IMG/VR virus record: IMGVR_UViG_3300018471_000107
Location: 1-4,285 of that record
Origin: a virus
Lineage: Duplodnaviria; Heunggongvirae; Uroviricota; Caudoviricetes
Direction: 5' to 3' (one strand)
Length of the DNA: 4,285 nt
Program-made: the position numbers and the translations under genes
Shown here: one piece after another, positions 1 through 4,285 of the stretch
Layout: each line of letters opens with the position of its first letter
Position numbering within the stretch: position 1 is the first letter of the stretch
Notes under the pieces: generated by a model
Databases searched by the model: none
Told to the model about the DNA's origin: nothing
Seen by the model: only the letters and a program-made list of their open reading frames with translations

Positions 1-209
1 CCCGTAAAATGACAGGAATTGTCAAAACCTTTGACGGCAAAAGCGGCAAGGGTCTTATCACCCCATCCGATGGTCGTATCGATGTCCAGCTTCATGTTTC
101 AGCGCTCAATCTCCGCGATGCAGAAGAAATTACCACCGGATTACGCGTGGAATTTTGCCGGATAAATGGTCTGCGTGGCCCTTCAGCTGCCAATGTTTAC
201 CTTTCATGA
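1..209 (+). CDS. cspF: Cold-shock-like protein, CspF/CspH family; 5' end probably just outside the window
   Basis: ORF 9..209 translates to [23 protein letters not shown]...[20 protein letters not shown], which matches the divergent CspF/CspH cold-shock paralogs as I recall them (degenerate RNP motifs, C-terminal GLRGP.AANVYLS). Bases 3-8 are in frame and read R-K before the ATG, consistent with the MSRKMTG N-terminus of CspF/CspH, so the true start is probably 3 nt before position 1. Stop TGA at 207-209. Symbol given by synteny with Q and ydfU as in Qin; it could equally be called cspH-like. Confidence 0.85.
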
Positions 210-263
210 GCTATATTAAAGCTTTAATTTCAGGCCCCATCGGATCACACATGGAGAGTTTTT

Positions 264-353
264 ATGAATAACCCCGTCTGTCTTGATGACTGGTTGATTG
301 GCTTTAAAAGCTTATGCTGTACTTTGGCCGTAATAGCTCTGCTAATAATATAA
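264..353 (+). CDS. Hypothetical small hydrophobic peptide (29 aa), candidate small membrane protein
   Basis: ATG at 264 is preceded by GGAGAG at 253-258 with 5 nt between the motif and the ATG (7 nt from the GGAG core). Translation is [29 protein letters not shown], stop TAA 351-353, with a hydrophobic C-terminal stretch. Not on the supplied ORF track because it is short. No homology is claimed; an AT-rich spacer can produce such ORFs by chance. Confidence 0.25.
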
Positions 354-501
354 TAAGCAGACTCATTGTGTTTAGGGACATTGTACTGGAAGAAAACATT
401 TTAAACATCAGGCAAATAACCAAGTCACCAGCTAAATAATAAGTTAACAGACATGAGTCCCGGGATGAGATTCAACATTACCATTGCCCCATTTAAAGCA
501 C

Positions 502-537
502 AAAACCCGCTCATCAGCGGGTTTTCTACTTTTTCTT
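502..537. terminator. Bidirectional intrinsic terminator; candidate tR' for the late transcript and terminator for cspF
   Basis: Stem 502-510 AAAACCCGC pairs with 517-525 GCGGGTTTT (9 bp, 5 GC pairs) around a 6-nt loop TCATCA. On the plus strand it is followed by TTTTCTACTTTTTCTT; on the minus strand by TTTT GTGCTTT. It sits between the convergent cspF and Q genes. Confidence 0.6.
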
Positions 538-558
538 AACGTCGGGTATACAAAGCCC

Positions 559-599
559 ATCGTTGAAAAAATTTTATCCATATTTTTTGAAAAATGCAA
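559..599 (-). promoter_or_regulatory. Candidate late promoter pR' with an AACGAT pause-like element in the initial transcribed region
   Basis: On the minus strand just after the Q stop: -35 TTGCAT (599..594), 17-bp spacer, -10 TAAAAT (576..571), then TTTTTC and AACGATGGG (564..556). From memory, AACGAT is the sigma70-dependent pause element of lambda pR'. The terminator at 502-525 lies about 40-60 nt further downstream. Q-binding element is not identified. Confidence 0.45.
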
Positions 600-630
600 A
601 CATCATGTCGCCATCTTCAGCAAAAATCAT

Positions 631-1383
631 TTATCTCGTCACCTTCCTCAATTGCGCTTCCGCGTATGCTTCTTCCTGCCAGCACTTTGTTACCAGTTTA
701 CCAATGACGTCCGCATACCCCTTATACCACTGATAATCGGTCAGGTCTGGTACCAGCTTCTGGACATGACGTCGTGCCAGCGTGGTCGGTAAACGACTAA
801 ATCGGTTTCCATTACAACGCCCACAAATCTTATATACCGGTACGCCATGAAACCGGGTTCTTTTTTCATCCAGAACAATCCCTTTACCCTTACACCCTCT
901 GCACGCTGTGCTGGCTTCGCCCTTACCATGGCAATGCTGACATAGTTCCTTCACCCATTCTTCCTTGATTACAGATTCCCCGCGTCTGTAGTGTTTCACC
1001 ACTTCGCGCAATACATTATAAAATCCCGTACCTGAACAATGCTCACAGCGAGCCTTACTTGCCGCAGACCTGGAGTAATCAGCAAAGGCAAAACTCACGA
1101 GGTAAGGAATAATCTGTAACCGGATTTCTTCACTCAATTTGTTCAATGTCGGGTTATCCAGTGCCATCGCGTAATTTAGCAGGCCTTCAATCGCAAACTG
1201 AGGGTCCTGAACACCAACTTTTGCCAGAAATAAGGCCAACCCAAGTGGTGCTTTCGACTGCACCATCCCCTGCGCTGCCATTACATCCGTAATTGTTAAA
1301 CAACCGGTGCCTGTCGCTGGAGCGTCATCGCTCAATTTTGGAGATTTTGGGGAGTAATATTTTGGTAAGGCTTCAAGGTTCAT
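631..1383 (-). CDS. quuQ: Antitermination protein Q, QuuQ/Phage_antitermQ type, 250 aa
   Basis: ORF 631..1413 translation matches the Q antiterminator family as I recall it. I place the start at the internal ATG 1383 (MNLEALPKYY...) because GGAGAA lies 5 nt upstream of it, whereas the track start at 1413 would overlap the upstream gene by 17 nt. This gives 250 aa and a 13-bp gap to the upstream gene, the same length and spacing I recall for quuQ and ydfU in E. coli K-12 Qin. Four CxxCxG motifs are present. Stop TAA 631-633. Confidence 0.85.
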   Translation of the reverse strand: MNLEALPKYYSPKSPKLSDDAPATGTGCLTITDVMAAQGMVQSKAPLGLALFLAKVGVQDPQFAIEGLLNYAMALDNPTLNKLSEEIRLQIIPYLVSFAFADYSRSAASKARCEHCSGTGFYNVLREVVKHYRRGESVIKEEWVKELCQHCHGKGEASTACRGCKGKGIVLDEKRTRFHGVPVYKICGRCNGNRFSRLPTTLARRHVQKLVPDLTDYQWYKGYADVIGKLVTKCWQEEAYAEAQLRKVTR

Positions 1384-1396
1384 GCTCGTTCTCCAC

Positions 1397-2392
1397 TTAC
1401 GCCAGTACGCCAATTGCCAGCGCGCGATCGATAAAACGAAATATCAGCTCCAGTTGGGAGCCATACTTCTCTTCAAATGCCACGGTATCCGCATGCAGCT
1501 CGTCGTGATGCTTTCTGCACAAAGGCAACACAAAAAGGTCATGCGCTTTTGTTCCCATTCCACCCTGACCGTGACCTATCAGGTGGTGGGGATCATCAGC
1601 AGGCTTTCCACAACATGCACACGGCTGTGTCTTAACCCAGCGCGTGTACTTTTCATTAACCCAGCGGCGACGTTTGGGGCGTAACATAAAAGACTCCGGC
1701 GACTCCGGCTCCACTTTCAGCGCCAGCACCTTTTTCGCCTTATCCTGGATGATGCTGGTGGCAGGAACCGAAGGAACAAGGTCACTTTCCCGGGTGACAG
1801 ACGGCACAACAGGCTTCGGTAATCTCAGTGCCTTACGGGCTGCACTTTCCGGTAAGGCATCCGCCAGGTCATTACGAACCAGCCACCAGCATAGTTCCGG
1901 CATTGTCACAACGTGACTATCATCAAAACCGAGATCCCGACGCACAACAGACAACACCCAGCGGGCACAGTTATCCGTTGCCATTGATTCCAGCCGTTCC
2001 GTAAACTGATCGCGCAGCTGGTTATCGCAGTGCCAGCACAGACGGATTGCACCCGGAGCGTGTCGCATTGTGGTCATGTTCTCGCTGTGCCAGTCGGAAT
2101 GAGGCCACTGGCAGCCTTTTTCACGAAGTAACCAGCTTTCAAGACATTCCACGCCACCAGCACGACGGATCACTGCCTCATCGCGGAACACGGCCCGAAC
2201 GGCAGGATCATCCGCCAGCGGTTGTGATGCCGCCGGAACGGCACCACTGGCGAAAGATGAATAACGCTCCGGCTCAGGCTCCAGCAGGACACGCCCCTGC
2301 ATAAACAGGGGCATCAGCTCTGAACCTGGCCTGAACAATACGATCCCCATACGCGGGGCAATTTCAGGGGTCAGTAGTGCTCTCACGGTCAC
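1397..2392 (-). CDS. ydfU: DUF968 family protein (YdfU-like) with a C-terminal HNH-like Cys/His cluster; putative nuclease or zinc-binding protein
   Basis: 331-codon ORF ending TAA 1397-1399. The C-terminus reads PCACCGKPADDPHHLIGHGQGGMGTKAHDLFVLPLCRKHHDELH, the Cys/His signature I associate with DUF968/YdfU prophage proteins. It sits immediately upstream of Q, as ydfU does in Qin. The track start is GTG at 2392, 1 nt after the upstream stop; GTG at 2386 with GAGGTG just upstream is a likelier start, so the start is uncertain by a few codons. Confidence 0.8.
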   Translation of the reverse strand: MTVRALLTPEIAPRMGIVLFRPGSELMPLFMQGRVLLEPEPERYSSFASGAVPAASQPLADDPAVRAVFRDEAVIRRAGGVECLESWLLREKGCQWPHSDWHSENMTTMRHAPGAIRLCWHCDNQLRDQFTERLESMATDNCARWVLSVVRRDLGFDDSHVVTMPELCWWLVRNDLADALPESAARKALRLPKPVVPSVTRESDLVPSVPATSIIQDKAKKVLALKVEPESPESFMLRPKRRRWVNEKYTRWVKTQPCACCGKPADDPHHLIGHGQGGMGTKAHDLFVLPLCRKHHDELHADTVAFEEKYGSQLELIFRFIDRALAIGVLA

Positions 2393-2393
2393 C

Positions 2394-3203
2394 TCAATGA
2401 ACGGTATCGAGCAGCTTTAACAGCTCAGTGAATCGGGATTCGAAGAAATGCGGCTGCGTCTCGCGCGGATTTGCAGGACTGGTGATGTTCTTGCCGAACA
2501 TGCAGCCTTTCGCCGTCAGCGACCAGAATTTTTTGATGTTGTTAATCGCTGTACGGCTGTATCGTTCGCGCTGTTCGACGATCCCCAGCTTCGCCATCTG
2601 GTGATATGCCTGATTAGCCGTCAGGCGGATACCATACTGCTTCAGCAGTGCACTCAGTGACAGCGTGGGGCGGCTTGAGCCATCAGGCGCGTCAGCAGGA
2701 GCATCAATGGCATAACGCGGTGCCAGATTCGGTAAGCCAACAGCCTCCTGGAGTTTCTGACAGGCCCCAAGCACAGATGAGTTAGACAGATTTAACTCCC
2801 GGCGCATAAAGTCCAGCAGAATCACGCCAGCCTGCATCTTGTCAGCAGCCTGTCCGGATAACTTTTCCGGCGCGCTGGTTACCATATCGAAAGTACGGAT
2901 CACCTTCAGATGGAATGACGGGCTGATCCACATTGCATAGGCATACACCAGTTCCTTACAGACATACGTTCCCCGTTCATTTCCCCCATGAATCACACTA
3001 ACTGGGTCAACACCCAAATTCTGGGTGTTGATTAATTCATGAACAAGATCAACAGTTTGTTGGCTGGAAAGAAACTTTCCTGGCTCCTTGGTTCTGGCAT
3101 TTGCACCAGATGCTACTGCTGCGCGATGCAGATCGTTCAGGCTGTAACGCTCATAAGCATCACGACGAACTTCAATACCATCAATGACCATCAGATTATT
3201 CAT
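2394..3203 (-). CDS. KilA-N domain-containing protein (putative phage antirepressor or DNA-binding regulator), 269 aa
   Basis: The N-terminal ~100 aa (VIDGIEVRRDAYERYSLNDL...GTYVCKELVYAYAMWISPSFHLKVI) fit the KilA-N/APSES-like pattern, including the G-T-[WY]-V and W-[IL]-S-P-x-F signature. The C-terminal ~160 aa is unassigned. Start ATG 3203 is preceded by AGAGGGGAAA; stop TGA 2394-2396. Confidence 0.8.
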   Translation of the reverse strand: MNNLMVIDGIEVRRDAYERYSLNDLHRAAVASGANARTKEPGKFLSSQQTVDLVHELINTQNLGVDPVSVIHGGNERGTYVCKELVYAYAMWISPSFHLKVIRTFDMVTSAPEKLSGQAADKMQAGVILLDFMRRELNLSNSSVLGACQKLQEAVGLPNLAPRYAIDAPADAPDGSSRPTLSLSALLKQYGIRLTANQAYHQMAKLGIVEQRERYSRTAINNIKKFWSLTAKGCMFGKNITSPANPRETQPHFFESRFTELLKLLDTVH

Positions 3204-3222
3204 ACTTCGTTTCCCCTCTTAA

Positions 3223-3321
3223 TCAGGCAGCTGCACCCGCCGTTTTCTCGTACTTACTGATAGTGATCTCGACCTTCCCTTCCGGGATAACCGGTCCCCA
3301 CTCCACCAGCATTCTTTTCAC
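3223..3321 (-). pseudogene. rusA: rusA 3' remnant: 32 in-frame codons after the internal amber codon, encoding the RusA C-terminus
   Basis: Reading through TAG at 3322-3324 in the same frame gives VKRMLVEWGPVIPEGKVEITISKYEKTAGAAA, then TGA at 3223-3225. This aligns with the RusA C-terminus as I recall it ([28 protein letters not shown]). The TGA lies 19 nt upstream of the KilA-N start and its RBS, the normal operon spacing. Confidence 0.6.
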
Positions 3322-3612
3322 CTAGCTGTCGTCTTCCCACACACCCGCGTGGGTCAGGGCGTCAAACAGCGCCTTGTTATAGTTGTCCAGATCGCGGATC
3401 CTGTTATCCGGAGGAAACAACACGATCTCCACTGAAGCAGGTGCCGACGTTGGTTTCGGCAGACGACGTAACTGCTCAACTATTGCTGCGCACGCCGCGC
3501 TCTGGAATTTTCGCCCCGCCGCGCTTATCAGGCTCTTACCAGCAAACGCCCCTTTGTTGGGGTGTCGCCAGTACGTGTTCACGCTGGGCGGAAAAGGCAG
3601 GATCAGCTTCAT
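3322..3612 (-). CDS. rusA: Crossover junction endodeoxyribonuclease RusA, truncated by a premature in-frame amber codon (96-aa product)
   Basis: Translation MKLILPFPPSVNTYWRH...DNRIRDLDNYNKALFDALTHAGVWEDDS matches RusA, including the catalytic acidic motifs RDLDN and WxDD. The ORF ends at TAG 3322-3324, at a position where E. coli RusA has Gln. Start ATG 3610-3612 overlaps the upstream stop in an ATGA arrangement. Confidence 0.8.
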   Translation of the reverse strand: MKLILPFPPSVNTYWRHPNKGAFAGKSLISAAGRKFQSAACAAIVEQLRRLPKPTSAPASVEIVLFPPDNRIRDLDNYNKALFDALTHAGVWEDDS

Positions 3613-3935
3613 ACTTTCAGGCCCCTCTCATGTAACCAGTGGGTTGCACGCAGCCTTGCGTTTTCCTCACCGGCAAGCAGTGAGCGGATAATCCCGACCG
3701 CCTCGCTGTCGTCGTCCTTCACCGCGGTATGAAGCGTGATGCCCCGGGCCACGCCACGCTTTATCGTGATGACGCCTTTTTTCTCCAGTGCGCGAAGATG
3801 CTCCACCGCTGCATTCACTGAACGGTATCCCAGCATGGTTGCCACCTCCTGATTGGTTGGCGGGAAGCCACGTTCTTTCTGATAAGAAATCAGCATATCC
3901 AGCACCTGCTGCTGGCATTGAGTTAACGTCGTCAT
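3609..3935 (-). CDS. LexA N-terminal DNA-binding domain protein lacking the S24 peptidase domain, 108 aa
   Basis: Translation MTTLTQCQQQVLDMLISYQKERGFPPTNQEVATMLGYRSVNAAVEHLRALEKKGVITIKRGVARGITL aligns closely with the LexA winged-helix domain ([66 protein letters not shown]). It is followed by a linker-like AVGIIRSLLAGEEN resembling LexA LVGRVAAGEP, then ends 20 aa later with no catalytic core. I chose ATG 3933-3935 (TAATG overlap with the upstream stop, G-rich RBS) over the track start at 3968. Stop TGA 3609-3611. Confidence 0.75.
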   Translation of the reverse strand: MTTLTQCQQQVLDMLISYQKERGFPPTNQEVATMLGYRSVNAAVEHLRALEKKGVITIKRGVARGITLHTAVKDDDSEAVGIIRSLLAGEENARLRATHWLHERGLKV

Positions 3936-4285
3936 TAAGCCCCCACGTAATTCCCTGACAGATACCACTCATCACCCGATGCAGCGCGCTTGCTGCTTTT
4001 CCGTAAGCACCGCTCACGACGCGCAAGAAAATTGTTTCGCTCTTGCTGGGAGTGGCTTTCACGGAATGCCGCCATCCACACCGTTGCAGCACGACGGTAT
4101 AAGCCCCTGGACTCCAGTTCTTCCGCCTGGCGGGTCAGGCACAAAATCTCCCGCGGGTCGTTAGTGCCGACATAGAAATTGCGCACAGGTCTGGTTTCAC
4201 GAACTGGTTGCGGTTCCGCCTCCTGCGCTCTCTCAGTCAGGCGCGGGAAATGTCTGCGTGTATCCCCTTCACAACGGTGAGCCAC
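3935..4285 (-). CDS. PerC-family transcriptional regulator (Pch-like), partial; 5' end lies beyond the right edge of the window
   Basis: The frame is open to the window edge (116 codons). It contains QAEELESRGLYRRAATVW, matching the PerC/Pch signature AE.LE..GLWRRAA..W as I recall it. Stop TAA 3935-3937 overlaps the next start. A GTG at 4184-4186 is a possible internal start but has no clear RBS. Confidence 0.6.
   Translation of the reverse strand: MAHRCEGDTRRHFPRLTERAQEAEPQPVRETRPVRNFYVGTNDPREILCLTRQAEELESRGLYRRAATVWMAAFRESHSQQERNNFLARRERCLRKSSKRAASGDEWYLSGNYVGA

Follow-up and report, generated by a model that had tools for sequence, protein, structure and literature searches.

The 29-codon open reading frame between cspF and the antiterminator gene Q of a Qin-type prophage is ynfS, a translated gene for a predicted single-helix membrane peptide

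Organisation of the cspF-ynfS locus

The window, meaning the whole 4,285-nucleotide stretch of viral DNA that was analysed, is the late-regulatory region of a Qin-type lambdoid prophage. The features surrounding the small open reading frame (ORF) are listed in Table 1. Two plus-strand genes, cspF and ynfS, are followed by the minus-strand Q gene and then by a DUF968/HNH homologue of YdfU, a KilA-N gene and rusA, with a LexA-type DNA-binding-domain protein and a PerC-like protein encoded beyond rusA.

Table 1. Features of the cspF-Q region, with positions in the window and nucleotide diversity (pi) among the loci collected from IMG/VR.
Feature	Position	Strand	Basis	Segregating sites	pi
cspF, cold-shock-like protein gene (first 4 nt outside the window; ORF at 9..209)	1..209	plus	Translation match, annotation in K-12 and other genomes	9 synonymous, 6 non-synonymous (pN/pS 0.23)	0.007
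cspF-ynfS gap				6/54, all outside the Shine-Dalgarno	0.034
ynfS Shine-Dalgarno GGAGAG	253-258	plus	Read in the sequence; 5-nt spacer TTTTT to the ATG		
ynfS coding sequence	264..353	plus	29 codons + TAA; identical to K-12 ynfS; Pfam PF23697	0 synonymous, 8 non-synonymous or disruptive	0.017
3' spacer from ynfS to the terminator, untranslated	354..501	plus		29/148, and a 7-nt indel	0.058
G+C-rich hairpin AAAACCCGCTCATCAGCGGGTTTT	502..525	probably both directions	Terminator scan (plus strand); homologues in SfV and Ayreon		0.003
Candidate pR'-type late promoter TTTGCA-18 nt-TAAAAT	571..600	minus	9/12 consensus match; between the Q stop codon and the hairpin		
quuQ/ydfT, late antiterminator Q	631..1383	minus	Pfam Antiterm PF03589, E = 3.6e-54; K-12 annotation		

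The cspF stop codon (207-209) is separated by a gap of 54 nt from the ATG of ynfS (264-266), which is preceded by its Shine-Dalgarno sequence within the stretch CACATGGAGAGTTTTTATGAATAAC, and the ORF closes with tandem in-frame TAA codons (351-353 and 354-356; together 351-356). An earlier reading of this DNA, made from the letters alone (the sequence-only reading), had reported GGAGAG, the ATG at 264, the 29-codon ORF and its peptide, and all of these coordinates proved exact when the window was read again.

A terminator scan found no terminator-like site between cspF and ynfS, and downstream on the plus strand it returned only the hairpin at 502-525. No sigma-70 consensus belonging to cspF itself was found in a promoter scan. 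The consensus scan that returned the candidate promoter at 571-600 did not recover it in haplotype SCU-101. Phages SfV and Ayreon have a homologue of the hairpin some 100 nt past Q, annotated there as a Q-strand rho-independent terminator. Since that homologue sits at the tR' position, we read the hairpin as tR'; it probably ends the cspF-ynfS transcript on the plus strand and acts as a tR'-type terminator after Q on the minus strand. Because the sequence from 502 rightwards is common to many phages that have this Q type but lack cspF, positions 1-501 are read as a probable convergent insert lying just beyond tR' and sharing its hairpin.

The layout suggests that ynfS would be the second cistron of the insert, carried on an mRNA shared with cspF that continues to the hairpin, and that the cassette, convergent to Q and immediately beyond tR', would be antisense to late transcripts over both of its genes. 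Further along the Q strand, in K-12 and in phages, lie cspB and then the lysis genes, so that late transcripts modified by Q have to cross both ynfS and cspF in the antisense direction. Without induction, the hairpin should already end the pR' transcript of a lysogen short of ynfS. The geometry of the antisense arrangement that the sequence-only reading described as built in is therefore real by gene layout, but the arrangement is not dedicated to ynfS, covering cspF as well. It is a by-product of a convergent insert in the late-operon leader.

Lambdoid phages carry morons, such as the accessory gene stx of Stx phages, downstream of pR'/tR', and the cassette occupies the position typical of these genes, with Q/tR' on one side and the lysis genes on the other. 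Unlike these, cspF-ynfS faces the late operon convergently and has the tR' hairpin in common with it, and it should therefore have its own promoter, with late transcription opposing rather than driving it.

Several minor features were observed around the hairpin. The minus-strand interval 500-600, from the Q stop codon to the hairpin, resembles a short transcript unit, about 60-70 nt long, that runs from pR' to tR'; Rfam matched it weakly to isrK, below threshold (16.6 bits; gathering score 50). isrK is a prophage-encoded Hfq-binding RNA, and small terminated RNAs have been reported for other lambdoid late promoters; by analogy, this unit might yield a small terminated RNA too. A second terminator-like hairpin, TGAATCTCATTCCGGGATTCA with a T-rich tail, corresponds to about 455-475 on the minus strand and occurs in two divergent haplotypes (L002, 1768-1748; L003, 1775-1755), on the Q strand and some 30 nt past the main hairpin; the corresponding sequence of the window fails the terminator scan. 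A 51-residue ORF with a TTG start (444..599, minus strand), which the records of phages PhiR42_1 and PhiR63_1 list as a hypothetical protein, spans both the late-promoter candidate and the terminator hairpin and is probably an annotation artefact.

Identity and distribution of ynfS

By sequence identity the 29-codon ORF is ynfS, a known gene of Qin-type lambdoid prophages and phages of Escherichia. A megablast search with positions 150-650 found this region in 1629 of 5426 complete E. coli genomes, with K-12 MG1655 being 100% identical. The MG1655 record has a coding sequence consisting of exactly this 90-nt ORF (protein WP_120795389.1), and PGAP has placed a 'hypothetical protein' coding sequence between cspF and ydfT in all of the RefSeq matches listed. 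The small-protein table of VanOrsdel et al. (2018; PMC6001520) gives the same peptide as ynfS (cspF/ydfT, 1642122-1642211, 29 aa). Residues 1-29 align with positions 1-29 of the Pfam profile PF23697, 'YnfS', at 80.9 bits (cut-off 27), and UniRef names the exact sequence 'Protein YnfS' (UniProt YNFS_ECOLI).

The K-12 Qin prophage and the window agree in all 29 residues of the peptide, in the DNA of 150-650, in the Shine-Dalgarno and terminator sequences, and in the neighbouring genes, cspF upstream and convergent ydfT/quuQ downstream. The gene itself shows no difference between the two; the prophage mosaic differs to the right of ydfU. The ORF had been put forward as unannotated, which does not hold for a gene that is named in K-12, has a UniProt entry and its own Pfam family, and is called by PGAP. 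The sighting was correct but not new, ynfS having been named in 2018. That a real small protein gene was picked up from the letters alone validates the combined cue of a Shine-Dalgarno sequence, an ATG and a hydrophobic tail.

Names in this group of genes are not always consistent. RefSeq uses ynfQ for a 62-codon 'cold-shock protein' coding sequence beside cspI (L001, 181-437, K-12 Qin), and in the table of the 2018 paper ynfQ is a 37-residue peptide encoded between ydfJ and ydfK and identical to YnaM (PMC6001520).

The ynfS region (245-360) was found in 1412 of the 5426 complete E. coli genomes, in 1290 records at an identity of at least 99%. A tblastn search of YnfS against 50,697 phage records returned six matches. 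Five are true and represent four distinct phages, PhiR42_1, HannyBb, PhiR63_1 and 2H10, the last deposited twice; the sixth, in a Pectobacterium phage, has E = 8 and is a chance match. The presence of ynfS in deposited phage genomes means that it is not confined to the defective Qin element.

The degenerate pattern CLDDWLxGFK (residues 6-15), searched over the GTDB species representatives, was found only in E. coli and Shigella, apart from two chance matches in Akkermansia and Kordia whose surrounding translations are unrelated. Outside Escherichia/Shigella, an allele of YnfS was found only in a few records labelled Salmonella enterica, and no ORF resembling YnfS follows the nearest Salmonella csp homologue, a cspF/cspH-like gene on a Salmonella phage contig. 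Relatives of YnfS below about 90% identity were found in none of the searches made.

Translation of ynfS

Published work by others shows that ribosomes initiate strongly at the ATG at 264 and that the peptide is made from its chromosomal site and accumulates during ordinary growth in LB. Chromosomally SPA-tagged YnfS was detected by immunoblot in LB cultures, as one of the 36 positives among 80 small ORFs, at a detectable level in exponential or stationary phase, and ynfS was also positive in tetracycline ribosome profiling (PMC6001520). Weaver et al. describe 'strong start peaks' at ynfS with both retapamulin and Onc112, and a level of the tagged protein similar to that of most newly identified small proteins (bioRxiv 10.1101/511675). 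The ribosome-profiling check that the sequence-only reading had proposed was thus already published with a positive outcome, and the Shine-Dalgarno sequence that it had singled out belongs to a functional ribosome binding site in front of a translated small ORF (PMC6001520; bioRxiv 10.1101/511675). A 2024 survey still counted ynfS among the uncharacterised Qin prophage genes, and we found no report of YnfS localisation, toxicity or phenotype in the literature.

The possibility had been raised that the ORF arose by chance in AT-rich spacer DNA and is not expressed. The 421-nt cspF-Q spacer was therefore compared, on both strands, with 5000 first-order Markov simulations, using criteria picked post hoc, once the ynfS ORF had been seen. 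An ATG-initiated ORF that had 29 codons or more and was preceded at 5-14 nt by a Shine-Dalgarno core occurred in 10% of the simulated spacers, which by itself would leave room for coincidence, but the frequency fell to 0.8% when a 19-residue stretch with a Kyte-Doolittle mean of at least 1.6 was also demanded. Taken alone, the sequence gives only moderate support for an ORF that is more than chance. It is the published chromosomal SPA-tag immunoblot and initiation-site ribosome profiling that place ynfS above a chance ORF; with three independent lines of translation evidence, the proposal of an unexpressed ORF is already refuted and retains a negligible probability.

A predicted membrane helix in YnfS

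Residues 10/11-29 of YnfS have a Kyte-Doolittle mean of 2.3-2.5 (2.46 over residues 11-29), and the mean is at least 2.0 in all common alleles. On the summed Hessa scale the same segment scores -0.7 to -1.0 kcal/mol (-1.0 over residues 11-29), a marginal value that is due to K15 and S16. By composition, then, the last 19-20 residues have the hydrophobicity needed for a single membrane helix, in agreement with the sequence-only reading, and YnfS has the hydrophobic stretch of about 19-20 residues expected of a single-pass small membrane protein. Residues from about 10/11 to 29 would form a single inner-membrane helix, and the short acidic N-terminus (DD) is predicted to stay outside the bilayer.

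YnfS resembles the small inner-membrane proteins YnaM/YnfT, YldA and YmiC of E. coli, which came from the same discovery screens, have a single predicted transmembrane segment and are often encoded in prophages or intergenic regions. It differs from them in having no charged C-terminal tail and in carrying a lysine within the hydrophobic stretch.

Polymorphism of the locus

Loci were collected with a 20-mer in the 3' end of cspF in order to avoid selecting for intact ynfS ORFs, which gave 129 loci with the full span (IMG/VR) in 49 haplotypes. As haplotype pairs differ by only 2-3 substitutions, segregating sites were counted in place of a formal dN/dS estimate. Twenty of the 129 loci belong to one lineage, also seen in phage Tritos (L006), in which cspF has a 1-nt frameshift and a 258-bp deletion (window about 200-457) has taken out the 3' end of cspF, the whole of ynfS and most of the spacer. 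The lineage retains cspB, the hairpin and Q. The loss of cspF and ynfS together fits a single expression unit.

The other 109 loci comprise 107 with the 29-codon ORF intact, one with ATA in place of ATG and one with a stop codon at K15. Because a stop codon would arise from only about 4% of substitutions, retention of the ORF at this divergence is uninformative. The Shine-Dalgarno sequence is unchanged in all 37 non-deleted haplotypes, which is not significant on its own. The check on conservation that had been proposed for the ORF, run here as counts of segregating sites, did not show purifying selection acting on the amino-acid sequence of YnfS.

The pattern of substitution in cspF shows purifying selection (Table 1), and the site classes of ynfS differ from those of cspF (Fisher P = 0.007). 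The lack of synonymous changes among the eight ynfS sites is compatible with neutrality (P = 0.14). The 3' spacer at 354-501 is the most variable segment upstream of the terminator, and the only hint of constraint on ynfS is a diversity below that of both flanking non-coding segments (0.017 vs 0.034 and 0.058), which could also be explained by linkage to cspF.

Twelve missense alleles fall in residues 10-29 (L11M/V, I12T, S16I, C18Y, C19S, A22T/G/V/S, V23L and I29M). None brings in a charged or strongly polar residue or a proline, although each random change would have a 28% chance of being radical in this way (P = 0.02, rising to about 0.085 with the single K15stop included among the radical changes). 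Selection on YnfS, if there is any, would fit one acting on hydrophobic character and not on the exact sequence. Codon 22 (327-329) is unusually variable, encoding Ala, Thr, Gly, Val or Ser in public sequences, and its neighbours are almost fixed.

Given no measurable purifying selection and a narrow lineage, ynfS is probably a young or weakly constrained gene. With no synonymous and many non-synonymous changes, hydrophobicity retained and a range limited to Escherichia prophages, it has the look of a newborn gene, and could be an example of a recently born, translated membrane peptide in the 3' region of a prophage csp gene.

Interpretation

The explanation that best accounts for these observations, and in which we have high confidence, is that the ORF is the known gene ynfS, translated, probably as the second cistron of cspF-ynfS, into a probably young accessory peptide with a single predicted helix. 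Judged from the population data, YnfS is most likely an accessory membrane peptide of recent evolutionary origin whose function is weak or conditional, and would not be a toxin.

The shape of the peptide had been compared with that of type I toxins, and a YnfS that damages membranes and is curbed by a dedicated sRNA or by the Q-dependent late transcript was considered. Type I toxins are hydrophobic peptides of fewer than 60 residues, as the 29-residue YnfS is, and ShoB/OhsC, IbsC/SibC and TisB/IstR-1 are systems of this type in which the toxins have hydrophobic C-termini. YnfS recalls ShoB and the Ibs-type peptides in its size and hydrophobic C-terminus, and shares with all three systems a length of less than 30 residues, one predicted hydrophobic helix and a lack of similarity to larger proteins. 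Its gene is antisense to the path of late transcription, and a weak promoter-like match lies on the minus strand at 374-345, just past the stop codon. Unlike for the three systems, no cognate sRNA gene with a conserved promoter and terminator and no family match were found for ynfS. Pfam returned YnfS alone at E values up to 10, with no similarity to Hok, Ldr, Ibs, ShoB, TisB, DinQ, ZorO, Fst or other toxin families; NCBIfam and PADLOC gave no match, and PHROGs only a non-significant one (E = 0.12). Minus-strand promoter-like matches are at chance level (3 found vs 1.8 +/- 1.6 expected), and the one at 374-345 was rejected as a dedicated antisense promoter, being absent in the SCU-101 haplotype and altered in 2013C-4974. 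The window has no minus-strand terminator inside the cassette, Rfam searched over 1-700 at E up to 1 gave only sub-threshold matches and no significant sRNA, and pR' transcripts in a lysogen would end at tR' (502-525) and so provide no antisense RNA on ynfS. The mRNAs of classic type I toxins are usually not translated until released from repression, but the stability of the predicted RNA fold of 205-360 is not out of the ordinary (z = -1.26) and gives no sign of a structured, translationally locked mRNA, and YnfS is detectable in ordinary growth, being made in LB cultures from strong initiation peaks without killing the cell (bioRxiv 10.1101/511675; PMC6001520). The likeness to a type I toxin thus does not extend beyond size and hydrophobicity, and we regard such a role as very unlikely. 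A related scheme, which we rate as lower still, would make YnfS a phage-encoded membrane-active peptide (toxin-like, or serving lysis timing or exclusion) that is switched off at induction, with the late transcript as its antitoxin RNA. If it were true, the lysogen would make the peptide, and Q-antiterminated readthrough of 502-525 would collide or pair with the cspF-ynfS mRNA.

A more serious competitor, possible though on balance unlikely, is that ynfS is translated from a fortuitous Shine-Dalgarno sequence and ATG in the long 3' region of cspF and that the peptide has no selected function; either translation itself would matter, for instance to the stability of the cspF mRNA, or nothing would. 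The excess of non-synonymous polymorphism fits such a peptide equally well: all eight ynfS sites are non-synonymous or disruptive, significantly unlike those of cspF, codon 22 tolerates five residues (A, T, G, V, S), and one start-loss and one nonsense allele occur among 109 otherwise intact loci. The narrow distribution, with no deeper homologues found, points in the same direction. Against it stand the lower diversity of ynfS relative to its flanks, the 107 of 109 loci that keep the ORF and the changes in the hydrophobic segment that stay hydrophobic, none of them strong at this low divergence, together with the detectable accumulation of tagged YnfS, which is likewise not strong and indicates that the peptide is not degraded at once. 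We continue to favour a young accessory membrane peptide.

Other features of the window

The window is itself a mosaic: K-12 Qin matches it at 100% identity over the first 640 nt, but for the full length the best of the 5426 complete E. coli genomes reaches only 96.3%. On the right-hand side of ydfU it has the KilA-N gene, rusA and the genes for the LexA-DNA-binding-domain and PerC-like proteins, where K-12 has rem-hokD-relBE.

The rusA gene (3223-3612, minus strand) is apparently interrupted by an in-frame TAG stop codon at 3319-3321. The ORF at 3322..3612 encodes 96 residues that align with positions 1-102 of the 124 in the RusA profile, and the next in-frame ORF, 3223..3321 (VKRMLVEWGPVIPEGKVEITISKYE...), has no Pfam match of its own and resembles the missing C-terminus of RusA. 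The rusA of the window is probably a nonsense pseudogene. Besides its Antiterm domain, Q (631-1383, minus strand) also matches the DnaJ CXXCXGXG zinc-finger domain over residues 148-193, at 35.4 bits, which exceeds the Pfam cut-off of 32.7.

Follow-up and report, generated by a model that had tools for sequence, protein, structure and literature searches.

A probable lambda-type late-gene cassette behind the Q gene of a Qin/SfV-type prophage

What is the function of the short intergenic stretch that lies between the Q antiterminator gene of a lambdoid prophage and two small genes running towards it? The question is raised by a virus sequence (IMG/VR record IMGVR_UViG_3300018471_000107, positions 1 to 4,285), which at its full length of 4,285 nucleotides is called the window below. 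We believe, at a probability of roughly 90%, that positions 495-599 on the minus strand of the window form the cassette by which a Qin/SfV-type lambdoid prophage regulates its late genes, built and used like pR'-qut-tR' of lambda. It is a well-known kind of element; the Qin copy was previously unannotated.

The Q gene occupies 631..1383 on the minus strand and encodes a protein of 250 aa of the QuuQ/YdfT type, labelled “putative antitermination protein Q” by RefSeq in K-12. It belongs to the Q-lambda family: the protein matches PF03589 with E = 3.6e-54 and DnaJ_CXXCXGXG with E = 1.3e-8, and it aligns with Q-lambda in PDB 7UBM (E = 4.6e-36) in two blocks either side of an insertion. The insertion puts about 43 extra residues into the zinc-ribbon arm, with additional CxxCxGxG motifs; by this longer arm and its extra zinc-binding motifs the protein differs from lambda Q, with which it shares about 33-41% identity. 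G39 and the C-terminal T of the VTR motif, both of which matter for lambda Q function (PMC9388147), are invariant in 13 of 13 family members. A PF03589 Q gene is thereby found directly upstream of the cassette on the same strand, as in the definition of the family given in PMC9388147. A Q of the phage 82 or 21 type, considered in view of the comparison with phage 82 suggested in the preliminary description of this DNA, is ruled out, the Pfam and PDB matches being of the lambda type.

Past this gene the order of the elements is that of the lambda late cassette (Q, pR', qut, tR', 6S RNA): Q stop, promoter, pause element and terminator, all on the minus strand. The -35 hexamer TTGCAT (599-594), the 17-bp spacer TTTTCAAAAAATATGGA (593-577) and the -10 hexamer TAAAAT (576-571) were read from the sequence, the two hexamers being found by promoter scan as well, and this promoter lies 32-62 bases past the Q stop codon (631-633). 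The bases TTTTTC (570-565) lead from the -10 hexamer to the transcription start at 564, the first A of AACGAT, where the sigma70-dependent pause element AACGATGGG begins (564-556). It is the same as lambda pR' from +1 to +9 and consists of the -10-like AACGAT (+1 to +6) and the discriminator-like GGG (+7 to +9), as defined in PMC4005639 and PMC5001585. The hairpin AAAACCCGCT/GATG/AGCGGGTTTT at 525-502 has 10 pairs (525-516 / 511-502) and a 4-nt loop, after which the minus strand continues as UUUUGUGC / TTTTGTGCTTT; with its tail UUUUGUGCUUU it forms the intrinsic terminator tR' (495-525), located by hairpin scan and Term-seq. The preliminary description had placed the hexamers, the 17-bp spacer, AACGATGGG and the hairpin on the minus strand correctly to the base. 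Its estimate that the hairpin follows the start by about 40 nt also agrees with what is found (the hairpin begins 40 nt after the start); the stem length it gave, 9 bp, has to be corrected to 10 pairs.

A small inverted repeat, UGCU/GAAGAU/GGCG, was seen by sequence comparison between the Q stop and the -35 hexamer (608..623, minus strand). The SfV type has CGCC/GAAGAU/GGCG past the Q stop and lambda has UUGCCA/CGGA/UGGCAA; set beside lambda GCCA/CGGA/UGGC, the GGCA/CGGA/UGCC of one variant (L137) looks compensatory.

E. coli K-12 MG1655 carries window 440-660 without a single difference (100% identity), and published K-12 data therefore apply directly to this segment. Coordinates were transferred through ydfT (1642489-1643241, equal to window 631-1383) together with the offset between NC_000913.2 and NC_000913.3, which we take to be 1976 bp; the 777-bp part of the version offset was cross-checked on a DLP12 promoter, and two promoters map to the base with the offset. 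The start at window 564 is the dRNA-seq start 1640446 (-) of NC_000913.2, a site from the data of Thomason 2015 taken second-hand, as the “nearest TSS”, from Sun et al. 2021 (PMC7876045 Supplementary Data 1). In sigma70-affinity RNET-seq the RNA 3' ends of the sigma70-bound paused polymerase fall 13-18 nt downstream of it (551-546, minus strand). They are strongest at window 547 and 548, with scores of 6881 at 1640429 and 5783 at 1640430 in the delta-greAB data, and the pause is present in the sigma70-WT sheet too (1640430, score 1186). The pause at 1640429 stands in row 12 of the genome-wide list and is the fourth-strongest of the G1d class. That class is defined by a -10 hexamer, a 6-nt spacer, a downstream -10-like region and a pause 16-20 nt from the start (PMC7876045); the site is listed there as a member and fits the definition. 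Sun et al. treat the class as host promoters resembling lambda pR', whereas this member would be a phage pR' itself. Its strongest pause is 16-17 nt past the start coordinate (an RNA of 17-18 nt if the start is +1), as compared with +16/+17 in lambda, and U17 is followed by A, where elemental pause sites favour G.

The minus-strand 3' end is given by Term-seq at NC_000913.3 1642356, window 498, in all three growth conditions, and is classed there as “orphan”. Its sequence context matches the window, and it lies 8 nt past the G-C stem, so that hairpin, U-tract and 3' end are found together as in an intrinsic terminator. A start at 564 and a 3' end at 498 give an RNA of 67 nt; the short minus-strand RNA of roughly 60-70 nt, from near 564 to near 500, that had been anticipated from the sequence is borne out by these data. 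Both ends, and with them the short pR'-tR' RNA, come from K-12 cultures whose prophage was uninduced. In one condition Term-seq also lists a second 3' end on the minus strand, at window 330 (1642188), antisense to ynfS. The start, pause and 3' end signals are all published, yet the source papers make no link to Qin: the main text of Sun et al. (PMC7876045) does not mention a prophage or Qin. The accessible part of the Cappable-seq supplement text (PMC4782308) has no rows at these coordinates. A literature search on quuQ, ydfT, cspF and the Qin late promoter found no description of the cassette.

The comparison with lambda, which the preliminary description had drawn for pR', the sigma70 pause and tR', holds when the lambda sequence itself is consulted. 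In NC_001416 pR' reads TTGACT-17-TAAATT-TGACTC-AACGATGGG, and both systems have a 17-bp spacer, 6 nt from the -10 hexamer to +1, the identical AACGATGGG at +1 to +9, a pause about 16-18 nt from the start and a 5' stem that uses AACG(A). The differences are as follows. The -35 and -10 hexamers are not the same, and 11 of the 17 spacer bases match while 6 do not. The -35-like TTGACT of lambda adjoins the pause element and helps Q to reposition sigma region 4; here its place is taken by TTTTTC, which is no good counterpart. The terminated RNA has 67 nt, as against about 194 nt for the lambda 6S RNA, and tR' is shared with converging cargo genes.

Closer in layout are P22 and phi80, whose Q proteins are of the Q-lambda family (that of phi80 being long-armed, like this one) and whose terminators are near the promoter. 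For P22 P-late/t-late the start is at locus position 1402 and the terminator at 1432-1460; for phi80 pR' the -10 hexamer is at 1576-1581 and the terminator at 1634-1662; the annotated features imply RNAs of about 60-75 nt. The two phages differ from the present case in belonging to other Q specificity groups with other spacer (QBE) sequences; P22 has AACGATGGA and phi80 has AACGCTGGG. The equal layout recurs in Q-lambda-family cassettes at 33-42% Q identity (P22, HK620, phi80, HK225, SEN34, Klebsiella, Xenorhabdus and others), and AACGATGGG is present in 60 of the 113 distinct downstream regions of the family.

The nearest relatives are the modules of SfV, mEp460, Ayreon and the Stx2c phages, with Q proteins 93-94% identical and about 90% DNA identity over the stretch that begins with the Q gene and closes at the hairpin's outer edge. 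They have the -10 hexamer TAAGAT where TAAAAT stands here, and their linker and hairpin loop differ. Among 28 distinct variants of the Qin/SfV type the -35 hexamer, spacer, -10 hexamer and AACGATGGGC are conserved, the stretch up to the hairpin is variable, and the sequence past the U-tract is unrelated; hairpins are visible in the alignment for the variants L085 and L075 (internal T-run). TTGCAT is unchanged in 27 of the 28, the sole exception being the decayed HannyBb copy. The same copy is the only exception to the invariance of A2 and T6 in the -10 hexamer, for which relatives have TAAGAT or TAGGAT.

The spacer is almost invariant across the 28 variants, and this conservation points to a candidate Q-binding element, TTCA (591-588) ... 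TGG (580-578), at 578..591 on the minus strand. The pattern nnTTC[AG][AG]AAA..TGG is kept in relatives whose Q proteins are 63-72% identical, and the lambda spacer has TTGA..TGG at the corresponding positions. The site of Q-lambda has 13 bp, of which positions 1-4 and 11-13 are contacted (PMC9388147), and the annotated phi80 Q-binding site covers spacer positions 2-8; the geometry of the candidate is compatible with both.

On the far side of the cassette, megablast homology to SfV, mEp460, Ayreon and the Stx2c phages stops at 502, the outer edge of the hairpin, and we take this edge to be, as judged from the alignments, the boundary of the module. A terminator is annotated at the homologous site in SfV and Ayreon. 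Two plus-strand genes converge on it here: cspF (9-209; RefSeq, CSD domain E = 4.5e-22) and ynfS (264-353; RefSeq annotation). SfV, Ayreon, mEp460 and the Stx2c phages have neither gene at the corresponding position, and homology shows the two to be cargo inserted past the module boundary. Read in the plus-strand sense, the same hairpin is followed by TTTTCTACTTTTTC, and a terminator scan gives it as a putative cspF-ynfS terminator (502..535); preceded by an A-tract and followed by a U-tract on either strand, it has the sequence of a bidirectional terminator. The Term-seq tables contain no plus-strand 3' end at 16423xx-16424xx; cspF is possibly silent in those conditions.

The genes to be controlled lie beyond these two. 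In the relatives the late genes or stx2c follow the terminator on the same strand, in contrast to the converging cspF and ynfS here: holin and lysin genes in SfV and Ayreon, and stx2c A and B in the Stx2c phage. In PhiR42_1 the downstream genes are holin, lysozyme and then terminase. In K-12 the late genes are about 1.8 kb off, past the two oppositely oriented cargo genes, and the order on the cassette strand is cspB, the holin gene (essQ; essD in that record), ydfR, rrrQ and rzpQ. Lysis genes had been expected past the left edge of the window on the minus strand, and the K-12 gene order has them there.

The 67-nt RNA is predicted to fold with -26.2 kcal/mol (z = -5.55 relative to shuffles), and both its MFE and centroid structures contain a 5'-terminal hairpin (564-538, minus strand) in which AACG (+1 to +4) pairs with CGUU (+24 to +27) and UGGG (+6 to +9) with CCCG (+19 to +22). 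A comparable 5' stem is conserved across the Q-lambda family, with compensatory changes in its arms; the pairs include AACG/CGUU, AAUGA/UCAUU, AACAA/UUGUU, AACA/UGUU, AACGG/CCGUU and CAUG/CAUG. This was obtained by an alignment-free stem search with shuffle and swap controls, since the MAFFT alignment of 79 initial transcribed regions was ungapped, with the 3' arms out of register. It is tempting to propose, if only tentatively, that throughout the family the late transcript starts with a hairpin in which nucleotides 1-4/5, the RNA copy of the pause element, pair with about +19 to +29, that the 3' arm co-evolves with the pause element, and that the same bases encode a DNA pause and an RNA structure under selection. 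Should this be the case, the hairpin would most likely shield the short RNA and the long late mRNA from 5'-end-dependent decay; alternatively, it may act in the Q-loaded complex after the RNA threads through the Q nozzle. No description of such a hairpin was found in the structural and mechanistic papers examined. If functional, it would add an RNA-level component to the textbook DNA-level switch. The 3' arm CGTT was also considered as a second -10-like element on the other strand and rejected, the required T6 being absent and the loop length varying.

Could the resemblance be accidental, the hairpin being only the terminator of cspF, and the resemblance to a promoter and the AACGAT motif having arisen by chance in AT-rich intergenic DNA? 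The separate parts would allow it: promoter-like hexamer pairs are no commoner than in shuffles (4 found and 2.7 expected in 1.5 kb, not significant), and AACGATGGG with at most one mismatch is expected about once per window. However, the composite -35/17/-10/6/AACGATGGG, with three mismatches allowed, occurs in 0 of 200 dinucleotide-preserving shuffles; in vivo mapping puts the start, the pause and the 3' end on the bases predicted; and the conservation is base-perfect in divergent phages, with an equal layout behind Q genes of only 33-42% identity. This explanation is already contradicted by the data, and we regard its probability as negligible. It is also very improbable that the promoter serves mainly for antisense control of cspF and ynfS, or for transcription of cspB, independently of Q. 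The 3' end at 330 does mean that some transcription passes the hairpin or starts past it; but the same cassette is found in phages without cspF and ynfS at that position, the strength of the 3' end at 498 shows that the majority of transcripts do not reach these genes, and homology places both as cargo past the module boundary.

More deserving of attention, though still unlikely, is the proposal that the main product is a trans-acting regulatory sRNA and that the cassette persists in the defective prophage through a benefit of the 67-nt RNA to the host. The model for it is StxS, an sRNA formed by termination of the pR' transcript of an Stx phage (PMC7547250) and, like the RNA considered here, made constitutively at an antiterminated late promoter of a prophage; that paper shows such a role for StxS and proposes antiterminated phage promoters as a general source of sRNAs. 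The 67-nt RNA accumulates in non-induced K-12, with high Term-seq scores in three conditions. It has a protected hairpin at the 5' end and a terminator hairpin, joined in the K-12/Qin variant by the A-rich single-stranded linker AAGAAAAAGUAGAAAA. No part of the RNA is less conserved than the linker, however, so that a conserved seed is not apparent; an Rfam scan at E <= 1 gave only a chance-level match to throat-1 (15.5 bits against a threshold of 124); the literature search found no Hfq, ProQ or RIL-seq evidence for it; and no sequence relation between StxS and the 67-nt RNA was found. A role of this kind is moreover compatible with the function of the cassette and would come in addition to it.

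We therefore return to the late-gene cassette, for which the following course of events is proposed on the lambda model. Host sigma70 polymerase initiates constitutively at 564. Sigma70 region 2 would then rebind the -10-like AACGAT(GGG) in the non-template strand, and the pause of the scrunched complex about 17-18 nt into the transcript would depend on AACGAT. Without Q, the polymerase resumes, terminates at the hairpin and releases the 67-nt RNA ending at 498. When present, Q, a long-armed member of the Q-lambda family, would bind the DNA that separates the two promoter hexamers and join the paused complex; the Q-loaded polymerase, presumably with the involvement of NusA, would become resistant to termination and pass tR'. 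Read-through transcription would cross ynfS and cspF in the antisense direction and continue by way of cspB into essQ, ydfR, rrrQ and rzpQ. Because the prophage is defective, Q may never be expressed in K-12.

For K-12, the observation means that one of its strongest sigma70-dependent pauses and an “orphan” Term-seq 3' end would belong to the Qin cryptic prophage as its late promoter and terminator, joined by an unannotated RNA of 67 nt. A module with a Q about 94% identical lies upstream of stx2c in Stx2c-converting phages, so that the switch gating the toxin could be studied in K-12 as a safe model. At the level of the family, the comparison shows AACGATGGG at +1 to be a hallmark of Q-lambda-type cassettes across Enterobacterales, which aids the annotation of late promoters in prophages.

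The region following the Q gene is an active late cassette of the Q-lambda type, and we consider this finding correct and well supported; the element is of an ordinary kind, and this copy has so far gone without annotation. Read from the minus strand, it comprises the -35 hexamer TTGCAT (599-594), a 17-bp spacer TTTTCAAAAAATATGGA (593-577), the -10 hexamer TAAAAT (576-571), the stretch TTTTTC from -10 to +1 (570-565), the pause element AACGATGGG (564-556), a hairpin AAAACCCGCT-GATG-AGCGGGTTTT (525-502) and, directly past the hairpin, the tail TTTTGTGCTTT. Both the promoter and the terminator, the latter on the plus strand, were recovered by a consensus scan. Promoter-like sites by themselves are at the chance level (4 seen vs 2.7 expected), and about one copy of the pause 9-mer with at most one mismatch is expected per window. 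The composite promoter/pause pattern, with three mismatches tolerated, was absent from all 200 shuffles, which confirms the element calls of the preliminary description; all lie where it had placed them on the minus strand; the stem, however, comprises 10 pairs instead of 9.

A small inverted repeat (608-623, minus strand) separates the Q stop codon from the -35 hexamer. It is positionally conserved between lambda (UUGCCA-CGGA-UGGCAA) and the Qin/SfV type (CGCC-GAAGAU-GGCG); the variant GGCA-CGGA-UGCC of comparison locus L137 looks compensatory. Its location is one expected of an UP element, or of an element stabilising the Q mRNA at its 3' end.

The window belongs to a lambdoid E. coli prophage of the Qin type. 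It carries cspF (9-209) and the small gene ynfS (264-353) on the plus strand and, on the minus strand, Q (631-1383, 250 aa), with ydfU (DUF968), a KilA-N protein gene, rusA and the gene of a LexA-like DNA-binding protein upstream of it, all on that same strand. K-12 MG1655 differs from window 1-1400 at one position, 802, within Q, and is identical over 440-660. A comparison of window 1397-3203 with L001 5397-7044 shows that the K-12-like stretch runs from cspF to the ydfU region; past it, the KilA-N, rusA and LexA-like genes resemble those of SfV and Ayreon, and K-12 has rem-hokD-relBE there. The ydfU product of K-12 has 349 aa, that of the window 331 aa; relative to K-12, the junction of the mosaic is within or past ydfU. 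In the rusA homologue (3223-3612, minus strand) an in-frame TAG splits a 96-aa ORF from 32 further in-frame codons, the SfV gene being uninterrupted (129 aa); the window copy is probably an amber allele or has become a pseudogene.

The annotation of NC_000913.3 places ydfT, the K-12 Q gene, at 1642489-1643241; therefore, the.3 coordinate equals the window coordinate plus 1,641,858. We take version.2 to be 1,976 lower here, through differences of IS1, IS5 and 1 bp; a 777-bp component of this offset puts the start site in the DLP12 prophage exactly 6 bases past a TATGCT hexamer.

Sun et al. 2021 (PMC7876045) tabulated pauses detected in delta-greAB cells by sigma70-affinity RNET-seq. Row 12 of their whole-genome table is a pause at 1640429(-) with a score of 6881; 1640430(-) scores 5783, and 1640428 and 1640431-33 have weaker pauses. 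As the start site closest to these, Sun et al. give 1640446(-) from Thomason et al. 2015; with the 1,976-bp offset between versions.2 and.3, it falls at window 564, the first A of AACGAT. The pause at 1640429 is entry 4 of the “G1d” class in Supplementary Data 2, a class defined by a downstream -10-like region and likened to lambda pR', while 1640433 is in the proximal G1p list (PMC7876045). For wild-type cells, the sigma70-WT sheet contains the pause at 1640430 with a score of 1186 (PMC7876045). A Term-seq 3' end of the “orphan” class at 1642356(-) was observed in three of three conditions (Adams et al. 2021, PMC7815308). The 61 nt of context listed for it are identical to window 548-488, and the end falls at 498, the C of UUUUGUGC, 8 nt past the G-C stem. 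A start at 564 and an end at 498 give a 67-nt RNA; a short minus-strand transcript of about 60-70 nt, running from near 564 to near 500, had been predicted from the sequence, and both its ends and its length were borne out.

The K-12 data show a constitutive start at 564, sigma70 complexes paused at about +14 to +18 and termination at 498. Neither the Sun (PMC7876045) nor the Adams (PMC7815308) paper links these signals to Qin; the words “prophage” and “Qin” are absent from the main text of the former, and RefSeq K-12 has no annotated feature between ynfS and ydfT.

Two further sites deserve mention. A second minus-strand Term-seq end, seen in one growth condition, lies at NC_000913.3 1642188 (window 330), antisense to ynfS and 7 nt past the hairpin UCUGCU-12 nt-AGCAGA; it suggests that some transcription crosses tR' or begins beyond it. 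In DLP12 (L182 1697-1777, about 577196-577276 in NC_000913.3), the site ranked second by strength in the genome-wide sigma70 RNET-seq list has its start at 576452 (version.2), a promoter TTTACG-15-TATGCT-6-AGTGGTTACTTCG and, about 25 nt further on and about 170 bp upstream of essD, a hairpin terminator AAACCCGCCGTCGAGCGGGTTTTT. It looks like a late promoter and terminator split from quuD by nmpC and IS5.

Lambda pR' (NC_001416) reads TTGACT-17-TAAATT-TGACTC-AACGATGGGTTAATTCG, and shares with the window the 17-bp spacer, the six bases from -10 to +1 and all nine bases from +1 to +9. In lambda, AACGAT at +1 to +6 is the -10-like pause element, accompanied by a GGG discriminator-like sequence (PMC4005639) at +7 to +9, and the pause is mainly at +16 (PMC5001585). 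The window cassette, however, is without the TTGACT -35-like element that lambda has beside the pause element, and its pause is about one base further downstream. Its terminated RNA is far shorter than that of lambda and resembles those of P22 and phi80; in the records of P22, HK620 and phi80, curated features mark pR', qut and the terminator at equivalent positions.

The Q protein of the window is a full-length member of the lambda family. Searches matched it to Pfam PF03589 with E = 3.6e-54 and to two solved structures of Q-lambda, 7UBM (E = 4.6e-36) and 4MO1, the two aligned blocks flanking an insertion of about 43 residues with extra CxxCxGxG zinc motifs, so that its zinc arm is larger than that of lambda Q. 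PF03589 is the Q-lambda family, Q21 and Q82 being separate families (PMC9388147); therefore, the proper comparison is lambda and not the previously suggested phage 82. Among 13 aligned family members the long arm is common (phi80, HK225, ST104 and others), the 207-aa Q of lambda and P22 is the short variant, and G39 and the C-terminal T of the VTR motif are invariant; the latter are positions of antitermination-defective lambda Q mutations (PMC9388147). In most family members the insertion (residues ~121-159 here) has 40-70 residues and two extra CxxCxGxG motifs. It is located in the zinc-ribbon arm, which in lambda Q contacts the QBE (Q-binding element) and sigma region 4, and no solved structure covers the longer arm.

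A megablast search of phage genomes revealed about 90% DNA identity from the Q gene to position 502 and none past it in SfV, mEp460, Ayreon, 15 Stx2c-converting phages and others. The 150 bases that follow the Q stop were compared in 28 distinct versions. Across these, AACGATGGGC, the -35 hexamer, the spacer and, within the -10, A2 and T6 are near-invariant; only the copy of phage HannyBb, which has decayed, departs from this. Ahead of the hairpin the linker is variable, the sequences past the U-tract are unrelated, and the hairpin is retained with altered sequence (CCCGCU/AGCGGG, CCCGC/GCGGG, CCGC/GCGG, or CCUCGC/GCGGGG with a UUCG loop); the SfV and Ayreon records annotate a terminator at the equivalent site. 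Such a pattern would be expected of a mobile Q-pR'-tR' module with the terminator as its outer boundary. The HannyBb copy (L007), right after Q, has lost the -10 and has AATGATGAG as its pause element; about 1.7 kb further on, the phage carries the intergenic module again, this time intact (809-961 and 2501-2656).

The wider family set consisted of Q genes with 33-100% identity from annotated phages and one genome per species. Exact AACGATGGG occurs in 60 of 113 distinct downstream regions and variants by one or two bases in most others, with the motif 5-7 bases past the -10, the -35 16-18 bp upstream of the -10 and a hairpin terminator after. The spacer motif is specific to each Q subgroup: nnTTC[AG][AG]AAA...TGG in the Qin group and, at equal spacer positions, TTGA...TGG in lambda. 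The former is a candidate QBE that fits the 13-bp site of lambda, where the contacts are at positions 1-4 and 11-13 (PMC9388147).

In the predicted fold of the 67-nt RNA (-26.2 kcal/mol, z = -5.55), a hairpin that starts at +1 is joined to the terminator hairpin by an A-rich single-stranded linker. The 5' hairpin (538-564, minus strand) consists of the pairings AACG/CGUU (the latter at +24 to +27) and UGGG/CCCG; lambda has AACGA/UCGUU (+1 to +5 with +19 to +23), and P22, phi80, HK225, SEN34 and others have a similar stem. The 3' arm changes to match altered pause elements: AAUGA/UCAUU in Kluyvera, Providencia, Morganella and Lonsdalea, AACAA/UUGUU in Serratia, Symbiopectobacterium and Pectobacterium, AACA/UGUU in ST104, an Erwinia phage and five genomes, AACGG/CCGUU in Yersinia, CAUG/CAUG in a Serratia and AAUA/UAUU in Brenneria. 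Recent single changes in the Qin group (AAUGAU or GACGAU facing CGUU) retain wobble pairs. Family-wide, the pause element as transcribed (+1 to +5) pairs with about +19 to +29, the stem being conserved through compensatory changes in its arms (loci L004, L089, L090, L095, L096, L099 and L117-L181).

In an alignment-free test, a stem of four or more Watson-Crick pairs starting at +1 or +2 was present in 82% of 79 unique initial transcribed regions and in 84% of representatives, one from each of 25 clusters. Shuffling the tails gave about 20-22% (maximum 52% for representatives in 1000 shuffles), and when 5' arms were tested against downstream regions taken from another arm class, the figure was 27%. 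The tolerance of wobble pairs and the varying loop length speak for an RNA rather than a DNA feature. In E. coli, 5'-terminal stem-loops protect against 5'-end-dependent decay, and by analogy the likeliest role of the hairpin would be to stabilise the short RNA and the late mRNA. We found no mention of it in the mechanistic literature examined; older literature may describe it.

By analogy with lambda (PMC9388147, PMC4005639, PMC5001585), binding of sigma region 2 to AACGAT/GGG would cause the pause; Q would bind the spacer, load with NusA onto the paused complex and form an RNA-exit nozzle, and the modified polymerase would ignore tR' and later terminators. A Q cassette is defined as the Q gene, pR', a sigma-dependent pause element, a terminator and late genes (PMC9388147). 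Past the terminator, the K-12 minus strand carries cspB, then a holin gene, ydfR, rrrQ and rzpQ, and the opposite strand cspF, ynfS and ynfU; the complete phage PhiR42_1 has a K-12-like arrangement followed by terminase, and SfV and Ayreon have holin and lysin genes downstream of the cassette. The K-12/Qin hairpin is flanked by AAAA 5' and UUUU 3' of the stem and therefore reads as a terminator on either strand; the A-tract is weaker in SfV-type variants, which are without converging genes. The Term-seq tables contain no plus-strand 3' end at the hairpin, so its function on the cspF side is a reasonable inference only.

The cassette accounts for two unexplained signals in K-12 datasets. In an Stx2c phage, a methylase gene, two tRNA genes and stx2c A and B (confirmed by Pfam RIP and SLT_beta) come after the cassette; an equivalent module heads the stx2c-containing late region of Stx2c-converting phages.

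Follow-up and report, generated by a model that had tools for sequence, protein, structure and literature searches.

Adjacent genes within a phage early region may be components of a dedicated two-protein system, or they may simply occupy neighboring positions within a conserved gene order. This question is raised here by a gene for a KilA-N protein and a gene for a DUF968 protein, which occur within a 4,285-nucleotide stretch of DNA from a tailed phage (the whole of which is termed here the window). The initial annotation had described the two as a pair directly upstream of the antiterminator gene Q and had suggested that they might form an accessory module, such as an antirepressor with a nuclease; the observation is confirmed by the analysis described here and the interpretation is partly supported. 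The reading favored here, to which we assign a probability of about 0.6, is that these are separate genes of a lambdoid prophage--namely, an accessory DNA-binding regulator and a YdfU/PdcB nuclease--that lie in a conserved gene order. It draws upon the observed identity of the genes, their domain families, the conservation of metal-binding and catalytic residues, and the distribution and synteny of both genes. According to the list of open reading frames both genes lie on the minus strand, directly upstream of Q, and the features to which the text refers are as follows:

631..1383, minus strand: antiterminator Q of the lambda-Q type (PF03589, 181 bits), immediately downstream of the DUF968 gene
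1397..2386, minus strand: DUF968 / YdfU / PdcB-family gene, 329 aa from GTG 2384-2386 (PF06147, phrog_96)
1493..1621, minus strand: His-Me (HNH) finger core of the DUF968 protein, C256 to H298 (HNHc_6, hhalign to YbcO)
2027..2113, minus strand: N-terminal Cys/His cluster of the DUF968 protein (C92, H100, C117, C120), a second zinc site predicted from conservation
2394..3203, minus strand: KilA-N family gene, 269 aa, stop codon TGA 2394-2396 (PF04383, phrog_129)
2397..2870, minus strand: C-terminal module of the KilA-N protein, residues ~112-269, without a Pfam model
2877..3185, minus strand: KilA-N DNA-binding domain, residues 7-109 (Pfam PF04383)
2973..3119, minus strand: hypervariable cassette within the KilA-N domain, residues ~29-77 (comparison of 78 loci)
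3223..3612, minus strand: rusA (PF05866), immediately upstream of the KilA-N gene

The distance between the two genes depends upon where the DUF968 gene (stop codon, 1397-1399) begins. It had been placed at GTG 2390-2392, which would yield a protein of 331 aa and a separation of 1 nt. That codon exists, but the Shine-Dalgarno sequence GAGG (2392-2395) overlaps it; a second in-frame GTG, at 2384-2386, is preceded by the same GAGG with a 5-nt spacer, is the start chosen in the PGAP (NCBI) annotation of the closest genome, and gives the N-terminus MRALL, which is found in 22 of 22 close homologs. Because of the GAGG spacing, the PGAP start and the MRALL terminus, the product is most likely 329 aa long and the gap most likely 7 nt rather than 1 nt. 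Q most likely starts at ATG 1381-1383, that is, 13 nt past the DUF968 stop codon, and encodes 250 aa, matching the 250 aa annotated for ydfT of K-12; its sequence matches the Qin-type Q of loci L029 and L030 at 100% identity. At the other end of the pair, rusA contains an in-frame TAG at 3322-3324 (a change from CAG relative to three aligned relatives) and is hence either a pseudogene or an amber allele.

Profile searches, which had been proposed as a check on both proteins, gave matches far above chance: PF04383 matches residues 7-109 of the KilA-N protein with 74.5 bits (gathering cut-off, 23.8) and PF06147 matches residues 162-328 of the DUF968 protein with 270.7 bits (gathering cut-off, 27.8). 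The KilA-N protein is also matched over its full length by phrog_129 ('transcriptional regulator') and is 97-99% identical to E. coli proteins that carry the annotation 'KilA-N domain-containing'; neither protein has a model in NCBIfam. AlphaFold2 (AF2) models of the two proteins are of moderate quality (mean pLDDT 65 and 73), and Foldseek searches of these against the PDB returned no significant match, the top match of the KilA-N model being the APSES DNA-binding domain of Mbp1 (weak, with E=0.57 and a TM score of 0.47 on the target). Within the KilA-N domain a cassette spanning residues ~29-77 appears to be swappable: at least five unrelated sequence versions of it occur among 78 loci, in which the KilA-N flanks and the DUF968 protein are 98-99% identical. 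Neither DUF968 nor any open reading frame within ±6 kb varies together with the cassette type (mutual information at most 0.18 of 1.87 bits). The notion that it is tied to some other gene, such as one for immunity or the type of Q, was therefore rejected for the ±6 kb considered, beyond which the immunity region may lie.

The remainder of the KilA-N protein (~residues 110-269, the C-terminal region of about 160 aa that the initial annotation had correctly singled out) has no Pfam match even at E<=10. This C-terminal module nevertheless shares 28-48% identity with the C-terminal halves of proteins that have Rha or Bro-N heads, from Pseudomonas, Klebsiella and Ruminococcus phages, proteins that in other phages adjoin cI/cro. 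AF2 predicts within it a helix-helix-hairpin unit (residues 180-254; pLDDT 76-88 save for one 10-residue block of ~60). Pfam searches found no ANT/KilAC, P22-Ant (P22_AR) or AntA domain in the protein (for the C-terminal module, down to E<=10), and the idea that the module is a divergent ANT/KilAC domain (PF03374) was dropped when hhalign comparisons with Rha+ANT proteins proved insignificant (E 0.15-0.5). The protein resembles P1 KilA, HK022 Roi and the Roi and Ant proteins of Stx phages in having an N-terminal KilA-N domain and exchangeable heads and tails, and the roi and ant genes of Stx phages likewise lie in the early region upstream of Q (PMC3430580). P1 KilA/Ant and the Rha+ANT proteins differ from it in possessing the ANT/KilAC domain.

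The C-terminus of the DUF968 protein is a zinc-stabilized His-Me (HNH) finger with a treble-clef-like fold, as had been surmised from its Cys/His cluster. The cluster is present exactly as first described--C256-A-C258-C259-G, H267-H268, H272 and C290-R-K-H293-H294-x3-H298 in the numbering of the 329-aa protein--and is conserved in homologs down to 25% identity. The protein is matched over its full length by phrog_96 ('HNH endonuclease', 587 bits) and marginally by HNHc_6 (PF16784; 26.9 bits against a cut-off of 26.6), and a profile of its C-terminal domain aligns in register over 47 columns with YbcO, whose structure has been solved (PDB 3g27; hhalign E=2e-5, probability 77%). Among 31 homologs, the most distant of which share 25% identity, the putative catalytic and metal-binding residues are conserved as follows: H267/H268 in 28, D283 in all 31, H294 in 28 and H298 in 28. 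For the C-terminal zinc site the corresponding counts are 31 for C256, 27 for C259 and 28 for C290, while position 293 is Cys in 14 and His in 13. The AF2 model has strands at 265-268 and 286-289 followed by a helix at 291-299, at low pLDDT (10-residue block means of 37-79).

The N-terminal part of this protein had been considered unassigned over ~250 aa; since PF06147 spans residues 162-328, the part that lacks a model is instead about 160 aa long. Those 160 residues have no Pfam match either in the window's protein or in any of the 31 homologs scanned singly, and profile searches of the region against PDB sequences gave no match. They do contain a second cluster, C92, H100, C117 and C120, that we predict to be a structural zinc site, a small addition to what has been noted about this family: C92 and C117 are invariant in the 31 homologs, position 100 is His in 18 and Cys in 13, and position 120 is His in 19 and Cys in 12. 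The spacing in the window's protein is C-x7-[H/C]-x16-C-x2-[C/H], of which the first two spacers vary slightly among homologs, and AF2 places a β-hairpin (104-117) and a helix (118-124) at the site (pLDDT 70-90). Two other assignments of this region were considered and set aside. A degenerate duplicate of the HNH finger is suggested by an in-register hhalign alignment of the N- and C-terminal regions, but its E-value is 0.075 and 30 of 200 column-shuffled controls score as high; and an Orf/NinB-like N-terminus, as in Gram-positive HNHc_6 proteins (the Orf/NinB-HNH fusions of Curtis et al. 2014), yields E 0.2-0.6 against lambda NinB and DLP12 YbcN. Nor does the protein belong to the NinG/Rap family (PF05766), which gives no match at E<=0.01, the hhalign comparison with lambda NinG covering 13 columns (E=0.0037, probability 9%).

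How the DUF968 protein relates to characterized and named systems bears upon what it may do. DUF968/YdfU constitutes, together with DUF1364 (YbcO, 3g27), group 7 of the His-Me finger superfamily (Jablonska et al. 2017, PMC5714182), members of which are fused to Erf, Rad52 or RusA in some genomes, and a role in recombination has been hypothesized (PMC5714182, PMC4118853). YdfU (b1560) of the K-12 prophage Qin has the same full-length architecture and the same Q (ydfT/quuQ) immediately downstream, though with rem rather than a KilA-N gene upstream; its His-Me module is 93-97% identical to that of the window, whereas residues 1-240 are only 37-57% identical, the window's allele being instead of the mEp460/SfII/Stx2c-phage type (98-99% identity). 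YbcO of DLP12 shares the homologous His-Me finger core and a site within the nin region, next to rusA and with a Q gene downstream; it is a protein of 96 aa consisting of the finger alone, whereas the window's protein has about 250 further residues, including the predicted second zinc site, and the gene order is ybcO-rusA-Q rather than rusA-KilA-N-DUF968-Q. Lambda NinG/Rap, a branch-specific endonuclease, also belongs to the His-Me superfamily (PMC5714182) and is encoded at a like relative position, close to where the nin region ends, in keeping with the earlier remark that the two genes sit where lambda carries ninG. It belongs to a different family, to which the likeness is limited to the CxxCG stretch; by virtue of the shared superfamily and relative genome position it is nonetheless the best functional analogy. 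P1 PdcB, finally, is a homolog (26% identity, 100% coverage) that keeps both zinc sites and, like the window's protein, is encoded directly upstream of a late activator gene (lpa), but its catalytic His-His, H294 and H298 are replaced and it has no KilA-N, RusA or Q neighbor. Because PdcB-like members have lost the His-His and distal His residues while the rest of the protein is kept, at least part of the function of the family would need no catalysis.

Both genes are widespread. Of 5426 complete E. coli genomes, 2265 (42%) contain the KilA-N/DUF968 junction, and the pair recurs in phages of Escherichia, Salmonella, Serratia, Morganella, Yersinia and Vibrio. Besides the window, 76 of 80 close IMG/VR loci have the order rusA - KilA-N - DUF968 - Q. 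So do Vibrio phage Pm34 and Morganella phage IME1369_02 (where DUF968 is only 38-40% and KilA-N 56-58% identical to the window's proteins), and the order is seen again in the distant lineages L140-L147 and L174. When 40 species-level loci are considered, however, the position immediately upstream of DUF968 is occupied by KilA-N in 8, Rha+ANT in 14, ORF6N+ANT in 1 and RusA in 6, such that 32 of the 40 lack an adjacent KilA-N gene; in other lineages proteins judged from their sequences to be DNA methyltransferase-like take this place. DUF968 is present without an adjoining KilA-N gene in phage P1 (pdcB) and Vibrio phage H20, while APSE-5 (protein G) and Klebsiella phage SopranoGao carry a KilA-N family protein without DUF968. 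Because each gene also occurs without the other, the two are facultative neighbors rather than an obligate two-gene system: their co-occurrence, which had been put forward as a check, is conserved within a lineage but not overall. The near-invariant neighbor of DUF968 is instead Q, which comes from three unrelated Pfam families and follows it in ~36 of 40 and ~39 of 42 loci; in P1, lpa directly follows the homolog.

Several further lines of comparison were pursued and then discarded. Mutual exclusion with NinG, as a sign of functional replacement, is uninformative because the other lambda nin genes are equally absent: in 120 loci the ±6 kb around DUF968 contain no homolog of NinG, YbcO, NinB, NinH or YbcN, a pattern that may reflect lineage. 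Apparent fusions of KilA-N with DUF968, which might have provided a Rosetta-stone link, are in-frame deletions or frameshifts in decayed prophages, and similar artifacts join RusA to KilA-N, LexA to DUF968 and DUF968 to Q. Nor do the defense models of PADLOC-DB v2 support a known anti-phage system, inasmuch as they yield no match to DUF968 and only a 36-residue match to the KilA-N protein (candidate PDC-S22, 22 bits).

In the reading favored here, both would be delayed-early genes of a lambdoid prophage, packed closely together where its P-to-Q ('nin') region has its distal end and transcribed rightward, toward Q. The KilA-N protein would be a DNA-binding protein built of two modules and belonging to the 'Roi/antirepressor-like' class, in which KilA-N, Rha and Bro-N parts are shuffled: an N-terminal, APSES-like KilA-N domain, the central segment of which may serve as a swappable specificity cassette, would be joined to a C-terminal module that is also used behind Rha and Bro-N heads. 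It most likely binds DNA sequence-specifically as an accessory early regulator and is probably not a classical repressor-binding antirepressor. The DUF968 protein would consist of an N-terminal structural zinc site, a helical middle, a flexible linker and a C-terminal, zinc-stabilized His-Me finger whose putative catalytic set (His-His, Asp and His) is intact. Judging from its fold, its position and the literature, its most likely activity is DNA cleavage, in a position that corresponds to that of lambda NinG/Rap and DLP12 YbcO. Its substrates are probably branched DNA or recombination or replication intermediates, upon which it would act together with RusA shortly before late transcription and packaging begin. 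The adjacency of the two genes would then reflect a conserved order, RusA - [variable DNA-binding protein slot] - DUF968 - Q, within which the two proteins presumably function independently. A point against this reading is that an upstream DNA-binding gene recurs and is often translationally coupled, which leaves some room for a functional link.

Such a link is the essence of a two-component module in which the upstream DNA-binding protein, having a KilA-N, Rha or ORF6N head, would target the DUF968 nuclease to, or license it at, specific sites, for example in order to exclude competing phages or to process phage DNA site-specifically. Consistent with this, the genes are adjacent or overlapping (the 7-nt gap here and, in the 14 loci with Rha+ANT and the one with ORF6N+ANT, an overlap of the ATGA type); an 'antirepressor-like' DNA-binding gene lies immediately upstream of DUF968 in 23 of 40 species-level loci and fills all 21 of the occupied RusA-DUF968 slots in that set; all 10 coordinate-comparable full-length KilA-N homologs at >=57% identity adjoin DUF968; the pair is retained in phages of Vibrio and Morganella; and the hypervariable cassette resembles a specificity determinant. 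Yet each partner occurs alone (in P1, H20, the RusA- and methyltransferase-adjacent loci, APSE-5 and SopranoGao), the type of upstream gene varies freely inside one DUF968 clade (61-71% identity), the cassette type is independent of DUF968 and of the surrounding genes, the fusions are artifactual, PADLOC lends no support, and tight packing is the rule for every gene in the region; a dedicated module is therefore unlikely. A more elaborate version, in which two-zinc-site YdfU/PdcB nucleases are retained as the last early gene before Q/Lpa and are targeted or licensed by an interchangeable KilA-N-, Rha- or ORF6N-headed partner, with the cassette setting site specificity--in effect, a programmable module for phage DNA processing or exclusion--seems very doubtful. 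The KilA-N protein might instead be a true antirepressor, binding the repressor of the prophage and so promoting induction in the manner of P22 Ant and Phi24B Ant, with DUF968 an unrelated neighbor. Stx phages indeed carry Ant and Roi genes in a similar region upstream of Q, where Ant of Phi24B enhances induction (PMC3430580, PMC3064807), and proteins with the same C-terminal module are neighbors of cI/cro in phages of Pseudomonas and Ruminococcus, one of them being annotated as an antirepressor. But the protein lacks ANT/KilAC, P22_AR and AntA domains and has no significant hhalign similarity to the neighboring ANT proteins; database 'antirepressor' labels are annotations by domain association rather than tests; and a gene read from pR only after derepression cannot start the induction of its own prophage. 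This possibility is consequently rated as rather unlikely.

Two further alternatives concern DUF968 alone. Its main role may lie not in recombination but in the early-to-late switch, as a DNA-binding or DNA-processing factor acting with the late activator, which would explain why the gene always abuts Q or lpa. Q does lie immediately downstream in most of ~82 diverse loci, the P1 homolog immediately precedes lpa, and the PdcB-like members without catalytic histidines keep both zinc sites and the overall architecture. Against this, unrelated genes also end the early operon in other lambdoid phages (ninI in lambda), RusA lies between DUF968 and Q in loci L033-L035, L135 and L136, P1 pdcB is non-essential, its knock-down leaving plating unchanged, whereas lpa is essential (PMC10695390), and 28 of 31 diverse members keep the catalytic residues; such a role is accordingly quite improbable. 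Still less credible, to the point of being highly unlikely, is a role in packaging, as an HNH endonuclease that would help terminase in the way of HK97 gp74: this is an HNH-family protein of a tailed temperate phage, and P1 pdcB is two genes upstream of pacA and pacB, but in lambdoid loci Q, the lysis cassette and other genes separate DUF968 from terminase, the pac-proximal P1 homolog is the one without catalytic histidines, and the HNH proteins that are associated with terminase fall into other His-Me groups (PMC5714182).

The HNH assignment of DUF968, together with its RusA, Q and antirepressor neighborhood, was already known, having been published in 2017. Given, moreover, that thousands of genomes carry both genes under their names in the annotation, the pair is an ordinary one and the finding matters little in itself. 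Apart from the N-terminal zinc site, the small points that appear to be newly noted are the C-terminal module that the KilA-N protein has in common with Rha and Bro-N proteins and the hypervariable cassette. These three features, along with the PdcB-like relatives that are predicted to be catalytically dead and the near-invariant DUF968-Q adjacency, may serve as handles for characterizing these common prophage genes. The elements that carry both genes include Stx-converting phages, Shigella serotype-converting phages and many cryptic prophages.

The KilA-N/DUF968 pair is real, ordinary and already catalogued: the 601-nt junction between the two genes occurs at ≥95% identity in 2265 of 5426 complete E. 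coli genomes, its two sides labelled there as 'KilA-N domain-containing protein' and 'DUF968 domain-containing protein', and DUF968 proteins 98-99% identical to that of the window are encoded by phages mEp460, SfII, SfIV and cdtI and by many Stx2-converting phages. The closest complete E. coli genome matches the whole window at 96.3% identity, labels its genes PerC, LexA family, RusA, KilA-N domain-containing, DUF968 domain-containing and ydfT antitermination protein Q, and carries this copy within a prophage, between the lysis, terminase and capsid genes and an integrase. In the window the genes of the early region all lie on the minus strand and are transcribed in the order PerC, LexA-DBD, rusA, KilA-N, DUF968, Q:

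3935-4285, minus: PerC-family regulator, truncated by the window end
3609-3968, minus: LexA DNA-binding-domain-only protein
3223-3612, minus: rusA
2394-3203, minus: KilA-N gene
1397-2386/2392, minus: DUF968 gene
631-1383, minus: lambda-type antiterminator Q
571-600, minus: promoter-like site TTTGCA-18-TAAAAT, just downstream of Q
502-525: symmetric GC-rich hairpin (terminator) with A and T runs on either side, about 50 nt past the promoter-like site
beyond Q, plus: cspF-like gene

The candidate promoter and hairpin past Q are arranged as expected of the late promoter pR' and, after a short leader, the terminator tR'.

On coordinates, strand, stop codon and Cys/His pattern the initial annotation is correct; its DUF968 start (GTG 2390-2392, leaving a 1-nt gap to the KilA-N gene) gives way to GTG 2384-2386. 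The former codon is overlapped by its sole Shine-Dalgarno candidate (GAGG 2392-2395), whereas the latter lies 5 nt downstream of that motif, is the PGAP start in the closest genome and corresponds to the N-terminus of all close homologues. Hence the gap between the KilA-N stop and the DUF968 start is most likely 7 nt and the DUF968 protein most likely 329 residues long. Because the Pfam model spans residues 162-328, the part without a family model shrinks from a supposed 250 residues or so to about 160.

The proposal that the C-terminus of the DUF968 protein adopts an HNH fold holds: judged by profile comparison, the last third of the protein is a His-Me (HNH) finger. The protein matches HNHc_6 (with a score barely over threshold), is a full-length member of PHROG 96 ('HNH endonuclease'), and its C-domain profile aligns with YbcO (3g27), a solved His-Me protein, at E=2e-5. 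Within an alignment of 31 full-length DUF968 homologues, at identities down to 25%, the zinc ligands are kept at C256 (31/31), C259 (27/31), C290 (28/31) and position 293 (C or H, 27/31), and the catalytic set at H267/H268 (28/31), D283 (31/31), H294 (28/31) and H298 (28/31). This assignment is already published and is not new: Jablonska et al. (PMC5714182) place DUF968 (YdfU) and DUF1364 (YbcO) in His-Me group 7, list RusA, Q and an antirepressor as the usual DUF968 neighbours and propose a role in recombination or repair, and Curtis et al. (PMC4118853) describe this domain fused to Erf, Rad52 and RusA.

Three features go beyond that literature: a zinc site in the N-terminal region, members lacking the catalytic histidines, and a mosaic joint at the His-Me module. 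In the N-terminal region, a second four-ligand site combines two invariant residues, C92 and C117, with positions 100 and 120, where His and Cys alternate and no other residue occurs among the 31 homologues; such exchange is a signature of structural zinc, and the site, which falls on a predicted beta-hairpin and helix (pLDDT 70-90), is predicted to be one. Pfam, PDB sequence and profile searches with this region all came back empty, no likeness to Orf/NinB was detected, and Foldseek returned nothing significant for the DUF968 protein. An origin of the N-terminal region as a copy of the protein's own HNH finger was considered and rejected, the in-register similarity being matched by 30 of 200 column shuffles. 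The members lacking the catalytic histidines resemble P1 PdcB: in three database proteins of the alignment (P0309, P0313 and P0375) the His-His pair, H294 and H298 are replaced, without loss of either Cys/His zinc site or of the full architecture, and P1 PdcB itself (pdcB, 3501-4544 of collected locus L124), a full-length homologue of 26% identity, has likewise lost its catalytic His; these are probably catalytically inactive relatives. The mosaic joint emerges from comparison with K-12 Qin YdfU: identity to the window protein is 37-57% for residues 1-240 and rises to 93-97% for residues 241-329 (window ~1400-1666), a contrast that marks the His-Me module as the joint.

The KilA-N protein likewise falls into two parts. 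Residues 7-109 form a clear KilA-N domain by Pfam, and the best structural match to the predicted model, though weak, is the APSES domain of Mbp1, a known relative of KilA-N. The remaining ~155 residues (about 112-269; window 2397-2870) have no Pfam match, and any similarity to ANT/KilAC is not significant. By tblastn (28-48% identity), this C-module recurs behind Rha heads in Pseudomonas Medea1, Klebsiella SopranoGao and Ruminococcus phiRgIBDN1 and behind a Bro-N head in Pseudomonas Alize; the proteins of Medea1, Alize and phiRgIBDN1 adjoin cI/cro. It is a real, mobile and widespread shuffled domain, and its exchange among KilA-N, Rha and Bro-N heads places the protein in the known 'Roi/antirepressor-like' class of DNA-binding proteins, without the domain behind that class's antirepressor label. 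Inside the KilA-N domain lies a hypervariable cassette (residues ~29-77; window 2973-3119): in 78 loci with flanking sequence and DUF968 98-99% identical it takes at least five unrelated forms, and cassette type shows no linkage to other ORFs within 6 kb on either side. In collected loci of more distant lineages (L148-L156 and L167) a Rha head with the same C-module is encoded in the same operon ~1.7-3.5 kb upstream of DUF968, not adjacent to it, and methyltransferase-like genes hold the slot next to DUF968.

Do the two genes form a dedicated system, as the suggestion of an antirepressor-plus-nuclease module implied? A KilA-N gene ends 8 nt upstream of DUF968 in 76 of 80 viral contigs, all close relatives with DUF968 98-99% identical. 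Across 40 species-level loci (one genome per species; DUF968 identity 98% down to 33%), the gene directly upstream encodes a Rha+ANT protein in 14, a KilA-N family protein in 8 (one with an extra 172-aa gene between), a small Qin-type ORF in 7, RusA in 6, PerC or LexA-N in 3 and an ORF6N+ANT protein in 1, the last locus being fragmentary. Among 44 loci of more distant lineages, KilA-N family proteins adjoin DUF968 in 6 (plus 2 with fragments), Rha-type proteins in several, and proteins judged by sequence alone to be DNA methyltransferase-like in ~14. Co-occurrence holds within a lineage but is facultative. The pair recurs, and the order rusA - KilA-N - DUF968 - Q is intact in Vibrio phage Pm34 and Morganella phage IME1369_02 (DUF968 38-40% and KilA-N 56-58% identical to the window proteins); moreover, DUF968 lies next door in 10 of 10 phage records encoding full-length KilA-N homologues of ≥57% identity, counting only records with both coordinate sets listed. 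Each gene also occurs without the other: DUF968 has no adjacent KilA-N in P1 (phd-doc-pdcA-pdcB-lpa) or Vibrio phage H20, and neither APSE protein G (39% identical to the KilA-N protein) nor any of the many proteins sharing only the C-module has a DUF968 neighbour.

A functional partnership is possible but unlikely, in that a gene for a DNA-binding protein regularly abuts DUF968 and, in the species-level set, a filled RusA-DUF968 gap holds a head-plus-tail DNA-binding protein in 21 of 21 cases; against it stand this independent occurrence, the free swapping of upstream genes between members of a single DUF968 clade and an absence of co-variation. With no genuine fusions either, the evidence points to conservation of gene order rather than a dedicated two-protein system, and neither protein matches known defence systems. 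The constant neighbour of DUF968 is instead the late activator: Q lies downstream, directly or past RusA, in ~36/40 and ~39/42 loci, is drawn from three unrelated Pfam families (PF03589, PF06530 and PF06323), and in P1 the gene downstream of pdcB is lpa. The last genes of the early rightward operon would thus keep the order RusA, variable DNA-binding-protein slot, DUF968, Q. The window Q (631-1383) and the Qin-type Q share 100% identity; at loci with 99%-identical DUF968, Q is usually 93-95% identical.

The best-supported mechanism for the DUF968 protein would be that of a metal-dependent DNA nuclease acting late in the early phase; lambda NinG/Rap and DLP12 YbcO resemble it in position and superfamily. 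P1 pdcB is dispensable for plating (PMC10695390). The KilA-N protein would, on the best-supported reading, bind DNA sequence-specifically, its internal cassette being the putative specificity determinant.

KilA-N+DUF968 'fusions' in databases are in-frame deletions or frameshifts rather than evolved fusions (in database protein P0064, for instance, KilA-N residues 1-237 continue into DUF968 residues 69-329); similar artefacts pair RusA with KilA-N, or DUF968 with LexA-N, DnaC-like or O-like genes. P0064, P0014 and P0123 (KilA-N+DUF968 and RusA+KilA-N) read as traces of prophage decay. The window's rusA has an in-frame TAG at 3322-3324 (minus), where three relatives have CAG (Gln97), so this Holliday-junction resolvase gene is a pseudogene or amber allele, which suggests a prophage in decay. 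The LexA-type protein (3609-3968, minus; 108-119 aa), with a winged helix (PF01726; TIGR00498 over residues 1-91) and no match to the S24 peptidase domain, could mimic LexA, in non-cleavable form, while the phage grows. Finally, some otherwise collinear E. coli prophages (genome matches H2-H5 and H8-H10) contain an extra gene, absent from the window, labelled phage N-6-adenine-methyltransferase; these matches fall in two pieces and are ~650 bp longer than the window.

Follow-up and report, generated by a model that had tools for sequence, protein, structure and literature searches.

Does the amber codon that interrupts rusA in this stretch of prophage DNA represent a genuine loss of the gene, and by which mutational route did it arise? 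The window, i.e. the whole 4,285-nt stretch of DNA analyzed here, represents the early-right (nin-like) part of a lambdoid prophage. Its minus strand carries, in this order, genes encoding PerC, a LexA-like protein, RusA, KilA-N, DUF968/HNH and a YdfT-type Q antiterminator, and at the left end there is a cspF-like cold-shock gene, on the plus strand. The change itself is a single C-to-T transition that converted the CAG of Gln97 into TAG, with the rest of the gene intact. We consider it likely that the lambdoid-prophage rusA gene carries a genuine nonsense allele causing loss of function, which most likely originated from deamination of a 5-methylcytosine at a Dcm site.

The whole of rusA, including the part stranded behind the stop, occupies positions 3612..3223 of the minus strand. 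The truncated frame (3322..3612, minus strand) begins with the ATG at 3612 and comprises 96 sense codons, the last of which encode the residues ...GVWEDDS; it is terminated at codon 97 by the TAG at 3324..3322. The ATG overlaps the TGA (ATGA) of the upstream gene encoding a LexA DNA-binding domain (3609..3935, minus strand), whose extent was deduced from the 108-aa annotation of its relatives. The stranded 3′ part of rusA (3223..3321, minus strand) consists of 32 intact in-frame codons, encoding VKRMLVEWGPVIPEGKVEITISKYEKTAGAAA, and the original TGA at 3225..3223. The KilA-N gene (2394..3203, minus strand) starts 19 nt past this TGA and 118 nt beyond the amber codon. Thus, the coordinates and the description of the stopped frame given in the first-pass annotation of this DNA are correct on the minus strand, as is the normal spacing to the next gene that it had claimed. 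A GTG lies immediately 3′ of the TAG, and an AGGTG-N6-ATG arrangement is present at rusA codon 101. By our own estimate, 32 consecutive open codons would occur with a chance of about 0.2, i.e. (61/64)^32; an open stretch of this length is therefore not unusual by chance, and it is homology that counts.

The closest intact copies, found in E. coli Res13-Lact-EA06-22 (L001) and many other strains, encode a 129-aa RusA. The rusA of the window differs from them at only three bases: nt 270 (position 3343; GGT instead of GGG) and nt 288 (3325; AGC instead of AGT), both silent, and nt 289 (3324; TAG instead of CAG). The two linked synonymous variants delimit a short patch (3325..3343, minus strand) directly upstream of the stop. 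The 32 residues encoded downstream of the TAG are identical to the C-terminus of the 129-aa protein of L001. The best full-length match of the window among complete E. coli genomes shows 96.3% identity.

When the gene is read through the TAG and aligned with the Pfam RusA profile (PF05866) and related prophage copies, as the first-pass annotation had proposed, the relatives carry CAG at codon 97. The read-through protein scores 56.4 bits and covers profile positions 1-123 of 124, while the 96-aa product scores 42.8 bits, covers positions 1-102 and lacks positions 103-124 (cutoff 22.8 in both cases). A phmmer comparison with the crystallised E. coli RusA (1Q8R) gave E = 4e-18. In an alignment of 20 homologues of 128-136 aa, originating from Escherichia, Salmonella, Citrobacter, Cronobacter, Klebsiella, Atlantibacter and Kosakonia, Gln97 is invariant, as are E104, W105, P107, G112, V114, E115, I116 and I118 downstream of it. 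Gln97 corresponds to Gln93 of 1Q8R, and residues D74, D76 and D95, all preceding the stop, align with D70, D72 and D91 of E. coli RusA (1Q8R, 2H8C), which form the cation site of that enzyme (PMC1636454). These alignments bear out the earlier view of an amber codon at a conserved Gln position, with the catalytic Asp residues before it and an intact C-terminal stretch of 32 codons behind it; the lack of further damage in this stretch also agrees with the proposal of a recent nonsense mutation rather than an old decayed gene. The idea of naturally short orthologues, whose existence had been named as evidence against that proposal, was rejected: no complete orthologue ending at position 96 was present among the best 120 hits, complete RusA homologues have about 128-130 aa, and several shorter entries are labelled partial or come from contigs of a few hundred bases.

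The RusA of E. coli K-12 (DLP12 prophage; PDB 1Q8R, 2H8C, 2H8E) and that of phage 82 also belong to PF05866 and share with the protein of the window the catalytic Asp triad and the DD-x-Q-V motif. However, the K-12 protein, a distant match, is intact and has 120 aa, whereas the copy in the window stops at the equivalent of Q93. The K-12 rusA gene is transcriptionally silent until insertions activate its expression.

RusA is a dimer, each monomer having a mixed sheet of four strands with a pair of helices at its flanks (PMC1636454). In an AlphaFold2 model of the 96% identical homologue P0002, obtained with moderate confidence (pLDDT 70, pTM 0.61), strands are formed by residues 2-6, 59-66, 98-105 and 113-120, and helices by residues 39-49 and 75-88. 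The copy in the window retains the RusA family profile and all three metal-binding/catalytic Asp residues, but its ORF ends at residue 96 and so falls short of the complete fold (a four-stranded sheet and two helices in about 120-130 aa). For this reason it is classified as a pseudogene of the RusA family and not as a functional member. Since two of the four modelled strands (98-105 and 113-120) lie in the lost segment, the 96-aa fragment is predicted to be inactive, in line with the earlier suggestion that loss of the C-terminal strands probably abolishes activity. Judged by the model, the product is almost certainly inactive or unfolded despite its preserved acidic triad: translation would halt after residue 96, and the resulting fragment would not be expected to adopt the fold of an active dimeric resolvase.

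The loss of RusA should be nearly neutral. In lambdoid phages, resolvases of the RusA/Rap type are encoded in the nin region, which is dispensable, and RuvABC is available in the host. The newly untranslated stretch of 118 nt is rich in G (44 G, 18 C). Rho-dependent polarity on KilA-N, DUF968 and Q was also considered; inference from base composition makes a strong effect of this kind unlikely, because a G-rich stretch of 118 nt would be poor for Rho loading.

The surroundings of the stop suggest how it was formed. It reads AGC-TAG-G and thus contains CTAGG (3321..3325, read from 3325 to 3321), while its one-step precursor, AGC-CAG-G, contains CCAGG, the recognition site of Dcm. The changed base is the inner C of CCAGG (C289T), in the context of a C-to-T transition giving CTWGG, and the CTAGG of the window would be the deamination product of the Dcm site of the precursor allele. 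Most E. coli strains carry dcm. In the proposed scheme the 5-methylcytosine at the inner C of CCAGG would deaminate to thymine, and the resulting mismatch would escape very-short-patch (VSP) repair, leaving the amber CTAGG. As the mutated base is the inner, methylated C of the site, this sequence context points to deamination of 5-methylcytosine as the most likely cause of the stop. The precursor allele AGC-CAG is common, being found at 810 places in 754 of 5426 complete E. coli genomes. Moreover, CTAG occurs in the window only once, at the amber site, versus 8.5 ± 2.9 occurrences expected from dinucleotide-preserving shuffles, while CCWGG is present at the expected frequency (8 versus 8.8). 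The single CTAG is consistent with a recent mutation in a genome in which this tetranucleotide is otherwise avoided, and the modest illustrative value of the locus lies here: a natural amber codon at the methylated cytosine of a Dcm site, creating the only CTAG in 4.3 kb.

Amber mutations of this class have a long history. Lieb's amber sites located in CTAGG within λ cI reportedly led to the discovery of VSP repair, said to have been reviewed by Lieb and Bhagwat in 1996 (a review cited in PMC2715241), and Coulondre, Miller, Farabaugh and Gilbert are said to have placed the lacI amber hotspots at Dcm sites in 1978. As in the lacI and λ cI ambers, the second C of CCAGG in the window has been replaced by T, CAG (Gln) has become TAG and CTAGG has resulted; judged by sequence context, the event appears to fit this known class. 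In contrast to those mutants, which were selected in the laboratory, the allele of the window is a natural prophage allele, and the role of Dcm is deduced from context and allele counts. PMC12606429, summarising the work of Coulondre et al. (1978), describes the lacI amber hotspots as C-to-T changes at the second C of CCAGG caused by 5-methylcytosine deamination. The T:G mismatch that such deamination produces in CTWGG/CCWGG is the substrate of VSP repair (PMC2715241).

Deamination on the opposite strand is predicted to yield a silent product, AGC-CAA (CCAAG), which was identified in 40 of the 5426 complete genomes; neither AGT-CAA nor AGT-TAG was found in any of them. Both predicted deamination products of the rusA Dcm site therefore segregate in the prophage gene pool of E. 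coli. The TAG codon occurs at 3 of 810 AGC places and at none of about 2170 AGT places, the latter denominator being approximate since it is the remainder of the places found and not a direct count (Fisher p = 0.02 for three events or 0.07 for two lineages, the events not being independent). Two of the complete-genome copies, L002 and L003, are identical, so the three TAG copies represent at most two prophage lineages and the contrast between the AGC and AGT backgrounds is weak and suggestive only. The CAA allele, at rusA nt 291, was observed exclusively on the AGC background (L146, L147 and 38 other complete genomes). The two CAA copies that were read are linked to 304T and reside on different 5′ halves of the gene; given the shared 304T, the 40 CAA genomes may reflect one event. 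A CAG version of the exact rusA haplotype of the window was looked for and not found, which also counts against the Dcm step.

A real nonsense mutation could also have arisen without any link to Dcm, by a replication error or a C-to-T transition at an unmethylated cytosine, with codon 97 coming to notice only since a single change turns CAG into a stop and the searches selected stops at this codon. We regard this as unlikely, although it deserves serious consideration. The statistical weakness of the AGC-AGT contrast speaks for it, as do a CGA-to-TGA change at codon 34 in two IMG/VR copies (L029 and L094) and a draft assembly (L005) in which TAG follows AGT (TTAGG) on a distinct local haplotype; in the last case codon 97 must have turned into an amber codon one or more times without a Dcm site, or else have recombined. 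Against it, the changed base is exactly the methylated C of CCAGG, which is the sole CCWGG of rusA in 19 of the 23 AGC-CAG copies examined, and in the 5426 genomes CTAGG and CCAAG both occur on the CC background and neither on TC. Deamination at the Dcm site accordingly remains the preferred origin.

Another explanation would be that the record is wrong, the true codon being CAG and the gene intact. We consider such a sequencing or assembly error very unlikely, and the first-pass annotation, which had named it as a possibility, finds little backing on this point. Occurrences of the allele elsewhere were searched for with a 41-mer centred on the TAG, for which megablast seeding requires a match at the central bases. 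The exact 41-mer is present in 3 of the 5426 complete E. coli genomes: RM10809-3 (NZ_CP023165; O22:H8, cattle, USA), JNE120442 (NZ_AP027254; human, Japan) and PEC122 (NZ_CM168021; swine, Korea), all with TAG at codon 97. An exact look-up of the 96-aa product revealed four further true stops (L005-L008) in independent SRA/ENA assemblies; three of these drafts carry AGC-TAG and the fourth is the AGT-TAG allele of L005. The linked variants GGT (nt 270) and AGC (nt 288) are common to the window and all six AGC-TAG copies found elsewhere. Random sequencing error is therefore improbable, as it would not create shared linked variants next to the same stop in independent assemblies. What could still be said for an error is that the database sequences contained no match to the full rusA haplotype of the window, and that draft assemblies often break at this same polymorphic spot, in a region made difficult by coexisting prophage copies.

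The same allele is thus present, though rare, among natural E. coli prophages, amounting to 3 of roughly 2986 copies in complete genomes (about 0.1%). The prophages of RM10809-3, JNE120442 and PEC122 resemble the window in the GGT...AGC-TAG configuration and in the LexA-like/RusA/KilA-N/DUF968/Q gene order. They differ from it in their Q genes and late regions, and the rusA gene of each has eight other silent or near-silent differences. PGAP annotates all three copies as RusA-family pseudogenes with an "internal stop". The rusA of the window is hence an ordinary prophage pseudogene, whose identical allele has already been flagged in RefSeq, and by itself it matters little, being one more case of prophage gene decay. 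It is mildly noteworthy only for its textbook mutational signature and for the low-frequency spread of one null allele over several prophage backgrounds.

The exact look-up of the 96-aa product also retrieved six draft contigs (L009-L014) that end at rusA nt 288-290, reading CAG or CA. These ends, at about position 5288-5290, coincide with the AGY/CAG polymorphic spot, and the breaks are probably due to assembly-graph branching between several prophage copies of rusA. As a consequence, gene callers record a 96-aa partial RusA that is identical to the truncated product, and such entries make the truncated protein seem more frequent in databases than it is. In practice, caution is needed, since many of the "96-aa RusA" proteins deposited there are artefacts of contig ends at this position and not true truncations.

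To trace the spread of the allele, about 125 rusA haplotypes were compared. Recombination is pervasive, with 98 distinct haplotypes among 117 rusA copies; the alleles at nt 211, 270, 288 and 384 are found in many different combinations. Nucleotides 212-383 are identical in all AGC-TAG alleles, and TAG is found on at least four rusA haplotypes and in several prophage architectures, including an Stx prophage. The comparison suggests that the rusA of the window is the common L001-type haplotype with a short imported tract that includes the TAG. Its stop might have been formed by mutation on its own lineage, perhaps after import of a tract with CAG, or might have been acquired in a short recombination or gene-conversion tract from a TAG-carrying prophage. 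Similarly, the AGC-TAG alleles may have a single origin, followed by spread through recombination between prophages, or may reflect repeated hits at a hotspot; only the TAG allele of L005 looks independent. In the Stx prophage (L006; Logan SRR10801094), genes encoding RIP (StxA) and SLT_beta (StxB) proteins are located at 8171-9397, after Q and about 3 kb downstream of rusA. The other nonsense allele, in which the CGA of Arg34 has become TGA, resides in L029 and L094 on rusA genes with different 3′ ends (...KTAGAAA and ...KASCKLAT, respectively); it is either recurrent or recombined, and its existence means that decay of prophage rusA is not restricted to codon 97.

That the amber codon has been kept because the loss of RusA benefits the prophage or its host, be it by making the resolvase less toxic, by letting prophages recombine or be induced less, or by polarity on the downstream genes for KilA-N, DUF968 and Q, appears highly improbable. 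The presence of TAG on so many rusA haplotypes and prophage architectures, the Stx prophage among them, and the recurrence of a nonsense allele at codon 34 would be consistent with selection. However, the frequency of the allele in complete genomes is tiny, and searches of IMG/VR, JGI metagenomes, GTDB species representatives and INPHARED phages, including 51 deposited phage records with this rusA, did not turn it up. In addition, the G-rich character of the 118-nt stretch would make it poor for Rho loading, and recombination between prophages accounts for the observed spread without selection.

Scarcely any weight can be given to the broader notion that the allele persists and moves between prophages, including Stx phages, owing either to conditional expression or to selection for the loss of RusA. 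Conditional expression could be achieved by Gln-inserting suppressors, by low-level read-through, or by termination and re-initiation, which would give a two-piece RusA. If the notion were true, the Dcm site would act as a reversible mutational switch, with deamination turning CCAGG into CTAGG and VSP repair restoring CCAGG; Vsr has been reported to stimulate CTAGG-to-CCAGG changes (PMC2715241). The suggestion that a Gln-inserting amber suppressor of the supE/glnV type would regenerate exactly the ancestral protein is valid in principle, since the ancestral residue is Gln. Conditional function, in which full-length RusA would be produced with such a suppressor tRNA, encoded by the host or by another phage residing in it, or through near-cognate read-through at a low level, is nevertheless barely conceivable: supE-type suppression would give the wild-type protein and the downstream codons are undamaged, but ARAGORN found no tRNA genes, and thus no nearby suppressor, in the 4.3-kb window, a UAG with G as its next base is not known to be especially leaky in E. 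coli, and the stop is not conserved among orthologues as would be expected of programmed read-through, all 20 homologues having Gln and the exact TAG allele occurring in only 3 of the 5426 genomes. A plain null allele that probably arose at a Dcm site is the reading that we retain.

Other signs of recombination and of rearranged reading frames were observed in and around rusA. Among otherwise near-identical rusA genes two alternative tails exist, ...EKTAGAAA* and ...EKASCKLAT... (the window compared with L017, L018, L035 and others). The variation lies at rusA nt about 370-390 (window 3223-3243), pointing to a mosaic boundary, produced by recombination, within the final codons. In P0054, a 129-aa RusA homologue from E. 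coli, residues ~50-67 are replaced by the unrelated sequence RVCQNQRRHLLQWRSCCFL, with both flanks in frame, which looks like a compensated double frameshift. Further downstream, the Q gene of the window (631-1413, minus strand) encodes a 250-aa protein of the YdfT type (PF03589) with a zinc-finger-like CXXCXGXG repeat, and the same type is present in L135. The same DUF968 gene precedes unrelated Q antiterminators in different prophages (the window versus L001, L002, L004 and L136-L145), those of the other prophages being PF06530 types of 114-144 aa, and a sharp module junction is located directly after DUF968.

What the first reader, a model, noticed from the sequence alone, without database searches (positions are those of the whole stretch)
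3609..3935. LexA DNA-binding-domain-only protein in the nin region, translationally coupled to rusA
The 108-aa product keeps the LexA winged-helix domain, including the recognition-helix residues S-x-N-A-A-x-E-H-L, and a linker resembling the LexA cleavage-site region, but it has no S24 peptidase core. It could not be self-cleaved after RecA activation. If it binds SOS-box-like operators it could act as an uncleavable LexA mimic or competitor that tunes SOS-dependent prophage or host genes. Whether it can dimerise through its short C-terminal tail is unknown. It is flanked by a PerC-like regulator and rusA with overlapping stop and start codons.
Basis: partly seen in the sequence, partly recalled or inferred. 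Interest (0 to 1): 0.65.

Follow-up and report, generated by a model that had tools for sequence, protein, structure and literature searches.

The report
Phage mini-LexA without protease domain
A very common prophage gene encodes only the DNA-binding head of the SOS repressor LexA plus a short conserved helical tail, so it probably binds SOS-type operators while being immune to the DNA-damage signal that destroys LexA. The family is already annotated in databases, but I found no experimental test of its function.

Summary
A 108-aa ORF on the minus strand (3935->3609) matches the whole LexA DNA-binding domain (PF01726, E 2.9e-19) and has no S24 peptidase domain. Its start overlaps the PerC-like stop (TAATG) and its stop overlaps the rusA start (ATGA).

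It is not a gene fragment. It belongs to a family of 103-135 aa proteins (PHROG 362; RefSeq 'LexA family transcriptional regulator'). The family occurs in 2233 of 5426 complete E. coli genomes and in SfV, mEp460, cdtI and Stx2c phages.

The C-terminal 30 residues form a predicted two-helix hairpin under purifying selection (dN/dS 0.19). The 'cleavage-site-like' Ala-Gly is not conserved and is predicted to lie in that hairpin.

The recognition helix (S-V-N-A-A-V-E-H) is identical to that of genuine betaproteobacterial LexA proteins. In one subfamily the gene sits in an operon behind a consensus SOS box, together with dinI.

My best reading (confidence about 0.45) is a RecA-insensitive, tail-dimerised SOS-box binder made from the early-right operon. 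The only characterised analogue, GIL01 gp6, is an activator with a different target site, so a diverged target remains a serious rival.

No DNA-binding or dimerisation data exist. Interest is moderate.

The parts
3609..3935 (-). mini-LexA coding sequence (108 aa; ATG 3935-3933, TGA 3611-3609)
   Evidence: PF01726 2.9e-19; PHROG 362 1.1e-59 over its full length; RefSeq homologue WP_000210185.1 'LexA family protein' has the same length
3732..3935 (-). winged helix-turn-helix domain, residues 1-68 (H6-22, H28-35, H40-52, strands 56-58 and 66-68)
   Evidence: AF2 model, pLDDT 77-88 across this part; Foldseek 3jso_B rmsd 0.9 A over 68 aa, 50% identity
3795..3821 (-). recognition helix core S39 V40 N41 A42 A43 V44 E45 H46 L47
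   Evidence: read directly from the sequence. LexA base contacts are S39, N41, A42, E44, E45 (PMC3091678). S39 and N41 are invariant and A42 is near-invariant (142 of 145) in 145 unique family sequences. The same S-V-N-A-A-V-E-H occurs in full-length betaproteobacterial LexA
3738..3746 (-). wing residues R64-G65-I66, invariant in the family and shared with E. coli LexA
3708..3731 (-). variable, low-confidence linker (residues 69-76)
   Evidence: pLDDT below 50 for residues 71-75; high column entropy; dN/dS 0.29 in the mEp390-type subfamily
3612..3707 (-). conserved C-terminal two-helix hairpin (residues 77-108; helices 75-88 and 93-103); putative dimerisation module
   Evidence: pLDDT about 90; conserved hydrophobic positions V80, I82, I83, L86, L87, A97, W100, L101; dN/dS 0.19; no match to any solved fold. 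Dimerisation is inferred, not shown
3669..3674 (-). Ala88-Gly89, which aligns with the LexA cleavage site Ala84-Gly85; not a family trait
   Evidence: aligned; Ala in only 23 of 143 and Gly in 97 of 143 unique family sequences; lies at the end of helix 75-88 in the model
3933..3937 (-). TAATG junction: the PerC-like stop codon overlaps the mini-LexA start codon by one base
   Evidence: in SfV the Dam cassette starts at this same TAATGA junction
3609..3612 (-). ATGA junction: the mini-LexA stop overlaps the rusA start by four bases, with a GAGGGG Shine-Dalgarno-like motif upstream
   Evidence: the same overlap is present in SfV, mEp460 and the 47%-identical mEp390 homologue
3935..4285 (-). upstream neighbour: PerC-family gene (5' end cut off by the window edge)
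   Evidence: PF06069 6.7e-10; PHROG 2608/1324 'transcriptional activator'
3223..3612 (-). downstream neighbour: rusA, interrupted by an in-frame TAG at 3322-3324 (CAG in relatives)

Best explanation
The gene encodes a 'mini-LexA': a LexA-type winged-helix DNA-binding domain joined by a short flexible linker to a conserved two-helix hairpin.

Proposed mechanism:
1. The gene is transcribed with the early-right (cro -> replication -> nin -> Q) operon after infection or prophage induction. It is silent in the repressed lysogen. This is inferred from gene order and from the lack of its own promoter.
2. The hairpin pairs two chains, probably as a four-helix bundle. This step is inferred.
3. The two LexA-type recognition helices bind CTGT-type half-sites of SOS boxes. 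This step is inferred from residue identity.
4. With no S24 domain and no RecA*-binding surface, the protein is not inactivated by DNA damage. This follows directly from the domain composition.

The net effect would be to re-impose repression on LexA-controlled promoters while host LexA is being destroyed. Those promoters include host SOS genes, the phage's own SOS-box genes such as dinI, and LexA-controlled antirepressors of co-resident prophages.
For: - Domain content: the whole LexA DNA-binding domain is present and no S24 domain is. The model fits the DNA-bound LexA structure at 0.9 A.
- Recognition residues: four of the five LexA base-contact residues are kept (S39, N41, A42, E45; PMC3091678). 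The fifth (E44V) and the whole S-V-N-A-A-V-E-H helix are identical in bona fide full-length LexA proteins of Betaproteobacteria that have VAAG, GNSM and VKR motifs. Those genes have CTGT-N8-ACAG boxes 0.5-1.2 kb upstream.
- The tail is functional: conserved amphipathic pattern, confident hairpin, and dN/dS 0.19 against 0.22 for the DNA-binding domain in 68 unique sequences.
- Dimerisation is what a LexA head needs. In the LexA-based bacterial two-hybrid assay, the isolated DNA-binding domain does not repress sulA-lacZ, but it does when fused to any dimerising partner (PMC7595419).
- SOS context in relatives. In 25 of 34 loci of the P0138 subfamily a near-consensus SOS box lies 0.44-0.73 kb upstream of the gene. 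In L129 the box overlaps a TTGAAC-17-TATACT promoter driving dinI (PF06183, 1e-23) - orf101 - mini-LexA, and is preceded by a second SOS box with a UmuD'-like ORF.
- mEp460 and mEp390 also carry SOS-boxed dinI genes.
- Spacing: CTGT-N8-ACAG is the enriched spacing in loci of two subfamilies (8 against 1.6 expected, and 49 against 4.0 expected).
- Operon placement: codons overlap on both sides, no promoter-like site was found upstream, and no minus-strand terminator-like site lies within or beside the gene. The genes are contiguous and co-directional from cro to Q in relatives.
Against: - There are no binding, dimerisation or expression data for any member in the literature I could search.
- The window has no SOS box: 20 loose matches against 17.9 expected, and none at 9 bits or more. 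The closest prophage has none at 12 bits or more in 28 kb. Targets would therefore have to be elsewhere in the genome.
- Residue 45, a base contact in LexA, is A, L, D, S or T in other subfamilies, including the L112-L129 group that sits behind the SOS box. Residue 44 is never Glu, and LexA Arg28 is Asn here.
- The upstream SOS box in the P0138 subfamily may simply serve host LexA control of dinI.
- The loci are related, so the counts are not independent.
- pTM is only 0.55, and only a monomer could be modelled.
- The only characterised phage LexA-head-only protein, GIL01 gp6, activates a late promoter at a non-SOS palindrome (PMC6182141).
Confidence: 0.45

Rival explanations
1. Phage-specific regulator with a diverged target, as in GIL01 gp6. 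The LexA-derived head has been retargeted, through changed residues or changed half-site spacing imposed by the new tail, to a phage operator. There it activates or represses phage genes such as late, methylase or nin genes, with no effect on the host SOS regulon.
For: GIL01 gp6 is a truncated LexA homologue that binds GaCACAnnTGTGaC and activates the late promoter P3. Residues 44 and 45 vary between subfamilies. The dimerisation geometry must differ from that of LexA. PHROGs and RefSeq call the family only a generic regulator.
Against: In the window's subfamily the recognition helix is identical to that of real LexA proteins. No gp6-type site was found (one 2-mismatch match, which 35 of 200 shuffles also give). 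No operator-like palindrome lies next to the gene. No spacing other than N=8 stands out in the E. coli-type loci.
Confidence: 0.25
2. Non-transcriptional DNA-binding accessory of the neighbouring DNA-transaction enzymes. The protein would target, time or shield the action of the upstream DNA methyltransferase and/or the downstream RusA resolvase and DUF968 HNH nuclease.
For: Conserved gene linkage. RusA lies directly downstream in 137 of 188 loci that do not end at a contig edge, usually with overlapping codons, even at 45-50% protein identity. DUF968 lies within 4.5 kb in most loci (179 DUF968-labelled ORFs across 191 loci). A DNA methyltransferase from five unrelated Pfam families lies directly upstream in about 135 of 191 loci.
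Against: nin regions are mosaics of 'slots', so linkage may be positional. No control set without the gene was analysed. The window and its close relatives have no methylase upstream, and here rusA is amber-truncated while the mini-LexA gene is intact. No domain suggests protein-protein docking.
Confidence: 0.12
3. SOS inducer or competitor. A weakly dimerising or monomeric head competes with LexA for half-sites without repressing, or forms mixed complexes on DNA, and so loosens SOS repression.
For: The isolated LexA head can still recognise operators and pairs up on DNA (my own knowledge of the work of Kim and Little, not checked here). The gene is expressed with lytic genes, when more SOS might help the phage.
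Against: The isolated head is too weak to repress or compete in vivo. The conserved, selected tail argues for an added function such as oligomerisation. The phages that carry the gene also carry dinI, which damps SOS rather than raising it.
Confidence: 0.08
4. Decaying remnant of a full-length lexA- or cI-like gene, with no function of its own.
For: The neighbouring rusA is a pseudogene in this window, and the prophage resembles the cryptic Qin type.
Against: Length is conserved at 103-135 aa in many lineages, including inducible phages (SfV, mEp460, mEp390, Stx2c phages). dN/dS is about 0.2 over the whole gene. rusA starts four bases before the stop, so there is no room for an S24 remnant.
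Confidence: 0.03

Closest known systems
LexA, the SOS master repressor (E. coli LexA; PF01726 + PF00717; TIGR00498)
   Same: Same N-terminal winged-helix fold (0.9 A to PDB 3jso) and 44-50% identity over residues 1-69. It keeps S39, N41, A42, E45 and the wing residues R64-G65-I66. The recognition helix is identical to that of betaproteobacterial LexA proteins.
   Different: There is no S24 peptidase/dimerisation domain and no Ser119/Lys156. The score is below the TIGR00498 cutoff. The protein cannot self-cleave or dock on RecA*. It ends in an unrelated 30-residue helical hairpin. It is encoded in the early operon of a prophage rather than in an autoregulated chromosomal gene.
GIL01 / Bam35 gp6, a truncated LexA homologue of Bacillus tectiviruses (PMC6182141)
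   Same: A phage-encoded protein consisting essentially of a LexA DNA-binding domain. It is expressed early in the lytic programme and sits in a phage whose switch is wired to the host SOS system.
   Different: gp6 is modelled as a winged-helix domain alone: its 14-residue C-terminal extension forms the wing, and no helical tail is described. It recognises GaCACAnnTGTGaC through Lys38 and activates the late promoter. The family here is enterobacterial, keeps the LexA-type S-x-N-A-A-x-E-H helix, has a conserved tail and lies in a lambdoid nin region. I did not align the gp6 sequence itself.
Engineered LexA-DBD fusions of the LexA-based bacterial one- and two-hybrid system (Dmitrova 1998; Daines and Silver 2000, as described in PMC7595419)
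   Same: LexA head plus a heterologous dimerisation module gives a RecA-insensitive repressor of the sulA operator. This is the architecture proposed here.
   Different: The engineered fusions are artificial. Here the module is a natural 30-residue hairpin whose dimerisation is unproven.
Non-cleavable LexA alleles (lexA3/Ind-, S119A, K156A)
   Same: The expected phenotype is the same: an SOS regulon that cannot be induced while the protein is present. This rests on my own knowledge; a lexA3 allele used to block SOS is mentioned in a preprint abstract listed.
   Different: Those alleles are full-length LexA proteins with point mutations. This is a separate, mobile, conditionally expressed gene.
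Other mobile-element SOS modulators: DinI homologues, GIL01 gp7
   Same: Prophage-borne factors that blunt or reshape the SOS response. dinI is found in the same phages and, in one subfamily, in the same operon. gp7 stabilises LexA on DNA.
   Different: Those factors act on RecA* or on LexA protein, not by occupying operators themselves.

Membership tests
LexA repressor (TIGR00498 equivalog) | N-terminal LexA winged-helix DNA-binding domain (PF01726) | tested here: met
   E 2.9e-19, profile positions 1-65 of 65; structural match to 3jso at 0.9 A
LexA repressor (TIGR00498 equivalog) | C-terminal S24 peptidase/dimerisation domain with catalytic Ser and Lys | tested here: not met
   No PF00717 hit at E<=1. 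The protein ends at residue 108 and rusA starts 4 nt before the stop
LexA repressor (TIGR00498 equivalog) | Whole-protein score above the curated cutoff | tested here: not met
   70.8 bits against a cutoff of 110.95; only model positions 1-91 of 203 aligned
LexA repressor (TIGR00498 equivalog) | Conserved Ala-Gly cleavage site in an exposed strand or loop | tested here: not met
   A88-G89 aligns with LexA A84-G85. Ala is present in only 23 of 143 and Gly in 97 of 143 unique family sequences, and the pair is modelled at a helix end
LexA repressor (TIGR00498 equivalog) | Binds CTGT-N8-ACAG SOS boxes as a dimer | not testable with these tools
   Indirect evidence only: recognition-helix identity and SOS-box context in one subfamily
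Enterobacterial phage LexA-DBD-only family (PHROG 362; RefSeq 'LexA family transcriptional regulator', about 106-108 aa) | Full-length match to the family profile | tested here: met
   PHROG 362 at 1.1e-59, residues 1-108 against profile 1-106 of 106; 95-99% identity to database clusters of 2527, 782 and 374 members; identical at the amino-acid level in phages SKA5, Kati and Stx2c phages
Enterobacterial phage LexA-DBD-only family (PHROG 362; RefSeq 'LexA family transcriptional regulator', about 106-108 aa) | Conserved C-terminal two-helix tail | tested here: met
Enterobacterial phage LexA-DBD-only family (PHROG 362; RefSeq 'LexA family transcriptional regulator', about 106-108 aa) | Position in the lambdoid early-right/nin region directly upstream of rusA (or DUF968) | tested here: met
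   Window order is PerC - mini-LexA - rusA - KilA-N - DUF968 - Q. RusA is downstream in 137 and DUF968 in 22 of 188 loci
GIL01 gp6-type truncated LexA homologue (late-gene activator) | Protein consists essentially of a LexA DNA-binding domain | tested here: met
   here there is an extra helical tail
GIL01 gp6-type truncated LexA homologue (late-gene activator) | gp6 palindrome GaCACAnnTGTGaC overlapping the -35 of a late promoter | tested here: not met
   One 2-mismatch match, inside the DUF968 gene; 35 of 200 shuffles do as well
GIL01 gp6-type truncated LexA homologue (late-gene activator) | Sequence orthology to gp6, including the DNA-contacting Lys38 | not tested
The family here keeps the LexA-type S-x-N-A-A-x-E-H helix
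GIL01 gp6-type truncated LexA homologue (late-gene activator) | Activates transcription | not testable with these tools
   Needs reporter or in vitro transcription assays

The most novel reading that the evidence does not exclude
A prophage-borne, RecA-proof mini-LexA that is switched on with the lytic programme and re-silences the SOS regulon while host LexA is being destroyed. This would shut down host SOS functions and, above all, the LexA-controlled antirepressors or toxins of rival prophages and plasmids in the same cell. It would be an operator-level 'SOS hijack' used in competition between mobile elements, present in about 40% of E. coli genomes and in Stx2c phages.
Probability: 0.25. 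Interest if true: 0.7.

Novelty: new variant of a known kind. Interest (0 to 1): 0.45.

Why it matters
The SOS response controls prophage induction, Shiga-toxin release, colicins, mutagenesis and antibiotic tolerance in E. coli. A damage-insensitive LexA look-alike is carried by 41% of complete E. coli genomes, in up to four copies, and by Stx2c, cdtI and Shigella serotype-converting phages.

If it binds SOS boxes, an induced prophage could reshape the SOS programme of its host cell. It could also decide which co-resident prophages or SOS-controlled toxins fire. Natural proteins of this type would be ready-made, minimal, non-cleavable SOS repressors for synthetic biology.

If it has been retargeted instead, it is a second, independent case after GIL01 gp6 of phages recycling the LexA head as a private regulator.

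Either outcome can be tested with simple reporter and EMSA experiments.

Tried and rejected
- SOS boxes or other operators in the window: none beyond chance.
- A dedicated promoter for the gene: none found on the minus strand. The weak '-35/-10' annotated inside SfV orf40 is conserved in sequence but is a poor match.
- Gene-fragment hypothesis: rejected on conservation and dN/dS.
- Functional cleavage-site mimic, for example cleavage in trans by LexA: considered. The Ala-Gly is not conserved and is modelled in a helix, so I do not favour it.
- Anti-phage defence link: only marginal PADLOC hits.
- Structural relatives of the tail: Foldseek against the PDB and BFVD matched only the winged-helix part. 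BlaI/MecI-type hits (2g9w) were weak, at E 7e-3 and rmsd 8 A. The AlphaFold-database library was unavailable.
- The search for related loci with alignments failed because no conserved 7-10-column stretch existed, so I used single seeds instead.
- Literature on the function of this enterobacterial family: nothing found. The LexA-DNA structure paper and the LexA review were not held.
- A homodimer model could not be made because the tool folds single chains only.
Full report
**1. What is there**

All genes of the window except a cspF-like gene (9-209, + strand) lie on the minus strand. In the direction of transcription the order is:
- PerC-like gene (4285..3935, cut off by the window edge)
- the 108-aa ORF (3935..3609)
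- rusA (3612..3322)
- a KilA-N protein (3203..2394)
- a DUF968/HNH protein (2392..1397)
- an antiterminator Q (1413..631)

The 108-aa product matches the complete LexA DNA-binding domain profile (PF01726, E 2.9e-19, positions 1-65 of 65). It gives no S24 peptidase hit even at E<=1. The NCBI lexA equivalog aligns only its first 91 of 203 positions and scores below its cutoff. The best solved relatives are the E. coli LexA DNA-binding domain and full-length LexA.

The recognition helix reads S39-V-N-A-A-V-E-H-L47 (nt 3795-3821). The PerC stop and the ORF start share one base (TAATG). The ORF stop and the rusA start share four (ATGA).

**2. It is a stand-alone, widespread and already annotated family**

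- PHROG 362 ('transcriptional repressor', 106 positions) matches end to end at 1e-59.
- The protein database holds clusters of 2527, 782 and 374 near-identical members, all 106-108 aa with only PF01726. NCBI names them 'LexA family transcriptional regulator'. They come from E. coli, Salmonella, Citrobacter and Hafnia.
- The gene is in 2233 of 5426 complete E. coli genomes, with up to four copies each.
- It is in 61 phage records, including SfV, SfII, SfIV, mEp460, cdtI and 18 Stx2/Stx2c-converting phages. There it is variously called 'LexA DNA binding domain protein' or 'LexA-like protein'.
- A survey of Stx phages lists it as pham 237 without any functional comment.
- An exhaustive HMMER search found full-length relatives of 105-135 aa at 38-52% identity with the same architecture.
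- BFVD holds many further phage proteins made of a LexA head alone.

**3. Anatomy**

An AlphaFold2 model (mean pLDDT 82.9) gives the LexA winged helix (helices 6-22, 28-35 and 40-52; strands 56-58 and 66-68). A low-confidence linker follows (residues 69-75), then two confident helices (75-88 and 93-103). Residues 1-68 superpose on the DNA-bound LexA structure 3jso at 0.9 A. The tail matches no solved fold.

In 145 unique family sequences the tail keeps hydrophobic residues at V80, I82, I83, L86, L87, A97, W100 and L101. That is more than a lone hairpin needs, which suggests a buried interface such as a dimeric four-helix bundle. This is inference.

In 68 unique coding sequences of the mEp390-type subfamily, dN/dS is 0.19 for the tail, 0.22 for the head and 0.29 for the linker. 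The tail is therefore functional, and the gene is not a truncated remnant.

The Ala88-Gly89 pair that aligns with the LexA cleavage site is not conserved. Ala is present in 23 of 143 sequences, and close Citrobacter relatives read LLANEE. It sits at the end of a predicted helix. The 'cleavage-site-like linker' is thus an alignment coincidence or a relic, not a family feature.

**4. DNA specificity**

LexA contacts bases through S39, N41, A42, E44 and E45 (PMC3091678). The window protein keeps four of these and has Val at position 44.

A scan of one genome per species happened to retrieve four genuine full-length LexA proteins of Betaproteobacteria. They are 201-232 aa and carry the VAAG, GNSM and VKR motifs. 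Their recognition helix is the same S-V-N-A-A-V-E-H, and CTGT-N8-ACAG boxes lie 0.5-1.2 kb upstream of their genes. Val44 is therefore compatible with a normal LexA.

Across the mini-LexA family, S39 and N41 are invariant and A42 is near-invariant (142 of 145 unique sequences). Position 44 is never Glu. Position 45 is Glu in the window's subfamily but Ala, Leu, Asp, Ser or Thr in others. Specificity may therefore have drifted in parts of the family.

**5. Context**

I collected 191 loci and labelled their neighbours.
- Directly downstream lies RusA in 137 of 188 loci that do not end at a contig edge, and DUF968 in 22.
- The four-base overlap with rusA persists in the 47%-identical mEp390 homologue.
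- Directly upstream lies a DNA methyltransferase in about 135 of the 191 loci, drawn from five unrelated Pfam families (PF05869, PF00145, PF05063, PF02086, PF01555).
- The window belongs to a minority in which the methylase is missing. In SfV the Dam cassette begins at exactly the same TAATGA junction.
- No promoter-like site precedes the gene and no minus-strand terminator-like site lies within or beside it.
- In relatives the genes run contiguously from cro to Q.

I therefore infer expression from the early-right operon during lytic growth, not in the lysogen. This fits the fact that four in ten E. coli strains carry the gene without being known as SOS-blind (inference).

**6. Links to the SOS system**

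It finds nothing at 12 bits or more in 28 kb of the closest prophage.

Other carriers do have strong boxes:
- upstream of dinI homologues in mEp460 and mEp390
- at the 5' end of a late-region methylase in SfV and mEp460, and in the equivalent position (3-5.5 kb downstream of the mini-LexA gene) in other carriers
- inside the linker-coding part of S24-type cI genes

In 25 of 34 loci of the P0138 subfamily a near-consensus box lies 0.44-0.73 kb upstream of the mini-LexA ORF. In L129 that box overlaps a TTGAAC-17-TATACT promoter that drives dinI - orf101 - mini-LexA - orf67 - DUF968 - Q. Just before it lie a second SOS box with a UmuD'-like ORF and a terminator. The phage's CI-like repressor there has no S24 domain.

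CTGT-N8-ACAG is enriched in two subfamilies' loci: 8 against 1.6 expected, and 49 against 4.0 expected. The loci are related, so these are not independent counts.

This places the family among SOS-modulating accessory genes, but it does not prove operator binding.

**7. Mechanism and rivals**

In the standard LexA-based two-hybrid assay, the isolated LexA head does not repress sulA. It does so as soon as it is fused to a dimerising partner (PMC7595419). A natural LexA head with a conserved, selected and probably self-associating tail is therefore most simply read as a RecA-insensitive SOS-box repressor (confidence 0.45).

The main rival (0.25) is retargeting to a private phage operator. That is what was shown for the only characterised analogue, GIL01 gp6, which activates the late promoter P3 at GaCACAnnTGTGaC (PMC6182141). 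No such site and no nearby palindrome is present here.

An accessory role for the flanking methylase, RusA or DUF968 enzymes (0.12) rests on linkage alone. A competitor that loosens SOS repression (0.08) and a dead remnant (0.03) are unlikely.

**8. Novelty and verdict**

The gene's existence and domain content are already in the databases. Its function is untested in all the literature I could search.

Relative to gp6 it is a distinct variant. It is enterobacterial and lambdoid, it has a LexA-identical recognition helix, and it has its own conserved tail.

It is worth a simple experiment because of its prevalence and its presence in Stx phages, but it is not a categorically new kind of element. 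Interest 0.45.

Noticed in passing
window 3322-3324 (minus strand), with the ORFs 3322-3612 and 3223-3321: rusA is interrupted by an in-frame amber codon: TAG here, CAG (Gln97) in E. coli CH4799 and in SfV. The ORF stops after 96 of 129 codons and the rest follows in frame. The flanking mini-LexA gene is intact.
   Followed up: yes
window 3925-3940; L002 (SfV) 29600-29625: Most relatives carry a Dam-type methylase between the PerC-like gene and the mini-LexA gene. The window lacks it. In SfV the cassette begins at exactly the same GGGGGCTTAATGA junction, so it looks like a precise cassette gain or loss at overlapping stop/start codons.
   Followed up: partly
related loci, e.g. L012 2126-4006, L092 599-1291, L190 5109-5996, L173 2329-3420, L002 29614-30267: The gene directly upstream of the mini-LexA gene is a DNA methyltransferase in about 70% of 191 loci. 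These come from five unrelated Pfam families (PF00145, PF05063, PF02086, PF01555, PF05869). I did not resolve whether this is a positional 'slot' effect or a functional coupling.
   Followed up: partly
L129 4829-7911 (IMG/VR contig 3300011204_000010); similar in L103-L126 and L136: An SOS-boxed accessory block sits inside a nin region. One SOS box precedes a UmuD'-like ORF and a terminator. A second SOS box overlaps a promoter for dinI - orf101 (no Pfam match) - mini-LexA - orf67 - DUF968 - Q. The CI-like repressor of this phage (126 aa) has no S24 domain, so orf101 could be an SOS-induced antirepressor.
   Followed up: partly
L002 34170-34189; L003 41021-41040; L005 3136-3155; L003 31970-31989: Near-consensus SOS boxes are embedded in coding sequence, and those I read out encode Thr-Val-x-x-Asn-Ser. 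One lies just after the start codon of a late-region DNA methyltransferase (SfV and mEp460; boxes in the equivalent position occur in other carriers). The other lies in the inter-domain linker of S24-type cI genes.
   Followed up: partly
proteins P0132, P0149, P0152, P0153, P0155 and others: Several database proteins contain two LexA DNA-binding domains in tandem and no peptidase domain. This may be a single-chain alternative to dimerisation.
   Followed up: no
L014-L021 6001-6477: A longer (158-aa) LexA-head-only variant has a different C-terminal extension but the same neighbours (C5 methylase upstream; RusA and KilA-N downstream). This suggests that different tails are attached to the same head.
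   Followed up: no
window 495-532: A symmetric hairpin (17-nt arms, GC-rich core, with an A-run on one side and a T-run on the other) lies between the convergent cspF-like gene and Q. It looks like a bidirectional intrinsic terminator.
   Followed up: no
window 1-4285 compared with E. coli complete genomes: The best full-length match among 5426 complete E. coli genomes is only 96.3% identical. The rusA segment, however, is about 99% identical to that same genome, and the mini-LexA gene is 100% identical to strain 120899. This is typical lambdoid mosaicism. The late side (cspF, cspB) is of the Qin type.
   Followed up: partly
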